From assembly GCA_947303585.1 (NCBI GenBank), contig CAMYYT010000002.1, positions 2,326 through 66,325 of the forward strand: 64,000 nt of DNA, written 5' to 3'. Source of the DNA: an uncultured Pseudomonadota bacterium. GTDB lineage: Bacteria > Pseudomonadota > Alphaproteobacteria > Rs-D84. This document shows, piece by piece, positions 1-64,000 of this stretch. Under the pieces are notes generated by a model. That model saw nothing but the letters and a program-made list of their open reading frames with translations, searched no databases and had not been told where the DNA came from. The number at the start of each line of letters is the position of its first letter. Position 1 is the first letter of the stretch. A program made the translations under genes and the position numbers.

Positions 1-1
1 G

Positions 2-778
2 TACAAGGCTGATACAACATTGGCACAATCACAATTATCATTAGAACGTGCAAAAAACAATCGCGAAATCGCTAAAGGAACGCTTTTAACTAAACTTTCT
101 TTTTCGGCAGACCAAGAAATTGTAATTGCGGATATGTCTTCAACTTTTGGAACCGAAGCAGAAAATGAAAACATAGATGAATTGATAAAGATTGCGCGCG
201 AAAAAAGACCTGATTTGTTAAAGGCTTCGGCGAACAAGGATGCGGCTTGGCATAAAAGAAATGCGGCGTTTTTGAAAAATTTGCCATCTATAAGTGCCAG
301 CGGTTCTGTGTCTTGGAACGATGAAAGATTGCCAGGTGTATTTGAACCTGATTCAAATCAAATAAACGGTTCGATTGGAATTCGTGCGTCTATGCCTTTG
401 TTTGCAGGTTTTGCAAATCTTTATGGACTTCGTGCTGCGGAATCAGACTATGACAGGGCAAAATATAATGAACAGCAAACCAGTAATACCGCAATGATGG
501 ATGTGTTTACTGCATATCAAAATTATAAAACAGCACAAACGGTGTTAAAGCACGCAGAAAGTCTTCTTAAATCGGCAACAGAAAACGAACGTGTTACATC
601 TGGTATGTACAAAGTAGGGCGTTCGACTATGCTTGATTGGCAGACGGCTCAATCAGAATTGATTAACGCACAAAAACAAAATAATGCTGCGAAATACGAT
701 TTGTATGTAAAACGTGCGGCGGTTGCGTTGGCTATCGGCGATATAAAATCAGAAATCGAAGGAATGAAAAATGACTGA
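2..778 (+). CDS. TolC-family outer membrane efflux protein (OEP), 5' partial; reading frame open to window edge
   Basis: No stop upstream in frame to position 2. Translation has the OEP repeat pattern (LLKASANKDAAWHKRNAAFL.., LDWQTAQSELINAQ). Followed by macA-macB-like genes. Confidence 0.75.
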   Translation, partial: YKADTTLAQSQLSLERAKNNREIAKGTLLTKLSFSADQEIVIADMSSTFGTEAENENIDELIKIAREKRPDLLKASANKDAAWHKRNAAFLKNLPSISASGSVSWNDERLPGVFEPDSNQINGSIGIRASMPLFAGFANLYGLRAAESDYDRAKYNEQQTSNTAMMDVFTAYQNYKTAQTVLKHAESLLKSATENERVTSGMYKVGRSTMLDWQTAQSELINAQKQNNAAKYDLYVKRAAVALAIGDIKSEIEGMKND

Positions 779-1946
779 TAAAAGAAATTGGTTTAAGCGC
801 CATAAATGGTGGACTGTGTTCGGTGTGGCTTTGATAGCAACTGTTGGTATAAGCGTTTTTGGCGCAAAAAAAATGGAAAAGAAAAATTATGTTACGATGG
901 ATATTACGCGCGGCGATATATCACAAACTGTTACGGCGACTGGTGAAATTATGCCGGTGAACACTGTAAGTGTTGGATCACAAGTATCGGGTACCATCGA
1001 AGAAATTTTCGTAGATTATAATTCTGTGGTGAAAAAAGGTGATAAATTATTAACCATAGAACCATCTGTTTTACAGGCTTCTGTTGATGAAGCCAAAGCG
1101 TCACTTGATAGTGCGATATCTCAACGCAATTATGCGAAAAATGAATATAACAGAAGTAAAACACTTTACCAAGATGATTATATCCCGCGCAGCGAAATGG
1201 AAAAAGCACAAACGACTTATGAACAAGCAGAGGCTGCTGTGGTTCGTGCGCAATCTCAATATGATAAAGCGGTCACAAATCTTAGTTATGCAACAATTGT
1301 GTCTCCTGTTGATGGAACTGTGATTTCAAGAAAAGTAGACAAAGGTCAAACTGTTGCGGCATCCTTTCAAACTCCAGACTTGTTTGAAATTGCCGAAGAT
1401 TTAACCAAAATGCAAATTGAAACATCTGTATCCGAAGCTGATATTGGAACCATTAAACAAGGTCAGCCAGTCACATTCACTGTTGACGCATATTCTTCAA
1501 ATGTATTCAAAGGCGAAGTCCGTCAAATTCGTTTGTCACCAACTACTACATCCAATGTTGTTGTTTATACAGTAGTAATTGATGTAGATAATGCGGATTT
1601 GAAATTGATGCCTGGGATGACTGCTTTTGTAACGATAGTAGTAGCCGAAGCCAAAGATGCATGGAAAGCACAAAATTCAGCGTTTTTAATCCGCAGTTTT
1701 GATGGTATTGTTGCGGTTAGTGATGAAAATATAACACCAAAAACACACCTTGCGATTAAACGCGGCGAAGAAATAAAATTGATTTCTTATACCAAAGGTT
1801 TGGCCACAGCCACAGAAACACAAATTATTTCTGATGAAATTATGGCTGGTGATAAAATCGTAATTGGTTATATGGGGCAAAAATCTAAAAAGTCAGGACA
1901 AAATAATGGTCGTGGCGGTATGATGGGTGGTCCTGGTCCGCGTTAA
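771..1946 (+). CDS. macA: Efflux pump periplasmic adaptor (HlyD/MacA family membrane fusion protein)
   Basis: N-terminal TM, biotin-lipoyl-like and beta-barrel regions (GEIMPVNTVSVGSQVSGTIEEI, VSPVDGTVISRKV). 8-nt overlap with upstream tolC-like ORF. Confidence 0.8.
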   Translation: MTDKRNWFKRHKWWTVFGVALIATVGISVFGAKKMEKKNYVTMDITRGDISQTVTATGEIMPVNTVSVGSQVSGTIEEIFVDYNSVVKKGDKLLTIEPSVLQASVDEAKASLDSAISQRNYAKNEYNRSKTLYQDDYIPRSEMEKAQTTYEQAEAAVVRAQSQYDKAVTNLSYATIVSPVDGTVISRKVDKGQTVAASFQTPDLFEIAEDLTKMQIETSVSEADIGTIKQGQPVTFTVDAYSSNVFKGEVRQIRLSPTTTSNVVVYTVVIDVDNADLKLMPGMTAFVTIVVAEAKDAWKAQNSAFLIRSFDGIVAVSDENITPKTHLAIKRGEEIKLISYTKGLATATETQIISDEIMAGDKIVIGYMGQKSKKSGQNNGRGGMMGGPGPR

Positions 1947-1959
1947 AGGTATAGAAAGC

Positions 1960-2706
1960 ATGAAACAAACGCCAATTATATCTATGAAGAAAATTTGTAA
2001 AGTCTTCCCATTGGAAGTGGGCGGAGAGCAACAAGTTTTGTTTGATGTTTCTTTCACAATAAATTCTGGTGAATTTGTTGCGATTATGGGACCATCAGGT
2101 TCTGGAAAATCAACTTGTATGAATATAATCGGTGCGCTTGATGGTGCGACCAGCGGCATTTATGAATTATATGGTAAAGATATTACGACGCTTTTGCCGG
2201 ACGAACTGGCAAAAATAAGAAACGAATATATCGGCTTTGTTTTTCAAAACTTTAATTTGTTACCCAAAAGAAATATATTAGACAATGTAATGTTGCCTTT
2301 GATGTATCGTGGCTTGCCAATGAGTGAGCGGCTTGAACGTGCGCGTGAAATGTTGCAATTGGTAAATTTGGAAAACTTTGAAACATATTTGCCGACACAA
2401 TTATCTGGTGGAATGAAACAAAGGGTTGCGATTGCGCGTGCCTTGGCGGGAAATCCTAAATTGATTTTGGCAGACGAACCGACTGGTGCGCTTGATTCAA
2501 AAATGGGAAACGAGATTTTAAAGTTTTTCAAAAAATTAAACAAAGAATTGGGAATAACGATAGTAATGATTACTCATGAATTTGAAATTGCACAATATGC
2601 CAATCGAGTAATTCATATTTACGACGGTCGTATAACTTATGATGGGCCTGTTCCCAAAAGTGAATCTGTGTTATTAAAATCAGAACAAAAGGCGCGCCAA
2701 AAATGA
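1960..2706 (+). CDS. macB: ABC transporter ATP-binding protein (MacB/LolD-like ATPase)
   Basis: Walker A GPSGSGKST, ABC signature LSGGMKQRVAIARAL, Walker B LILADEPTGALD. ATG at 1960 preferred over the GTG at 1927 that overlaps macA. Confidence 0.85.
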   Translation: MKQTPIISMKKICKVFPLEVGGEQQVLFDVSFTINSGEFVAIMGPSGSGKSTCMNIIGALDGATSGIYELYGKDITTLLPDELAKIRNEYIGFVFQNFNLLPKRNILDNVMLPLMYRGLPMSERLERAREMLQLVNLENFETYLPTQLSGGMKQRVAIARALAGNPKLILADEPTGALDSKMGNEILKFFKKLNKELGITIVMITHEFEIAQYANRVIHIYDGRITYDGPVPKSESVLLKSEQKARQK

Positions 2707-3920
2707 CATTTTACGACATTATGCATGAATCTTGGTTGTCTATCAGCGGAAATAAAATGCGTTCATTTTTGACGGTGTTAGGTATAGTAATTGGTATTAT
2801 GGCTGTGGTGATAATGGTTGCTGTGGGTGAAACGGTTCAACAATCTATCACAGATCAATTTTCATCGCTCGGCACAAATACGATTATGATACGCGCAGGT
2901 GCGGCGCAAAGCGCGGGTGTGCGCACCGGTAATCGTATGACATTAACAATGGACGATATACAATATATTTCTCAGTTGCCAGATGTTGCTGCGGTAACCC
3001 CGCAAGACACTTCAGGCGCCCAGGTTGTATATGGAAACAGAAACTGGTCTACATCTGTGGTTGGGGTGTATCCGGGGTATGCAACTGTTCAAAACATAGA
3101 AATGGAACACGGAACATTTATTGATATGTCTGCGGTCAGAAACGCTGCGACATACGCGGTTATTGGACCTGAAACAGCCGAAGAGTTGGGGTTGCCTAAA
3201 AATCCAATCGGTGAAATAATTCGTGTTCGTAATACGCCATTAACAATTATTGGGGTCACCAAAGCAAAGGGCAGTTCTGGCATGGGGTCACAAGACGATA
3301 TGATAATTGTGCCAATAACCACTTTGAAAAAAAGAATAACCGGTTCGCGTTTTCCTAATTCAGTATCTATGATAGCATTGAAATTATACCAAGATGCAGA
3401 CAACGATATCGCTACCGAACAAATAACATCTTTGTTGCGTCAAAGACATAAATTAAAAGACGGCGATGCAGATGATTTTCAAATAACTGATATGAAACAA
3501 GTTATGGAAACGATGGAAACAGTAACGGGTTATTTAACGCTTTTGTTAATTGCAATCGCGGCAGTATCATTGTTGGTGGGTTCCATAGGTATTATGAATA
3601 TGATGTTGGTATCAGTTGCAGAACGTACTCGTGAAATCGGTATAAGAAAAGCCATTGGCGCACAAGAAAGCACCATCATTACACAGTTTTTATCTGAATC
3701 AATATTGATATCGTTTATCGGGTCTATGTTTGGACTTGTCCTTGGGGTAGGTTTATCCCAAGGAGTGGGCAGATTAATATTGCATTACAACGTTCCATTT
3801 TCAATTTGGCCTGTTGTTGTGTCTGTGTCGGTCGCAGTAGTGGTGGGATTGGCATCTGGTGTAATGCCAGCAATCAAAGCCGCAAAATTAAACCCAATCG
3901 ATAGCCTAAGATACGAATAA
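2703..3920 (+). CDS. ABC transporter permease (MacB-type, FtsX family with large periplasmic domain)
   Basis: ATGA overlap with upstream ATPase. N-terminal TM, periplasmic domain, then C-terminal four-TM FtsX-like region. Confidence 0.8.
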   Translation: MTFYDIMHESWLSISGNKMRSFLTVLGIVIGIMAVVIMVAVGETVQQSITDQFSSLGTNTIMIRAGAAQSAGVRTGNRMTLTMDDIQYISQLPDVAAVTPQDTSGAQVVYGNRNWSTSVVGVYPGYATVQNIEMEHGTFIDMSAVRNAATYAVIGPETAEELGLPKNPIGEIIRVRNTPLTIIGVTKAKGSSGMGSQDDMIIVPITTLKKRITGSRFPNSVSMIALKLYQDADNDIATEQITSLLRQRHKLKDGDADDFQITDMKQVMETMETVTGYLTLLLIAIAAVSLLVGSIGIMNMMLVSVAERTREIGIRKAIGAQESTIITQFLSESILISFIGSMFGLVLGVGLSQGVGRLILHYNVPFSIWPVVVSVSVAVVVGLASGVMPAIKAAKLNPIDSLRYE

Positions 3921-3951
3921 AATTATATTTGAAATACAGTGAAAAAAACAA

Positions 3952-5199
3952 TTAACGAACGGATGCGCTAATATTTTGTGTGCTTTTACTTGTGGCGGAT
4001 GTTCCAGGATTTACGGTTTTAGGTTGTTCTGTCCTTATTCCACGAAGTCCCAATACACAATATTGAAAATCTTCTGGGTCGGTTTTAGACCAGCATTGTG
4101 AACCATTGTTGCCCATAACACCAAATCTTAATTGTTCTTCGCTTAATGTCACTGTGCACCTTTGGTAATTTGATGATGCACTGGTCCCAGTAAACGGACA
4201 ATCATATTGTCCTTGTTCAACAGAACTTTTCCAAAAGTTCCCCCCAGGACAGAATTTTTTTGGATTGCTGCATTTCTGTTGTTGAACACTATTTGCCGGC
4301 AAATAGTAACCCTTGGTAACTTTTATAGATGTTTCTACGCACTCCGTATGGTCAGCATTAGCTTTGGTTCCAATCGGGCATTTATCACACCCATCACCAT
4401 AACCATTTGCAACATAATGTTCATCATCAAAACCATGCTCACTTGTGCAGGCGTCTTTAGGTAAAAGCTTCCCTTGGTCTACGCCTGATGCTTTATGCCA
4501 ACCCCCAAGTTTTTCGGAACCCAAACAAACATATCCCGAAGGACAAGGTGCGCATTCTTCTGTGTCTGCAGGAAGGTACGAACCGGCTAAACATTTTATA
4601 GCTCTCTCAACACATTCTGTTTGAGCTGCGTTTGGTTCTGTCCCATCTGGACACGATTCCACACCCTGATCTTCATCTTTTGGTGTTACCTTTACTTTGG
4701 TTCCAGGGCAATAATAGTTTCTAAGAGCTGGGTCCGCTTTTTCGCAATCTAAACAAAAAACACTATCTTTACAGAACACACATTCACTTTTTCCCCTTGG
4801 TAAATAGGATCCTGGGTCGCATACCAACTCTTTATAGTAAACTTTATCATCAGTAAAAATTGATTTGTAATAACATTGATCCTTCCTGCTTGAGCCTGCA
4901 TCAGAATATGGAAAATCTGCAGGGCATAAACGCCAACCACCACCATGCGTACCCCAGCTAGGCCACCTGTTCGCGCATCCGTCTTCAAACTGGCCTATTG
5001 TAACAGCTTGGTTCCCCCCGCCCTCGCAATAACATCCCGGTTTACACATGTGCCGTTGAGTGTTTAGGCAGACATAACCCGCAGGTGCTTTTTTGTTATT
5101 GCTATTACAGTATGTTGCTGTTGCATACGATGGAACGACTTGTCCGGCCGACGCCATTGTTGCGATACCTAACATCAAAAATGTACGTTTTGTGAACAT
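3952..5199 (-). CDS. Secreted cysteine-rich repeat protein (furin/ephrin-receptor-like repeats); paralog of the giant protein at 41837-47821
   Basis: Signal peptide MFTKRTFLMLGIATMASA. Repeated C..G.YLP....C..CP.G..C modules and a CPADFPYSDAGSSRKDQCYYK motif also present in the 1994-aa protein. Confidence 0.7.
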   Translation of the reverse strand: MFTKRTFLMLGIATMASAGQVVPSYATATYCNSNNKKAPAGYVCLNTQRHMCKPGCYCEGGGNQAVTIGQFEDGCANRWPSWGTHGGGWRLCPADFPYSDAGSSRKDQCYYKSIFTDDKVYYKELVCDPGSYLPRGKSECVFCKDSVFCLDCEKADPALRNYYCPGTKVKVTPKDEDQGVESCPDGTEPNAAQTECVERAIKCLAGSYLPADTEECAPCPSGYVCLGSEKLGGWHKASGVDQGKLLPKDACTSEHGFDDEHYVANGYGDGCDKCPIGTKANADHTECVETSIKVTKGYYLPANSVQQQKCSNPKKFCPGGNFWKSSVEQGQYDCPFTGTSASSNYQRCTVTLSEEQLRFGVMGNNGSQCWSKTDPEDFQYCVLGLRGIRTEQPKTVNPGTSATSKSTQNISASVR

Positions 5200-5295
5200 G
5201 ACTATATAAAAATCCCGGTTCCTTTCTAATAAGTAAAATTATACTATCTTTCCCCGCTTTCCGCAAGGGGAAAATTAAACACAAAAAAATAATCG

Positions 5296-5313
5296 GCGCC
5301 CAGAAGGATTCCC
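5296..5313 (-). repeat. Partial copy of tRNA-Arg 3' end (ggcgcccagaaggattcc)
   Basis: Same 18-19 nt as the 3' acceptor/T-arm end of tRNA-Arg at 5634, about 340 bp away, same orientation. Confidence 0.6.
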
Positions 5314-5464
5314 TCGACACTTTGTGTCTGCGGGGCAACCGTAACGATTTGATTACACTGCGTTTATCAAATCTACTTGTTGTCGAACCTGGGTTCGAAC
5401 CATTATTGTGAACAATAATAAAAATAAAACACGACATAAAGCCGTGTTTAATTTTTATTCTGGC

Positions 5465-5484
5465 GCGCCCAGAAGGATTGTTTC
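5465..5484 (-). repeat. Second partial copy of tRNA-Arg 3' end (tggcgcgcccagaaggattg)
   Basis: Direct repeat of the tRNA-Arg 3' end, 169 bp below the intact tRNA. A hairpin-terminator (5606-5627) separates it from the tRNA. Confidence 0.6.
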
Positions 5485-5633
5485 GCTTCGCTTCACTCCC
5501 TTGGCTCATTCGCTATCGCTCACCGGCATACTGCCGTCTGCCTTTCGCCTGCGGGTCGAACCCTCTGGCCGGGTTCTCATCCTTTGGTAGCACCAGATAA
5601 ATTAAAAACCGGCAAAAGCCGGTTTTGAATTTA

Positions 5634-5710
5634 TGGCGCGCCCAGAAGGATTCGAACCCTCAACCTTCTGATCCGTAGTCAGATGCTCTATCCAATTGAG
5701 CCATGGGCGC
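5634..5710 (-). tRNA. tRNA-Arg (anticodon ACG)
   Basis: Reverse complement folds as a cloverleaf: acceptor GCGCCCA/TGGGCGC, anticodon stem TCTGA/TCAGA with loop CTACGGA, T-loop TTCGAAT, 3' CCA encoded. Confidence 0.85.
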
Positions 5711-5766
5711 AATACTCTGTTATTTTATACTCTTTTGTTTGAATTGCAAGAAAAATTACAACTTTT

Positions 5767-6384
5767 TTATTTGTGCTTGTTTTTTTCGTCATGCATATAT
5801 TTCAAAAGATTAAAATTTGGCAGTTTATAATATATCGAATTAAAATGTTGACGACATACAGATTTATATTGCGATGCGCCAACTTCAACTTGACTGCCAT
5901 CACGAATAACATTGCCGAATTCATCAAAACGCAAATGATGGCTGGCAGAATTAACGCATCCTGGCATTTCACAAACTGTTTCTATTTCGTGTTTTTCTGC
6001 GTTTGCTTCAAATAATCTTTTGGACGCAGGAAACATATTTCCATTGCTGTCCACAACCAACCCATAACAAATTATGGTTGTTTTTGAATTGTCTGCGATT
6101 TCAACCAATTTATCAATGTCTTTTGGCGAAAAAAATTGGACTTCGTCAATCAGTATAAATTGTGTGTCGCGCCGTGGTTTATAACTGTCAAGATTAGGTA
6201 TAGTGCGCGCATCAGTTGATAAACCAATTCTGGAAACAATTTTGCTGGTTGAATCGCGATTATCAACAGACGGTTTTATGACTTCAAATTTATTGCCTGT
6301 GCGTTTCAAGTTGTAAGCATTTATGCAAAGCAGAGCAGATTTAGAAGACGCCATAACCCCGTAATAAAAATGTAATTTTGCCAT
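5767..6384 (-). CDS. tdk: Thymidine kinase
   Basis: MAKLHFYYGVMASSKSALL.. P-loop and C-terminal zinc-ribbon cysteines typical of Tdk. Confidence 0.85.
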   Translation of the reverse strand: MAKLHFYYGVMASSKSALLCINAYNLKRTGNKFEVIKPSVDNRDSTSKIVSRIGLSTDARTIPNLDSYKPRRDTQFILIDEVQFFSPKDIDKLVEIADNSKTTIICYGLVVDSNGNMFPASKRLFEANAEKHEIETVCEMPGCVNSASHHLRFDEFGNVIRDGSQVEVGASQYKSVCRQHFNSIYYKLPNFNLLKYMHDEKNKHK

Positions 6385-6389
6385 GAATA

Positions 6390-6785
6390 TTATCCTTCCT
6401 TTGGTTTGTGAATTTTTATTTCAAAACTGCCGTTATTAATCGGTTTAAAAGAAATTATGTGTGGGCTGATTATGCTCTGTGTCATCCATTGTGGAAATTT
6501 TTGTTTTAATATTCCGCTGGCGCCAGTTATCACAGTCGCGCTTCGCGCCCCAGACATAACTGTTTCAATCAACATATTCCATGCTTCTTCTTCGGTATGT
6601 TGATGAAAATCAATTGTTATATGTTCTGGTGTTTTTTCAATTGGTTTCGGAACACGTGTTGATAAATGCAAAGACTGACGAACAGATTTTTTTACAGAAT
6701 TTTCATCTGTTATAAAATCTTCTCCAATCATATTTGCAATATCAGCATCACTTAATTGTTTCATATTATTCTGCCAAAGCCCCAA
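6390..6785 (-). CDS. Smr domain-containing protein
   Basis: C-terminal Smr-like segment (TIDFHQHTEEEAWNMLIE..ATVITGASGILKQKFPQWM). 20-nt overlap with the alaS end. Confidence 0.5.
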   Translation of the reverse strand: MGLWQNNMKQLSDADIANMIGEDFITDENSVKKSVRQSLHLSTRVPKPIEKTPEHITIDFHQHTEEEAWNMLIETVMSGARSATVITGASGILKQKFPQWMTQSIISPHIISFKPINNGSFEIKIHKPKEG

Positions 6786-8844
6786 CAGACATAGTTATAC
6801 GACGTATCCCAGAACTGATAGATTTTTCTTTGTTAATGCGTGCTTTGATAATTTCGCCAGTATGATAAACATGTGTTCCACCACATAATTCACAAGACAC
6901 ATCGCCCGCAGTTATTACACGAACACGGTCACCATACTTTTCGCCAAACAAAGCCATTGCACCGCGTTTTTTTGCAGATTCTATATCCATTTCTTCGTGT
7001 TTAACTGGCAAATCTTCGCTTATCCATTTGTTTACCAAATCTTCAACAGCTTGCTTTTCTTCGGCACTCATTGCGCGCCCAAAAGAAAAATCAAAACGTA
7101 CAGAATCAGGTGCAACCTTGGAACCGCGTTGTTCTACATCTTCGTTTAACACTTGACGAAGTGCAGCCTGTAATAAATGTGTCGCAGTATGTGCGCGTGC
7201 AGTTTGTTGACGAATTGTCTGATTAATTTCAGGCATAACTTTGTCGCCCACAGAAATAGATTCAGCTAGTGTCCCTTTGTGAATAACCACATTGCCAACG
7301 CGATTTGTTTCAGCAACATTCATTACAATTTTATCGCCGATTTTGAATACGCCCATATCGCCGACCTGTCCACCCTGAGTGCCATAGAAAGGTGTATGAT
7401 TTAATGCGATTTCAACTTCTGCATCGGCGTCAGCAGATTTTACAAATTCTTCACCACGTAATATTGATAGCACTTTCGCGGTTCTGTTTGTTTCTGCTTC
7501 GTATTTTTCAGAATCATCTGTTGCTGGCAAATCAGTTTGAGATTCCCATAATACGCGTGTTCCACGGGTGTCTGCACGAGAACGTTCTTTTTGTTCTTTC
7601 ATACATTTTTCGAACGAATCAACATCGACATCCATTTTTTTATCGCGCAAAATCATTTGAGTCAAATCAAGTGGAAATCCGTAAGTATCAAATAATTTGA
7701 AAGCGATATCCCCAGGCAATACATTGTTGTTTACTTTGGGTAATTCGCTTTCCAACAATTTCATGCCATTTTGCAACATATCAGCAAAAGAATTTTCTTC
7801 GTTTTTGATAATTTCTACAACATGCTTTTCTTGGGTTTTTAATTCAGGATAAGCATCGCCCATTTCTTTGACTAACGCAGGATACAACGCAGACAACAAT
7901 TCGCCACGATGCCCCAATATTTGTCCATGACGCATCGCACGACGTAAAATTCTACGAATTACATAACCACGGTCAGCATTACTTGGGATAACACCATCAG
8001 CAATTGCAAAACCCACAGCGCGTAAATGGTCAGTAATTATTTTAAAACTTGGTTTGTTTTCTTCTGTTTCTTTAACACCAGTCAAATCAGAAACTGCGCT
8101 TTTCAAATTTGCAAACAAATCAGTATCATAATTATCCAGTTTGTTTTGTAAAACCGCAGCCCATCTTTCCAGTCCTGCACCAGTATCAACATTTTGTTTA
8201 GGAAGAGGTGTTAAATTTCCATTAGCATCTCTGTCGTATTGCATAAATACATCGTTCCAAATTTCTACAAAACGTCCACCGTCTTCGTCAGGTGTTCCCG
8301 GCAATCCACCCGGAACATCTGGACCAAAATCATAATGCATTTCTGTGCATGGACCACAAGGACCAGTTTCCCCAGCAGACCACCAGTTATCTTTATCTAA
8401 TCTAATGGCGTCTTTGCCAGTAATTTTTTTCCAAATTTGTGTTGCTTCATCATCGCTTATGTGTGTTGTCACCACGATTCTGTTTGGGTCTAAACCAATA
8501 ACTTTGGTCAATAATTCCCAAGACATTTCAATAGCGCCTTCTTTGAAATAATCGCCAAAAGACCAATTCCCCAGCATTTCAAAGAAAGTATGATGACGAC
8601 CATCAAAACCAACATCTTCGAGGTCATTATGTTTTCCCCCCGCGCGAATACATTTTTGAACATTTGCAACACGTGGTGCAATTGGTTGTTCTGTGCCTTG
8701 GAATACGCCTTTCCATTGAACCATGCCAGCAACACTAAAAAGCAAAGTTGGGTCATTAGGAATCAAAGACGCAGACGGAACAATCTTGTGTCCGTGTTGT
8801 TCAAAATAACCTAAAAAAACTTTCCTTATATCATTGTATGTCAT
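6766..8844 (-). CDS. alaS: Alanine--tRNA ligase, short form lacking the C-Ala domain
   Basis: N-terminal class II catalytic motifs (FLGYFEQHGHKIVPSASLIPNDPTLLFSVAGM), editing-domain HxxxH..CGGTHV. ORF ends right after the editing domain at 692 aa. Confidence 0.85.
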   Translation of the reverse strand: MTYNDIRKVFLGYFEQHGHKIVPSASLIPNDPTLLFSVAGMVQWKGVFQGTEQPIAPRVANVQKCIRAGGKHNDLEDVGFDGRHHTFFEMLGNWSFGDYFKEGAIEMSWELLTKVIGLDPNRIVVTTHISDDEATQIWKKITGKDAIRLDKDNWWSAGETGPCGPCTEMHYDFGPDVPGGLPGTPDEDGGRFVEIWNDVFMQYDRDANGNLTPLPKQNVDTGAGLERWAAVLQNKLDNYDTDLFANLKSAVSDLTGVKETEENKPSFKIITDHLRAVGFAIADGVIPSNADRGYVIRRILRRAMRHGQILGHRGELLSALYPALVKEMGDAYPELKTQEKHVVEIIKNEENSFADMLQNGMKLLESELPKVNNNVLPGDIAFKLFDTYGFPLDLTQMILRDKKMDVDVDSFEKCMKEQKERSRADTRGTRVLWESQTDLPATDDSEKYEAETNRTAKVLSILRGEEFVKSADADAEVEIALNHTPFYGTQGGQVGDMGVFKIGDKIVMNVAETNRVGNVVIHKGTLAESISVGDKVMPEINQTIRQQTARAHTATHLLQAALRQVLNEDVEQRGSKVAPDSVRFDFSFGRAMSAEEKQAVEDLVNKWISEDLPVKHEEMDIESAKKRGAMALFGEKYGDRVRVITAGDVSCELCGGTHVYHTGEIIKARINKEKSISSGIRRITMSVGALAE

Positions 8845-8907
8845 AATGTGTTTCCTTTTTTTGTCACTTTATGATAAAATTAAAAATTATCAGATTCAAT
8901 CATAAAA

Positions 8908-8937
8908 TTGCAAAAAGGTTATATTTTGTGATATAAT
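8908..8937 (+). promoter_or_regulatory. Sigma70-like promoter TTGCAA-18-TATAAT with extended -10 (TGTGATATAATG)
   Basis: Near-consensus hexamers upstream of the 8961 CDS. Same TTTGTGATATAATG motif recurs at 58337 and 59717. Confidence 0.5.
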
Positions 8938-8960
8938 GTAAAACAACGGTGGGAATAAAT

Positions 8961-9461
8961 ATGAATAAAAAACCTGGTTTGCTTTTCGCGGTAGCTCTTT
9001 TTGCCATAATAATATTGGCAACATCTTTTCATATGGATTTTGGTGGAAATCCGCCGCTGGAATTAAGGTCGGGTGTGAATCCTGAAAATGTTTTATATGT
9101 TTGTCCTGTGACCAGTTCTGTATGGGAAACCATGTCACAGTCGCTGCATTACCTAGATAGATATGCGTCAGTATTCTTTGCTTTCATAGGAATTGTTTTA
9201 ACTTTCAGTTGGGGATGGGCAATATATCAAAACCTTTTAAAAGATAAGTTTAGTGAAGATGCATATAAAAATCCATGGGCTTTAACCAAAGCATTTTTCT
9301 GGTTGATAATAATTTTTACTATTTTGATAGCAACGCCAAATCGTTTCAGAACAGTTGGAATTCGCGACAATCATGGCAAAGTGGATTATAGTTGGGTGCT
9401 TTGTGATAACACTTCTGAAGGTGCTCAAGCGGTAAGTTATAAAAGAGTAGTTTCTCGTTAG
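8961..9461 (+). CDS. Hypothetical integral membrane protein
   Basis: N-terminal hydrophobic segment plus two more predicted TM helices. ATG at 8961 preceded by GGTGGGA. Confidence 0.5.
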   Translation: MNKKPGLLFAVALFAIIILATSFHMDFGGNPPLELRSGVNPENVLYVCPVTSSVWETMSQSLHYLDRYASVFFAFIGIVLTFSWGWAIYQNLLKDKFSEDAYKNPWALTKAFFWLIIIFTILIATPNRFRTVGIRDNHGKVDYSWVLCDNTSEGAQAVSYKRVVSR

Positions 9462-9507
9462 GTTTTTTGTCAAGAATTAAGTTTTTTGCGCCTTTGAAAT
9501 AATTGAC

Positions 9508-9536
9508 TTGACTTAAAGCGCCGTTTTCTCTACGAT
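9508..9536 (+). promoter_or_regulatory. Putative promoter TTGACT-17-TACGAT upstream of hupB
   Basis: Hexamer spacing read from the sequence. About 100-nt leader to the hupB RBS. Confidence 0.35.
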
Positions 9537-9644
9537 TCGGTTAAGCAGTGGAGGCAATGTCTTTGGAAACCAAGATATTGTTCCAAGGGCAAGGCCTTTG
9601 AAAACTGCCGGACAACCTTAAACTCTATATGAAAGGAGAAACAT

Positions 9645-9917
9645 ATGAACAAACAAGAATTGATTGAAGCAATTGCAAATGAAGTTGAAGTTACAAAAGC
9701 AACTGCAGCTGGTTGTTTGGATGCATTCATCAACACAGTAACAAAAGTATTAAAGAAAAAAGGCGAAGTTCGCTTGGTTGGTTTTGGTACTTTTGCAACA
9801 GCAAAACGTAAAGCAACAACAGGTCGTAACCCACAAACAGGTGCACCAATTAAAATTGCTGCTTCTACACAACCAAAGTTCCGTCCAGGAAAATCCTTGA
9901 AGGATGCTTTGAACTAA
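9645..9917 (+). CDS. hup: DNA-binding protein HU
   Basis: MNKQELIEAIA...GFGTF..RKATTGRNPQTGAPIKIAAS..KFRPGKSLKDALN. Strong RBS GAAAGGAGA. Confidence 0.9.
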   Translation: MNKQELIEAIANEVEVTKATAAGCLDAFINTVTKVLKKKGEVRLVGFGTFATAKRKATTGRNPQTGAPIKIAASTQPKFRPGKSLKDALN

Positions 9918-9941
9918 ACCAACGGTTTGTTTAGAAAGGTT

Positions 9942-9973
9942 AAAAACATCCGCAGATTTGCGGATGTTTTTTT
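9942..9973 (+). terminator. Rho-independent terminator
   Basis: AAAAACATCCGCAgatttGCGGATGTTTTTTT. Confidence 0.7.
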
Positions 9974-10053
9974 ATGTAATTTTTCCGCTGGACTTAATCT
10001 TGTAAATAGCTTAAAATAAATGCGTGTACAACAACAACAAAAGGAAGGATACG

Positions 10054-10503
10054 ATGCCAGCAAAAAAAACAACAAAAAAAATGTCAGTTAAAAAAACTGC
10101 TGTTAAACCAACGCCTGTAATAGAACACAAATGTGAATGCGGTGAAAATTGTCGTTGCCATTGTCATGGTGGGGCACACTTTATTAAACATTTGATTGTT
10201 TGGGCAATCATTTTTGCTTTGGGTATGGTGTGTGGTAAAATGATGTATTGTGGACATGGACCAAAACATATGAAAATGAAACACCCAGTATTTGTAAACG
10301 GATGTTTGGATATGTCTTCTATTGAATGCCCAATGATGAAGGAAAAATTGATGAATGCCGATGTAAATGGTGATAATTGCATTTCTGTTGAAGAATACAA
10401 AGTTGTAAAAAGAGAAATGAAAAAAGATATGCGTCATGCCAAAGGTTTTCATGAACCAAACATGCCAGAACCAATGCCAGAACCAGAAGTGAACAATCAA
10501 TAA
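10054..10503 (+). CDS. Small membrane-anchored Cys/His/Met-rich protein with a C-terminal EF-hand-like calcium-binding loop
   Basis: RBS AGGAAGGA before ATG 10054. N-terminal HKCECGENCRCHCHGGAH, one TM, then DVNGDNCISVEE matching the EF-hand loop pattern D-x-N-x-D-x-x-I-x-x-x-E. MxxM/MPEP motifs. Confidence 0.55.
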   Translation: MPAKKTTKKMSVKKTAVKPTPVIEHKCECGENCRCHCHGGAHFIKHLIVWAIIFALGMVCGKMMYCGHGPKHMKMKHPVFVNGCLDMSSIECPMMKEKLMNADVNGDNCISVEEYKVVKREMKKDMRHAKGFHEPNMPEPMPEPEVNNQ

Positions 10504-10513
10504 AATAGTGCGA

Positions 10514-10545
10514 TAAAAAAACCTGCTGAAAAGCAGGTTTTTTTA
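10514..10545. terminator. Bidirectional rho-independent terminator
   Basis: AAAAAAACCTGCTgaaaAGCAGGTTTTTTT between convergent genes. Confidence 0.7.
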
Positions 10546-11010
10546 ATGCTTTAAAATTCTAGATTTACTTCTTTCCCATTCACGTTGTTTAATAGTTTCG
10601 CGTTTGTCGATTTTGTTTTTACCATAACCGATACCAAGCAATACTTTTAATCTGCCACGATTATTAAAGTATAATTTTAATGGGACTATGGTTGCGCCTT
10701 TTTCTTGCAATTTACCAATCAAACGATTTATTTGGTTGCGGTGTAATAATAATTGTCGTTGGCGTCTTTCATCAAAATTGACTATGCGTGCCGCAGTGGG
10801 TAATTTTTGAATTTCGACCCCAGCTAAAAATAAATTATTCCCGCGTTTTTGAACAAAACCATCAACGATAGTTACTAATCCATAACGAATAGATTTTATT
10901 TCTGCCCCGGTCAATGAAATGCCTGCTTCAATAGTATCATCTATTGAATAAGCAAATCGCGCTTTGCGATTTTCAGAAACTTGACCAAATTTTATTATCT
11001 GACGTGACAT
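10543..11010 (-). CDS. smpB: SsrA-binding protein SmpB
   Basis: MSRQIIKFGQVSENRKARFAYSIDDTIEAGISLTGAEIKSIR.. ATG at 11010 preferred over the upstream TTG. Confidence 0.85.
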   Translation of the reverse strand: MSRQIIKFGQVSENRKARFAYSIDDTIEAGISLTGAEIKSIRYGLVTIVDGFVQKRGNNLFLAGVEIQKLPTAARIVNFDERRQRQLLLHRNQINRLIGKLQEKGATIVPLKLYFNNRGRLKVLLGIGYGKNKIDKRETIKQREWERSKSRILKH

Positions 11011-11057
11011 AGCACAGATTTTATACGATTTTTTCAGAAAATCCAATGTTTTTTTGT

Positions 11058-11810
11058 TTATAGAACTATCTTTGGATAGAGTTTTTTAGTGTTTTGTAAT
11101 AAAATATCTTCCAGCTCTTTTAATTCAATATTTTTGATTTGTGCTAACATTTTTGCTGTTTCAACAACAAACGCAGGTTCGCAAACTTTGCCGCGATGCG
11201 GTACAGGTGCGCAATACGGTGAATCAGTTTCAATTACAATTCTGTCTGTTGGAATTTTTGCAAAAGTTTCGCGTATAGATTCAGCGTTCTTAAAAGTTAT
11301 AATACCGCTGGCAGAAAAATAAAAACCGCGATCCAACATAACCTTTGCCAATTCCCAAGATGAAGTAAAACAATGCATAACGCCATGATATTTATCGGTT
11401 AAAATCGCAGCAGTATCTTCGTCTGCATCGCGCGTATGAATAGCCACAGGCATATTATATTTATACGCGATTCCCAGTTGTGTTTCGAATAGTTTTATTT
11501 GCGCGTCTCGTTTTTGTGGTTCGTAATGATAATCAAGCCCAATTTCACCAACCCCCAAAACCCGCGGATGATTCAAGATATTATCAGTTAAAAAATCGTT
11601 TGGATTCAAATCTGTGTGGTCCGGATGTATCCCAGTAGTCACAAAAATATTATCGTGCGTATTCGCAATTTGCAATGCGGTTTTTATATCTGTTCCTTCG
11701 GCAGTAGCACAAATCAAAGTTTTTACACCTGCTGCATCGGCGCGTTCAATAATTGTGTCAACACCACCATCATATTCATCCGTTAAATGGCAATGAGTAT
11801 CTATAAACAT
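11058..11810 (-). CDS. tatD: TatD-family metal-dependent DNase/hydrolase
   Basis: MFIDTHCHL.., conserved His/Asp/Glu ligands of TatD. Confidence 0.85.
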   Translation of the reverse strand: MFIDTHCHLTDEYDGGVDTIIERADAAGVKTLICATAEGTDIKTALQIANTHDNIFVTTGIHPDHTDLNPNDFLTDNILNHPRVLGVGEIGLDYHYEPQKRDAQIKLFETQLGIAYKYNMPVAIHTRDADEDTAAILTDKYHGVMHCFTSSWELAKVMLDRGFYFSASGIITFKNAESIRETFAKIPTDRIVIETDSPYCAPVPHRGKVCEPAFVVETAKMLAQIKNIELKELEDILLQNTKKLYPKIVL

Positions 11811-12703
11811 TTTTTAATCTCGGCTATTATTTTGAATATAGTTATATCGGCGCGCAGATTTAATCTGTTAATATCAGCGATAGTATTGCTGGCCATCGGA
11901 TACAAATCAGCCAAACCAAAATGAGCAATTGCATCTAATACAATGCCAAAAAGAGCAGGGTGTTCAGCTATCTTTGTTGCGACACTCATCATATCACTTG
12001 CGTTTGAATTTTTATCAGTTAATACATGTAATAATTCTTCATAGATAATATCGCCACCAGATGCTTTCAAATTGGCTATCTTGCCAAAACTACCATTTGC
12101 AAGTTTTAATATTTCAGAACTTATTTCTTCTTCGCCCATAAATTTAACGCATAATTCGCGAAGTTGAGAAATTGTAAGCGGACGCATTTTTTCAACGCGT
12201 GCGCGTGACCGCACTGTTGGCAATACATTAGATAATTGGTGTGTCACCAGTAAAAACAAAGTTTGTTGTGGTGGTTCTTCCAGTAATTTTAAAATCGCGT
12301 TTTCTGCGGCTGTGTTTAATTCATCAACAGAATCAATCAATATAACACGCCATTTGCCAGACATAGAAGACATTTGCATTTTTTCAATCATTGCGCGCAC
12401 AGTATGTACATAAATCTCTTTACCATCTGTTTTGGGTTTGCCGTCTTTGTCTATGTTGTTTTCCATATCGACTATAAAGAAATCACCGACATTACCATAT
12501 ACCATCTTTGCAATTTTATAAGCTAATGTTGCTTTGCCAATTCCGCGTGGACCACACAGCATCCATACGGGGTGTATCGGGTATTTATCGCGTTTATTCC
12601 ATGCATCTATAAAAGTTTTAAGAGTGTCTTCGTGTCCGATTAAACAGTCATTGTCTATGGGTTTTGGAAAATTAAATAAAACTTCTTTTTTCTTGGTGGC
12701 CAT
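11801..12703 (-). CDS. holB: DNA polymerase III subunit delta'
   Basis: AAA+ clamp-loader fold with CGPRGIGKATLAYKIAK and hydrophobic 'LIDSVDELNTAAENAILKLLEEPP'. Confidence 0.8.
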   Translation of the reverse strand: MATKKKEVLFNFPKPIDNDCLIGHEDTLKTFIDAWNKRDKYPIHPVWMLCGPRGIGKATLAYKIAKMVYGNVGDFFIVDMENNIDKDGKPKTDGKEIYVHTVRAMIEKMQMSSMSGKWRVILIDSVDELNTAAENAILKLLEEPPQQTLFLLVTHQLSNVLPTVRSRARVEKMRPLTISQLRELCVKFMGEEEISSEILKLANGSFGKIANLKASGGDIIYEELLHVLTDKNSNASDMMSVATKIAEHPALFGIVLDAIAHFGLADLYPMASNTIADINRLNLRADITIFKIIAEIKKCL

Positions 12704-12705
12704 AA

Positions 12706-13884
12706 CTATTTGCCCCCCAACATAACAGATATATTTTTGAATACGCGACCAAAGAATTGAATTTTTCTAATTCTCTCTTTGGCAACCAAAGGAATCCGTT
12801 TAACAATATCGCCGTTTTTTTCGATAACAACTTCACCGATGGTTTGTCCAGCCTTGATCGGCGCGGCAATTGGTTCTTCGTATCGCGCCAAAACACGAAT
12901 ATTTTTTAACGGATAATCTTTGGGCAAAGTTATCGCCACGTTTTCACCTGTGGTTGCTTCTATTTCTGCTTTGCGTCCATACCACACAGGTATTTTCAAA
13001 AGCGTATCACCTGTGCGATAAAATACTTTTGTATATGTATTTTTATACCCATAATTTAATAATTTTTTCATTTCTTCGGCTAAACCATCGTGTCCTTTGC
13101 CACGGAAACCGTTTATAACCCCAATTAGACGGCGTCCGCCCACTTTGGCACTAGCAACAACACCATAACCACCTTCGTCAGTATGTCCGGTTTTAAGACC
13201 GTCAGCCCCGGGCATCTGGAATAATAATTTGTTATAATTCATAGTATGAGATTTGTTCCAATCACGACACCAATCCGTTTTTGTGTCTGTAAATTCAAAA
13301 CGTTTTGTTGCAAACATTGGGTAAATATCAGGATATTCATCAATTATATATTTTGCCAATATTGCTAATTCTTTGGAAGTCATCAAATTGTTATCGTGTG
13401 GCAGACCGCTTGCATTACCAAAAGTCGATAGATTCATCCCAATTTCATGTGCTTTTTTTTGCATTAATTCTGTGAATTTAGATTCGTCCCCTGCTAATTT
13501 TTCTGCAACCGTCACAGAAGCGTCCCCTGCAGAAAGCACAATAATGCCCAATATTGCGTCTTTGACCGTTATTTGTTGCCCAGTGGTTAAACACATTTTG
13601 CTGGCTGGATACCATAGCGGATTTTTATAATCTGCATTTTCAGATACAGTCAACAAATCATCCATTTTCAAATCACCAGATTTAATCGCATCAAAAAGTA
13701 CAGTCAAAGTCATCAATTTTAACATGGAAGAGGGCGGCATCAAAACATCTGCGTTCTTGGAAACAATTTCGTGCCCGCTGTCGTAATCAATTAAATAAGC
13801 AGACTTAGCCTTGGTTTGAAAATCATCAGCATTGGCAAAGCCAATATTCAAACACATACATAAAATCAGGAACTTCTTCAACAT
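12706..13884 (-). CDS. D-alanyl-D-alanine carboxypeptidase (PBP5/6 family, S11 peptidase)
   Basis: Signal peptide, SMLKLMT (SxxK) and SGD, KTG motifs. Confidence 0.8.
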   Translation of the reverse strand: MLKKFLILCMCLNIGFANADDFQTKAKSAYLIDYDSGHEIVSKNADVLMPPSSMLKLMTLTVLFDAIKSGDLKMDDLLTVSENADYKNPLWYPASKMCLTTGQQITVKDAILGIIVLSAGDASVTVAEKLAGDESKFTELMQKKAHEIGMNLSTFGNASGLPHDNNLMTSKELAILAKYIIDEYPDIYPMFATKRFEFTDTKTDWCRDWNKSHTMNYNKLLFQMPGADGLKTGHTDEGGYGVVASAKVGGRRLIGVINGFRGKGHDGLAEEMKKLLNYGYKNTYTKVFYRTGDTLLKIPVWYGRKAEIEATTGENVAITLPKDYPLKNIRVLARYEEPIAAPIKAGQTIGEVVIEKNGDIVKRIPLVAKERIRKIQFFGRVFKNISVMLGGK

Positions 13885-13949
13885 TTCCTTGTGATAATAG
13901 CAACAATAATCACTAATGCCAATATTTTTTTATAAAAATAACAATAAAA

Positions 13950-14600
13950 TTACCTTGGATAACAAGAGGCTTTTGGTTGTTTGGGGGTTATAGATTTTTG
14001 AGCGATTTCCATTACAGAATAGATTTTAAATATAAATTCTGGGTTGCTTTCGGTATATCTTTCAATCACGCCAGTAATTTGAGAAACTGTTTTTCTAATA
14101 TTTTTAACAGTATGTGTGCGCGGTATGCGGAACGAAGAGCCGTCTATGTTTAATATATCTGAATCACGAATAATCTGTAAAATTGTCTTTTTTGTGTCGC
14201 CAGGCAGGGCATTAGAAACCCCATTTGCGACAATTTGTAAAGTTTTTGGATCTGCTAATACAGATTGGTATTGTTTAAGGGCAGGGTAGGCCCGCATTAC
14301 TTGGCGAATATAATTACGAACAATGTGTGAAGCGAAAGTATTTGCTTTTTTGTGTAAATTTATCAAATGCAAGATTATTAAAAGCGCAGAGATTAAAACC
14401 GCAGATACATCAATAACGCTGGTTTTAACCATTTCCTTTTTTGTTTCGGGCTTGTTGGCAGGATGATGATTCAAATTACATACGACAGCACAAAACGCCG
14501 TAGCGTACACGAGCATTATCAATAGTATAATCGACATATATCTGGCGCTGATTCTGTTTATAATAGGTTTTTTGTTCTTCGTCATATTCTTTACTAGCAA
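13950..14600 (-). CDS. Hypothetical membrane-anchored protein, paralog A of a tandem pair
   Basis: Same architecture as 14677-15378 (N-terminal TM, then ..ALKQYQSVLADPKTLQIVANGV.. versus ..ELKEFENVLSNPEALDKVAAYV..). Confidence 0.55.
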   Translation of the reverse strand: MLVKNMTKNKKPIINRISARYMSIILLIMLVYATAFCAVVCNLNHHPANKPETKKEMVKTSVIDVSAVLISALLIILHLINLHKKANTFASHIVRNYIRQVMRAYPALKQYQSVLADPKTLQIVANGVSNALPGDTKKTILQIIRDSDILNIDGSSFRIPRTHTVKNIRKTVSQITGVIERYTESNPEFIFKIYSVMEIAQKSITPKQPKASCYPR

Positions 14601-14639
14601 CGGCTATTTTAAACCTAAAAATCATATCGTCAACATTTT

Positions 14640-14669
14640 TATTAAGAAAAACCCCGCAAAAGCGGGGTA
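14640..14669 (-). terminator. Rho-independent terminator for the 14677-15378 gene
   Basis: On minus strand CCCCGCttttGCGGGG followed by TTTTTCTT. Confidence 0.65.
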
Positions 14670-14676
14670 TAACCAA

Positions 14677-15378
14677 TTAGATGTGCTTTACATTGATATT
14701 GGCTCGATTTTGTTCTGCCAGTTCATCTCTGTATATTTTATAATTTAATTCAAGCAACAAAGTTTTCAAGCCATTTCTAAATTCAGGATGGAATCTAGCG
14801 TGGTTTTCAACGACTTCAATAACACGGCCTTTCAATTTTTCTACTTCCGTAATACGTTTTACATCCAGTACGTCTGCTTTAGGGTCTAAGTTTTTAAGAT
14901 ATTGATTAATCATATGTGCCACCAAATAACTTTCTCCAAGTATATCGTGGATTTCTTGTTGTTCGCTTGGGCGCAAATTATTGAATACATAAGCGGCAAC
15001 TTTGTCCAAAGCTTCTGGATTAGACAAAACGTTTTCGAATTCTTTTAATTCAGGTTGGTTAACAAACAATTGTTTAAGGTATTTTAATGCTGTATTTGCA
15101 GCAGCTTTATCCAATTTTTTATTTACTTCTGACATAAATACGGCAATAAGCGCAACAATGCCAACCACAAAACCGCCTTCTAAAATATGTCCGCGTAATT
15201 GGATGTCGTCAGATCTGCCTTTGTTGGCAAATTCAATGAAACCACACGCACCGGCGCCAAAAGCGGTTCCTGCCAGTATCAATAATGATAATACATGTGC
15301 TTTGTAAAGCGCAGTGGCTTTGTTGATGTTAAAATTTCTAAATAAATCATTTATAGTGTGTTTTTTCATAATTTTCAC
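14677..15378 (-). CDS. Hypothetical membrane-anchored protein, paralog B of a tandem pair
   Basis: See paralog A. Several conserved stretches visible by eye. Confidence 0.55.
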   Translation of the reverse strand: MKIMKKHTINDLFRNFNINKATALYKAHVLSLLILAGTAFGAGACGFIEFANKGRSDDIQLRGHILEGGFVVGIVALIAVFMSEVNKKLDKAAANTALKYLKQLFVNQPELKEFENVLSNPEALDKVAAYVFNNLRPSEQQEIHDILGESYLVAHMINQYLKNLDPKADVLDVKRITEVEKLKGRVIEVVENHARFHPEFRNGLKTLLLELNYKIYRDELAEQNRANINVKHI

Positions 15379-15451
15379 CTTTTTTTCTTGTTTGATAAAG
15401 GTATTATAGACCTAAAAATTGTTTTGTCAAGTTTTAAATACGAATTTTTAT

Positions 15452-16288
15452 TTATCGTAATCTTTGCATTGCGTGTATATCTTCGCCCTGGTTTTGGCGT
15501 ACGCGTTTATATGCCCAAATTTGGTTTTTATTAATCATAAAACGGCAGTGGTTCGGGTCCATAAACAGATGTTCGGGCAAATAACAATAATGAAATGTTT
15601 CGAAATATATAACGCTGCCAACATGTGTATATTTCATCAATGACGCCAAAATTTTCAAACCATCAGGTTCTTTTATATAATCAATAATATTGGAAAGGTG
15701 CATAAAATCATAAGTTTTATCTAATTTTTCATGCAGCGACGCTATGTCAGACCAAATAAAATTAAAAGGTTCAGTAATAACTTCTCGCATTTTTTGGAAT
15801 TCTGTTAAATAAGGGACAGGTTTATTTGTACCTAAATAAGAATCAGGGTTCAGACCGTGATTGAACAATCTGCAATTGCGCATTGCAGCAATATACGCTT
15901 TTTCTTCGTATGGCAATTTTTCAATTATCTTTGGCATATTTTCGACGGATAATAAATCTTCGGCAAAATAGACAGCTTTCAAAAAGTTATAATATTCGGT
16001 ATGTTTTAATACTGGCAAAGCGGCCGTTTTGATATCCATAATTAATTTTGCGTTATAAGATAAATCAAAAGTATCGATATTTTTTGCGCCATATATTTTC
16101 ATAAACATAGGATGATCGCCAGACCCGGTAACAGTCAAAGCGTTTTCAGTGACCTTGGGCATAAATTTCATGGCGCTGCGTATATCTTCATTAGTCACAA
16201 CATACGCAGTAGAATATTTATCAAATTTGCCGTTAAACCCAATGTTTTTTAAAAGATACTCTTTCGCAGCATTAATATCTGGTGCCAT
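15452..16288 (-). CDS. Hypothetical protein (possible DUF3419/BtaA-like SAM-dependent transferase; weak)
   Basis: Long ORF with coding-like composition. LTVTGSGDHP resembles the SAM-binding motif of DUF3419 proteins, but assignment is uncertain. Confidence 0.45.
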   Translation of the reverse strand: MAPDINAAKEYLLKNIGFNGKFDKYSTAYVVTNEDIRSAMKFMPKVTENALTVTGSGDHPMFMKIYGAKNIDTFDLSYNAKLIMDIKTAALPVLKHTEYYNFLKAVYFAEDLLSVENMPKIIEKLPYEEKAYIAAMRNCRLFNHGLNPDSYLGTNKPVPYLTEFQKMREVITEPFNFIWSDIASLHEKLDKTYDFMHLSNIIDYIKEPDGLKILASLMKYTHVGSVIYFETFHYCYLPEHLFMDPNHCRFMINKNQIWAYKRVRQNQGEDIHAMQRLR

Positions 16289-16360
16289 TGTTCTGCCTTT
16301 TTTGTATTTATAATAATAATTAGCACAAAAAAACAGATTGTCAATATTTTTGTGGCGTTA

Positions 16361-16389
16361 TTGACTTTTGGTGTTTCGCTTGATATGCT
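16361..16389 (+). promoter_or_regulatory. Putative promoter TTGACT-17-TATGCT
   Basis: Good -35 and 17-nt spacer upstream of the hydrolase gene. Confidence 0.4.
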
Positions 16390-16411
16390 GATTGTATAAA
16401 GAGAAAAAAGT

Positions 16412-17251
16412 ATGCAATGGGAATATGTAGAAATTAAAACAGACCAAGACATATTTCTTAATGGTTTCTATGCTTCCAAGGGCAATAAATCTTGCGCGAT
16501 ATTTATTCCTGGCGTTTCTGGATGTTTTATTGAAAATAAATTTGCATGTGTGCTGGCACAAGATTGTGTGAAAAACAATATAGATTTTTTGTTTGCTCAT
16601 AATCAGGGGTCTTTTCAAATTATAAAATTGCCATGTTTAAAAGAAGAAGATAAATTATCCAGTAAGATGCTGGGGGCTGCATATGAACATTTTGATGATT
16701 GTGTCTATGATTTAGATGCTTGGTTCAGGTTTGTTTCTGGTTACGAAAATTTATATGTAATCGCACATAGTTTAGGTTGTAATAAATTGTTACATTATTT
16801 ACAGAAACATAAAATATCTAATCTGAAAAAAATCGTATTACTAGCCCCCGAAGATTTGGCAAACTTTATAAATATACCTGAACACAGTGGTATGCTGACA
16901 GAAGCAGAAACAAACCTTGCTGCAAATCAGCCAGATAAAATTTTATCTAAAAAATTCTTGGGTTATTGCGTGATATCCAGTCAAACTTATTATGATTTTG
17001 TTAATAACAAGAATATTAATAACATCCCATATAAAACACCATATGGTGATATGTCTGCATTAAAAAACATAGATTGCCCATTGTTTGCTGTTATCGGTGC
17101 CAAAGAAGACGAAAGGGCGACTGAATATATGCAAAAAATAGCAGACGTTGTTAAATATGGTAAATCTGCAGTGATTTCAGATGCTAATCACGTATTCAAG
17201 AATCAAGAAAAGATATTATCTTTGACTGTTATGGAATTTTTAATAAATTAA
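16412..17251 (+). CDS. Alpha/beta-fold hydrolase (esterase/lipase-like)
   Basis: Nucleophile elbow VIAHSLGCN (GxSxG), oxyanion region IFIPGVSG. Confidence 0.6.
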   Translation: MQWEYVEIKTDQDIFLNGFYASKGNKSCAIFIPGVSGCFIENKFACVLAQDCVKNNIDFLFAHNQGSFQIIKLPCLKEEDKLSSKMLGAAYEHFDDCVYDLDAWFRFVSGYENLYVIAHSLGCNKLLHYLQKHKISNLKKIVLLAPEDLANFINIPEHSGMLTEAETNLAANQPDKILSKKFLGYCVISSQTYYDFVNNKNINNIPYKTPYGDMSALKNIDCPLFAVIGAKEDERATEYMQKIADVVKYGKSAVISDANHVFKNQEKILSLTVMEFLIN

Positions 17252-17353
17252 ACAACGGGTGTGTATATGAACGATAAATTTTATGATTTAATGATATGGT
17301 CTAAATTGCATAGTGATTATTTAAAAGAACAAAAATGAAAACAAGATTTTAAT

Positions 17354-17370
17354 TTGGCGGAGACGAATTC
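17354..17370 (-). repeat. Partial direct copy of tRNA-Ser 3' end (tggcggagacgaa..)
   Basis: 13-nt identity with the 3' end of tRNA-Ser about 196 bp away. An inverted partial copy (atcccttcgtcccgcca) lies at 17484-17500. Confidence 0.5.
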
Positions 17371-17549
17371 CTGTCTTGATAAACAATAATAAAAATTATA
17401 AAAATCTCGTAAACTTCAATTTTTGAAAATTTTTCTAATTGTTTATCTGCGGATTCGCCATGCGCGCCTTTGCACTCTGGCGCATCCCTTCGTCCCGCCA
17501 GTTAAAATCAAAAAAACCACCGTTGGTGGTTTTTTAAAATTTTAATCCC

Positions 17550-17640
17550 TGGCGGAGACGAAGGGATTCGAACCCTTGATACCCTTGCGAGTATACCACA
17601 TTTCCAATGTGGCGCACTAGACCAACTATGCGACGTCTCC
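17550..17640 (-). tRNA. tRNA-Ser (anticodon GGA)
   Basis: Class II tRNA: acceptor GGAGACG/CGTCTCC, discriminator G, anticodon stem CCACA/TGTGG with loop TTGGAAA, long variable arm, T-loop TTCGAAT, CCA encoded. Confidence 0.85.
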
Positions 17641-17652
17641 GGATTGTTTTTA

Positions 17653-18036
17653 TTATTCTTCGTCTTCGCCTTCGTCTGGTGTATCGTCCCCAGCGTCAGC
17701 GATTCCATCTGTGGTATCATCAACCAAAGAATTTTCCAATTCTGCGTCAATTTCGCGCAACATAGGATCTTCACTGGTGATTTCCAAAGCAGCATCTTCA
17801 TCAACCACGGCAGGTGTATCTTTGTAAGATTCTACAAATTCGTGACGCACTTGATTCACATCCAATTTACCACTGGCAATTTCCCGCAAAGCAACGACAG
17901 TCAATTTATCGTTTTCTTTGTCAACCACCGCTTCGGCGCCACCGTTCAAATCACGAACGCGTTGCGAAGCCAACATTCCCAGTTCATATCTGCTTTCTAC
18001 AAAAGGTAAAGTGTCAGAATTTGTTACACGTGCCAT
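17653..18036 (-). CDS. rpoZ: DNA-directed RNA polymerase subunit omega (long alphaproteobacterial-type with acidic tail)
   Basis: MARVTNSDTLPFVESRYELGMLASQRVRDL...ENDKLTVVALREIASGKL matches RpoZ N-terminus. Confidence 0.85.
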   Translation of the reverse strand: MARVTNSDTLPFVESRYELGMLASQRVRDLNGGAEAVVDKENDKLTVVALREIASGKLDVNQVRHEFVESYKDTPAVVDEDAALEITSEDPMLREIDAELENSLVDDTTDGIADAGDDTPDEGEDEE

Positions 18037-18109
18037 AATAAAATCCTTTGTTGAAATCGTTTTTAACTACGATATAATGCATTAAGAAGTCTAAAAAATC
18101 AAGCAGAAA

Positions 18110-19342
18110 ATGCAAAAAAAGAACATAAGAACTTTATCTTTCGGTTGCCGGCTTAATGCTCTGGAATGCGAAAAAATCTCTCGCATGTTGGCAGACGTGG
18201 TTGATTCAGCAATATTGATTAACACTTGTTCTGTCACAGCAGAAGCAGAGCGCCAATGTGCACAAACATTGCGTCGGTTGTCGCGCGAAAACCCAGATGC
18301 GATTATTTTTGTAACTGGTTGTGGCGCCACACGAAACAGGGCTTTGTTTCAATCTGTGTCACGCGCATTGGTTGTTGATAATACTGAAAAAATGAATTTG
18401 TCAGCGTATGTAAACGCGTTAAAAAGCGCGGATTTTGATTTGTCTTGTTCGAAAATAGAAAAATTCAAAGACAGCGAAGATAAACTGTCTAAGAAATTTA
18501 TTCAGGTCCAAAACGGCTGTAATCATGATTGCACATATTGTGTGACACGTCTTTTGCGCGGAAAAAATATATCTTTCCCATACGAAGATGTTTTAGCAGA
18601 CGTACGTGCGGCAGTTCAAAACGGATTTCATGAAATAGTTTTAACAGGTGTAGATACGGCGTCTTACCTGATTCAGCGCGACGGAAAACCGTTTTTATTG
18701 GCTGATTTATGTGAAAATTTGCTGACAGATGTTCCGGAAATAAAGCATTTGCGTCTGTCGTCTGTTGACCCGGCATCACCCGAAGTTCCAAAGATAATCG
18801 CCCTGATGAATCAAAATTCAAGATTTATGCCACATTTGCATCTTTCGATGCAGTCGGGTTCAGATACAATTTTGCGTGCGATGCGCCGCCGTCATGATTC
18901 AAAAAAATTGATGGATTTGGTAAAATTGGCAAATGGTGCGGTTTCTTCTAGTGCAGATATAATCTGTGGCTTTCCTGGCGAAACTGAAGATTTATTCCAA
19001 GAAACATTGCAAATGGTACACGATATGAATTTGATACATGTCCATGCTTTTCCGTATTCTCCGCGTCCAAATACAGTCGCTGCGACAATGCCAAATCAGG
19101 TTCCGCGTAATATTTCAAAACAGCGCGTTCAACAGATTATAGAAATCGCAAATCAAAACCGTGAAAAGTTTATGCAAAAACAAATCGGAAAAACAGTTTC
19201 TGTCTTGGTGGAACAAAATAATATTGGTCGTACCCCAGATGATATAGATATAAAAATAGTCGGCACCCCAATCAAAGAAAAAACAATCTGTGATGTTACA
19301 ATAACAGGCACAGAAAATAATATGTTTATAGGCATGCTTTAA
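18110..19342 (+). CDS. mtaB: Radical-SAM tRNA methylthiotransferase (MiaB-like, MtaB family)
   Basis: N-terminal MTTase domain (TLSFGCRLNALECE), radical SAM CNHDCTYC, C-terminal TRAM-like region. Confidence 0.7.
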   Translation: MQKKNIRTLSFGCRLNALECEKISRMLADVVDSAILINTCSVTAEAERQCAQTLRRLSRENPDAIIFVTGCGATRNRALFQSVSRALVVDNTEKMNLSAYVNALKSADFDLSCSKIEKFKDSEDKLSKKFIQVQNGCNHDCTYCVTRLLRGKNISFPYEDVLADVRAAVQNGFHEIVLTGVDTASYLIQRDGKPFLLADLCENLLTDVPEIKHLRLSSVDPASPEVPKIIALMNQNSRFMPHLHLSMQSGSDTILRAMRRRHDSKKLMDLVKLANGAVSSSADIICGFPGETEDLFQETLQMVHDMNLIHVHAFPYSPRPNTVAATMPNQVPRNISKQRVQQIIEIANQNREKFMQKQIGKTVSVLVEQNNIGRTPDDIDIKIVGTPIKEKTICDVTITGTENNMFIGML

Positions 19343-20298
19343 ACAACTTCGGTAACAGCGCGCAACGTGCCTTCGCGGGATAATTGGACCACACGAATTT
19401 TCTTTTTCATTTCAGCAATTAAATCTGTCCTGTTATACGCAGGCTGTGTATGTAATATACGATCTGCAAACGCAGCATATGCAGCCTCTGCATTTTCTGC
19501 GTGGATAGTAGTATAAAAATGGTCGTGTCCAGTTCCCAACATTTCCCAAAGAACCGCGGCATTATCAGTTGATATTTCCCCACCAATAATCACGTCAGGA
19601 GTCATACGAACCACTAAATCAAGCAATCTTGCATAATTAAAATCATTGTTTTGTTCTGTTCTTGACAACACGAAATGAACACGATTTTTTTGAGGAACAC
19701 GAATTTCACGGGCGTCTTCAACAGTAATCACACGGCTGTTTTGGTCAATCAAAGTCAACATATGATTAAGAAATGTTGTCTTACCAGTTGATGTCGCTCC
19801 GCTTATCAAAATAGGACTGCCGTCGTTAATTGCAGACATTAATCTGTCGTATGGGTCATCAGGTCGTATCGATTCGCGCGGTTTTACTTTTAACAACTTT
19901 TTGCCGTGTTCAAGATGATAATTGCTAAAACTTGTTTCTTTGACACCACCCCCACGAATATTCAATGCAACACCACCAGTTACATCGCGTTCATCATATT
20001 GAACATTTGGTCCCGCTATGGCAGAAAACCTATGGTTGCCAGGCAAGGTAGCATACACCACAGGGATTCCGTGTATTGGGTCAAAAGGTCTTTCATAGAT
20101 GTTAGCCACAGTATATATCAAATCGACCAAATATTGTTTCGATAAAACTTCGCTGTTATAAGAAACCCAAGGAACCTTGCCACCATTAAGACGCATCCAA
20201 ACTTCGCCTTCGTGATTTATCGCAATTTCTTCTACGAACGAAGGCGAATAAAATTCTTCCAATGGTTTTAGTAAAGATTCAAGAACTACATTTGTCAT
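19339..20298 (-). CDS. virB11: Type IV secretion system ATPase VirB11
   Basis: EEIAINHEGEVW N-domain, Walker A ISGATSTGKTT, His-box region. No other vir genes adjacent. Confidence 0.8.
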   Translation of the reverse strand: MTNVVLESLLKPLEEFYSPSFVEEIAINHEGEVWMRLNGGKVPWVSYNSEVLSKQYLVDLIYTVANIYERPFDPIHGIPVVYATLPGNHRFSAIAGPNVQYDERDVTGGVALNIRGGGVKETSFSNYHLEHGKKLLKVKPRESIRPDDPYDRLMSAINDGSPILISGATSTGKTTFLNHMLTLIDQNSRVITVEDAREIRVPQKNRVHFVLSRTEQNNDFNYARLLDLVVRMTPDVIIGGEISTDNAAVLWEMLGTGHDHFYTTIHAENAEAAYAAFADRILHTQPAYNRTDLIAEMKKKIRVVQLSREGTLRAVTEVV

Positions 20299-20380
20299 TA
20301 TTTATAATTTTATCATAAATCGAGTCTTGAATCAAAAAAATTTATTTGCTAGAATGATTTCGAACAAAAGAGAAAAAGAA

Positions 20381-20923
20381 ATGAAAAAATCTATATTTTA
20401 CTTTTTGTGTGCGGGGCTGTTGCTTACCGCGTGCGCTTCAGATAATGGCGGATTTTACGGTGAAAACGGTGACGAAGTTTACACGGAAAGAACCGCTCAA
20501 TATATAACAAACGAAAATGAATATGCTGAAATCGATTCGTATCAACCACGAACAATGGCTGAACGCGAAGCGGCGGCGAAAAAATGGAATACTGCGCGCA
20601 AAGAAACCAGATGGCAAGAATACAAAGGCACGATGATTCGCGTTGAGATACTTCTTGGCGATACAGAGGTTCGTGAAATGCGTCTTCGTTTGATGCAAAA
20701 TGCCGATGGAACGGATATTGATGCAGATGTAAAAACTGTGTTGTCACGCGTCGCTGATTACGAAATGAAACGCGTATGTGGTCGTAATGCTGAAAGTGTG
20801 GTAATCGTTTATGATCAACCATCTTTTGATGTAATGCGTCCAACATCATTCTTTGATTATCGCGTTGAATCCGAAGGCGCGACAATGCGAGAATATGGAT
20901 TTAGATGCGTTTATAATAAATAA
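20381..20923 (+). CDS. Hypothetical lipoprotein
   Basis: Signal peptide with lipobox LLTAC. Divergent from virB11. Confidence 0.55.
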
Positions 20924-20952
20924 AACTAACCAAAAAAACAAAGGAGCATAAA

Positions 20953-21273
20953 ATGAAAAAAATTATGGGTATAATGGCATTATGTGGAGCAGTAATGGTT
21001 GCTGGCTGTGACAAGGGTGCAAAAAACGGCGATACAGTTGTTATTGATTTCGCTGGCTTTTTGGGCGAAGAACAATTCGCAGGTGGCACGGCAGCTAATT
21101 ATCCTTTGAAATTGGGTAGCGGTGTTTTCGTTCCGGGATTTGAAGAACAACTGGTTGGTGCGAAAGTTGGTGAAACACGTGAAGTAAAAATCACTTTCCC
21201 AACAGAATACACTCCGGAATTGGCTGGCAAAGATGTAGTATTCAAAGTTACAGTCAAAGAAATCAAAAAATAA
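20953..21273 (+). CDS. FKBP-type peptidyl-prolyl cis-trans isomerase lipoprotein
   Basis: Lipobox VAGC. FKBP core [32 protein letters not shown]. Confidence 0.75.
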
Positions 21274-21290
21274 TAAATGTCATTAAATTT

Positions 21291-21316
21291 AAAACCGCCG
21301 TTTGTGGCGGTTTTTT
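21291..21316. terminator. Bidirectional terminator
   Basis: AAAACCGCCGtttgtGGCGGTTTTTT between convergent FKBP and lpxI genes. Confidence 0.7.
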
Positions 21317-22133
21317 ATATTGCTTTGATAAATATTTTTGCTTTGTTTGCAGCATCTAATACCGCCTTTTTATCAATTACAAAACAAGTTTTTGCATTCA
21401 CGATAATCCCGTGTAATTTTGCAGCAGAAACCGCGCGAACAGTATCAACACCAATCGCTGGAATATCTATGCGTAAATCTTGCCCGGGCTTAGTCATTTT
21501 TGCAAACACCCCACCGCTTTTTCTTTTGCCTTTGCGCATTTCTATCACGCGATCCAACATGCGCGCAGTACCTTCGGCAGCTTCCACCGCAACCACTTGC
21601 TTATCAACAACCACAGACGCACCGATATCTTCAGTTCCGATTGTGTGCGATACGCTTATTGCACGTTCTATGTCGCGCAAATCAGATTTAGATGGTTTAA
21701 CCTTGGTTTGAATACCACTTTTCTCAAAAGTTAATTCTGGTGCCAAATCTTGAGCAGCAACAATTTCATATCCGCGTTTTTCCAACGCCTTGTTAAATGC
21801 AACAGCCATAGAATCATATCCTTTTTGATGTTTTAAAACGCTTAACAATACAGATACAGACCATAAATCAGGTCGTATATCACTTAAATTCACATGCCCC
21901 AAAGCCCCAACAAAGACAAGCTTTGAGATGCCGCGCTTTTTGCATTCGCGTGCAGCGGTTCCCCCAGCCCCCAATCGAATAACCAAGTCTGGATTTAATT
22001 TTGGGTCATAAAAGTTTTTAAGCCCGATAACAAAAACTTCCCATCCGCGTTTACGCAATGCATCGCGCGTCAAAAAAGGCAACGATAATGCGCCTGCAAA
22101 TAAAGCAACTTTTTTTTCTGTATTTTTTTTCAT
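21315..22133 (-). CDS. lpxI: UDP-2,3-diacylglucosamine hydrolase LpxI (DUF1009)
   Basis: MKKNTEKKVALFAGALSLP.. and overall DUF1009 pattern. Start moved to ATG 22133 (273 aa) instead of the far-upstream alternative start. Confidence 0.7.
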   Translation of the reverse strand: MKKNTEKKVALFAGALSLPFLTRDALRKRGWEVFVIGLKNFYDPKLNPDLVIRLGAGGTAARECKKRGISKLVFVGALGHVNLSDIRPDLWSVSVLLSVLKHQKGYDSMAVAFNKALEKRGYEIVAAQDLAPELTFEKSGIQTKVKPSKSDLRDIERAISVSHTIGTEDIGASVVVDKQVVAVEAAEGTARMLDRVIEMRKGKRKSGGVFAKMTKPGQDLRIDIPAIGVDTVRAVSAAKLHGIIVNAKTCFVIDKKAVLDAANKAKIFIKAI

Positions 22134-22195
22134 ATTGTATATAATAGTTTCAAAACAAATTGGAATCAAGACAGAATTTATGTTAATATAAAAAT

Positions 22196-23131
22196 ATGAC
22201 AACAAACAAATGTCCTTTTTTGAATCTTTGCGGCGGATGCAAATATGATTGGAGCGATGCACAATATCGTGAATCTAAATTGGCAGATTTACCAAAACTA
22301 GATTTTACAAACGAACCTGTTTGGGGAACGGGCGGAACGCGTCGGCGCGCAGATTTTGCTTTTGCTGACGGACATTTTGGTTTTTATAAAAAACAAAGTA
22401 AAGACATTGTTGATATTAAGAACTGTCCAAATTTATGCGAAGAAATAAATTCTGTATTACCAAAGATTGCTGGGCTTTCGTGGGTCGGCGCTGGCAGCGT
22501 TTTAATTACAAAATGCGAAAACGGAATAGATGTTGCTGTCAAAGCAGATATTCCGTATTTTAACGCGGTTTTCAAAGAAAGTGTTGAAAAATTACCACCT
22601 CAAATAATTCGTTTTGTTTGGAACGATAAAATTGTTCGAAAATATAACGAACCAGAAATCAAATTCAATGATAAAATAATTAAATACCCGCCTTTTGCAT
22701 TTTTGCAACCCACAATCGAAACAGAACAAATTTTGCGTGATTTGGTTGTAAAATACACAAATGGTGCTAAAAAAGTTGCTGATTTGTTTTGTGGACTTGG
22801 AAATTTTACTTATGCTACAAATGCAACAGGGTTTGATGTGTTTGGCAATGAAATAGAACGCGACTTGTTTAAAAAGCCTTTGACGACACAGAATCTTAAC
22901 CAATACGATGTCGTTATAATGGATCCGCCGCGTGCTGGCGCAGAAAAACAATCAAAAGAAATTGCAAAATCTAATGTTAAGCGCGTAATTTATGTGTCTT
23001 GTAATCCAACTACTTTTGTGCGAGACAAACGGATACTAGAGCGTGGCGGATATAAAATGACTGTCTCAATACCAATAGACCAATTCGTTGGCTCTGCGCA
23101 CTGGGAAATATTTGCTGTGTTTGAAAAATAA
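22196..23131 (+). CDS. Class I SAM-dependent RNA (uracil-5) methyltransferase, RlmD/TrmA family (short form)
   Basis: N-terminal Cys cluster CPFLNLCGGC, C-terminal VIMDPPRAG...YVSCNPTTFVRD motifs. Confidence 0.7.
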   Translation: MTTNKCPFLNLCGGCKYDWSDAQYRESKLADLPKLDFTNEPVWGTGGTRRRADFAFADGHFGFYKKQSKDIVDIKNCPNLCEEINSVLPKIAGLSWVGAGSVLITKCENGIDVAVKADIPYFNAVFKESVEKLPPQIIRFVWNDKIVRKYNEPEIKFNDKIIKYPPFAFLQPTIETEQILRDLVVKYTNGAKKVADLFCGLGNFTYATNATGFDVFGNEIERDLFKKPLTTQNLNQYDVVIMDPPRAGAEKQSKEIAKSNVKRVIYVSCNPTTFVRDKRILERGGYKMTVSIPIDQFVGSAHWEIFAVFEK

Positions 23132-23232
23132 TTTTTATTAGTTTATAAAACAATATTTCCAATAATGATTTTGTATTACGTCTGATAATATTTTGTAAAT
23201 AAAAAACACCGCCGTTGCCGGCGGTATTTTCC

Positions 23233-23357
23233 GGATGCCCTGAAAGGAAGGAAAGGAGAAAAAGAAATGGGCATCCTAAACTGTCGTTTGAGCCCAAAGT
23301 CCAGAGGAGAGAGAATGTAGGAGGGAGTCTGAAAACTCTGGGCTCGATATAGTCAAA
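23233..23357 (+). ncRNA. Structured purine-rich element (two hairpins with GGA-rich loops); candidate small RNA or cis-regulatory RNA
   Basis: Perfect 8-bp stem GGATGCCC/GGGCATCC enclosing a 28-nt loop gaaaggaaggaaaggagaaaaagaaat. Second nested stem CGTTTGAGCCC../..GGGCTC..TCAAACG with GGAGGGAG loop. Lies between a terminator and the next promoter. Confidence 0.3.
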
Positions 23358-23546
23358 CGATTTTCATCCTTTGACGAATCGAAATATAATACACAAAAAA
23401 GCATTTGTCAAGTATTTTGTCAAAAAAATTTTTTTTGTATATTTTTTTGCTTTTTAACCTAGGAAAACAAACTATTCAACAAAATGTGAAAAATAGCGTA
23501 TTATCAAAGCGTTGAATTGGAAAACCAAGTATAGGAGAAAAAGAAA

Positions 23547-23789
23547 ATGACACACGAAGATGTATGGCGCGCAATAGAAAAATTTGCGACAGAACATCAT
23601 ATGTCTTGTTCTGGACTCGCAAAATGCAGCGGTTTAGATCCAACGACTTTCAACAAAAGTAAACGTTGGTCCAAAGAAGGACAACCAAGATGGCCTTCTA
23701 CTAACAGTATTTCTAAAATATTGGCTTCAACAGGGGCATCACTCGAAGATTTTACTAAATTTATCCCTTCTCGTGAAAATAGTTTATAA
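23547..23789 (+). CDS. HTH DNA-binding protein resembling the N-terminal domain of alphaproteobacterial S24-family (CI/LexA-like) repressors, without the peptidase domain
   Basis: ..SGLAKCSGLDPTTFNKSKRWSKEGQPRWPSTNSISKILASTGASLEDF.. RBS AGGAGA. Direct repeats TTGTCAA..TTGTCAA upstream at 23404-23425. Confidence 0.55.
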   Translation: MTHEDVWRAIEKFATEHHMSCSGLAKCSGLDPTTFNKSKRWSKEGQPRWPSTNSISKILASTGASLEDFTKFIPSRENSL

Positions 23790-23799
23790 ATAAATTAAT

Positions 23800-24258
23800 A
23801 TGTTGCACAATATCTGTTTTTCGGGTATTGTGCAACTGATGCTAGAAAATATAAAGATTTATTCTTCTGATAAGTATTGGCAGCATATTTTTGCTGATTT
23901 GGGTGCAATTGTTGTCGATAATCAAAATATGGCAGACGTGGTCTTTGATGATATTGCAACAAATACGCCGGTTTCGGTTGATGATTTAAAAAAGCTGATT
24001 TTTGATTGTTTGGATAACCAAGATATAATCACGAATATTTTTGGTCGGTATATTATTTTACCAAATTTGCAACGCAAGGTCATAGTTTCACTGTATAAAA
24101 ACCCAAATATATCTATGCGAGAATTAAAAGAAAACCTTGGCTTTTTGCCAGACGTAACCACTCACACAGTTGAAAACGCGATTTATCAGTTAAGAAAAAA
24201 TTACGGACACGATTTTATACAAAACGACAACAGAAAATACAAAATTGGACACTTATAA
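23800..24258 (+). CDS. Putative transcriptional regulator with C-terminal OmpR/PhoB-type winged-helix domain
   Basis: LQRKVIVSLYKNPNISMRELKENLG...TTHTVENAIYQLRKNYG fits the trans_reg_C pattern. No receiver domain. Confidence 0.45.
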   Translation: MLHNICFSGIVQLMLENIKIYSSDKYWQHIFADLGAIVVDNQNMADVVFDDIATNTPVSVDDLKKLIFDCLDNQDIITNIFGRYIILPNLQRKVIVSLYKNPNISMRELKENLGFLPDVTTHTVENAIYQLRKNYGHDFIQNDNRKYKIGHL

Positions 24259-24913
24259 ATTATTATCTTTTGATAAAATCTCCAGCACCCAAGATTTGGC
24301 GCATGATTTAATCGCGCATGGAACTGCAACTAATAAAACTGTGGTTATGGCTTTGGCACAAAGTGCGGGGCGCGGCAGATACAGACGAACTTGGGTTTCT
24401 CATCATGGTAATTTATATGCTTCATTTATTTATAAAATATATGAGCGTGACCCAAAATTATCTTATGCTATCGCGGTGGCAATCGCAGAAACTTTGATTT
24501 CTTTTGGGATGGTGCCACAGATTAAATGGCCTAATGATGTATTAATAGACGGAAAAAAAATCAGCGGCGTTTTAATAGAATATTCTCAAAATTTTGTAAT
24601 TGTAGGAATTGGGATAAACATAAAAACTTGTCCGACTGTCAAAGAATACAAAACTACGAAAATACATAAATACAATCAAAATGTCGATACCAAAGATGTG
24701 TTAAATACTCTGATGAAAAAAATAGACAAATGGCGTAATGCAAATTTTTCTGTCGTTCGAGAACGTTGGATGGAACTAGCCGCAGGTCTTAATAAAACGA
24801 TACAATATCATGGTAAACCGGCAGAATTAATAGGTCTTAATGAAGATGGGGCTTTGGTGTTGCGCGAAAATACCAGATATATTTTAACATATGGTGATGA
24901 AATCAGTATTTAA
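24245..24913 (+). CDS. birA: Biotin--[acetyl-CoA-carboxylase] ligase (BirA, group I without HTH)
   Basis: SSTQDLA..ALAQSAGRGRYRRTWVSHHGNLYASF. Likely TTG start overlapping upstream gene. Confidence 0.8.
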   Translation: MDTYKLLSFDKISSTQDLAHDLIAHGTATNKTVVMALAQSAGRGRYRRTWVSHHGNLYASFIYKIYERDPKLSYAIAVAIAETLISFGMVPQIKWPNDVLIDGKKISGVLIEYSQNFVIVGIGINIKTCPTVKEYKTTKIHKYNQNVDTKDVLNTLMKKIDKWRNANFSVVRERWMELAAGLNKTIQYHGKPAELIGLNEDGALVLRENTRYILTYGDEISI

Positions 24914-24975
24914 AAGCGCTTGACTTTGATACGAATTTATGATATTACATAACACATCAAGAATGAAAATTCTGT

Positions 24976-24998
24976 CCGCCATCAAGGGCGGTTTTTTT
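24976..24998 (+). terminator. Rho-independent terminator after birA
   Basis: CCGCCatcaagGGCGG + TTTTTTT. Confidence 0.65.
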
Positions 24999-25065
24999 AT
25001 TCTTGTTTTTTGTTGCCGCGCGAATTGTCGTGCGGTTTTTTTTATTAACTAACACAGGTAAAATC

Positions 25066-25476
25066 ATGCAACTAGTTTTAATAAAAAATCCAGACGATAC
25101 ACAAAACATATCGTATAAATTAGCGCGAATCATATTTGCTGAAACCAAAGGTGTCTCTTTGCAATCTGTCGAAGCGATGGCTGCGATGATACATAATATT
25201 CATATTAAATATGGCAAATCTTTTGAAGACATTGCAACAGATAAAAATATTTTCGACTCTTTAAATCATTTTTCTCCGCGAAAAAAATTTTTATCTGTAG
25301 ATATAAACGACAGAAAATTTCAAATGTGTTTGCGAGTTGTTAAAACTATGTTGCATGGCCATTTGCGTGATTGTGTGTTTGGTGCGACTAAATTTCATCA
25401 CACAGATACGATGCCACAATGGGCAATTGCGCGCGGTTATATTTTTGAATGTGAAGACATACTTTATTATTTATAA
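25066..25476 (+). CDS. Cell wall hydrolase, SleB/Hydrolase_2 family (possible phage-derived endolysin)
   Basis: LARIIFAETKGVSLQSVEAMAAMIHN and C-terminal HHTDTMPQWAIARGYIFECEDILYY. RBS AGGTAA before ATG 25066. Confidence 0.65.
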   Translation: MQLVLIKNPDDTQNISYKLARIIFAETKGVSLQSVEAMAAMIHNIHIKYGKSFEDIATDKNIFDSLNHFSPRKKFLSVDINDRKFQMCLRVVKTMLHGHLRDCVFGATKFHHTDTMPQWAIARGYIFECEDILYYL

Positions 25477-25493
25477 ACAACAAAAGGAAAATT

Positions 25494-25685
25494 ATGAACA
25501 AAATAATCAAAGGCGGTTATTTACAAAATCGAAAAACTTATGTTGTATCAACAGTTGGTATTGTGTCTGCAATTGGTGCGTATCTGGTGGGCGATGCAGA
25601 TATATTCACAATGTTGCAAACTATATTTACATTGGGTGGTATCTATTTTCTTAAACAAGAATCTTCAACCAAAGGAAAAAAATAA
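25494..25685 (+). CDS. Small two-TM membrane protein (holin-like candidate)
   Basis: RBS AAAAGGAAA. Two hydrophobic helices, basic C-terminus. Immediately downstream of the cell wall hydrolase. Confidence 0.4.
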   Translation: MNKIIKGGYLQNRKTYVVSTVGIVSAIGAYLVGDADIFTMLQTIFTLGGIYFLKQESSTKGKK

Positions 25686-26341
25686 TGGAACAAATTCCAG
25701 AAAAATTTCTAGATGACAAAGGCGAATTAAATACATCGGCTTTGGTTAAATCATATTGCGAACTTGAAAAAAAGATGAGTAATATGATTCCTTTGCCAAA
25801 CGATGAAAGCGACGAAGCAACAAAACAAAAATTTAATCATGCAATTGGTGTGCCTGATAATGCAACAGATTATCCAACGAATCCGTTGTTCGAAGACGAA
25901 TCGGTTCGTGAAAAATTTCATGAAATTGGTTTGACTTCAAAACAAGTTGAACAAATTTATGCAATCGCTGAAGAATTTTTACAACCAACATTAAAAAATT
26001 TATTTCAACTACAAAATCAAACAAATGCGACAAATGAATTGAAAAAATTTTTTGGTGATGAAGAAAAAATGAATGATGCATTACGTGAAATAAATTCGTT
26101 TGGTGAAAAATATTTACCAAAAGATGCGTTTGATGAATTATGTGCTACACCCCAGGGAATCCAAGGCATATACAAGATGATGCAATCTCTAGAACCTGAT
26201 GTTTTAACCAATAAAAACACAACAGAAATTTTAAGTGATGATGTTTTGCGTGATATGATGCGTAATCCAAAATATTGGCGAGATCATGATCCAGAATATG
26301 TAAGAAAAATTGAAAATGGTTTTAAAAAATTATACTCATAA
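25685..26341 (+). CDS. Hypothetical acidic protein (possibly phage scaffold-like)
   Basis: ATG overlaps upstream stop (taATGg). No recognisable catalytic motif. Confidence 0.45.
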   Translation: MEQIPEKFLDDKGELNTSALVKSYCELEKKMSNMIPLPNDESDEATKQKFNHAIGVPDNATDYPTNPLFEDESVREKFHEIGLTSKQVEQIYAIAEEFLQPTLKNLFQLQNQTNATNELKKFFGDEEKMNDALREINSFGEKYLPKDAFDELCATPQGIQGIYKMMQSLEPDVLTNKNTTEILSDDVLRDMMRNPKYWRDHDPEYVRKIENGFKKLYS

Positions 26342-26440
26342 TTAATTTTTATTCTTTACTATTTGTTTTCTTTCGTATAAAATATAAAACAAGAACAAAA
26401 AAAATTTTGTTCTATCCGAAAACATAGAAAGGAGAGAATT

Positions 26441-26734
26441 ATGTTCGGCTTAAAGAAAAAATGTGGTTGCACAAAAACAGCTGCTAAACCAGCTGCTGCA
26501 AAAAAACCAGTTGCTAAAAAAGCACCTGCAAAAAAACCAGCTGCGAAAAAAGTAGCTGCAAAAAAACCAGTTGCAAAAAAACCAGCTGCAAAAAAAGTAG
26601 TTGCAAAAAAACCAGCTGCTAAAAAAGTAGTTGCAAAAAAACCAGTTGCTAAAAAAGCACCTGCAAAAAAACCAGTTGCTAAAAAAGCACCTGCAAAAAA
26701 AACAGCTGCTAAAAAAGTAGTAAAGAAAAAATAA
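26441..26734 (+). CDS. Histone H1-like lysine/alanine-rich nucleoid protein
   Basis: 13 or more AKKPAAKK-type repeats. Strong RBS GAAAGGAGAGAA. Terminator follows. Confidence 0.75.
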
Positions 26735-26756
26735 TAAATAATTAATTGATTATTTG

Positions 26757-26788
26757 TCCCCAAAATCAAAGGTTTTGGGGATTTTTTT
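26757..26788 (+). terminator. Rho-independent terminator
   Basis: CCCCAAAAtcaaaggTTTTGGGG + TTTTTTTT. Confidence 0.7.
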
Positions 26789-27110
26789 TATGATAAATTT
26801 TTCAGTTAGATGAATTATCAAGTCTAACTGAATTTTTTATTGGATAATCCATTTTTGTGGACCCGAATTAAGATTTTGTTTTTTTGGCGCATTTATTTTG
26901 CATAACCATTAATCAAAATTAAGGCTTTTATTTTTAACTTAAACAAAAAGGATTTCTTATGTCTATGTCTGTAGACCAAGTGTTTATAAAACAATTTGAA
27001 GCAGATGTCCATTTGGCATATCAACAGTTTAATATATAACAAGATTATTTTTAAAAATAAAAATTTATTTGTGATCGTATTCAAATTTAATTATTTGCGA
27101 AGATTTATAA

Positions 27111-27248
27111 ATGCTAAACGCCTGCGATACCCAACGAATCAATCTGCGAGAAAGATTACGAGAACTAGATTTTATTCTTTCCCCCCATGGTTCTATGATT
27201 TATATAGGAACACCGCACACAAAAGATACTATATATAAAACAAATTAA
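27111..27248 (+). pseudogene. Remnant of the terminase large-subunit ATPase domain (coupling-motif region)
   Basis: 45-codon ORF ..DFILSPHGSMIYIGTPHTKDTIYKTN resembles T4 gp17 ..KIIITTTPNGLNHFYDIW. The matching C-terminal nuclease domain lies at 30529. Confidence 0.35.
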
Positions 27249-27886
27249 TCTTCGGATGTTAAGAACGTTCGCAATTTGTTAAGAACATCTTTGCCTTGTT
27301 CTCCGAACATTGGTAAAAATGTTTCATATTCTGGCATATCTGCTTGAATTTGGGCGCGATTGCGTTCGGTTAATGTTTCCGATAATAATTCTTTTGCGGA
27401 ATACCAAATTTGATAAGCCTTGTCTGCCCTGATAACATCTTGCCATTTTGCAGACAGTTCAGCATCAGAAGTCAATGCTGCCTTTATATCTCTTGCCCAA
27501 TCGTTGCCAAACTTTTGTACAAAAGGTAATTTTTTTATTGCGATCAAACTTTCTTGTGTCGGTTCAAATTTATCCAAAGCTGCTTTTAGTTTGGAAATTT
27601 CGTCAGCGGTCAAAGAGAAAACCACTTCTTGATCAGACATTGTTCCGCCATAAGGCAATAAATCTTTATCAATAGTATTTATTGGGGTTTTGCCAGAACG
27701 TAAATTATTTATATGAGCGACCAATTTCTTTCCCGTAGGAAGATTTTCAAGTTCTGTTATAATCTGTTCGCTGTTGGCTTCTTCCAAAAATACTTTGTTA
27801 ACAGCAGTCCACCCGCCGTCAATTACGTGTTCTTGGCGGTAAAGGTTTAATAACCGTTGTGCTACTATGTGTGCTTGTTGTGGCAT
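27245..27886 (-). CDS. Hypothetical protein
   Basis: 213-aa ORF, first gene of the minus-strand block inserted between terminase fragments. Confidence 0.45.
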   Translation of the reverse strand: MPQQAHIVAQRLLNLYRQEHVIDGGWTAVNKVFLEEANSEQIITELENLPTGKKLVAHINNLRSGKTPINTIDKDLLPYGGTMSDQEVVFSLTADEISKLKAALDKFEPTQESLIAIKKLPFVQKFGNDWARDIKAALTSDAELSAKWQDVIRADKAYQIWYSAKELLSETLTERNRAQIQADMPEYETFLPMFGEQGKDVLNKLRTFLTSED

Positions 27887-27910
27887 GGTTCTCTCTCCTG
27901 CATTTAACGA

Positions 27911-28918
27911 TTATTGCATGACAATCATAACAACCTTGTGCATTGTTTTGCCAGTAATTTTTTCTTCTGGGTTAGATATATGACCATATATTTTACCACG
28001 AGAATCTTGGCGAACAACGACAATTTGTGCTTCTGTTGTGTCATCGGATTTCATCTTTGAAAAATCTGCATCTATACATACAGCCAAATCACCAACCTTA
28101 GGTTCTATATTAGCATCAACAAAGATGTATGCAGATTCTGGGATAAAACCAGATAATCTTTTAGAATTTGGTATCACGGCATAAACCCCGCTGCGTCCTT
28201 CTAATGCAGCAGGCGCAACAATCATAGTTTCGTCAGATTTCTTTAATTTCAAGCCTTTGTCCAAAGGTTTGCCAAACACAGGAACCAATTTTTTACGCGC
28301 ATTATCATACAATTGCGCGCCATATAAACCGCCGTGTATATCCAACCCGGATACAGGGTTCCCAGGTTCCAATACAGACTTTACGCGTTCTGTGACTTTG
28401 TTTATTTGTTTAGTTAATTCACCAGCATTATACAATTTGGTGATTTCGTCGAACAGTTGCGAAGAAGTATATCCAAAAGCCTTGGCCAAAACATCAATTT
28501 CATCTTCGTAAACTTCGCGTTGTCCGACTTCGATTTTATGGTACACAGACAAAGTCATATTTGCAGCTTTTGCGGCATCTGCAATAGTTTTTTCACAACG
28601 TTGACGTATTTTACGCAACCCAGAACCAAAAATCTTTAAACCGCTATCCTCATTGTCATTCAAACGGCGTTTAATTTCGTTTTGCCAATTTTGAGCAACC
28701 GCATCAGATTCATGAATAAATATGTCTGATAATTTGCATCCCAGTATGGTGCACACATTTAACAGTTGTTTCTGGTTAAGACGGCGAACGCCTTTTTCTA
28801 TCTTGGAAACCGCAGACAAGGATAAATTAGCGCGTCTAGCCAGTTCAGTCATTTTCATCCCTTTCGCAGCACGAATGTTACGAATGTTATTAGGAAAAAT
28901 GATTTCTTCTTGTGCCAT
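27911..28918 (-). CDS. Dual-HTH (XRE-type) transcriptional repressor with C-terminal S24 LexA/CI-like peptidase domain
   Basis: Two HTH_XRE units (MTELARRANLSLSAVSKIEKG.. and IADAAKAANMTLSVYHKIEVG..) then S24-like fold (VPVFGKPLDKG..SGFIPESAYIFVD..GDLAVC..IVVVRQDSRGKIYG). Confidence 0.7.
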   Translation of the reverse strand: MAQEEIIFPNNIRNIRAAKGMKMTELARRANLSLSAVSKIEKGVRRLNQKQLLNVCTILGCKLSDIFIHESDAVAQNWQNEIKRRLNDNEDSGLKIFGSGLRKIRQRCEKTIADAAKAANMTLSVYHKIEVGQREVYEDEIDVLAKAFGYTSSQLFDEITKLYNAGELTKQINKVTERVKSVLEPGNPVSGLDIHGGLYGAQLYDNARKKLVPVFGKPLDKGLKLKKSDETMIVAPAALEGRSGVYAVIPNSKRLSGFIPESAYIFVDANIEPKVGDLAVCIDADFSKMKSDDTTEAQIVVVRQDSRGKIYGHISNPEEKITGKTMHKVVMIVMQ

Positions 28919-28985
28919 AATTGAACTCCTTGAAATCTATGTTGACAAAATCTTAGTCAATTTTTTGAATCTTGGCAAGAAAAAA

Positions 28986-30530
28986 TTATAAAATGTCATC
29001 AGGAATATCATTTATGTCCACCACACCTTGTGTCAAAGTGTCATTCGGTGTGGCAAATTCAGATGTACTTTCAGAATCAGGAGATTGAGGATAATGTTGT
29101 AAATTATCAAATAATGAATATTCACCAAAGAAGCTTAAATGAACGCTTTCTGGTTTGCCATGACGGTTCTTTGCGATAATAACATCTGCTTTGTTTCGGG
29201 CAGCGTCCATACGTTTTTGCCAAGTCTGCATTGCATTATCAGAAGTCAAACCTGACAAACGTTTGTCAGGAGAATGTCCTTCAAGATAATATTCTTCGCG
29301 GTATGTAAACATAACAATATCCGCATCTTGTTCAATAGACCCAGATTCACGTAAATCGGACAAGATTGGGCGTTTATCGTCGCGTTCTTCAACCTTACGA
29401 GAAAGCTGGGACAGAACGACAACAGGCACATCAAGTTCTTTTGCCAAGATTTTAAGCCCGCGGGTAATTTCTGATAATTCTTGAACGCGATTATCGTTGC
29501 GTTTGCCACCAGGAACAGTCATTAACTGTAAATAGTCAATAACGATAAGAGCGATTCCGCCAAATTGACGCGCGATACGGCGTGCACGTGTTTTAACCCC
29601 TGGAACAGACATTTCAGAAGTGTCGTCGATAACAATAGGTACTTTGGACAAAGCATCTGTGTATTGAGACATTTTCATAAAATCTTCATCAGTCAAATTA
29701 CTGCCTTCGCGCATACGGGAAGAAGGTATCTTTGATTGTGATGACAATATACGAGCCGCTAATTGAGGATAGGACATTTCCAAACTAAAGAAAGCAACCG
29801 CTCCTTTGTATTGCTGGTTTGCGCGCCCGTTTAATATTGCGTTAGCGGCATTGAAAGCGATATTAAGCGCCAATGTCGTTTTACCCATAGCGGGACGTCC
29901 AGCAAGAATTATTAAATCAGAACGATGCAAACCGCTGATAGATTTGTCTAAATCATCAAGCCCCGTTGTTAAACCAGATAATTTTCCGTCTGCTTTGTAA
30001 GCGATTTCCGCTTCTTGCAAGGCGCTTTTTAGCGCATCAGCCAATGTTACTACATTGCGTTCGGTTTGCCCAATAGACGCCAAATTAAATAATTTTTGTT
30101 CGGCGGATTCTATTTGGGTGTTCACAGGTTTGTCTAAATCTTCGGTATATGCATCATCAATAATACTTTGTCCCAGATTTATCAAATCACGGCGACGCGC
30201 ATTATCAAAAACAATACGACCATAATGTTCAACATTTACAACCGTAGCCCCTGCCGCAGTTAATTTAGATAAATATTCAACGCCACCAACATTATCCAAA
30301 ATACCTTGCTGTTCAAGATATGTCTTTGCAGTAATTATATCAAAAGGTATTCCAATTGCGAATTGGCGCAGAGCCAATTTATAAATTTCTTGGTGTGCCA
30401 CATGTGAAAAATGTTCGGGTAACAAAAAATCGGATACGGATTCCAATGCACGATTATTAAGTAACACCGCAGCCAGAACAGCTTGTTCTGCTTCTAAATT
30501 CACAGGTAAAGATTTAGGGGTAAAATCCAT
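28986..30530 (-). CDS. dnaB: Replicative DNA helicase DnaB
   Basis: N-terminal DnaB domain (LPVNLEAEQAVLAAVLLNN..), Walker A AGRPAMGKTTLALNIA, RecA-like core, acidic C-tail. Confidence 0.85.
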   Translation of the reverse strand: MDFTPKSLPVNLEAEQAVLAAVLLNNRALESVSDFLLPEHFSHVAHQEIYKLALRQFAIGIPFDIITAKTYLEQQGILDNVGGVEYLSKLTAAGATVVNVEHYGRIVFDNARRRDLINLGQSIIDDAYTEDLDKPVNTQIESAEQKLFNLASIGQTERNVVTLADALKSALQEAEIAYKADGKLSGLTTGLDDLDKSISGLHRSDLIILAGRPAMGKTTLALNIAFNAANAILNGRANQQYKGAVAFFSLEMSYPQLAARILSSQSKIPSSRMREGSNLTDEDFMKMSQYTDALSKVPIVIDDTSEMSVPGVKTRARRIARQFGGIALIVIDYLQLMTVPGGKRNDNRVQELSEITRGLKILAKELDVPVVVLSQLSRKVEERDDKRPILSDLRESGSIEQDADIVMFTYREEYYLEGHSPDKRLSGLTSDNAMQTWQKRMDAARNKADVIIAKNRHGKPESVHLSFFGEYSLFDNLQHYPQSPDSESTSEFATPNDTLTQGVVDINDIPDDIL

Positions 30531-31377
30531 GTCTCTAAGATTAAACGAAAATTTTGATAATTCAACACCTTTTTTAAGCGGGTATAAACAATTAACAATA
30601 CCAATTATGGATAAGGCCGGAAATCCGGCATGGCCAGAAATGTTTCCGCTTGAAAAAATACACGAACTTGAAAAAGTTGTGGGAAATAGACATTTTTCTG
30701 CTCAAATGATGTTGGAATATATCCCAGAAGAGCGTATACATCTTGATCCCGGAGCAATCAGCTTTTATCGCGATGATTTTGACAGGCGTTTATGTCGAAT
30801 CGGTAACCACATTATAACAGGTGTCAGTTTTTATTGGGATCCGTCATCTGGACGACAAAAATCAGATGGCAGCGTCTGTGCGCTGGTTTATCGTGATGAT
30901 AAAAACAGAACAGTATTCGTTCACGATGTTTTGTATATGTCTGTTATGGACGACGATTTATATCCGTTGGCTAATCAATGCGATACAGTTCTAGATTTTA
31001 TGCAAAAACATAACTTGGTAAGAATAGGAATTGAAATAAACGGACTCGGTAATGCTTTACCAGAAATTATCAGAACCAAAGCACAACAAAAACAACTTTC
31101 GATAAACATAGTTCAAATATCAAATCACACTAAAAAAGAAACAAGAATATTAAACGCCATAGAACCAGTTTTGACTACAGGCCATCTTTATATGCACGAA
31201 AAAATCAAAAAAACGATGTTGTTGTCAGAAATGTTGGCATGGACGCCACTTGGTTCCAAAGAACACGATGACGGTCTAGATGCTGTGTCTGGTGCATTGA
31301 CTATGGATACATATCCAATCAGACCGTTGAATCAATATACGAAACAGATTCGTGCAAACACAGAATTTAACATATAA
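30529..31377 (+). pseudogene. Phage terminase large subunit, C-terminal nuclease domain only (T4 gp17-like; N-terminal ATPase domain missing)
   Basis: ..GNRHFSAQMMLEYIP.. then RNaseH-like nuclease region VSFYWDPSSGRQKSDGSVCALV...EHDDGLDAVSGAL aligns with T4 gp17 residues about 330-580. Confidence 0.6.
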
Positions 31378-31393
31378 CCAAAAGGAAAAATAA

Positions 31394-32623
31394 ATGCAAA
31401 AAAATCTTATGCAATTATATAAACGCGCATTAAATGAACGCGAAGTATGGATGAGCAGATGGAAATCAGCTATGCGATATACGATTCCCGCGGACGACGC
31501 AGATATCGCAACACTTTTTGATGCTACTGCGTCAGACGCTGTTGATAATTTGGCTGCGTCTATGTATTCATTGCTGACGCCCCCAGAATCTTTGTGGATA
31601 AATTTAGTCCGTGAAAGTGATTTATCACCAAATGCTGAAATTGCGACATCTGTTTTGCGGGCGCATTTGAATGATTCTAATTTTTATACAAGCATTCATC
31701 AATGTTATATAGATTTAGTAGTTCTTGGGACAGCGTGTTTGTTTATGGCAGAAAATCCGATAGGCTCTTCATCTGCGTTTTCTTTTACTGCAATCCCAAT
31801 GACAGATATCGCTATATTACCAGGTGCAATCTTCCATACAACTTCGTTGCCAGCCTGTGATTTGATGGAAAAATATCCTAATATAACCTTGCCGTCGCAT
31901 ATGAAAGATACAATAAAAAACAATCCCGAAACCCCAATCAGATTAGTTCAATCTTTGATAGGTAAAGATTTTACAGCTTGGATAGATGTAGGTGGTGATT
32001 TTGAAAACAATATTGTAGCGCGTGGAACATTTGAAACCAATCCATATATAATCTTTCGTTGGTCTTTGGTAAGCGGTGAATTATACGGTCGCGGCCCGGT
32101 ATTGCGCGCGCTGCCAGATATAAAAACAGCAAACAAAGTTGTAGAATTAGTTTTGAAAAATGCAACTATCGCAGTTAGCGGAATTTGGCAAGCTGATGAT
32201 GATGGCGTTATTAATTTATCTAATATAAATTTAACACCTGGCGCAATAATACCAAAAGCGGTAGGCAGTTCTGGTTTAACACCGCTAGCAAGTGGCGCTG
32301 ATTTTGATGTGTCGCAAATAGTGTTGCGTGATTTACGAGACAGAATAAGACATACTTTATTGGCAGACCGGCTAGGTCTTTTGTCAGACAAAGAAATGAC
32401 TGCCACAGAAATATTGGCTCGCAATTCTGATATGGTTCGAATTTTGGGGGCAACATATGGACGCCTTTTGCACGAATTTATAAGACCTTTGTGTGAACGC
32501 GGACTTCAAATATTATCTCGTCGTGGATTGATAGACAAAATATCTTTACATAGCGATGCAGAATTAAAGTATATCGCACCAATTGCACAAATGGCGCGTG
32601 AAGAAATGTTAATAGAAGGATAA
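31394..32623 (+). CDS. Phage portal protein
   Basis: Immediately downstream of the terminase fragment. 409 aa with length and composition typical of HK97/GTA-type portals. Assignment by context plus weak similarity. Confidence 0.5.
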   Translation: MQKNLMQLYKRALNEREVWMSRWKSAMRYTIPADDADIATLFDATASDAVDNLAASMYSLLTPPESLWINLVRESDLSPNAEIATSVLRAHLNDSNFYTSIHQCYIDLVVLGTACLFMAENPIGSSSAFSFTAIPMTDIAILPGAIFHTTSLPACDLMEKYPNITLPSHMKDTIKNNPETPIRLVQSLIGKDFTAWIDVGGDFENNIVARGTFETNPYIIFRWSLVSGELYGRGPVLRALPDIKTANKVVELVLKNATIAVSGIWQADDDGVINLSNINLTPGAIIPKAVGSSGLTPLASGADFDVSQIVLRDLRDRIRHTLLADRLGLLSDKEMTATEILARNSDMVRILGATYGRLLHEFIRPLCERGLQILSRRGLIDKISLHSDAELKYIAPIAQMAREEMLIEG

Positions 32624-32628
32624 TTATT

Positions 32629-32829
32629 ATGACTGAAATTGAAAAACAATATGCACGAACTTTCACATGCAATAGCGGTAAACAGGTTTGGGCTCATTTG
32701 CGAGGTTTGACCATAGAACGCGTTATAGGTCCAAATGTATCAGATAATGAATTGCGTTGGTGGGCTGCACAAAATGCGCTGGTGCATCAAATAGAAAAAT
32801 TTATAAAAAGGGGCAATAATCCAACATGA
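32629..32829 (+). CDS. Small hypothetical protein (phage-region)
   Basis: 66-aa ORF 5 nt after the portal stop. Confidence 0.3.
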   Translation: MTEIEKQYARTFTCNSGKQVWAHLRGLTIERVIGPNVSDNELRWWAAQNALVHQIEKFIKRGNNPT

Positions 32830-32866
32830 TATGTATATAGGTTTATGGTAAATTATTGATAAAAAT

Positions 32867-33127
32867 ATGTCAAAACAACAAAGTTTTTTTAATATCATAG
32901 ACATCTTGCGAGACAGCTGGTTTTTGCTAGCTTTTATTGCTGGTCTAATTTATTGGGTTGCCCGTCAAGATTCGTCTTTGACGGAAATAGAACGACAAGA
33001 ACAACGCATTACGGCACTTGAAAACAGAACAACTGTTTTAGAATCTGGTATAGGTCAATTACAATTAAAAATAGATGGAATCAAAGAAGATGTGACTTTG
33101 ATAAAAAGTGCTGTTATAAAAAATTAA
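32867..33127 (+). CDS. Small membrane/coiled-coil protein (phage-region)
   Basis: One TM helix then coiled-coil heptads. Confidence 0.35.
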   Translation: MSKQQSFFNIIDILRDSWFLLAFIAGLIYWVARQDSSLTEIERQEQRITALENRTTVLESGIGQLQLKIDGIKEDVTLIKSAVIKN

Positions 33128-33480
33128 ATAGAATTTTTAGCCCAATATATTTTATGACCACAAACAACAATAACATCAAATCTGGCATCTCCTTTCCATT
33201 GATGTTGAATTAAATAAGTTTCTGCGGCACGACGCAAACGTACTGATTGTATTGGGGTAATTGCTTCCCAGACCGCAGAAATATTTTTGCGATATTTCAC
33301 TTCTACAAAAACGATAGTATTTTTATGTTTTGCGATAATATCTATTTCTGCACGATTTGTATTTTTGCCGGTCACATATCTGCTTTTTAAAATTTTATAT
33401 CCATGTAATCTCAGATACATTCTTGCCAAGAATTCGGAAAACAATCCAGTCTGATAAGATGTTTTTGTTTTAAAAAGCAT
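33124..33480 (-). CDS. yraN: YraN-family (UPF0102) endonuclease
   Basis: GEFLARMYLRLHGYKILKSRY...EIDIIAKHKNTIVFVEVKYR. Confidence 0.75.
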   Translation of the reverse strand: MLFKTKTSYQTGLFSEFLARMYLRLHGYKILKSRYVTGKNTNRAEIDIIAKHKNTIVFVEVKYRKNISAVWEAITPIQSVRLRRAAETYLIQHQWKGDARFDVIVVCGHKIYWAKNSI

Positions 33481-34285
33481 ATGGTTTTGCCTGGAAATTT
33501 TCTTTGGCTTTCAATACGTTTTCAGAAATATCTGTTGTATGTAATCCTTCATCAACCAAGACAAGCTTTCCATAAAAAGCTTGTAACATTGGGGCATATT
33601 CATTTTCTTCGGAAATCCATTTGTCTTCCCCAGAATTAGGTTGACCGTATTTATCAATGACGCCTTGCCAGAAAGCAAGAAGTTTTTTTTCGCGCTGATT
33701 AGAAAATTTACCGTTTGATTCATTATCAACGCCATCTAAATCATCTGCGTCATTTGTGTATTCGACTTTCCATACCACATTGTCAGTAGCATTACTGGTA
33801 AAAAATATATCAACTTTTTCACCAGTAAAATCTCTTTCCAAATGAATTTCGGACACATAAAGCAAGCCACGTTGTTTGGCTAACGAATAAATACATCTTT
33901 CCAGTTTTTCTGGAATAAAAACATTGTTTTGGCGGCATTCGTAATCAAGATTGTATTTCCATTCTTTGTCTATGCCGTAAACAACACTATTTTTCTTGCG
34001 TGGTGCGTAAAGATTAGAACCCGTGAAAAAAAGCTCATTAATTTCATCATAATTCATCCCTAACATTACACCTGCGATATCGAAATGGTTTACATCAACA
34101 AAGCTGCCGTTCGCATCCAAAGAAACTGTTTCTGGAACAGAATAGTCATCTTCATCAGTCACATCTATTTCAGCAAAATTATCAAAATCCAAAGGGTCTG
34201 TTTCATCAGCAAAAGAAGCAATCGACAAAAATGTGCCAAAACAAAAATATACGCACAATAAAAATTTTTTCATTTTTATCACCAT
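33470..34285 (-). CDS. Hypothetical secreted acidic protein (last gene of four-gene envelope operon)
   Basis: Signal peptide MKKFLLCVYFCFGTFLSIASFA. ATGA overlap with upstream gene. Confidence 0.5.
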   Translation of the reverse strand: MVIKMKKFLLCVYFCFGTFLSIASFADETDPLDFDNFAEIDVTDEDDYSVPETVSLDANGSFVDVNHFDIAGVMLGMNYDEINELFFTGSNLYAPRKKNSVVYGIDKEWKYNLDYECRQNNVFIPEKLERCIYSLAKQRGLLYVSEIHLERDFTGEKVDIFFTSNATDNVVWKVEYTNDADDLDGVDNESNGKFSNQREKKLLAFWQGVIDKYGQPNSGEDKWISEENEYAPMLQAFYGKLVLVDEGLHTTDISENVLKAKENFQAKPYAF

Positions 34286-34977
34286 TATTCTTCCTTGTTT
34301 TTTATAGCTTCGTTATTTATATCTAATACATAAAATACAAACAACCCTGCGGGATTGCTGCCCGTTTTCAAATCTTTGACAAGTCTTTCTGCACTAAGTG
34401 TATGATTCTCAGAATCCTTTTTTCGTAATCCTGGTTCAAACACAACTTCCATGAAAATAGTTTTATCTTCTCGCACTGGTTGTGATTCTATCATATTTGG
34501 TTCAAGCCATGTAAGTGTGTGATATTTGACCTTGTAATAACCATTGGTAGTATTGCCATAAGATGCAGTAAAATTTTGATTGGTTATGCTGTCAACGCGC
34601 AGCAAACGCAACATGTTCTGACCAGACATTTCTAATATCAAAGGTTGTTCTTCTGTTAACCATTTTGTTTTTACAGACGAACTTGATTGATTTTCCAGAA
34701 TGTCCCTTTTTGCCAAAGCATTTTTTTCGCCTGGAATAACTTTGAAATATTCGGATAAATATTTTTCTATTAATTTATCGCGCAAGCTATCAGCAGGAAT
34801 AGATTTTATGTCATACACTTGACTAATTCGTTGATCTGGGTTGTTGCCAGTTTGAAAAAAATAAGTTTTGATAGAAGAACGTTCTTTGGCAATATAAATC
34901 AATGCCACCAACACCAACATAGCGCAAATCGTTATCAAAACAATAACCCCAGTAAAAAATGATTTTATTCTATTCAT
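34285..34977 (-). CDS. Bitopic membrane protein with VirB8-like features (N-terminal TM, periplasmic domain, C-terminal NPxG motif)
   Basis: TM helix residues 8-30. C-terminal ..TGSNPAGLFVFYVLD resembles the VirB8/TrbF NPLG motif. Size (230 aa) matches VirB8. Confidence 0.4.
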   Translation of the reverse strand: MNRIKSFFTGVIVLITICAMLVLVALIYIAKERSSIKTYFFQTGNNPDQRISQVYDIKSIPADSLRDKLIEKYLSEYFKVIPGEKNALAKRDILENQSSSSVKTKWLTEEQPLILEMSGQNMLRLLRVDSITNQNFTASYGNTTNGYYKVKYHTLTWLEPNMIESQPVREDKTIFMEVVFEPGLRKKDSENHTLSAERLVKDLKTGSNPAGLFVFYVLDINNEAIKNKEE

Positions 34978-35669
34978 TTTGAAATCCGATATGTATAAAA
35001 TTCGTTAATATAATACCCAAATGTAGCAGGATAAAGCAAAGAATCACGCGCAACAGTTATAAAAAACAAAACCTTAAAACTTTCATTGTTTGAAGTGTTT
35101 ACAGATACAGTGCCACGCCAAAAACTGCCGTTTTCATCAATTTTACCAGGGACAACTTGTGGTCGTTCCGGTTTCCAAAATTCCGCATTTTCAGCTATTT
35201 TTGTTCTATAAACAGGCAACACATTATCAACAAATTCTTGATATAAATTCCTGGATGATTTGCAAGCCAACGCGCATGTTATGTTTATTGGACTAAATAT
35301 CTCAGGTTTGCTACAATCTTCTTTTACTTCGCAATTCTTCCATCTTGCTTCGTTGGTTGCTTCGTTCGTAGATATAGTAAACCAATTAGTGATGTAATCA
35401 TGAACAAGTTTTTCTTGAATAACTTGGTAGCGATTGACTGTTTCTGCTTCTTTATCTGGGTAAGCAATAACTTTCCATTCATTGGTTGTTGGATTAATTG
35501 ATATTAATACAGGGTATTGTTTTGTAAAATGTTGGCAAAACAGGATAAAACCACAAACAACGACAATCATAAAAAAGGTTATTGCTGTCCATATAGACAT
35601 AATACGAGACAGGGCAATTGATTTGCCCGCTCGAAAAGTTTTTATATCAAATCCATTTGGGTAATCCAA
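34974..35669 (-). CDS. Bitopic membrane protein (short cytoplasmic tail, TM, periplasmic domain with 4 Cys); possible second VirB8-like paralog
   Basis: Topology from hydrophobicity. 4-nt overlap with next gene. Confidence 0.4.
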   Translation of the reverse strand: MDYPNGFDIKTFRAGKSIALSRIMSIWTAITFFMIVVVCGFILFCQHFTKQYPVLISINPTTNEWKVIAYPDKEAETVNRYQVIQEKLVHDYITNWFTISTNEATNEARWKNCEVKEDCSKPEIFSPINITCALACKSSRNLYQEFVDNVLPVYRTKIAENAEFWKPERPQVVPGKIDENGSFWRGTVSVNTSNNESFKVLFFITVARDSLLYPATFGYYINEFYTYRISK

Positions 35670-35698
35670 TCAATCCCCCCATGTGTTTATAAAGAAAA

Positions 35699-35854
35699 CT
35701 AGGCCTGATATACCAAAATGCAAGCACAAGGGCTAAGTTTTAATTCGTTATTGTCATAACCAATACTAACAGGTTCGCTGTCGTATATCTGACCACATCC
35801 AGACATCGATAAACCAGCAATCGCCAATGTGCAAATTACAAGAATTTTTTTCAT
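35699..35854 (-). CDS. Small lipoprotein (51 aa; VirB7-like by size, position and lipobox)
   Basis: Strong RBS GAAAGGAGAATAC before ATG. MKKILVICTLAIAGLSMSGC.. lipobox. Not in the ORF track (under 60 aa). Lies 30 nt upstream of the next gene. Confidence 0.45.
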   Translation of the reverse strand: MKKILVICTLAIAGLSMSGCGQIYDSEPVSIGYDNNELKLSPCACILVYQA

Positions 35855-35916
35855 GTATTCTCCTTTCTTTTTCAAAATTATAAGAAAAATTCATCCCCCC
35901 AGTCAAGACAAAACAA

Positions 35917-38196
35917 TCAGAACTGTGTTGCAAAAGACAACAAGAATCTGCGTTCATCATCGTATTTGTTAACTTTTAACGGCCATCCCCATGAAAAGTT
36001 CATAGGTCCCATAGTTGTATTCCAATAAATTCCTATACCCACAGATGTTCGCCAATCTTCATCAATATGAACATTCTGGGTTGTGGTACTTAAATTTTTC
36101 ATTGGCGGTTTACCCAAAATGCCATAGTCTGCAAATACGAAACCTTTGATTTGATATTCATCAGGAATAAATATCGGGAAGTTTAACTGAGTTGACCCAT
36201 TTGTGCGCCACAATCCACCCAAAGAATAAGAACCAAATCTGGAACCAACACCCGCGACATCAAAACCACGCAATGATTCACCACCCAAGAAATAACGATA
36301 CACACGTGGGATATAATCATCGCTGTCCAAAGATTGTAAATAACCAAATTCCCATGAAGATTTCAATTGCCATCTGTCATCAAAGAATTTAAGTAAACCT
36401 GTGATATCCGCACTATATCGCATAAATGTATTTGTTCCACCAAAACCAGTGTACGCAGCGCCAATATTACCAACTATACCAGTGTGCGTATTTTGTTGAA
36501 AATTAGTATTCAAATTGTAATAACGCAAATTTGTCCCCAAAGTATAAAGATTTGATTTATGCCAACCACCCAATTGTAAATCATAGTTTTGATCAAAAGT
36601 GGCAGATAAACGCATAGTTTGTGTCCAATGGTCTGTCAAGCGCCAACCCAATCTGCCCGCTACCATGAAAGAATCACGATCATAACCATAACCCCCAAGA
36701 CTTGAATATTTATATTGTGTATAAGATACATCAACACCACCAGACAGTTCACGATTGAATAAAAATGGTTCTGTAAAACTAAACAAAGCTTGTCTTTGAT
36801 ATTGTGCAATAGAACCTTTGATTTGAACTATTTGTCCGCGTCCCATAAAGTTATTTTCCGTAATTCCCGCATCAACCATAAATCCATTAATAGTAGACCA
36901 ACCCAAACCACCAGATAATTCGCCAGTTGGCTGTTCTTCAACTTTTACATCTAAATTCATCATATTTGCGTCAGCCAATCGCGTAGGAACCATTTGAACA
37001 TCTTTGAAATAACGCGTGTGCATTAAATTTTGACGACCTGTTTCAATCGTTTGTAGTGAAAAAGGGTCTCCTTCGCGCATAGGTAAATGATGTTCAATTA
37101 CATTATCAAAAGTGCGCACATTACCCAACAAGTTTATGCTGTTGATATAAATACGATTAGTCTTTTTAATTTCAAATTTGATGTCCACTGTTCGTGTATC
37201 ATCATGTTTTTCCGTTATCGGTTCAACACTTATAAAAGCATAACCATGGTCTGCAACTTTGCCACGAATTGCATTTATTGTTGCATCTATTTCATCGATG
37301 TTGTAAATGTCTTTTTTAGATATGGTCAAAGCTTTCTTTAATTCTTTGTCAGGCACATCATCAAAAGGATTGATTATAGAAATATCGCCAATTCTGTATT
37401 GTTCGCCTTCGTCCAAGGTATATTTCACAGAATAATATTCGCGTGATTCTGTAAAGTTCCCTTTGACATCAGTTATACGAAAATCAAGAAAACCATTGCG
37501 CATATAGAATTGATTTAACAATTGTTGGTCGTATTGAATTCTGTCTTCGTCATAAACATCGAATTGTGTCATAAAACGCCACCAAGCATGTTCGCGCGAC
37601 AGCAATTCTCCGCGCAAAGTCCGCGAACGAAACTTTTTGTTGTTTTCAAAATCTATATTTTCAATATAAGTAGGATGACCTTCTTTGATTTCATAAACAA
37701 CATTTACGCGATTGTTATCTAAATCAATTTTTTTTGGGTTTATTTTTGTTCCAAAAAAGCCTTTGCGTTGATACAAAGTTAATATGCGTTGAACATCGCC
37801 ACCAATCACAGATTTATCATATGAAGAGCGTTCTTTGGTTTTTATCTCTTTCTTTAAATCATCAGTATCAATTTCATCATTACCTTCGACTGTCACCATG
37901 TTCACAATCGGGGATTCGTCTACTTTGATTTTAAGAATATTACCGCTAAGAGACGCGTTCACAGATGAAAAATATCCGCTTGATTGCAATTTTTTTGCAA
38001 CATCATTAACAGTTTCTGAATTGATATTGTCGCCAACTTTGACTTCGGATAAAATGCGGATAGATTCATCGTCCATACGTTGATTACCGCTTACATCAAT
38101 GCGCGACACCACAGCTGCGTTCGCATTTGCAGAAAGCGCGATTGCGAACATACTTAATAAAGATATAAACCAATTTTTATTCATTGTGTTCTTCAA
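35917..38196 (-). CDS. bamA: Outer membrane protein assembly factor BamA
   Basis: Signal peptide, five POTRA-like repeats, C-terminal 16-strand barrel ending ..FATQF. Confidence 0.9.
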   Translation of the reverse strand: MKNTMNKNWFISLLSMFAIALSANANAAVVSRIDVSGNQRMDDESIRILSEVKVGDNINSETVNDVAKKLQSSGYFSSVNASLSGNILKIKVDESPIVNMVTVEGNDEIDTDDLKKEIKTKERSSYDKSVIGGDVQRILTLYQRKGFFGTKINPKKIDLDNNRVNVVYEIKEGHPTYIENIDFENNKKFRSRTLRGELLSREHAWWRFMTQFDVYDEDRIQYDQQLLNQFYMRNGFLDFRITDVKGNFTESREYYSVKYTLDEGEQYRIGDISIINPFDDVPDKELKKALTISKKDIYNIDEIDATINAIRGKVADHGYAFISVEPITEKHDDTRTVDIKFEIKKTNRIYINSINLLGNVRTFDNVIEHHLPMREGDPFSLQTIETGRQNLMHTRYFKDVQMVPTRLADANMMNLDVKVEEQPTGELSGGLGWSTINGFMVDAGITENNFMGRGQIVQIKGSIAQYQRQALFSFTEPFLFNRELSGGVDVSYTQYKYSSLGGYGYDRDSFMVAGRLGWRLTDHWTQTMRLSATFDQNYDLQLGGWHKSNLYTLGTNLRYYNLNTNFQQNTHTGIVGNIGAAYTGFGGTNTFMRYSADITGLLKFFDDRWQLKSSWEFGYLQSLDSDDYIPRVYRYFLGGESLRGFDVAGVGSRFGSYSLGGLWRTNGSTQLNFPIFIPDEYQIKGFVFADYGILGKPPMKNLSTTTQNVHIDEDWRTSVGIGIYWNTTMGPMNFSWGWPLKVNKYDDERRFLLSFATQF

Positions 38197-38420
38197 TTTT
38201 GTTGCTGTCTTAGGTTTATAAAACGAATATAATTGCGTAAATTCATTTTTTCATAAAGTTCTGAAACGACTGTACCCATAACGGAATCTTTATTTACAAA
38301 AGTAACAACATCGCCAAAGACCAGCATAACATCTTCATTTATTTGTTTTGCTAAATTAATCCCAGCTTGTATTTCTTGATGCGGTCTTTTGGTGCATGCA
38401 GAAATTTGTTTTGTTATCAT
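38193..38420 (-). CDS. Small hypothetical protein between rseP and bamA
   Basis: 75-aa ORF, 4-nt overlap with the bamA start. Confidence 0.3.
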   Translation of the reverse strand: MITKQISACTKRPHQEIQAGINLAKQINEDVMLVFGDVVTFVNKDSVMGTVVSELYEKMNLRNYIRFINLRQQQN

Positions 38421-38435
38421 GACAGGCTCCTTTGG

Positions 38436-39494
38436 TTAGTTTAATCCGAATACTCTTGCGATGTCGTTCCACATTGTGAACGCAAACAACAGCGCAATTA
38501 AAATCCAGCCAACTATAATAGTTATTTCCATAGCTTTGCCACCAAGTTTGCGATGGATGATTGCTTCAATGATTAAAATGAGCAAATACCCCCCATCCAA
38601 GACCGGCAAAGGCAGCAAGTTTATGACGCCTAAATTAACAGAAAGCAGGGCGATTATAGATAGAAATACAAAGAATCCTGCTTCCAAAGCGTGACCTGAT
38701 ACTTGGGCAATAGTAATAAATGAACCTAATTGCTTTGAAGAACGTTCGCCAGTTATGATTTGTTTTAATACAATCAACAATGTTTTTGATTGATGATATG
38801 TTTCGCGCAGCCCCCAATACCAAGCATTAAAAAATCCTTTCTTGCTGGTCGCAGTTTTACTGCCATCGGCAATCAGCCCCCACCGTTCTGCAGGAGCCAA
38901 AGTCACATTGACCAAATCACCATTGCGCGAAACCAACACATTTGCATTGTGTTTATCTGCTAATTCTTTTGCGATAATCAGTTCGCCCCAATTAGCAATA
39001 TGGGAATTATCGATTTTAACAATAATGTCGCCAGCCTTTACACCTGCATTAAAAGCGACGCTGTCGCGTACAACCTGACCAATAACGGGTAATTGAATAG
39101 TTCTTGAACGGAACATAAAATCAGCAGAATATATAGTCCATGCCAACATAAAATTCATAAATACCCCAGCAGCAATAATTATAAATTGCTTCCATGCAGG
39201 AACAGATAAATAATGCCCAATCTTTTTTGCTTTTGGCAGTGCAGCATATTTTTTACGATTGAACATATCTTCTTGACCGTATATAGAAACATATCCGCCA
39301 AGTGGTAAACAACACAATTTCCAAACGGTGTTATGTTTGTCTTTCCATTTAACTATTGCGGGTCCAAAGCCAATCGAAAAAGCATCTACACGAACGCCCG
39401 CCCAGCGAGCTGCCAAAAAATGTCCAGCTTCGTGAATAAAAACTACTACGCCTAAAACGATTAGCAAAGCGACAATTGTTATAATGGTATGCAT
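38436..39494 (-). CDS. rseP: RIP metalloprotease RseP (site-2 protease)
   Basis: HEAGHFLAAR zinc motif, PDZ domain, LDGG motif. Confidence 0.85.
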   Translation of the reverse strand: MHTIITIVALLIVLGVVVFIHEAGHFLAARWAGVRVDAFSIGFGPAIVKWKDKHNTVWKLCCLPLGGYVSIYGQEDMFNRKKYAALPKAKKIGHYLSVPAWKQFIIIAAGVFMNFMLAWTIYSADFMFRSRTIQLPVIGQVVRDSVAFNAGVKAGDIIVKIDNSHIANWGELIIAKELADKHNANVLVSRNGDLVNVTLAPAERWGLIADGSKTATSKKGFFNAWYWGLRETYHQSKTLLIVLKQIITGERSSKQLGSFITIAQVSGHALEAGFFVFLSIIALLSVNLGVINLLPLPVLDGGYLLILIIEAIIHRKLGGKAMEITIIVGWILIALLFAFTMWNDIARVFGLN

Positions 39495-39522
39495 CTTCCT
39501 TTTTCCTTATCTTTACCGTTAT

Positions 39523-40191
39523 TTAAATAAAAAACCACATGAAAGGCAAGACATAAATCCAGCCGTCAAATCTGTCAAGTATCCCGCCATGCCCAGGTAA
39601 CATATTTCCAAAATCTTTTATGCCCAAACACCTTTTGATAAAACTGGCAGTCAAATCACCATACTGCGACATCAGCGCGATAGAACAACCAAACAATACT
39701 GCGAACAAGCAATTTGTATCAAATGGTCTGTATTGCAGGAAATAAAGCAAAGACATCCCGGTCCCGCAGATTATACCACCAATTTGCCCCGCCCAAGTTT
39801 TTTTTGCAGATAATCTTTCCCACAATTTGTCGCCACCAAAAATGAGTCCAAAAAGCCACCCACCAACATCAGCTCCAACAATAATCAATAACAACCAGAG
39901 CATAATGCGTGGGCGCGCCCCGACAAAATATACAGCCACCAACATCAAAAACAGCCACAATAAAAAACTAATAAAATAGAATGAATTTTTATTAAAGGTT
40001 TCAGAATCTGTGGCATTTAGACACTTGAACATTTCAGCAATTGCACCAACCATAATTAAAACGCCAGCCCATCGCGCAGCATGCCAAGCAGGGAAGTTTA
40101 CTTCCAAAGCAATAATGCCAATCAAAGCCACCAGCATCCCAGCAGCCGACACAAATCTTAACACAGTATTAGATAAATCGCTTATTTTCAT
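39523..40191 (-). CDS. cdsA: Phosphatidate cytidylyltransferase
   Basis: Multi-TM protein with C-terminal CTP-transferase signature ..GDLTASFIKRCLGIKDFGNMLPGHGGILDRFD. Confidence 0.8.
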   Translation of the reverse strand: MKISDLSNTVLRFVSAAGMLVALIGIIALEVNFPAWHAARWAGVLIMVGAIAEMFKCLNATDSETFNKNSFYFISFLLWLFLMLVAVYFVGARPRIMLWLLLIIVGADVGGWLFGLIFGGDKLWERLSAKKTWAGQIGGIICGTGMSLLYFLQYRPFDTNCLFAVLFGCSIALMSQYGDLTASFIKRCLGIKDFGNMLPGHGGILDRFDGWIYVLPFMWFFI

Positions 40192-40949
40192 TTTTGTTTT
40201 CCTGAATAATTTTTCTTTTTACCACCACCAAAACGGCGATCGCGTTTTTGATATTCTTCTAAAACATGTTGCCACAATTTTTCAGATCTGATTAAATCAG
40301 GCCAATGTTCTGGAATAAATAACAATTCTGCATAGGCTAATTTCCAAAGCAAGAAATTAGAAATTCTGTTTTCGTTACTTGTCCGAACCATCAAATCTAC
40401 AGGCAACAATTCGCCAGTATCTAAATAAGTCTCAAAAGATTCTTTTGTCACAGGCTTGCCATCTTCAATCGCAGCATTTACTGCGCGCACAATTTCATCT
40501 TGTCCACCGTAATTCAAAGCGAAAGCAACTGTTCCGCCAGTGTTTTCTGCGGACTTTTCTTCCAATTCATCACAAAGTTTAGCCAACTTTTTTGGCAATC
40601 TCTCGCGAGAACCCACAACACGATAGCGCAGATTTTTTTCTGTGGCGTGTTTAATGTTTTTTTCAAGTTCTGTACAAAACAAATCCATCAAGAAATTAAC
40701 TTCTTCATCTGAACGATTCCAATTTTCCGTGGAAAACAGATAGAAAGTTACTGTAGAAACACCGTGTCCAATAAACCAATCAACCATATTTTCAAAATTA
40801 GAAATACCTGCACGATGACCTTCTAATGGTGGCAAACCGCGCATCTCGGCCCATCTGCGATTTCCATCGCAAATAAAAGCAATATGTTGAGGTATTTTCT
40901 TCAAAGTCTTTTCTGATTCTTGGGTGTGTTTTTTGAAAAATTTTAGCAT
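40188..40949 (-). CDS. uppS: Undecaprenyl diphosphate synthase (isoprenyl transferase)
   Basis: HIAFICDGNRRWA.., ..GGQDEIV.. ATG 40949 chosen (253 aa) over the far-upstream alternative start. Confidence 0.85.
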   Translation of the reverse strand: MLKFFKKHTQESEKTLKKIPQHIAFICDGNRRWAEMRGLPPLEGHRAGISNFENMVDWFIGHGVSTVTFYLFSTENWNRSDEEVNFLMDLFCTELEKNIKHATEKNLRYRVVGSRERLPKKLAKLCDELEEKSAENTGGTVAFALNYGGQDEIVRAVNAAIEDGKPVTKESFETYLDTGELLPVDLMVRTSNENRISNFLLWKLAYAELLFIPEHWPDLIRSEKLWQHVLEEYQKRDRRFGGGKKKNYSGKQK

Positions 40950-40992
40950 TTTTGAAATCCCTTTATATAAAATGTTAAGTTTTATATCTTTG

Positions 40993-41553
40993 TTATACAG
41001 ACATAATATCTGCTTCTTTTTGTTTAAGCATCGCATCAACTTCGCCAGCGCGTGCATCGAATACTTTCTGAATATCTTCTTCGTATTTGCGTTGGTCGTC
41101 TTCGGAAATTTCTTTGTCGGTTACAGCGCGTTTAATTTTGCCCATAGCATCTTGGCGAATATTGCGCATAGAAATCTTAGCTTCTTCAGCGTATTTTCCA
41201 GCGACTTTTGTTAATTCGCGTCTGCGTTCTTCTGTCAAAGGCGGCATATTAAGACGGATAACACCACCAGCAGTCATTGGATTTAATCCCAACCCCGAAT
41301 CGCGAATCGCTTTTTCAACCAATGGTGCGTTTGTAATGTCCCATACGGTCACAGACAAAGTCTGATTATCAGGTGTTGATACAGTAGCAACTTGATTCAA
41401 TGGAATTTCAGACCCGTATGCAGGCACTTTGACGCCGTCCAACAAATGCACAGAAGCACGACCTGTGCGCAATCCAGCAAATTCATTTTGTAAAACTTCT
41501 AATGTTTGAGCCGTCTTTTGTTCGGCTTCGGATTTAAGAGAAGAATAATCCAT
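40993..41553 (-). CDS. frr: Ribosome recycling factor
   Basis: MDYSSLKSEAEQKTAQTLEVLQNEFAGLRTGRAS.. RBS AAGGAG before ATG 41553 (186 aa). Confidence 0.85.
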   Translation of the reverse strand: MDYSSLKSEAEQKTAQTLEVLQNEFAGLRTGRASVHLLDGVKVPAYGSEIPLNQVATVSTPDNQTLSVTVWDITNAPLVEKAIRDSGLGLNPMTAGGVIRLNMPPLTEERRRELTKVAGKYAEEAKISMRNIRQDAMGKIKRAVTDKEISEDDQRKYEEDIQKVFDARAGEVDAMLKQKEADIMSV

Positions 41554-41643
41554 AAAATACTCCTTAAGATATAACCTAAGACAAAGGTTAGCAAAATGAT
41601 TTGACTTTTTGCAAGAAGAAATATAAAATAAGTTTCGCCGCAT

Positions 41644-41719
41644 GGGGTTGTAGCTCAGTTGGTAGAGCACTTGCATGGCATGCAAGGGGTCGTCAGTTCG
41701 AGTCTGATCAGCTCCACCA
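41644..41719 (+). tRNA. tRNA-Ala (anticodon GGC)
   Basis: GGGGTTG acceptor with G3:U70, anticodon loop ATGGCAT, T-loop TTCGAGT, CCA encoded. Confidence 0.85.
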
Positions 41720-41728
41720 AAAAGTTAT

Positions 41729-41806
41729 GGCGGGTGTAGCTCAGTTGGTTAGAGCGTCGGTTTGTGGTACCGAATGTCGCCAGTTCGAATCTGGTCACCC
41801 GCCCCA
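41729..41806 (+). tRNA. tRNA-His (anticodon GTG)
   Basis: Extra G-1 before GCGGGTG acceptor, anticodon loop TTGTGGT, discriminator C, CCA encoded. Confidence 0.85.
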
Positions 41807-41812
41807 TAAATA

Positions 41813-41838
41813 AAAATCGCCCATTTGGGCGATTTTTT
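41813..41838. terminator. Bidirectional rho-independent terminator
   Basis: AAAATCGCCCAtttgGGCGATTTTTT. Also overlaps the stop of the giant minus-strand gene. Confidence 0.7.
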
Positions 41839-44800
41839 AATTACCAGTTCGTATTTGCCATTTGATTTTATAACCTGTCCGGGCAGTTGCGCTGCTTGGT
41901 ATAGTCAAATGTTCATCATAATAACATTGATTGGTTTCCAGATTATTATTTCCATCATACCAAGTAATGCTGTAAGAATTCGGATTGCAAGGTGGTGCAG
42001 AATTTGGACCATAACTTCCAAACAAAGCGGTTTCGTATTCGCCATTTGAATTTTCTGGTTGGAAAAGAACTTGTATGCACCGTTCTGTGCAAGTTGTCGC
42101 ACAGCTGTTTTGGTCTCCAAAAGCATCCCAATACACCCAATTTGTATCACTGACACTCACTGCAGACGAACCATTAAGATGATATCCGGTCATATTGCAC
42201 CAACATTCTTTGCCAACGCTTAATGTATTAAATGTTCCATTGGTTTTCGGTTCAAACAAATCACCAGATGTAGAATTGCATGACGAACGTCCTTGGATTT
42301 TTGTTCCATTACTGTACACCAATTCAAAAGTTCCTTTGTTCAAACTCGTTGCATCGCCACCAAAGAATTCACCCGTTCCGCTTTGGGTTGAACTATCATT
42401 AGATTTAAATTTGGTTGCAGACAAATTCAAATTTCTAGATGCGTTTATGTAATTAACCAACGGACCATCTGACCAGGGGGTTGTTGCAGTATAACCAGCA
42501 TTGCAGGTAAATGAAGATATAGCACATGCGCCGATTGATTCTGTTTGGGCAACTGTTCCTGGATCGTATATTCTGGTTGCGGCAGTACTGTTTGCATATG
42601 TCACATTCGCACCACGCACAGGATTTATTACCGAACATAAAAGTGTCGCAGGAGATCTGTAGCAGAAAGCAACATCCCTGCTGCCAGCGTCAGAATATGG
42701 GAATTCGCTTGGGCAATCAGATAAACCTTGGGCAAAACTTACTTTTTCCCAAGTTCCGCCAGGGCACCAATGGTTTTGGGGACATGTTGCACACACTGTT
42801 GCATTTGCCGGTAAATATTCACCAGGTGCGCAAGTATACGTTGGTACCGGTGCACCACAAGATTTATTCATCCCAAATGAACCAAATTCGGGTGCTAAGG
42901 CAAGCTGCATGGCACATGCGTTTGCACATTTTTTTTCACAGATACTTATATCAATAAAGTCAGTTTTGAATAGTCTTTCTGCGGGATTTACGGATACTGT
43001 ATTGCCGCTGCCAATTTTATAACTTGTTAAATCGCAATTACAATCATATTTTCCGTTGGCATTAACAGCACACGAAGCGGTTCCGGTAATATCCAATTCA
43101 TTCCAATATACTAACCTGAATGTTCCATTTGTCATGCCGGTTGAATCTCCATAATTCCCGTTAGCACCGCTGCTGTTGTCACTACTGCCATCTATTGCAC
43201 GGTAATAAATATTATGGTTAGAAGTCGAGCTTGGCATACCATACAATGGCGATTCATAATTTGCCAAAGGTCCATCAGTTCCAACTAAAACTTCGCCTGC
43301 ATTACTGCAAGTTGCACCAGTCACCGCACAACCACCAAATGGGGTAACCACACTTCCGCCACCATAATAGTTTCTTTGTGTCACAGGACTGTTCGCATAA
43401 GATACAGATGTCGTATTTAATATTTTCACAAGCGTCGAACAGTCTACGCCTGTTTTATCGTAATAACAAAATGTAACATCTGTCGTTCCTGCATCAGAAG
43501 AAGGATGGTCATCAGGACAAGATTCTCTGCCGTAAGGTTTGTTGGCTGAGATATTGCTGGCAGGTACATCGGTAAAGCCTGGACAATAATAACCAGCCTC
43601 ACAAAGTGTACAAGTTGTTGAATTTGCCGGAAAATAATACCCGGGATCGCAAGAATAGGTTTGTTCTACGCATGCCATCTGTTCACCGTATTCCCCAATA
43701 ATATTGGTTCTGACCGTAGTGTTAGACATAAAATAGGCAACGCATTGTTCTGCGCAATTATCTGTGCAAGTAGCCGGGGACCGTATTGGTACATACACAG
43801 AATTCGCATCGTTAACAGACGTGCTGCCATTACCAATGTCATAACCCGTCATTTGACACCAGCAATACGTATCTGTGCCACCGGCTTTTGCCCCCCCAGA
43901 ATTACCAGATTTAGTTTTGGGAGTGGCTTCTTTATATTCACCAGCGCTGGTACCAGCTGTTGAATTACATGTGGCATCAAGATATATTTGGGTACCATCA
44001 CTCCACGTGATAACGGCAGTTCCATCTGTCATACCGGTTGAATCGCCAAATCCGTTTGCAACACCACTGTTTGCGCCACTGTTACCACTTGCTGCCCTAT
44101 AAAGAGTGCTACTCTTTGAAATACTGTGTGCCTGGTTGACATAGTTTGCCAATGGGCCATTTGATGATGGTTCTTTGACATATCCAGTATCACAAGACAA
44201 ACTGATAATTTCACATGCGCCAATATCTTCCGTTTCTCGACCGGCGTCACTATAAGTGATAGAGCCACTTGATGAATTTGCATAAGTCGCTGTCCCGTTT
44301 GATACAGGATTTATTTTGGAACAAGAATAACTTCCGCTGGTCGAATAACATTGTTGTAGAAAACTTGAACCTGCGTCAGAGTTTGGATATTTAACATTAC
44401 ACGCGATTTTGCCTTGATCATCACTGTCGTTATATGGATAAATTCCACCCGGACAATAGTAGTTTGCCGGACATCCGATGCAGGATGTTGCGTTTTTCGG
44501 TAAATATTGCCCCGCAGGACAAATTATTTGCATAGTTGCCGAACATTCGCCAGAACTGGCCGTCCCAGGTAAAGAATATGGTGTAGAAGTCGGACAAGGG
44601 TACAAACCTTGGTCATCGTCTTCGTCCAGTTCAACATCTGTGACACCTGGGCAATAATAATCTGATGGACAAAGCGCGCAATCTTCGGAATCAGCAGGTA
44701 AATAATAACCTGCATCACAACTGTATGTGAATCCTTGGGGACCTTTGGCACCGTATTTAAAATTACCACCATTACAAGATTTCGCCTTTGGGCAAGATTG

Positions 44801-47800
44801 ACATTTTGTACTTTTTTCTGGCAAATATTCGCCTGCCTCACATTTCGCAGCATAACAATCATCGGCACTTTTTGCACCCAAATCAGACAAAGGGTTGTTT
44901 GAATCTACTTTGGAACATTCGGACAGTCCTTGGTCTTCTTTGTCGTTAAAAGATAATCCTTTGGCACCACTGCAAAAATACCCTTCCCAACAAGGGTCAC
45001 ATTGTGTGCTGCCAGCTTTTAAAAGTTCACCTTCGGCACAATTAATTGTTGCGCTGCATTGTGTGGACGAAGTGGCACCCGCCGGTGAAAACGGTGTTGA
45101 TGTATCGCATTTCGTTATACCTTGGGTTGAAGTGTTATTGGTAAATGTCCCCCCAACACAATAATTTCCCGACGGGCATATGCTGCATACAAATGTTCCG
45201 CCCCCCAGATACGTTCCTGCCAAACAAACAAGGTTTGCCTTGCAATCGCTGCTATCGTCAGAACCAGATTCCGAGAACGGGCTTGTTGTTGGGCATTTTT
45301 CTATACCTTGGTCGTTTGTTTCGCTATATGAATATTTCCCCCCTTTGCAATAAGAACCGGATGGACAAATGTCGCATTTATCAAAGCCCATTGGCAAATA
45401 ATACCCAGTCTCGCAATCAATAGTGTCTGTCTTGGCATAACAATCACTTTCGCCTTTTGCACCCGGGTTTGAATAAGGTGCTGTTGTTGGGCATTGGCTT
45501 AAGCCCTGATCTTTATCCTGACCTTTGTAAAATCCGCCACCTTTGCAATAATATCCTCCCAAACATTCTGCGCATTCATAATCTTTATCTTTTGGCAGAT
45601 ATTCCCCAGCGTTGCAAGTGATGTCGTATATCGTGGCATAACAATCACTTTCACTTTTTGCACCCGGGTTTGAATAAGGTGCTGTTGTTGGGCATTGGTC
45701 TAAGCCATGTTCTTTGTCATCTGGGGTCCATGTGCCACCTTTGCAGTAATATTTTATCCAACATGTTTCACATTTATTGTCCTTGGATAAAAATTCCCCA
45801 GCGCTGCAAGTGATGTCGGTTGTCTTGGCATAACAATCACCATCGCCTTTTGCACCTTTATCAGAATAAGGTTTGTCATCTGGGCATTGGGTTAAACCTT
45901 GGTGGTTTTTATCGTCATACGAATAAGGGCTTTTTGTTCCATCACAATAATAGCCTTCCCAACAAGATTCACAATCTGTTTTTTCTACGGGCAAAAATTC
46001 ACCTTCGGCACAATTAATTGTTGCACTGCATTGTGTGGACGAAGTGGCACCCGCCGGTGAAAACGGTGTTGATGTATCGCATTTCGTTATACCTTGGGTT
46101 GAAGTGTTATTGGTAAATGTCCCCCCAACACAATAATTTCCCGACGGGCATATGCTGCATACAAATGTTCCGCCCCCCAGATACGTTCCTGCCAAACAAA
46201 CAAGGTTTGCCTTGCAATCGCTGCTATCGTCAGAACCAGATTCCGAGAACGGGCTTGTTGTTGGGCATTTTTCTATACCTTGGTCGTTTGTTTCGCTATA
46301 TGGATATTTTCCCCCTTTGCAATAAGAACCAGCAGGACAAGTTCTACAATCGGAGTATGAAAAGGCCGGCAAAAATTCACCCGCTTTACATGTGACCGTG
46401 TCAAAGCAAGAATTTTCATCCGAAGCGCCGATTTTTGAGTAAGGTGCTGTTGTTGGACATTTTTCTATACCTTGATCTTTGGTATTATCAACCGTAACAC
46501 CCTTAATACCACTGCAATAAGAACCAATCGGACAAATGACGCATTTGTTATCGCCTTTGGGTAAATAAGACCCAGTGTCACAACCAATAGTGTCTGTCTT
46601 GGCATAACAATCACCTTTGCCTTTTGCACCTTTATCAGAATAAGGTGTTGCCTCTGGACATTGGTTTAAGCCATGTTCTTTGTCATCTGGGGTCCACGTG
46701 CCACCTTTGCAGTAATAATTTGCCCAACATGTTTCACATTTATTGTCCTTGGATAAAAATTCCCCCGCACCGCAAGTGATGTCGGTTGTCTTGCCATAAC
46801 AATCACCTTCGCCTTTCGCACCTTTATCAGAATAAGGTGCTGTTGTTGGGCATTGGGTTAAACCTTGGTCGTTTTTATCATCATACGAATAAGGGCTTTT
46901 TGTTCCATCACAAAAATATCCTTCCTGACAATCTGTGCACTGAATACCACCTTTCGCCAAAAATACACCGGCACCACAATCAATTGTCGCGCTGCATTGT
47001 GTGGACGAAGTAGCGCCGTCCGGTGAAAACGGTGTCGCGGTATCGCATTTCGTCATACCTTGGGTTGCGGTGTTATTGGTAAATGTTCCGCCACTGCACC
47101 AATAACCAGCCGGACAAGTTGAACAGGTTAGCATGCTTTCCCCCAGATACGTTCCTGCCAAACAAACAAGGTTTGCCTTGCAATCGCTGCTATCGTCAGA
47201 ACCAGATTCCGAGAACGGGCTTGTTGTTGGACATTGTTCTATACCTTGGTCGCCTGTTTCACTATATGGGTATTTTCCCCCTTTGCAATAAGAACCTGCA
47301 GGACAAGTTTTACAATCAGAGTATGAAAAGGCCGGCAAAAATTCACCATTCTTACATGTGGTCGTGTCAAAGCAAGAATTTTCATCTGAAGAGCCGATTT
47401 TTGAGTAAGGTGCTGTTGTTGGGCATTTTTCTATACCTTGGTCTTTGGTATTATCAACCGTAACACCCTTAATACCACTGCAATAAGAACCAATCGGACA
47501 AATGACGCATTTGTTATCGCCTTTGGGTAAATAAGACCCAGTGTCACAACCAATAGTGTCTGTCTTGGCATAACAATCACCTTTGCCTTTTGCACCTTTA
47601 TCAGAATAAGGTGTTGCCTCTGGACATTGGTTTAAGCCATGTTCTTTGTCATCTGGGGTCCACGTGCCACCTTTGCAGTAATAATTTTCCCGACACGTTT
47701 CGCATCCGCCTTCTTTACTTAAAAATTCCCCCGCGTCACAAGTGATGTCGGCACCAAATGCATTAAATGTAAACAAACTAAACAAAGCCAAAAGTGGCGT

Positions 47801-47821
47801 TAACAGTATGATTTTACGCAT
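41837..47821 (-). CDS. Giant secreted cysteine-rich repeat protein (1994 aa), with furin-like/ephrin-receptor-like (GCC2_GCC3-type) repeats in the N-terminal half and CWC-motif modules in the C-terminal half
   Basis: Signal peptide MRKIILLTPLLALFSLFTFNAFGA. Dozens of C..G.Y(L/C)....C..CP.G.YC.GG and QG(I/L).(Q/K)CP...P(Y/F)S..G modules. Three about 322-aa super-repeats. Confidence 0.8.
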   Translation of the reverse strand: MRKIILLTPLLALFSLFTFNAFGADITCDAGEFLSKEGGCETCRENYYCKGGTWTPDDKEHGLNQCPEATPYSDKGAKGKGDCYAKTDTIGCDTGSYLPKGDNKCVICPIGSYCSGIKGVTVDNTKDQGIEKCPTTAPYSKIGSSDENSCFDTTTCKNGEFLPAFSYSDCKTCPAGSYCKGGKYPYSETGDQGIEQCPTTSPFSESGSDDSSDCKANLVCLAGTYLGESMLTCSTCPAGYWCSGGTFTNNTATQGMTKCDTATPFSPDGATSSTQCSATIDCGAGVFLAKGGIQCTDCQEGYFCDGTKSPYSYDDKNDQGLTQCPTTAPYSDKGAKGEGDCYGKTTDITCGAGEFLSKDNKCETCWANYYCKGGTWTPDDKEHGLNQCPEATPYSDKGAKGKGDCYAKTDTIGCDTGSYLPKGDNKCVICPIGSYCSGIKGVTVDNTKDQGIEKCPTTAPYSKIGASDENSCFDTVTCKAGEFLPAFSYSDCRTCPAGSYCKGGKYPYSETNDQGIEKCPTTSPFSESGSDDSSDCKANLVCLAGTYLGGGTFVCSICPSGNYCVGGTFTNNTSTQGITKCDTSTPFSPAGATSSTQCSATINCAEGEFLPVEKTDCESCWEGYYCDGTKSPYSYDDKNHQGLTQCPDDKPYSDKGAKGDGDCYAKTTDITCSAGEFLSKDNKCETCWIKYYCKGGTWTPDDKEHGLDQCPTTAPYSNPGAKSESDCYATIYDITCNAGEYLPKDKDYECAECLGGYYCKGGGFYKGQDKDQGLSQCPTTAPYSNPGAKGESDCYAKTDTIDCETGYYLPMGFDKCDICPSGSYCKGGKYSYSETNDQGIEKCPTTSPFSESGSDDSSDCKANLVCLAGTYLGGGTFVCSICPSGNYCVGGTFTNNTSTQGITKCDTSTPFSPAGATSSTQCSATINCAEGELLKAGSTQCDPCWEGYFCSGAKGLSFNDKEDQGLSECSKVDSNNPLSDLGAKSADDCYAAKCEAGEYLPEKSTKCQSCPKAKSCNGGNFKYGAKGPQGFTYSCDAGYYLPADSEDCALCPSDYYCPGVTDVELDEDDDQGLYPCPTSTPYSLPGTASSGECSATMQIICPAGQYLPKNATSCIGCPANYYCPGGIYPYNDSDDQGKIACNVKYPNSDAGSSFLQQCYSTSGSYSCSKINPVSNGTATYANSSSGSITYSDAGRETEDIGACEIISLSCDTGYVKEPSSNGPLANYVNQAHSISKSSTLYRAASGNSGANSGVANGFGDSTGMTDGTAVITWSDGTQIYLDATCNSTAGTSAGEYKEATPKTKSGNSGGAKAGGTDTYCWCQMTGYDIGNGSTSVNDANSVYVPIRSPATCTDNCAEQCVAYFMSNTTVRTNIIGEYGEQMACVEQTYSCDPGYYFPANSTTCTLCEAGYYCPGFTDVPASNISANKPYGRESCPDDHPSSDAGTTDVTFCYYDKTGVDCSTLVKILNTTSVSYANSPVTQRNYYGGGSVVTPFGGCAVTGATCSNAGEVLVGTDGPLANYESPLYGMPSSTSNHNIYYRAIDGSSDNSSGANGNYGDSTGMTNGTFRLVYWNELDITGTASCAVNANGKYDCNCDLTSYKIGSGNTVSVNPAERLFKTDFIDISICEKKCANACAMQLALAPEFGSFGMNKSCGAPVPTYTCAPGEYLPANATVCATCPQNHWCPGGTWEKVSFAQGLSDCPSEFPYSDAGSRDVAFCYRSPATLLCSVINPVRGANVTYANSTAATRIYDPGTVAQTESIGACAISSFTCNAGYTATTPWSDGPLVNYINASRNLNLSATKFKSNDSSTQSGTGEFFGGDATSLNKGTFELVYSNGTKIQGRSSCNSTSGDLFEPKTNGTFNTLSVGKECWCNMTGYHLNGSSAVSVSDTNWVYWDAFGDQNSCATTCTERCIQVLFQPENSNGEYETALFGSYGPNSAPPCNPNSYSITWYDGNNNLETNQCYYDEHLTIPSSATARTGYKIKWQIRTGN
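44900..47760. repeat. About 970-bp near-identical tandem repeats (about 3 copies) inside the giant gene
   Basis: Opposite-strand ORF fragments beginning 45145 and 46117 encode identical 62-aa peptides. A third copy sits near 47137. Period 966-972 bp. Confidence 0.8.
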
Positions 47822-47981
47822 TTTTTTCTCTTTCCTTCGTGTTTAAAACAGTATTACTTTGTTTTAAGTGTAGAAAATTTTTTATTATTTGCGCAAGTAT
47901 TTTTTTCTATTTTTATTTCTTGCTTTTGTTTTTTTTCAAATCTATAATCACGGCATCTATTTATATGAAAGGGGGCGAAGA

Positions 47982-48728
47982 ATGAAATTATCTGAAAAGT
48001 TTAAAAATTTACCAACAATTTGGGTTGTGATTTTGGCTTTTGGTGTTGCGCTGGGTGGTTTTTTTATTGGTAATGGTGTTTATAAATCTTTGGCGCGTCG
48101 TACTGTTACGGTCAAGGGTTTGGCTGAAATGGATGTAATCGCTGATACTGCCATTTGGAATATAAAATTCAATCGTGTTGGTGGTGATCTGGTCAAGGTT
48201 CAATCTGCTGTGGATGAAGACCTTAATAAAACACATAAATTCTTAACTGATAACGGATTTGAAGAAAACGAAATTCAAAATTTGCGCGTGACAGTGCGTG
48301 ATAAATATGCGGGGTATAGTGATGCCCAACGCAAAGATGCTGACAGTAATGACAGATATGTTATCGAAACTGGTGTTATGGTGCGTTCAAATTCTGTAAA
48401 TTTGGTTGATGGTGTTTCGCGCAAAATGGGTGATTTAGTGCGCCAAGGTGTGACTGTGACCGAAGATTATGCGGGACCAATTTATGTCTTTAATGGACTT
48501 AATGATATTAAAATAAAAATGATAGAAGAAGCAACGAAAAACGCAACTGCCGCGGGGGAACAGTTCGCCAAAGACGCTAATGCAAAATTGGGTAAGATTC
48601 AATCTGCTAACCAAGGATTGTTCAGCATAACTGCGCGCGACCAAACAGATGCTTGGTCTGATAATGAAAAGCAATCTATTAATAAACGCGTCCGCGTGGT
48701 ATCTACAATTACATTTTATTTAAGATAA
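47982..48728 (+). CDS. SIMPL-domain periplasmic protein (DUF541; BP26/Omp28-like)
   Basis: RBS GAAAGGGGG before ATG 47982. N-terminal TM anchor, DUF541-like core. Confidence 0.65.
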   Translation: MKLSEKFKNLPTIWVVILAFGVALGGFFIGNGVYKSLARRTVTVKGLAEMDVIADTAIWNIKFNRVGGDLVKVQSAVDEDLNKTHKFLTDNGFEENEIQNLRVTVRDKYAGYSDAQRKDADSNDRYVIETGVMVRSNSVNLVDGVSRKMGDLVRQGVTVTEDYAGPIYVFNGLNDIKIKMIEEATKNATAAGEQFAKDANAKLGKIQSANQGLFSITARDQTDAWSDNEKQSINKRVRVVSTITFYLR

Positions 48729-48733
48729 TAATT

Positions 48734-48760
48734 CCCCGCTTGATGCGGGGTATTTTTTTT
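48734..48760 (+). terminator. Rho-independent terminator
   Basis: CCCCGCttgatGCGGGG + TATTTTTTTT. Confidence 0.7.
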
Positions 48761-48782
48761 CACTAATTAACCCTTGCACTAA

Positions 48783-50792
<2,010 letters not shown>

Positions 50793-50803
50793 AAGGAAAG
50801 GGT

Positions 50804-52575
50804 ATGCACAAAGATACAAAAGAAAAAGATTTACAAACCACAGAGCCAAAGAAAAAGCGTTCTTTGAAATCACGTTTGTTAATCTTTTTTGTTAATCTGT
50901 TTTTAGTGTTGGTTGCTTGTATTGGTCTGTATGTTTTATTTGTATTTTTACAAATGCCATCATTGGATGCAATATTACATGAAACACGTGAACCTGCGAT
51001 AGTCTTTTTGGACAAAAACGGACGCGAAATTCGCGCAGATGGTCGCATTATGGGGCGGCGGTAAGTGTTGATAATTTACCTCCGCACGTCTGGCAGGCTA
51101 TTGTTGCTATTGAAGATAAAAGATTTTTTGAACACGGTGCTATATCTTATCGTGGCACTTTTCGCGCAGTAGTATTAAATATGTTTCATGGACGATTTGC
51201 AGCAGGCGGTTCTACTATAACACAACAAACAGCCAAGAATATATTTTTGTCTCGTGACAAGAAAGTGTCGCGTAAGATTCAAGAATTAATATTGTCAATG
51301 TGGTTGGAAAACAGGTTTACAAAAAATCAAATTCTTGATTTATATATGAACAGAATTTCTTTGGTGGGTGGACATCGTGGTATTGACGCGGCGGCTACAA
51401 ATCTGTTTGGGCATGGCGCGCGAGAATTGACTTTGGCAGAATCAGCACAAATTGCGGCTATGTTAAAGGCTCCGACGCTTTATAGTCCTTTGAAAAACCC
51501 AGAAAGGAATATTTTACGGGCCAAGGTCATTTTGAAAGAAATGGAAAGACAAGGGTATATCAGTGAAAAAGAAATGCAATTGGCTTTTCAAAATTTGAAA
51601 CCAGCACCAGAAAACCCTGATAAGAATATCTATCGTTATTGGACAGATTTTGTTCGTGATGAAATAGAATCTCGAATTGGCAGCATAGATAAAGATTTGT
51701 ATGTATATACCACCATAGACACAGGTCTACAAAAACGGGTTGCCGCATCTGTGCGCGCAGGTATTGGCGAATACGAAGGTGCAGCTGTCGCTGTTTCTCG
51801 CGATGGCGCAATACTTGCTATGGTTGGTGGGGATGATTATCAAACCAGCCAATTTAATCGTGCAACTGCGTTGCGTCAACCAGGGTCTGCGTTTAAACCA
51901 GTGGTATATCTGGTAGCTTTGGAAAACGGTATGACACCAGATGCTTATGTAAATGATTCTCCGTTTTCGATTGGTGATTATAATCCAAAAAATTACGACG
52001 AACGTTATTATGGTGGTATAACTTTGGCAACAGCATTTGCCAAAAGTGTAAATTCTGTACCGTTGAAACTAACCAAAGAATATGGTATTGATTCTGTGTT
52101 GAATATGGCGGCACGCTTGGGGGTTGGGGCAAATCTTAAACGCGAATATTCAACGGTTTTAGGTGCTTCGGAAATGAGTTTGTTGGATTTAACAACAATA
52201 TACGCAGTAATTTGGAACGACGGAAATTCTGTTCATCCATATTCAATAACAAAGATAACTGATGCATATGGCAATTTTATCTATGCGCGCAATCCATCAG
52301 AAACGATTACAATATTGCAACCGCAAACGGTCGAATATATGCAAGATTTATTGCACGAAGTTGTTACACACGGCACAGGTAAACGTGCAAACGCTGAAAA
52401 TGTATTAGGCGGAAAAACAGGAACCAGTAATGACAACAGGGATGCTTGGTTTGTTGGTGCGACGCCTGAGTTTGTAATGGGAATTTGGGTTGGTCGTGAT
52501 GATAATACACCAATGTCTTCCAAAGTCACAGGTGGTACAATTCCGGCCACAATTTTCCACGAAATTGTGAAATAA
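50804..52575 (+). pseudogene. mrcA: Penicillin-binding protein 1A (bifunctional transglycosylase/transpeptidase), interrupted by a frameshift near 51052-51064
   Basis: TM + start of GT51 domain in frame 2 ends at TAA 51062. GT51 continues in frame 1 (AVSVDNLPPHVWQAIVAIEDKRFFEHG...) into the 464-aa ORF. Junction at GGGGCGGCGG run. Confidence 0.6.
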
Positions 52576-52682
52576 ATTTCTTGATTTGATTAATAATCTG
52601 TCTGTTGAGAAAGGTAAACACTATAATTTATGGAAAATGCAAAGCGGTGGTTTTTTCCAAGAAAAATAAACAGAAAAACAAA

Positions 52683-52703
52683 AAAGCCCCAAAAAGGGGC
52701 TTT
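52683..52703. terminator. Bidirectional terminator
   Basis: AAAGCCCCaaaaaGGGGCTTT flanked by U-tracts on both strands. Confidence 0.65.
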
Positions 52704-52715
52704 GTTACAGTTTTA

Positions 52716-53753
52716 TTACAATGTTGGTGTTAAAATATCTTGCATCTTTTTTATTTCTGCTGCGTTTTTGTTAAATAGACCTGTTGTTTTCATTTTTGCC
52801 AGTTCTATTTTTAATTGCTTTAACATCGTGCTTTGTTTGTCGTTTGTTGCTTGCAAACGATTCATTTCTTCAACCAATTTTTCGTTTTTATATTGAAGTT
52901 CTTCTTTCTCTTTACTCGTTTCGTCTAACATATTGTTGTATTGGTTGCTAATAGAGTCTTTTTCACGTGTTATTTCTTCTATACTATTACGAGCTGTTTG
53001 TAATTGTTGTTTTGTTTCTACAAGCTCTTCTTCCAAGGATTTTTGTGTGTTCGCCATGTATTCCGGGATGTTGGCAGACAAAATTTTATTAATATCAAAT
53101 TCTTTTTTTATTAGTTTTACATAATCTGGTTCTGATTCATCCAAAGGCTGTATTGCAAATTTTGCACTATCAGAAATGTTTTTCAAATTTTCAGGATTTG
53201 GAAAATCTTTGTGCATTTCTTTATCTAATTCTTGTTTACACATTTCGATTACTGTACGAATAAGGTTTTTATCACGAGAGTTCAAAGCAAGTTGAGACTT
53301 GAAACTTAGTGGCGCCAAAGGATTATTAATAATTAAAGTGCTGACAATTTTTGCATTTTTTTCACCAATTCTTTTTGAATCTGGTGTAATTTGTCGCAAA
53401 ATACTATATTGATTTTTTTCATCAAACATAGGCAGTTTGTTTAATACCAGCAATACAGAATTTTCATCGGGTTTTTCATCAAAGATACATTTAATAAAAT
53501 TCCAATAAGCCTTGAAATCTTGGGCATATTGTGATTCTGGGTTTTTATAGCAATTATATATATGTTTCCAAATATTGTTATATGTCGCATCTTGCGTATC
53601 CGTGTAACGTTCTAGTTCTTTTTCGTTCGACGGACCGTTATATGCATTTTTTCTGAATAATTCATCAATATATTCAACAAAACCTAAGGTGCGGTCAGTA
53701 CCAAATAAATCTTTGGTAAACTTATTTTTATCAAAAGTTACTTCCTGTGTCAT
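52716..53753 (-). CDS. Hypothetical protein with C-terminal coiled-coil (no signal peptide)
   Basis: 345-aa ORF. C-terminal about 90 aa heptad-rich (LEEELVETKQQLQTARNSIEEITREKD...). Confidence 0.5.
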   Translation of the reverse strand: MTQEVTFDKNKFTKDLFGTDRTLGFVEYIDELFRKNAYNGPSNEKELERYTDTQDATYNNIWKHIYNCYKNPESQYAQDFKAYWNFIKCIFDEKPDENSVLLVLNKLPMFDEKNQYSILRQITPDSKRIGEKNAKIVSTLIINNPLAPLSFKSQLALNSRDKNLIRTVIEMCKQELDKEMHKDFPNPENLKNISDSAKFAIQPLDESEPDYVKLIKKEFDINKILSANIPEYMANTQKSLEEELVETKQQLQTARNSIEEITREKDSISNQYNNMLDETSKEKEELQYKNEKLVEEMNRLQATNDKQSTMLKQLKIELAKMKTTGLFNKNAAEIKKMQDILTPTL

Positions 53754-53875
53754 AAAAACTCCTTTCTTTTATTATTTATTCATTTTATCATTTTTTTTCG
53801 TTAATTCAAACCATAATTTATTTGATTTGCTTTTTGTTTTGGTAAGTGATATGCTACCTTCCGCAAGAGATAAAA

Positions 53876-54889
53876 ATGTCAGTAAAAACGAAACGTTTTT
53901 TAAAGAAACTTATCAGTTATGCAGGCGTATTCTTTTTCATAGTTGCAGCAGGAATGCTTTATTGGCAACTTCGCAATTATTCATTAATGGATATCGCACG
54001 TGCATTATGGCACATACCATTTACTAATCTGGTTTTGGCGTGCATAGCATGCTTTTTCGGATACTTGGCGTTGTCGCTTTATGATTATTTAGCGTTGGAT
54101 TATGTCGGACGCAAAGTGTCTTGGTGGAAATGGATGTTGGCTGGAATGTTGGGCTTTGCAATCAGCAATAATGCTGGGCATGCGGTGGTAAGTGGTGGCG
54201 CGATAAGATATCGTTTGTATACTCGTTGGCGGGTTCCTGGCGGCGATATTATAAAAATGTTGACTTTTTCTGGTTTTACATTTTTTCTTGGCTATGCCGC
54301 AATAGCGGTTATTGGTTATTTCTTAGTGCCAAATGATATGTTTGCGCATTCTGCAGGGGCATCATTTGGCGTGAACGGGTTGTTTATTGTGTGTGCGTCT
54401 GTTTTGTTGGCGTATTATGCGATATCAATCATGTTCAAAAATAAAAGTATTCGTATCGGCGAAATAAAGTTCCATATACCATCTTTCGGGGTGTCTATGG
54501 TCCAAACTATTTTGGGTATAATGGATGCGCTTTGCGCGGGTTTGGTTCTTTATTTCTGTATAATCCCATACATAGATTTGCCGTTCGGCGTATTTATTGG
54601 GTTATACGTGATAGCGATGGTGGCTGGGGTATTTAGTCAAGTCCCCGGCGGCATAGGTGTATTTGAATCTGTGTTTATGGTGGCGTTGCCAGAAACGGCT
54701 GACAAAGCCAGTATATTCGGTGCATTATTGGCATACAGAATAATTTATTATGTTTTGCCTTTGATAGGAGTAGGGGGATTGTTCTTTATCTATGAACGCT
54801 GGTTGCGTGCGCGTATGAAGCGTTGGCTGGAAGAAGCAAAACAAAAAATTCCTCATATCCAATTGCCACATAAAAAACATGAAGACTAA
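53876..54889 (+). CDS. UPF0104-family integral membrane protein (lysylphosphatidylglycerol-synthase TM-region / flippase-like)
   Basis: About 8 TM helices, conserved R/W-rich loop (IRYRLYTRWRVPGGD). ATG 53876 in frame with the GTG at 53846. Confidence 0.55.
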   Translation: MSVKTKRFLKKLISYAGVFFFIVAAGMLYWQLRNYSLMDIARALWHIPFTNLVLACIACFFGYLALSLYDYLALDYVGRKVSWWKWMLAGMLGFAISNNAGHAVVSGGAIRYRLYTRWRVPGGDIIKMLTFSGFTFFLGYAAIAVIGYFLVPNDMFAHSAGASFGVNGLFIVCASVLLAYYAISIMFKNKSIRIGEIKFHIPSFGVSMVQTILGIMDALCAGLVLYFCIIPYIDLPFGVFIGLYVIAMVAGVFSQVPGGIGVFESVFMVALPETADKASIFGALLAYRIIYYVLPLIGVGGLFFIYERWLRARMKRWLEEAKQKIPHIQLPHKKHED

Positions 54890-55099
54890 GATAAAAACAC
54901 CTTGCCTTTGAAAAACGCCTTTGCTATTCTTTACGATGTTGTATTTAATGGGGTAGAAAAGTGTTAGTATTGTCGCTTTTTACAAATGTTCGAATTGCGC
55001 TTATGGGTATCGTGGCGTGTTTCCTTGGCATGGGCGGGGTTGCCCCACAGGAACGGACTTTGTCCATTTTATACACCCACAACACAAAAGGATTAATAA

Positions 55100-56899
55100 A
55101 TGTCAAAAAAGATATATGTGGATGGTGTTCATCCCGAAGAAACACGGGTGGTGGTGGTAGATACTGTTACGAATCGTGTGTCTGATTTTGATGTTGAAAC
55201 AACGACCAAGCCCCAGATAAAAGGGAACATCTATCTGGCCAAGGTTATTCGTGTCGAACCATCACTTCAGGCAGCATTTGTAGATTATGGAACTGGGAAA
55301 AACGGCTTTTTGCCATTTTCTGAAATTCATCCAGATTATTACCAGGTTACACCTGAACAAAAGAAAAAATTATTGGAATTAGCGCATGCTAATATCGTTG
55401 ACGACGATGATGACCCTGATGACGAAGCGGACGAAGTTGCAGATTACGATGATCACAGCGCGGGCGAAGATAACAAAGAGTTTCTTAAACGTGCACATGA
55501 ATTCAAAATTCAAGATGTGATTAAACCAAAGCAAATCTTGCTTATCCAAGGTGTCAAAGAAGAACGCGGACAAAAGGGCGCTTCTATGACAACATATTTG
55601 TCTTTGGCTGGTCGTTTTGCGGTTTTAATGCCTAATTCCAGAAAACGCAACAGTTACGGTATTTCAAAGAAAATATCTGACAAAGCAGAACGTGCGCGTT
55701 TGCGCGAAATATTGCACAGCCTTAAAATACCAAAGGGTATGACGGTTGTGTTAAGAACTGCTGCAATGGGCGCCAATGCTGACGATATAACCAAAGATTA
55801 TGAATATTTGACTTCACTTTGGAACGATATTCGTAAAACAACCCTGGAATCTGTTGCACCGGTAATAATTCATACCGAAGATTCATTACTTCGTCGTGTT
55901 GTCCGTGATTTTATTTCTGACAAAGACGATATTATGTATGTCCAAGGGGCAGAGGCATTTGATGAAGCAAAAACATATTTTCAGCAAATGTATGGTCGTG
56001 CGCCGCGTAAACAATTGGTTCAATACAAAGATGCTGCTGTGCCTTTGATGACCAAAGCGGGTGTTGAAAAACAATTGGAAGGATTACACGGTCCATACGT
56101 GGTATTGCCTTCTGGTGGTTCTATTGTTATCAATCAAACGGAAGCTATGGTAACAATCGATGTTAATTCTTCGCGTGCTATCAAAGAAAAAGATATTGAA
56201 CAAACTGCGTTGAATACTAATTTGGAAGCGGCGGAAGAAATCGCACTTCAATTGCGCTTGCGTGATTTGGCTGGTATTGTTGCGATTGACTTTATTGATA
56301 TGGAAGAAGAAAAGAACAATCGTAAACTTGAACAAAAAATGCGCGAAGTTATGAAACACGACCGCGCACGAACCCAAGTTGCAAAAATCAACGCATTTGG
56401 TGTTTTGATGCTGTCGCGTCAAAGATTGCGCAGTTCGTTTATAGAATCTTCGTATGTTGCTTGCCCGCATTGTATGGGGGCTGGCGTTGTGCCAAGTATT
56501 CAAACAGCATCTATTATTTTGTTCCGTCATTTACAAGAAAAACTTTTGGCGAAGCCAGCTCAAAAGATAATAATGACGGTTCCAAGTGATGTTGCAATTT
56601 ATCTGTTGAATCAAAAACGCGCAGAATTAGCTGCGATGGAAAAAGAATTCGAAACAGAAATTGTAATTGTTGGTGACGACAGTTTAATGAATATTGATCA
56701 ATATTCAATACAACGTGTTGCGGCGGAAAATGTCAAAACAGACGATGTCTTGAACGCGCACGAACCTTCTACGGACGCGAAAAAGAAAAATGCACAACAT
56801 GTAGAAGCTAAAAAAGTAACTACAACTGCACCGCGTCATCGCAAACCAATTAAAAAGCAACAAAAGAAAAAGTCTTTATGGAAAAAATTGGTTGGATAA
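55100..56899 (+). CDS. Ribonuclease E/G family endoribonuclease
   Basis: S1 domain and catalytic core (..LDIEVNLTRAAN-like region, DxxxD..), acidic insert, basic C-tail. Confidence 0.8.
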   Translation: MSKKIYVDGVHPEETRVVVVDTVTNRVSDFDVETTTKPQIKGNIYLAKVIRVEPSLQAAFVDYGTGKNGFLPFSEIHPDYYQVTPEQKKKLLELAHANIVDDDDDPDDEADEVADYDDHSAGEDNKEFLKRAHEFKIQDVIKPKQILLIQGVKEERGQKGASMTTYLSLAGRFAVLMPNSRKRNSYGISKKISDKAERARLREILHSLKIPKGMTVVLRTAAMGANADDITKDYEYLTSLWNDIRKTTLESVAPVIIHTEDSLLRRVVRDFISDKDDIMYVQGAEAFDEAKTYFQQMYGRAPRKQLVQYKDAAVPLMTKAGVEKQLEGLHGPYVVLPSGGSIVINQTEAMVTIDVNSSRAIKEKDIEQTALNTNLEAAEEIALQLRLRDLAGIVAIDFIDMEEEKNNRKLEQKMREVMKHDRARTQVAKINAFGVLMLSRQRLRSSFIESSYVACPHCMGAGVVPSIQTASIILFRHLQEKLLAKPAQKIIMTVPSDVAIYLLNQKRAELAAMEKEFETEIVIVGDDSLMNIDQYSIQRVAAENVKTDDVLNAHEPSTDAKKKNAQHVEAKKVTTTAPRHRKPIKKQQKKKSLWKKLVG

Positions 56900-56904
56900 A
56901 CAAA

Positions 56905-56930
56905 AAGCACCGCATCCGCGGTGTTTTTTT
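56905..56930 (+). terminator. Rho-independent terminator
   Basis: CACCGCatcCGCGGTG + TTTTTTT. Confidence 0.65.
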
Positions 56931-57020
56931 AAAGTAAAAAAATTCCTAAATATCAATTTTAGTTGTTGCAAAAAAAATTGCATATCATTATAATTACAAA
57001 AGTAAGAGAGAAAAAGAACG

Positions 57021-58226
57021 TTGATGAAAGTGCTTTTTACATCGATTTTTGCGCTGTTCTTGGCGACTTCAGCGTGGGCCACAGGCGAATTATCGGCGCC
57101 TGCCACTTGTAATACCACGGATCTAGGGGTCAGTTCTGGTACATTAAATGTAGATTTGGTATGGGAAGCAAACAGAATAAACACATCGTGGTATACTGGA
57201 TACGGCGATAATACACAAATAACGGGTGCAAACATCCCAACTTCTTGTAATTACGATTCGGCAATATCTTTGCCTGCTGCGCCATCGCGTCCAGGGTATA
57301 ATTTTGTTGGTTGGACATTAAAATGTTCTTTGCCACCGTTAGATTCGTCAGATACGGGAACAGATTACGGTTATATAAATGGGGACAGCCCGGAACCTTA
57401 TGCAGATAATGCACAAACATATGGGTTAACACAGCCACAAACTTGGGGTGCGACGTTTGTACCTGGAAAAATGACGGGAAGTGCGATGTGCAGTGCTTAC
57501 GCTGGAAATAATCATAATTATGCATGGGGCGGAACATCTTCTGATTGGACGGCAGATACAGCAACTTTGACTGGGACTAGTGGAAGTGCTACCTATTGTT
57601 GGTGTCGCGTTGATGCCTTTACACCAACCAGTGGGCAATGGTGTGATTTTTCACCACAAAAATGGGTGTTTAACCACGGGTTTAATTCGACAACGGGCTG
57701 TTCAGAGGCTTGCGCATCAGAATGCACACAATCATTGCGTGGTATATTAGAATTCCGTGCCGCAGTATACGCCGCCGCTACGCCTGTTTCTGTATGTCGG
57801 ATACCTGCTGCAGTCGCGGCACAAGATATAGGTACTGCAATGGCAGCTAAAAGCTTTTTGGGTGACGCATATAACAATACCTATGGTGGTGCGACACCTG
57901 AAACATATGGTCTGACTCAGGCTGGGCAATGGGGTGTGTCGTGGCAGACTGGTGACAAAGTTGTAGGAGAAGCAATGTGTAGTGCTTCTTCAAGTGGGGT
58001 TCCTGTTGCTTCTACTGGAAATGAAGCTGCGAATTGTTGGTGTAAAGCAACTGGTTATATTTCCGCGAGTAATTCACAGTGTTCTTTTTCTGATTCTTCT
58101 TGGGTCTTGATAAATAATAATGGTGCGGAATATTGTTTACAATGGTGTACATATGAGTGTGCTAACTATGTTAGAACATGGGAAGATATTCGTGTGATGA
58201 TATTAAACGGTCTTTTTGCTCAATAA
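57021..58226 (+). CDS. Secreted cysteine-rich protein sharing the CWC module with the C-terminal half of the giant protein
   Basis: Signal peptide MMKVLFTSIFALFLATSAWA. Motifs ATYCWCRVDAF...QWCDFSPQKWV and AANCWCKATGYIS...CSFSDSSWV parallel TYCWCQMTGYDIG / ECWCNMTGYHLNG in the giant protein. Confidence 0.65.
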   Translation: MMKVLFTSIFALFLATSAWATGELSAPATCNTTDLGVSSGTLNVDLVWEANRINTSWYTGYGDNTQITGANIPTSCNYDSAISLPAAPSRPGYNFVGWTLKCSLPPLDSSDTGTDYGYINGDSPEPYADNAQTYGLTQPQTWGATFVPGKMTGSAMCSAYAGNNHNYAWGGTSSDWTADTATLTGTSGSATYCWCRVDAFTPTSGQWCDFSPQKWVFNHGFNSTTGCSEACASECTQSLRGILEFRAAVYAAATPVSVCRIPAAVAAQDIGTAMAAKSFLGDAYNNTYGGATPETYGLTQAGQWGVSWQTGDKVVGEAMCSASSSGVPVASTGNEAANCWCKATGYISASNSQCSFSDSSWVLINNNGAEYCLQWCTYECANYVRTWEDIRVMILNGLFAQ

Positions 58227-58321
58227 GATAGTTTTTTAATTGTATTTTTACCATAAAATTAAGATTTTATCCGTTCGAAATCACGGGTAAGAATATCCCA
58301 TAAAAAAATTGAAAGAAATTT

Positions 58322-58349
58322 TTGCTTATTGAAAAATTTGTGATATAAT
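58322..58349 (+). promoter_or_regulatory. Promoter TTGCTT-16-TATAAT with extended -10 (TTTGTGATATAATG)
   Basis: No ORF downstream. Transcript would end at the terminator at 58464-58488. Confidence 0.45.
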
Positions 58350-58355
58350 GAAAGT

Positions 58356-58488
58356 GTGAAAGGGTAAAAAGGTATAAAAAATCATCCCGAAAACCCAACA
58401 AGATTGGTGCCGAAAGCACTTCATAAAAGATTTGGTTTTTTCCCTTCCTTAACCAAATAAATGCACCCCATACGGGGTGTTTTTTTTA
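58356..58488 (+). ncRNA. Candidate small RNA (about 130 nt) bounded by a strong promoter and an intrinsic terminator
   Basis: No ORF of 60 aa or more. Internal hairpins (AAAACCCAAC..TTGGTTTT; GGTGCcgaaaGCAC). Terminator CACCCCatacGGGGTG + TTTTTTTTT. Confidence 0.35.
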
Positions 58489-58522
58489 AATTCTCCCCAC
58501 GGGGGGCGCAGGGCGATGGGGG

Positions 58523-59671
58523 TTATCCCGCATTTTTTCCTGCGACAAAACCGCTGCTGAATGCCCACTGAATATTAAAACCACCCAAATCGCCAGTTAT
58601 ATCCATAACTTCGCCTGCAAAAAACAAACCGGGGCAAATCTTTGATTCCATTGTTTTTGATGATATTTTATCGACAGACACTCCGCCCATCATTACTTCT
58701 GCGCTTGTGAATCCAATCGCTGTACCATCCATAATTTCAAAATGATTTATCCTTGTAGCAATTTGTTTTAATTCGCCGTCTTTTAAATCTGCGATGTTTC
58801 GTGTGTCATTGCAAAAAAAGTGCGCCAATTTATTTGGCAAAATTTCAGCCACCACATTTGCCACAGATTTCTTGCCGTTCGTTTGTTTTGTGCTTTTCAA
58901 TAATTCAAAAACGTTTTTGTTCGGTGCAAAATTTATAATCATTTCTTTTGGGTTTATCAAAGTTGCACGATAAGCCGCCGGTCCACCAATACCAAAATGA
59001 GTAAACAATAAATCATCAACAATTTTATGTTTATCAACGATAATTTCTGCTTTCAAAGATATGCCAGAAAGCTCGGAATCAAATGCCTTGGTTTTAATCG
59101 CACACAGTGCAGGACGCACCGGTTCGATTTTATGACCGAATTTTTTAGCAATCGTTTGTCCGGTACTTGATACCAGTAAGTGCGGGTACGAAATGCCACC
59201 TGTTGCAACGATAACAGATTGCGAATAAAAATCGCCATTGGTTGTTTTTATCGTGAAAAAATCGTTTTCTTTTTCAATATCAATTACATTAGTATTGTAT
59301 TTTATCAGGGTGTTTTTTAGGTCACTTAAAAGTGCGTTTAAAATATCTTTGGCACCATCGCGACAAAAATATCGTCCTGGTTCTTTTTCAATATATTTTA
59401 TATTGTGTGCTTTTGCCCAATTTAATGTATCGTGTGGCGAAAACTGTGTAAGAGCTGACATAACAAACCGCGGGTTTTTACCAAAATAGTGTGAAAAATC
59501 CGCCTTTGAATTCGTAAAATTGCAATTGCCACCACCAGAAACAGCAACTTTGCGAGCAGGTTCGTTTCCCATATCAAGAATTAATACGGCTTTTTTGCGC
59601 CTTAACAATTGTGCTGCCGCCATTAATCCGGCCGCACCTGCACCAATAATAACAGTATCAAATATTTTCAT
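58523..59671 (-). CDS. HI0933-like FAD-dependent flavoprotein (BaiN/aminoacetone oxidase family)
   Basis: N-terminal Rossmann GAGAAG (VIIGAGAAGLMAA), family-typical C-terminal region. Confidence 0.75.
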   Translation of the reverse strand: MKIFDTVIIGAGAAGLMAAAQLLRRKKAVLILDMGNEPARKVAVSGGGNCNFTNSKADFSHYFGKNPRFVMSALTQFSPHDTLNWAKAHNIKYIEKEPGRYFCRDGAKDILNALLSDLKNTLIKYNTNVIDIEKENDFFTIKTTNGDFYSQSVIVATGGISYPHLLVSSTGQTIAKKFGHKIEPVRPALCAIKTKAFDSELSGISLKAEIIVDKHKIVDDLLFTHFGIGGPAAYRATLINPKEMIINFAPNKNVFELLKSTKQTNGKKSVANVVAEILPNKLAHFFCNDTRNIADLKDGELKQIATRINHFEIMDGTAIGFTSAEVMMGGVSVDKISSKTMESKICPGLFFAGEVMDITGDLGGFNIQWAFSSGFVAGKNAG

Positions 59672-59712
59672 AAGATTAATTTTATCGCACCAATAAAAAA
59701 TATCAAATAAAT

Positions 59713-59731
59713 TTGCGTTTTGTGATATAAT
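59713..59731 (+). promoter_or_regulatory. Extended -10 promoter element (TTTTGTGATATAATG) upstream of deaminase gene
   Basis: Third copy of the shared motif. RBS AAGGAAAAAG before ATG 59756. Confidence 0.4.
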
Positions 59732-59755
59732 GTTTGTAAAAATAAGGAAAAAGAT

Positions 59756-60220
59756 ATGAATATATATATGGAAAGTGCAAAAAAATTAGCAGAAAAAAAT
59801 CTTAAAACACACAATGGCGGACCTTTTGGTGCAGTTGTTGTTAAAAATGGCAAAATAATCGGTCGTGCATCAAATTGTGTTATAAAAAATAATGACCCAA
59901 CGGCACATGCAGAAATAATGGCTATACGTGCGGCATGTGCAAAGATTAAATCTTATGATTTAAGTGGGTGTGAATTATACACTTCGTGTTATCCTTGTCC
60001 GATGTGTTTGTCTGCAATTATGTGGGCGAATATAAAAACTGTTTATTATGGAAATACAAAACAAGACGCTGCAAATATTGGTTTTCGTGATGATTTTATG
60101 TATGAATATCTAAAAAATTTGAAAAATACCAAAGTGTTAAAATTAAAGCCTTTGAATCGCAAAGAAACAATAAAAACATTTGATGATTTTACAAAACAAA
60201 AAAACAAGATAATATATTAA
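59756..60220 (+). CDS. Nucleoside deaminase of the CDA/dCMP-deaminase fold (guanine deaminase GuaD-like)
   Basis: GGPFGAVVV..., zinc motifs HAE and PCPMC (..DPTAHAEIMAIRAAC.. LYTSCYPCPMCLSAIMWA..). Confidence 0.75.
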   Translation: MNIYMESAKKLAEKNLKTHNGGPFGAVVVKNGKIIGRASNCVIKNNDPTAHAEIMAIRAACAKIKSYDLSGCELYTSCYPCPMCLSAIMWANIKTVYYGNTKQDAANIGFRDDFMYEYLKNLKNTKVLKLKPLNRKETIKTFDDFTKQKNKIIY

Positions 60221-60226
60221 TCAAAT

Positions 60227-60257
60227 AAAAAAGCCGTCCAAAGACGGTTTTTTTGCA
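60227..60257. terminator. Bidirectional terminator between deaminase gene and tRNA-Met
   Basis: AAAAAGCCGTCcaaaGACGGTTTTTTT. Confidence 0.7.
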
Positions 60258-60287
60258 CCTATCGCGTCTTTGTATTAACAAAAACGG

Positions 60288-60364
60288 ATGGTGGGTTAGG
60301 TAGGACTCGAACCCACGACCAAAGCGTTATGAGCGCTCCGCTCTAACCAACTGAGCTACTAACC
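60288..60364 (-). tRNA. tRNA-Met (anticodon CAT; elongator type, or tRNA-Ile2)
   Basis: Acceptor GGGTTAG/CTAACCC, discriminator A, anticodon loop CTCATAA, T-loop TTCGAGT, CCA encoded. G1:C72 argues against initiator. Confidence 0.8.
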
Positions 60365-60458
60365 CACAGCGAAAGTAATTATATATTTTTTTTATTGTCT
60401 TGCAAGTTAAAAATTAACATATCTTGCATTTTATATCAAATTATGCCACCATAGCGGT

Positions 60459-61730
60459 ATGCCTGATATTGTTCCAATATTAAATAAAAATCAAATGGAT
60501 GCGTTTAATACGATTGAACGCACGCATTCTAATATTTTAATTTTGGGGCAGGCGGGAACAGGAAAATCTACTTTTGTACAATATTTGAAATCGGCGTCCA
60601 GCAAACGCATAGTTTGCGCGTGTCCAACGGCGGTTTCAGCATTAAATATCGGCGGACAGACGATACATTCGCTGTTTCAAATTCAGCCACGTGATTTTAT
60701 TATGCCTGAATTGTTGAAATTAAAGGCCAAACCCCGCAATATCTTAAATGCCACAGATGTTTTGGTGATTGATGAAATATCTATGGTTGCACCTGATTTG
60801 TTGGACGCGATTGATATTTTGGCACGTCAAGCGCGTCATAACAATGAACCTTTTGGTGGTATCCAAGTGGTTGCTATTGGTGATATGTTTCAATTACCTC
60901 CAGTAATAACCCGCGAATCCGAACATTATTACGAAGAAGCATACGAATATAAAAACGCTTATTTTTTTGATTCTAATGTGTATAAACGTGCTAATTTTAT
61001 AAAATATGATTTCAATACAGTTTATCGTCAAAGCGACACTGATTTACTGCAAAATCTTGTAAAATTGCGCGATAATGATGCATCTGCCATAGATTTCTTT
61101 AATCATTGTCGCATAGACGATGAAAATATTCGTAAAAACGCCGTTATAATTACACCTTTTCGTGCTGTGGCAGAAAAAATAAATACAGACAAATTAAACC
61201 AGATTAATGCGCCAGAAATGGTTTATACAGGGGCTATTTCTGGGAATTTTAATACGAACGATGTGCCGGCCCCCATGGAATTAAAGTTAAAGCAGGGGGC
61301 ACTGGTTATGTTTGTGAAAAATGGCGATAAATGGCATAACGGTTCTGTGGGGATTGTGGAAAATCTTGGCGCCAAAGAAATCATAATTCAATTATTAGAC
61401 GATAATAAAAACGATATTGTTGTTGTGAAACCTGAAAAATGGGAGAAAATAGAATATTCTCGTGATGAAAACGATAGGATAATCGAAAATGAAATCGGTT
61501 CTTATAAACAGTTCCCGTTAATGTTGGGGTATGCAATGACGATACATAAATCTCAGGGTAAGACATTGGGCAAGGTTGTCATAGATATTTCGCGCGGCGC
61601 ATTTGCACATGGACAAACTTATGTTGCTTTGTCGCGCACGCGTTCGGCAAAAGATATGCATATTGTTAAACCTTTGGGTGCGCGCGATATTATCTTTGAT
61701 CAAAGAATTCTGGATTTTGTTAGCGAATAG
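60459..61730 (+). CDS. SF1B DNA helicase, PIF1/RecD-like (AAA_30 + C-terminal UvrD-like domain)
   Basis: Walker A GQAGTGKST, Walker B VLVIDEISMV, Q/motif III IGDMFQLPPV, C-terminal ..YAMTIHKSQG.. Confidence 0.75.
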   Translation: MPDIVPILNKNQMDAFNTIERTHSNILILGQAGTGKSTFVQYLKSASSKRIVCACPTAVSALNIGGQTIHSLFQIQPRDFIMPELLKLKAKPRNILNATDVLVIDEISMVAPDLLDAIDILARQARHNNEPFGGIQVVAIGDMFQLPPVITRESEHYYEEAYEYKNAYFFDSNVYKRANFIKYDFNTVYRQSDTDLLQNLVKLRDNDASAIDFFNHCRIDDENIRKNAVIITPFRAVAEKINTDKLNQINAPEMVYTGAISGNFNTNDVPAPMELKLKQGALVMFVKNGDKWHNGSVGIVENLGAKEIIIQLLDDNKNDIVVVKPEKWEKIEYSRDENDRIIENEIGSYKQFPLMLGYAMTIHKSQGKTLGKVVIDISRGAFAHGQTYVALSRTRSAKDMHIVKPLGARDIIFDQRILDFVSE

Positions 61731-62106
61731 TAACTTTCATATTTCGAATTTGTTTTATCGCAGGGCATCTTATATACACAGGATGGACATAACGATAAAT
61801 TGATTTTAATTGTTTGCCAAACATGCTTTCGAACACATGTAAAATTTTAGATATTGGACCGTTGTGACTATGTGCATAAAGAGAATAATACAAATGGTGA
61901 GCATAAAACGGATTTTTTTTACCATTAAATGTGTCTGTTAAATTAGTGTCTTCTAGCAGCGCTTGGAAAATAATTTCCATCTCTTTGGATGAAATTACAG
62001 TATCAGGAGTGATGTATTTTTTGTGTTCTTTCCACCCTGGCATTTTTCCAAGTTTATCTTTTGCAACATCAAAAAGTTGTGTTTCATAAACATATCTTCG
62101 TGGCAT
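61720..62106 (-). CDS. Hypothetical protein
   Basis: 128-aa ORF convergent with helicase gene. Confidence 0.35.
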   Translation of the reverse strand: MPRRYVYETQLFDVAKDKLGKMPGWKEHKKYITPDTVISSKEMEIIFQALLEDTNLTDTFNGKKNPFYAHHLYYSLYAHSHNGPISKILHVFESMFGKQLKSIYRYVHPVYIRCPAIKQIRNMKVTIR

Positions 62107-62178
62107 ATTTTAATCCATTTTTTATTCGTGTATATAGTAGCAGTAAAAAATAATTTGTCAACAAATTTATTGAGTAAA

Positions 62179-62565
62179 TTAGATGTCTTTTGACATTAAA
62201 ATTGCGTCCACACCATCATAGTATTTAGGGCGTAAACCGGCCCGAACGAACCCAGAATTTTCGTATAATTTCTGTGCGGCTATATTGTTTGAAGCAACTT
62301 CTAAAAATATTTTTTTAACACCTTGATTTTTGAGTGTTTTTTCAATAATTCCAATCATAGCGGATGCAATACCATTGCGCCGCATTTCGGGGTTCACACC
62401 AATGGTTATTATCTCTGCTTCGTCCACCACAATTCGATATACAATAAACCCATTTTCAGACATAATAATTTCGCATCCAGAATTTTTCAAATCGCGAAAA
62501 TCATCTGCCGACCATGGCTTGTTTGGAAAACATTTTTTATGAAGATTTGCGAGTTCAATAAACAT
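62179..62565 (-). CDS. rimI: GNAT acetyltransferase, ribosomal-protein-alanine N-acetyltransferase RimI-like
   Basis: GNAT motif A (..GVNPEMRRNGIASAMI..), located near tsaB as usual for rimI. Confidence 0.7.
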   Translation of the reverse strand: MFIELANLHKKCFPNKPWSADDFRDLKNSGCEIIMSENGFIVYRIVVDEAEIITIGVNPEMRRNGIASAMIGIIEKTLKNQGVKKIFLEVASNNIAAQKLYENSGFVRAGLRPKYYDGVDAILMSKDI

Positions 62566-62568
62566 TGT

Positions 62569-62895
62569 TTAACGATGTTGATTATTGTATAATTGTTCCA
62601 TGTAAAGAAAAATTTTTTCTGCCAATTTTGTGTTTGCTTGGTTAAGAATAACTCTGTTGTTGCTACGCATCCATAAAGACACAAAATGAAAAACATTTTT
62701 TTCAACCACAACGTCTACTGTACTGCTTTTTATTTTAAATGGGTACTCTGTATAAAAAGTATGTTCTTCTAGATTGAATTGAATGTTTTTGCTGTATGTA
62801 TCAAGTATTATATACAAAGCATTTTCGGAAAAGCCTGTGTTCAAAATTTTTTTGGCCTTTATCAGTTTTTTTGTTTGTTTTGTGTTTAATATCAT
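62569..62895 (-). CDS. Hypothetical protein between rimI and tsaB
   Basis: 108-aa ORF, tight spacing on both sides. Confidence 0.3.
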   Translation of the reverse strand: MILNTKQTKKLIKAKKILNTGFSENALYIILDTYSKNIQFNLEEHTFYTEYPFKIKSSTVDVVVEKNVFHFVSLWMRSNNRVILNQANTKLAEKIFLYMEQLYNNQHR

Positions 62896-62924
62896 AATTT
62901 GATACCTTTTGTGGGGTTTTGTTG

Positions 62925-63455
62925 TTATTTTTCAGCATAACTTGGTCGTAAATACATCGGTATCGCAGGTTGCAAATCACCGTTTTTAATTTTGTTTTCA
63001 ACGATGTTTTTTGCGAACATTAAATTGTATGGTTTGTGTCCAACTGTCATTGGACATTTCATTTGTTCTGTTTCTACTTCGTCGATAGTCATCGTTCCTG
63101 GTTCGTGTATTTTTGAAGCAACAAAGAAATCGCCACGACCAGAATCAATTGCCACAAAAGCATCAGGGTTTTCATAAAGGTATAATTCAAACAGGTTAAC
63201 AGGTATTACTGGGATATTCAATCCGATACCCAAACCTTTGGCGTATGCGATACCCATACGAATACCGGTAAAAGATCCCGGTCCCACAATAACGCCAATG
63301 GCTGTTAAATCTTTCATGTCTGTGTTATTCTGTTTCATGAAATCGTTAACAGCGTTCGGCAAACCGATGGCTTGCTTTTTTGCATCCATATGCATAAGCT
63401 TGTCGCCCAACACTAAATCTATACCGTTTTCCGAAGTGTTAATGATTAAAATCAT
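62925..63455 (-). CDS. tsaB: tRNA threonylcarbamoyladenosine biosynthesis protein TsaB (YeaZ), short form
   Basis: ..VIVGPGSFTGIRMGIAYAKGLGIGLNIPVIPVNLFELY. Confidence 0.75.
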   Translation of the reverse strand: MILIINTSENGIDLVLGDKLMHMDAKKQAIGLPNAVNDFMKQNNTDMKDLTAIGVIVGPGSFTGIRMGIAYAKGLGIGLNIPVIPVNLFELYLYENPDAFVAIDSGRGDFFVASKIHEPGTMTIDEVETEQMKCPMTVGHKPYNLMFAKNIVENKIKNGDLQPAIPMYLRPSYAEK

Positions 63456-63469
63456 TTATACAACCCTTT

Positions 63470-64000
63470 TTATAATCTTGCGCTGAAGCCAATTTTATTT
63501 GTCATATTGGCGTTCTGGTGAACGGATAATAGTTCGTCTATTTTATCAATTGTAAAATCTGTTTTTACATCCATTCCGTCATTTTGTAATAAACTGCGGC
63601 GCAAAAGCGAAGCAATTTCGCGTTGTAATTCGCGAACGCCTTGTTCGCTGGTAAAATTACGAATGATATACCTTATGCCGTCATCGGTAATATTGATATT
63701 ATTCATATCCCAGCCAGTATCTTCTGCAGCGCGTTTAATCAAATGTTCGCGGGCGATTTTAACTTTTTCTTCTTCGCTATATCCGGGAATTTCAATGATT
63801 TCCATACGGTCTTTTAATGCCGAAGACATATTCAAAGAATTCGAAGTTGCAATAAACAAAACATTAGACAAATCAAAATCTACTTCCAGATAATGATCGC
63901 GGAAAGTTTTATTTTGTTCTGGATCCAATATCTCTAACAAAGCAGATTCAGGGTCTCCGCGCCAATCGCGTCCCATTTTATCAATTTCATCCAACACAAT
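63470..64000 (-). CDS. lon: Lon protease, AAA+ module fragment (N-terminus outside window); ORF terminates before any protease domain
   Basis: Walker B/sensor region LDEIDKMGRDWRGDPESALLEILDPEQN..VLFIATSN..GVRELQREIASLLRR then stop. tsaB starts 15 nt downstream. Confidence 0.7.
   Translation of the reverse strand: MVLDEIDKMGRDWRGDPESALLEILDPEQNKTFRDHYLEVDFDLSNVLFIATSNSLNMSSALKDRMEIIEIPGYSEEEKVKIAREHLIKRAAEDTGWDMNNINITDDGIRYIIRNFTSEQGVRELQREIASLLRRSLLQNDGMDVKTDFTIDKIDELLSVHQNANMTNKIGFSARL

Follow-up and report, generated by a model that had tools for sequence, protein, structure and literature searches.

Secreted proteins that are rich in cysteine or built of repeats, and in which a conserved leader is followed by a divergent exposed part, are represented by the CXXC-rich VSPs of Giardia and the variable lipoproteins of mycoplasmas. 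Other described units that bear on the locus reported here are the InlB B-repeat (Flg_new), a small Cys-poor beta unit, and the Ephrin-receptor-like/GCC2_GCC3 (PF07699) and DUF7631 (PF24634) families. With respect to the arrangement of cysteines, the reference systems are the CS-alpha-beta defensins and scorpion toxins, peptides of 35-50 aa in which a C-x-C on a strand is combined with a C-x3-C on a helix. The defensin framework is C...CX3C...C...CX1C, and two disulfides clamp the helix to the sheet (PMC5234102).

The locus lies in a window of 64,000 nucleotides (the whole stretch of DNA that was analysed), in which a small and a giant secreted protein share a module recognised by its CWC motif. 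This module resembles the CS-alpha-beta peptides in having C-x-C on a predicted strand and C-x3-C on a predicted helix, but the order is reversed (C...CxC...Cx3Cx3C), the helix bears a third cysteine and the whole unit measures about 140 aa within large modular bacterial proteins. Neither the search of PDB sequences nor Foldseek against the PDB gave any defensin or toxin match, and the likeness is best regarded as an analogy of design and not as membership. The public label of the proteins that carry the module derives from the B-repeats, of which the small protein does contain one; in contrast to those units, the CWC module has a helix and six cysteines. PF07699 and PF24634 describe the 65-aa units of the giant protein and of a third protein of the window, and not the CWC module. 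The small gene combines a conserved leader and a divergent part as the variable surface loci do, its modules being exchanged in a fixed slot; unlike in those loci, the variation is seen between genomes.

Three secreted proteins and a shared module

The positions of all features are provided in Table 1. The sequence-only reading had proposed that a 401-aa secreted protein is encoded here, and this was borne out by the ORF and by a signal peptide read from the sequence; plausible Sec signal peptides, read in the same way, start all three window proteins. The ORF of the small protein opens with a TTG directly before the ATG at 57024, which is probably the true start and would give 400 aa. A 400-aa form beginning MKVLF is present in NCBI/ENA (P0017), where a 68,201-bp contig encodes both this protein and one identical to the giant protein (P0018). 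A purine-rich ribosome-binding site lies ahead of the start, and the 296-bp spacer 3' of the gene contains a conserved non-coding element; a candidate sRNA was noted at 58350-58487. An Rfam match to CRISPR-DR in this spacer was below threshold (E 0.25) and was taken as chance.

Table 1. Positions of the features discussed, in window coordinates
Feature	Position	Strand	Basis or remark
Secreted protein of 415 aa, rich in Cys, with the 65-aa Cys unit in about 5 copies and no CWC module	3952..5199	-	
Giant secreted protein gene, 1994 aa	41837..47821	-	ORF, translation
Giant C-terminal tail, aa 1945-1994, B-repeat-like	41840..41989	-	below Pfam threshold
Giant CWC module 3, aa 1790-1940, ECWCNMTGY	42002..42454	-	BLAST, HMM
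Giant CWC module 2, aa 1523-1652, degenerate DCNCDLTSY	42866..43255	-	HMM
Giant CWC module 1, aa 1225-1381, YCWCQMTGY	43679..44149	-	BLAST, HMM
N-terminal half of the giant (aa 24-1080), with 17 Cys-rich units of 65 aa in tandem	44582..47752	-	regex count, unit alignment
rng terminator hairpin, upstream of small gene	56908-56923		
Promoter-like TTGCAA-17-TATAAT, upstream of small gene	56966-56994		
Small-protein gene, 401 aa	57021..58226	+	ORF; separate transcription unit
Sec signal peptide of small protein, MMKVLFTSIFALFLATSAWA / TGE	57021..57080	+	read from sequence
Conserved N-terminal region of small protein	57081..57329	+	C..x.LG...G.L..DL.W..N.I, then one InlB B-repeat (Flg_new)
CWC module A of small protein, aa 104-258; CWC 57597-57605	57330..57794	+	HMM envelopes, alignments
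CWC module B of small protein, aa 259-401; CWC 58035-58043	57795..58223	+	HMM envelopes, AlphaFold
Terminator downstream of small gene	58463-58480		

The small protein consists of the signal peptide, near-invariant in the alignment columns of all orthologues, an N-terminal motif with one B-repeat, and two CWC modules. The B-repeat (aa 69-101) barely passed the Pfam cut-off of Flg_new (PF09479; 27.5 bits against 27), and the match of the same region to the NCBIfam model TIGR02543 was sub-threshold (16.6 against a cut-off of 20.95). Of 166 other proteins with CWC modules, at least 46 have this N-terminal motif too. Module A is a long-loop variant ('GNNH.YAWGG.SSDWT') and module B, which forms the C-terminus, a short-loop one, their CWC strings being located at aa 193-195 and 339-341. 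A comparison of the full-length protein with 5.8 billion proteins gave just 16 relatives, which all have 2-3 modules and share its N-terminal region and signal peptide.

The giant protein is organized as a signal peptide, 17 Cys units, three super-repeats of about 290 aa and a B-repeat-like tail. Its 65-aa unit follows the pattern CxxCPxGxYCxG...DQG..CP...PYS and is present 20 times, that is, the 17 copies of the N-terminal half plus one per C-terminal super-repeat. These units matched DUF7631 in Pfam with 35 bits, and a match to Ephrin_rec_like was obtained on a homologue (P0178). Four elements make up every super-repeat: a single 65-aa unit, one 'CS.INPV..TYANS..C.I..C..GY' unit, the GPLANY linker and the CWC module. 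The tail aligned with aa 51-101 of the small protein at a BLAST E-value of 0.032, and homologues such as P0079 and P0096 terminate in clear Flg_new repeats.

The claim that the two proteins share a module held computationally. The four CWC strings quoted in its support were all found in the small and giant proteins, and BLASTP aligned the small protein with the C-terminal half of the giant over three segments, at E-values of 6e-8 to 3e-4. Moreover, an HMM built only from the two modules of the small protein gave this C-terminal half 46.1 bits, with matches at aa 1262-1375, 1581-1641 and 1838-1919. Given that both proteins are Cys-rich (4.5-9.2% Cys), a mere chance recurrence of the motif had to be considered, and it is refuted: the maximum among 1000 composition-matched shuffled sequences was 2.0 bits, the conservation continues for about 80 aa ahead of the CWC, in sequence free of Cys, and 636 database matches were obtained at E<=1e-10.

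The size and the number of the copies had to be corrected. Alignments indicate a homologous unit of 130-155 aa (about 140), and not of about 60 aa as first suggested, which begins some 80 aa before the CWC, at a hairpin 'YGLT..G.W.V.F..G.V.G.A.CS'. After this hairpin the consensus continues with a variable loop, G.YCWC..T.Y, WVF, C...CA..CA and FR.A.FG. Only about 25 of the roughly 140 positions are conserved at >=60%, mainly Cys, Gly and aromatic residues. In the giant, the HMM revealed three copies instead of two; the middle one had been overlooked because its motif reads DCNC, the intact CWC strings being those at aa 1320-1322 and 1873-1875. A six-frame scan found no further copies in the window beyond the two of the small protein and the three of the giant. 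Taken together, the sequence comparisons indicate that the CWC motif marks a real cysteine-rich domain of about 140 residues.

The third protein, at 3952-5199, had been assigned to the same family, and this assignment did not stand. It is clearly related to the N-terminal half of the giant (BLAST E 3e-24; unit HMM E 1.4e-28). The six-frame HMM scan found no CWC module in it, and its BLAST E-values against the small protein were >=0.16. Homology between the CWC module and the 65-aa unit was ruled out (hhalign probability 1.3%); likewise, the unit HMM gave the small protein an E-value of 0.019 with negative domain scores, and this protein is devoid of such units. Because the 3952-5199 protein shares with the giant only the 65-aa unit, and no CWC module, the window is, on these alignments, a mosaic of modules and not a set of three members of one family.

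Predicted fold and cysteine framework

Structure prediction gave a confident model of module B: AlphaFold, run with a 44-sequence alignment, reached a pLDDT of 92.8 and a pTM of 0.88. When the whole small protein was modelled, the N-terminus was of low confidence and the two modules had a pLDDT of about 80. In the module B model, a short N-terminal strand (15-19) is followed by a hairpin (strands 45-49 and 55-63) with the first invariant Cys at its end, by a strand that bears the CWC (80-89), by strands 95-97 and 104-108 (WVF), and by helices 111-128, with C-x3-C-x3-C, and 130-137. The predicted fold would thus be an antiparallel beta-sheet and then a C-terminal helical hairpin carrying C-x3-C-x3-C. 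Foldseek, queried with the whole small protein and with the module against the PDB, and also against BFVD, found no structural neighbour, the best E-values being 0.4-0.6 with TM <=0.31 among the matches listed. A likeness to the HasA hemophore appeared in weak Foldseek rows (probability <=0.06) and was discarded as noise.

The alignment of 150 full-length modules showed six positions occupied by Cys in 97-100% of the cases, in the order C...CxC...Cx3Cx3C. The cysteines that the sequence-only reading had placed after the motif are present; their spacing is not as it was written there (..C..C...C..), since it is a fixed C-x3-C-x3-C, constant in 148-149 of the 150 modules. The middle residue of CWC is W in 81%, Y in 12% and N in 3% of them, and the loop from the first Cys to CWC ranges from 5 to 48 aa. 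A facultative seventh cysteine (Cys94) was found in 44% of the modules. All 66 modules with Cys94 also have a Cys in the N-terminal segment, against 38 of the 84 without it, a covariation that would be the signature of a facultative disulfide.

Residues i and i+2 of a strand point to one side, and residues i, i+4 and i+8 of a helix lie on one face. From this geometry, applied to the model, we infer that the helix is probably stapled onto the sheet by three disulfides. The signal peptides, the even number of invariant cysteines and the covarying facultative pair are indirect signs of the disulfide class.

The same invariant CxC and Cx3Cx3C could be those of a redox-active or metal-binding domain, in which CxC would be a minimal isomerase site or the six cysteines would bind a metal or a cluster. 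In this regard, a CXC peptide is reported to be able to replace a disulfide isomerase (bioRxiv 10.64898/2026.01.27.701630). We consider such a function quite improbable. Neither the window proteins nor 97 homologues matched a thioredoxin-like or other redox family, the core cysteines are even in number and the facultative pair shows the covariation expected of a structural disulfide. In addition, the proteins are Sec-exported with up to seven modules each, and the modelled CxC strand faces helix cysteines at i, i+4 and i+8, which would be the geometry of stapling.

Distribution of the module and its absence from libraries

When 1.84 billion cluster representatives were searched with a profile of the module, 1,330 matched at E<=1e-3, which places the domain in at least 1,330 clusters at 50% identity; the E-value was 1e-10 or lower for 636 of them and 1e-30 or lower for 53. 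A word-indexed search with the module alignment recovered only 6 proteins, far below the exhaustive profile search. The best 150 of the 1,330 matches were 127 to 6,218 aa long, and the number of modules per protein among 163 retrieved ranged from 1 to 7. In most cases the module closes the protein, preceded by InlB B-repeats, by 65-aa Cys-rich units or by both, and it was C-terminal in 115 of 176 proteins.

None of the Pfam-A (2025) or NCBIfam (20.0, 2026) models matched the CWC module in the three window proteins, in 97 homologues or in four homologues of the giant. Flg_new was the sole recurrent known domain co-occurring with it (57 of 97 CWC homologues), and it did not overlap the modules: no overlap was seen in the window proteins, and in the homologues scanned its best stretches fell outside the modules. 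The profile search of PDB sequences gave 0 matches, and no publication describing the module was found, as judged by title or abstract. The CWC domain is described by no domain or structure library searched, and the suggestion that it might be a new domain was upheld, as no described domain was met in the profile searches. Its relatives are publicly named 'hypothetical protein' or 'InlB B-repeat-containing protein'.

With respect to the hosts, the six named matches among the 1,330 (five proteins and one locus record) were all from MAGs designated 'Alphaproteobacteria bacterium'. A single species-representative genome was found, an alphaproteobacterial MAG from sheep rumen, and the other samples bear the labels of ruminant studies. 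To judge from the named matches, the carriers appear to be secreted proteins of gut or rumen Alphaproteobacteria.

Module replacement in the rng-adjacent slot and the proposed role

In the related loci, the small gene was always flanked by rng (RNase E/G) on one side and, on the other, by a gene for an HI0933-like flavoprotein in convergent orientation. Six such loci were compared. The Rng protein showed 98-99% amino acid identity (89-97% at the nucleotide level), and the LPG-synthase protein 95-99%. Within the small protein, the N-terminal 103 aa were 63-95% identical; module A was 83-87% identical in three loci and 30-38% in the others, and module B 35-40%, except for 98% in one locus. The DNA alignments end inside the small gene, at the module borders, and resume right after the stop codon. 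One orthologue has three modules. In one sample (ERZ28653445), two different alleles occurred. Since modules A and B diverge separately beside near-identical neighbours, with the breaks at their borders, whole modules are replaced independently between close relatives in a fixed slot. Part of the divergence could be due to relaxed constraint rather than to positive selection.

No silent cassettes, DNA repeats, DGR-like pairs or switching machinery were seen in the 64-kb window. A diversity-generating retroelement and recent gene conversion were both rejected after blastn of the small gene against the window, which gave no repeat longer than 18 nt.

The homologues of the giant are syntenic and adjoin a SIMPL-domain gene. 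They measure 920, 1601 and 1994 aa, with a varying number of N-terminal repeats and always with three CWC super-repeats. A related contig contains the giant and small genes in the same relative arrangement, in agreement with the co-occurrence in related genomes that the sequence-only reading had suggested looking for.

A conserved N-terminus of 100 aa followed by a highly variable C-terminal part in one chromosomal slot is also what a polymorphic toxin or bacteriocin would show, where a conserved delivery region precedes variable killing domains, as in CDI, Rhs and colicin systems. This is, however, highly improbable for the small gene: its variable parts are all CWC modules and not unrelated toxin folds, no ORF of at least 60 aa exists between its stop at 58226 and the convergent flavoprotein gene at 58523, and no toxin family of Pfam or NCBIfam was matched.

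It must also be considered that the module may be a rigid structural spacer, giving protease-resistant length to secreted fibres without any ligand of its own, so that its variability would reflect weak constraint outside the Cys core. The low proportion of conserved positions and the tandem copies, up to seven, in proteins that reach 6,218 aa would be in line with this. Nevertheless, we consider it unlikely. A spacer would not usually be terminal, as the module is in most proteins, the role of stalk is already taken by the B-repeats and the 65-aa Cys units, and the replacement of whole modules beside 99%-identical neighbours exceeds the drift expected at these genome distances.

With slightly better than even confidence, we lean towards the CWC module being an undescribed, Sec-exported, disulfide-stabilised and variable head domain, binding or antigenic, of modular surface proteins. 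The carrier proteins would be exported by Sec and the cysteines of the module would then be oxidized in the periplasm, the three helix cysteines bonding to three of the sheet (the one at the hairpin end and both of CxC). Stapling of the helix onto the sheet in this manner would make the module rigid and protease-resistant, and in about 44% of the modules a fourth bridge would join the N-terminal Cys to the Cys on the next strand. The loop of variable length (5-48 aa) and the variable N-terminal segment may form the diversifying surface of a ligand-binding and/or antigenic head, placed at the distal end of stalk-like surface proteins. Selection by phages, host immunity or protists would fit the replacement of modules. 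The parts of this proposal that we infer are the binding, the exposure at the surface and the pairing of the cysteines. As for location, the organism is diderm and a BamA/Omp85 homologue is encoded on related contigs. Because no device for outer-membrane translocation or anchoring of the CWC proteins was found, they could instead be periplasmic or released.

A broader view, which we hold tentatively and regard as rather doubtful, is that the module has a new fold and belongs to a large family of hypervariable surface proteins of uncultured gut or rumen Alphaproteobacteria, whose modules, exchanged like cassettes at fixed slots, would constitute a population-level system of antigenic or receptor variation.

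The CWC domain is widespread and yet annotated only as 'hypothetical' or 'InlB B-repeat-containing', and at the least the domain databases should gain a new family for it. It now has a structural model of high confidence and a disulfide scheme that can be tested, and the rng-adjacent slot offers a natural experiment in the diversification of surface proteins. What is known of this type of gut and rumen Alphaproteobacteria comes only from metagenome bins. If the module binds ligands of the host, of protists or of phages, it would be a first handle on the interactions of these bacteria with their surroundings.

Repeats and shared units of the giant protein and its relatives

The 1994-aa secreted protein (the giant) has an N-terminal half made up of blocks of five 65-aa Cys units; the blocks were near-identical to one another, as in aa 23–340 and 345–660. 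Its homologues have 1601 or 920 aa and keep the three C-terminal super-repeats. Since total length differs while the super-repeats are constant, the length of the stalk appears, on comparison of these sequences, to change through gain and loss of repeats.

Every C-terminal super-repeat of the giant also holds a unit with the pattern CS.INPV....TYANS....IGAC.I..L.C..GY, plus a GPLANY linker (Table). This unit, which no Pfam model matched, precedes the CWC module, a Cys-rich domain of about 140 aa, in many 400-aa homologues (P0079, P0096, and P0119). These three proteins, P0137 and P0163 are among those bearing a further motif, C..x.LG...G...LEA.W..N.(I/Y), at the N-terminus, directly after the signal peptide. 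It recurs across dissimilar architectures, in at least 46 of 166 proteins with CWC modules, and their signal peptides were also alike (MKK.FLTS....PAFA). The motif may be a family-specific signal for export, anchoring or assembly.

Features of the window
Feature	Window position	Protein or transcript position	Strand	Remark
tRNA-Ala(GGC) and tRNA-His(GTG)	41644–41806			directly adjoin 3' end of giant gene
Unannotated unit and linker	42455–44400 region	giant aa about 1150–1225, 1440–1520, 1715–1790	-	
Giant N-terminal half	44582–47752	giant aa 24–1080	-	blocks of five 65-aa Cys units
345-aa gene	52716–53753		-	overlaps alignment break at 52612–53742
Post-signal-peptide motif	57081–57180	small protein aa 21–55	+	
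Candidate small RNA	58300–58500	transcript about 58350–58487	+	spacer after small gene

Candidate small RNA 3' of the small gene

The spacer following the gene of the 401-aa secreted protein (the small gene) showed 88–99% nucleotide identity among six related loci, a conservation equal to or above that of the flanking genes. It contains a promoter (TTGCTT-N16-TGnTATAAT), a hairpin with an invariant, anti-Shine-Dalgarno-like CU-rich loop (UUUUCCCUUCCUU), and a terminator stem where three of the six sequences have G:C in place of C:G, a compensatory change. These traits make the spacer, for which Rfam gave no match, a candidate locus for a small RNA of approximately 130 nt.

Possible variable sites and coexisting gene variants

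The DNA alignment of the window with the related loci L001 and L002 collapsed at 52612–53742, with well conserved flanks on both sides. At this position L001 and L002 have a gene of 394–399 aa, without Pfam match, and L007 and L008 a 345-aa gene; the site is possibly another variable protein slot. It is the second such alignment break in the window. Beside the giant gene, a 194-aa ORF, also without Pfam match, was called in the related contig L005 at the position corresponding to the two tRNA genes.

L004 and L007, both from one rumen metagenome (sample ERZ28653445), carry different rng-adjacent CWC genes on separate scaffolds. These are two alleles or species variants coexisting in that metagenome, and could provide material for studying slot diversity within one community.

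Follow-up and report, generated by a model that had tools for sequence, protein, structure and literature searches.

We propose that an ORF-less promoter-to-terminator unit at positions 58322-58487 (+ strand) of the window, that is, the whole 64,000-nt stretch of DNA that was analysed, encodes a small RNA (sRNA) whose exposed pyrimidine-rich loop would occlude ribosome-binding sites. To this combined statement we assign a probability of about 60%. Taken separately, it is likely that the unit is a real, selected, non-coding RNA gene, whereas we give even odds to occlusion of ribosome-binding sites as the mechanism of such an RNA. Judged by its distribution and by the absence of a match in Rfam, the unit very probably represents a new sRNA family of a known kind, found in a narrow clade of uncultured Alphaproteobacteria from gut and rumen. 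A preliminary description of the locus had already called it a candidate small RNA, and the comparative evidence from 11 sequence variants supports that assignment. It is this conservation that lifts the unit beyond chance, not the single sequence, in which neither promoter match nor terminator nor fold is remarkable when taken alone.

Position, promoter and terminator

The unit, whose limits were read directly from the sequence, is set in a 296-nt spacer between the 3' ends of two convergent genes. Upstream lies a gene for a secreted, hypervariable Cys-rich protein of 401 aa with a weak List_Bact_rpt domain (57021-58226, +), and downstream, on the opposite strand, a gene for an HI0933-like flavoprotein of 382 aa (58523-59671, -). 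The gene coordinates therefore bear out the intergenic position between these two genes that was first proposed. An exact-sequence look-up of both flanking proteins returned no record. Within the spacer ARAGORN reported nothing, and a blastn search of the unit against the window revealed no second copy.

The promoter (58322-58349, +) reads as originally described, with TTGCTT and TATAAT separated by 16 nt and preceded, at the -10, by an extended TG. The -35 hexamer occupies 58322-58327, the spacer 58328-58343, ending in TGA with the TG at 58341-58342, and the -10 hexamer 58344-58349. The preliminary description also called this promoter strong, which holds for the -10, a perfect extended match (TGnTATAAT), but not for the -35, which agrees with TTGACA at three of six positions and is therefore weak; for the same reason the promoter was not listed by a consensus scan. 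An extended -10 alone is not rare by chance, because TGnTATAAT occurs 10 times in the window when both strands are counted, and promoter-like and terminator-like sites are about as frequent there as in shuffled sequences. All 11 variants retain both hexamers at the same spacing, together with the extended TG, and the sole hexamer variants are TTGATT and TACAAT. Furthermore, the -10 block TTTGTGATATAATG recurs on the + strand at 8925 and 59719, in each case at promoter distance before a protein-coding gene, which suggests that it belongs to a promoter type used by the organism. The A/T-rich stretch immediately upstream of the -35 (AAAGAAATTTT, 58309-58321, +) is partly conserved, with T11, A13-A15, A17-A19 and T21-T24 invariant in the alignment of the 11 variants (alignment A3). 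The blastn match to one relative, L001, begins at 58309, the first position of this stretch, which may be an UP-like element.

A terminator scan placed an intrinsic terminator at 58464-58487 (+), beginning about 105 nt past the promoter. Its stem-loop, CACCCC-AUAC-GGGGUG at 58464-58479, was both read and scanned as had been claimed, but the T run that follows (58480-58487) has eight residues rather than nine; across the variants the U tail ranges from 6 to 8. The scan rated the hairpin as terminator-like on the - strand as well, and in the window the unit's terminator may serve to end not only the unit itself but also the upstream Cys-rich gene and, on the opposite strand, the flavoprotein gene. 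With its 5' end placed from the position of the -10, the predicted transcript would run from 58356 to 58487 (+) and measure about 132-133 nt.

Conservation and predicted structure

Relatives were found by using the flavoprotein as an anchor in GTDB genomes, followed by a protein search and inspection of locus context. This anchor placed the organism among uncultured Alphaproteobacteria of gut and rumen, close to MAGs labelled 'Candidatus Enterousia'. Altogether, genome and metagenome assemblies supplied 11 distinct variants of the unit, counting the window and 10 others. With nhmmer, exactly one copy was found in every locus whose flavoprotein is at least 80% identical to that of the window, and in some of those at 79%; in every relative that has the unit, its site is constant, between the flavoprotein stop and the Cys-rich gene. 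The match to L001 is especially sharp: blastn aligned exactly the promoter-to-terminator block (58309-58489) at 94.5% identity, the surrounding spacer being unalignable, and about 650 nt of inserted G+C-rich repeats separate the unit from the flavoprotein stop. In L007 the unit is present with its 5' third deleted. A 21-mer search of JGI metagenomes yielded a single rumen contig that carries the unit, L041.

The unit is absent at this site in L002-L006, L008 and L009, whose flavoproteins are 66-78% identical, and in L060-L063, whose flavoproteins are 78-79% identical. In the relatives without the unit, the Cys-rich gene is missing, short or abutting the flavoprotein gene. A covariance model, R1, produced weak matches of 22-34 bits in the window and in unit-less relatives; these correspond to rne terminators and to the 3' coding end of rne, and because they lack hairpin 3 (described below) they were rejected as homologues. 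Plasmid and phage collections gave no match to the unit and hence no sign of a mobile origin, and the 25 matches of a 17-mer loop pattern in viral contigs showed no sign of homology and were taken as a gauge of the chance rate. Thus, as far as available DNA shows, the putative RNA is confined to a narrow clade.

Conservation is distributed very unevenly along the unit. Across the 11 variants, 5 of 28 columns vary in the promoter (58322-58349, +), as do 23 of 50 in the 5' domain (58350-58399, +), where there are also indels and pairwise identity is 0.80, and 8 of 25 in the hairpin 2 region (58400-58424, +). By comparison, a single column of 38 varies in the linker and hairpin 3 (58425-58462, +), and 7 of 18 vary in the terminator stem-loop (58463-58480, +). 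As a neutral yardstick we used the four-fold degenerate sites of the adjacent flavoprotein gene in the same genomes, of which 20 of 97 are invariant; pairwise identity at these sites averages 0.605 and, for the first four genomes, spans 0.42-0.72. Against this baseline, the binomial probability of finding 37 of 38 core columns invariant is about 1e-24, and that of finding 23 of 28 promoter columns invariant is about 6e-12. The core of the unit also exceeds the nucleotide conservation of rne, on the other flank (85-92% nucleotide identity), and it remains invariant while the neighbouring Cys-rich gene is hypervariable, at 33-59% amino acid identity. Recent transfer does not account for this identity, since one stretch of 130 nt combines a fast-changing 5' domain with an invariant core. 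On this comparative evidence, purifying selection acts strongly on the nucleotide sequence of the unit, with the signature of a + strand RNA. Conservation and covariation in relatives had been put forward at the outset as a check on the unit; the result across the 11 variants is strong and follows the pattern expected of a + strand RNA gene.

The 11 variants share one predicted architecture and series of hairpins, and the predicted transcript is about 132 nt long in the window genome and about 99 nt in two relatives (L007 and L052). In the predicted folds, the 5' hairpin (58362-58396, +) has an outer GGGU/ACCC stem and a variable inner stem, which reads GG..CC in one group and AAAGA..UCUUU in another and is paired in each. 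A deletion of 34-38 nt removes this hairpin from L007 and L052, which marks it as apparently dispensable. Comparative data define hairpin 2 (58406-58420, +), in which GGUGC pairs with GCACU around a loop of 5 nt, or 7 nt in L007 and L052. Three of its five pairs vary, each on one side only and with pairing kept (GU to AU, GC to GU and CG to UG), and its loop reads CGAAA, TAAAA or CCATAAA in different variants. Because these wobble changes preserve pairing on the + strand only, they argue that selection acts on the + strand RNA. The A-rich linker that follows (UCAUAAAAG, 58421-58429, +) is unpaired in all predicted folds and is invariant from 58423 on, position 58422 being C, T or A.

Hairpin 3 (58430-58458, +) is predicted to consist of an 8-bp stem, AUUUGGUU/AACCAAAU, closed by the 13-nt loop UUUUCCCUUCCUU at 58438-58450. 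It is 100% identical in the 11 variants, stem included, and because it never varies it contributes no covariation support for its own structure. Fold prediction gives CCCUUCC within the loop a mean probability of being unpaired of 0.92-1.00 in every variant. Overall, RNAalifold combined with pair counting found all 253 of 253 cells paired (23 predicted pairs in 11 sequences). Covariation events are few, amounting to one double change and four one-sided ones. In the terminator stem, one pair is changed on both sides, from CG to GC, in L044, L055 and L057, and the terminator loops of the variants read ATAC, ATCC, ATCT and GCAA. The rne terminator of the window, 1.5 kb away, has exactly the sequence of one terminator variant, CACCGCATCCGCGGTG, so that gene conversion is an alternative to independent compensatory mutation. 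The single-sequence fold of the unit is not significant (z = -1.66, with 12 of 200 shuffles as stable), and folds of the whole spacer gave z = -0.8 and 0.0 for the two strands. Two hairpins had been named in the preliminary description. The one formed by GGTGC-cgaaa-GCAC(T) at 58406-58420 corresponds to hairpin 2 and has comparative support, but the pairing of AAAACCCAAC with TTGGTTTT does not stand: the minimum-free-energy folds do not contain it, and two relatives have lost its 5' arm by deletion.

Candidate mechanism, known families and alternative readings

In the mechanism that we propose, + strand transcription of the sRNA would start from the unit's own extended -10 promoter and stop at the unit's own intrinsic terminator, and the RNA would fold, in order, into the 5' hairpin, hairpin 2, the A-rich linker, hairpin 3 and the terminator hairpin with its U tail. 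Hairpin 3 would then present the invariant pyrimidine loop as a putative seed, or anti-Shine-Dalgarno region. The exposed CCUUCCUU loop would pair in trans with purine-rich ribosome-binding sites of the AAGGAAGG type, and such pairing would block 30S binding and, secondarily, alter mRNA stability. The unit has the features of a trans-encoded base-pairing sRNA: its own promoter and Rho-independent terminator, an intergenic position without a conserved ORF and, in predicted folds, an invariant and accessible single-stranded loop as candidate seed. An Hfq-binding module comprises a terminator hairpin with a U tail of at least six residues, preceded by an A/U-rich single strand. This layout is found in the unit as AAAUAAAU, hairpin and U8, which is a permissive feature and not proof; likewise, the A-rich linker, the A/U stretch before the terminator and the tail of U6-8 agree with the arrangement usual for chaperone binding. 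A motif scan of the 64-kb window detected no Hfq gene.

The loop is complementary to AAGGAAGGGAAAA and to AAGGAAGG(G). In the window, AAGGAA stands before 13 long-ORF starts and is the common ribosome-binding motif, and the single AGGAGG present does not serve as a ribosome-binding site. The AAGGAAGG motif itself is found 5-10 nt before the starts of a thymidine kinase gene (6384, -) and of a 149-aa ORF (10054, +). When the 64 kb were scanned, the best predicted duplexes of the loop with true translation-initiation regions reached about -12.9 kcal/mol, against a mean of -5.2 kcal/mol (sd 2.6) over 486 candidate start regions. Thus, as modelled, pairing with start regions is suggestive but not outstanding, and the target scan found no outstanding mRNA target within the 64-kb window. 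A further AAGGAAGG site at 23244 (+) was considered as a target or sponge and rejected, being the antisense of a second CU-loop RNA predicted on the - strand (see below).

The unit corresponds to no known RNA family. Rfam 15 at gathering thresholds identified five tRNAs in the whole window and nothing else, and a search of 58150-58600 at E values up to 10 returned noise far below threshold (CRISPR-DR35 at 19.2 bits, C0465 at 15.6 and GNAS-AS1_3 at 12.1). The Rfam comparison suggested in the preliminary description therefore turned up no known family at either setting, and the unit is not 6S, SRP, tmRNA or any curated alphaproteobacterial sRNA family.

The closest parallels are with sRNAs that expose C-rich loops, for which occlusion of ribosome-binding sites is an established mechanism (PMC4615179). 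The cuckoo RNAs consist of two to four adjacent hairpins, each with the loop motif CCUCCUCCC and with highly variable stems; the conserved loops are C/U-rich and anti-Shine-Dalgarno-like and are proposed to occlude ribosome-binding sites (PMC4615179). Like this family (alpha-r14, RSs0680 or SmelC397; RF02344), the unit is alphaproteobacterial, ORF-less and built of hairpins with a C/U-rich loop, its transcription being predicted. Unlike the cuckoo RNAs, it has a single pyrimidine loop, in hairpin 3, with the motif UUUUCCCUUCCUU, and lacks CCUCCUCCC; none of the 11 variants differs in the stem of hairpin 3, although the clade sampled is narrow. The hosts differ as well, cuckoo RNAs belonging to Rhizobiales and Rhodobacterales and the unit to an uncultured gut and rumen lineage. 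RF02344 did not match the unit even at E values up to 10, and the unit is not a member of the cuckoo/alpha-r14 family. In Firmicutes, hairpins of Staphylococcus aureus RNAIII and the Rsa RNAs carry UCCC loops that are thought to start pairing with the ribosome-binding site (PMC4615179). The unit shares with these an exposed C-rich hairpin loop, but comes from an unrelated phylum and has neither sequence nor structural homology to them; compared with the UCCC loops, its motif has greater length and is rich in U, and it matches ribosome-binding sites of the AAGGAA type in a low-GC genome.

The unit could instead belong to the 3' UTR of the Cys-rich mRNA, its hairpins and terminator stabilising or regulating that mRNA in cis, or an sRNA could be processed from the read-through transcript, in which case the promoter would be secondary. 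In the window and four other variants, the Cys-rich gene has no separate terminator, so that read-through would end at the terminator of the unit, which there probably ends the Cys-rich mRNA as well, and every locus with the unit has a Cys-rich gene followed by a spacer. Such a reading is nevertheless unlikely. In six of the 11 variants, a good intrinsic terminator separates the Cys-rich stop codon from the -35 of the unit, whose expression there should depend solely on its own promoter; promoter conservation lies far above the neutral baseline; and the core stays constant next to a gene whose product does not. The two readings are not mutually exclusive. MicL and DapZ are sRNAs in the 3' region of a protein gene that have their own promoter, and in the window and the same four variants the unit resembles them in sharing the terminator of the Cys-rich gene while keeping its own promoter. 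Unlike MicL and DapZ, its promoter lies downstream of the stop codon, and in six variants the upstream gene is separately terminated. A further possibility is a structured RNA that serves as a sponge or decoy, binding or titrating a protein or a different RNA rather than pairing with ribosome-binding sites; the example considered was a pyrimidine-loop decoy for an RNA-binding protein. Hairpin 3 and the linker are wholly invariant, stem included, which exceeds the need of a model with a seed and a stem, and the lack of an outstanding mRNA target in 64 kb also fits titration. Known protein-titrating RNAs such as CsrB and RsmZ, however, carry many repeats of their motif, whereas this RNA would have one copy, in a loop exactly complementary to the type of ribosome-binding site used in the genome, and we regard titration as quite improbable.

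More remote are the readings in which the unit is not an RNA gene. No ORF of at least 60 aa lies between promoter and terminator, in agreement with the ORF list and with what had been claimed, and none of the smaller ORFs, of 18 aa on the + strand and 32 and 50 aa on the - strand, is conserved. That the unit encodes a very small protein, from the 18-codon + strand ORF LVPKALHKRFGFFPSLTK or from a short - strand ORF, would fit the presence of a 17-18-codon + strand ORF in 9 of the 11 variants and of an 18-codon ATG ORF over the same DNA in the other two. These two versions, however, are different frames of the invariant core and specify unrelated peptides, a 2-nt insertion in the loop of hairpin 2 in L007 and L052 having put the + strand ORF in another frame; the 18-codon ORF has TTG or GTG as its start codon and no ribosome-binding site in front of it; all of its substitutions are non-synonymous (H to Y, H to N and L to F); and most variants lack the - strand ORFs or have them in truncated form. 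Because every small ORF is shifted or removed in L007 and L052 by the 2-nt indel and the deletion of 34-38 nt, the unit reads as not protein-coding, and a small protein is very improbable. Equally hard to credit is the absence of any unit, with a terminator common to the convergent genes and a chance promoter match in its place, or a DNA-level element; one DNA-level version would be an anchor for recombination by which the variable Cys-rich cassette is swapped, another a protein-binding site. The frequency of TGnTATAAT and of promoter-like sites in the window, the non-significant fold, a hairpin that is terminator-like on the - strand too and a variable locus in which some relatives have a short Cys-rich gene or none are all compatible with this. 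It would, however, leave unexplained the 37 of 38 core and 23 of 28 promoter columns that are invariant and the strand-specific wobble substitutions, and it does not fit a unit that surpasses rne in nucleotide conservation or that has stayed intact in L001 and L049 despite about 250-650 nt of inserted repeats before the flavoprotein gene. An sRNA gene with a candidate seed in hairpin 3 is therefore the reading that we prefer.

A second pyrimidine-loop unit and implications

Another ORF-less promoter-terminator unit is predicted at 23200-23411 on the - strand, with TTGACA and TATATT separated by a 17-nt spacer (11 of 12 matches) and a terminator with U6. Its predicted fold is very stable (-69.4 kcal/mol, z = -6.43) and comprises two large hairpins with the pyrimidine loops CUCCCUCCUACAUUCUCUCUCC and AUUUCUUUUUCUCCUUUCCUUCCUUUCA, the second of which contains the same CCUUCCUU 8-mer as the loop of the first unit. 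An Rfam search of this second unit gave sub-threshold noise; the best alphaproteobacterial entry was RF02356 (BjrC1505) at 21.9 bits and E 0.05, against a gathering threshold of 50, a weak likeness in hairpin order and terminator that is not a match. Besides reverse complements of ribosome-binding sites, the long non-coding pyrimidine tracts of the window are confined to these two units, which supports the idea that pyrimidine-loop sRNAs are a design used in the organism. A more far-reaching and decidedly speculative extension, which we think improbable, is that both units belong to a lineage-specific set of mimics of the 16S anti-Shine-Dalgarno sequence that compete globally with ribosomes. 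If so, they would act as a general translational throttle on AAGGAA(GG)-type sites, rather than as target-specific regulators, in the small, low-GC genome of a gut symbiont, and one copy would be coupled to, and partly co-transcribed with, a hypervariable cassette for a secreted surface protein.

The gain is incremental in the sense that new sRNA families of this kind are to be expected in any unexplored lineage. If the proposed function is correct, sRNAs designed around C/U-rich anti-Shine-Dalgarno loops would not be restricted, among Alphaproteobacteria, to the Rhizobiales and Rhodobacterales, and the loop motif of the unit suits a genome whose ribosome-binding sites are of the AAGGAA and not the AGGAGG type. 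To our knowledge, no RNA regulators have been described for the 'Candidatus Enterousia'-like lineage. An sRNA gene with a clear candidate seed would offer a concrete entry point to post-transcriptional regulation in this group.

A second ORF-less unit and its hairpin loops

The minus strand of the window carries a second ORF-less unit running from promoter to terminator, at 23200-23411. Its promoter consists of TTGACA and TATATT separated by a 17-nt spacer (11/12 matches), and a terminator with U6 closes the unit. The predicted fold is very stable (z = -6.43), with long pyrimidine loops on two of its hairpins; one of these loops contains the 8-mer CCUUCCUU, which is also found in the candidate small RNA (sRNA) at 58322-58487. 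No Rfam family matched the unit at threshold, BjrC1505 reaching 21.9 bits where 50 are required. The 23200-23411 unit probably represents a further sRNA with anti-Shine-Dalgarno-type loops, one of greater size.

Promoters and ribosome-binding sites

The promoter of the sRNA at 58322-58487 has an extended -10 block, the 14-mer TTTGTGATATAATG, in common with two plus-strand sites ahead of protein-coding genes (8925-8938 and 59719-59732), one of which precedes a dCMP/cytidine deaminase-like gene at 59756. This block appears to be a promoter form preferred by the organism. Ribosome-binding sites throughout the window are of the AAGGAA type, with 13 of them suitably spaced ahead of long ORFs' start codons. 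A single AGGAGG is present in the 128 kb that the two strands comprise, and it does not serve as a ribosome-binding site.

Repeated sequences

Short G+C-rich palindromic repeats of the type TTCTCCCCC..GGGGGAG...GGAGGGGGG, conspicuous against the 36% G+C of the genome, are inserted around the sRNA unit in copy numbers that differ between loci. They lie at 58489-58522 in the window, and among the relatives' loci they form three tandem copies in L007 (975-1100) and many in L001 (5150-5800 and 5990-6180). These repeats look like REP- or MITE-like elements. Elsewhere in the window, the blastn listing showed short words recurring at a regular spacing of 15-30 nt at about 26500-26680, and regularly about 970 nt and 190 nt apart at about 45100-47450, the latter within a 1994-aa ORF (41837-47821, minus strand). 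Such spacing suggests that there is a tandem repeat and that the giant protein gene contains repeated domains.

The Cys-rich protein gene and the neighboring terminators

Shortly 3' of the stop codon of the Cys-rich protein gene (57021-58226, plus strand) is a hairpin, ATCCGTTCGAAATCACGGGT (58263-58298, plus strand), that matched CRISPR-DR35 below threshold (19.2 bits versus 35, E 0.38). It has neither a repeat array nor a T-run, and the match is most likely noise.

The sRNA terminator is nearly identical to that of the RNase E gene, rne (GCACCGCATCCGCGGTG + T7; 56907-56930, plus strand), and the variant in three relatives' loci (L044, L055 and L057) is exactly identical to the window's rne terminator. 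Some relatives lack the Cys-rich gene altogether; in these, rne faces the flavoprotein gene directly and the flavoprotein stop codon adjoins the rne terminator. Because of this position and the near-identity, the sRNA terminator may derive from, or exchange with, that of rne.

The Cys-rich gene, also found in L001 (6213-7445), L003, L005, L007 and L042-L057, encodes a secreted protein whose N-terminus resembles a signal peptide and which has a weak List_Bact_rpt domain. The protein is hypervariable across strains (27-59% amino acid identity, 255-544 amino acids), whereas RNase E next door is 95-99% identical. In its behavior, the locus resembles a variable surface-protein cassette.
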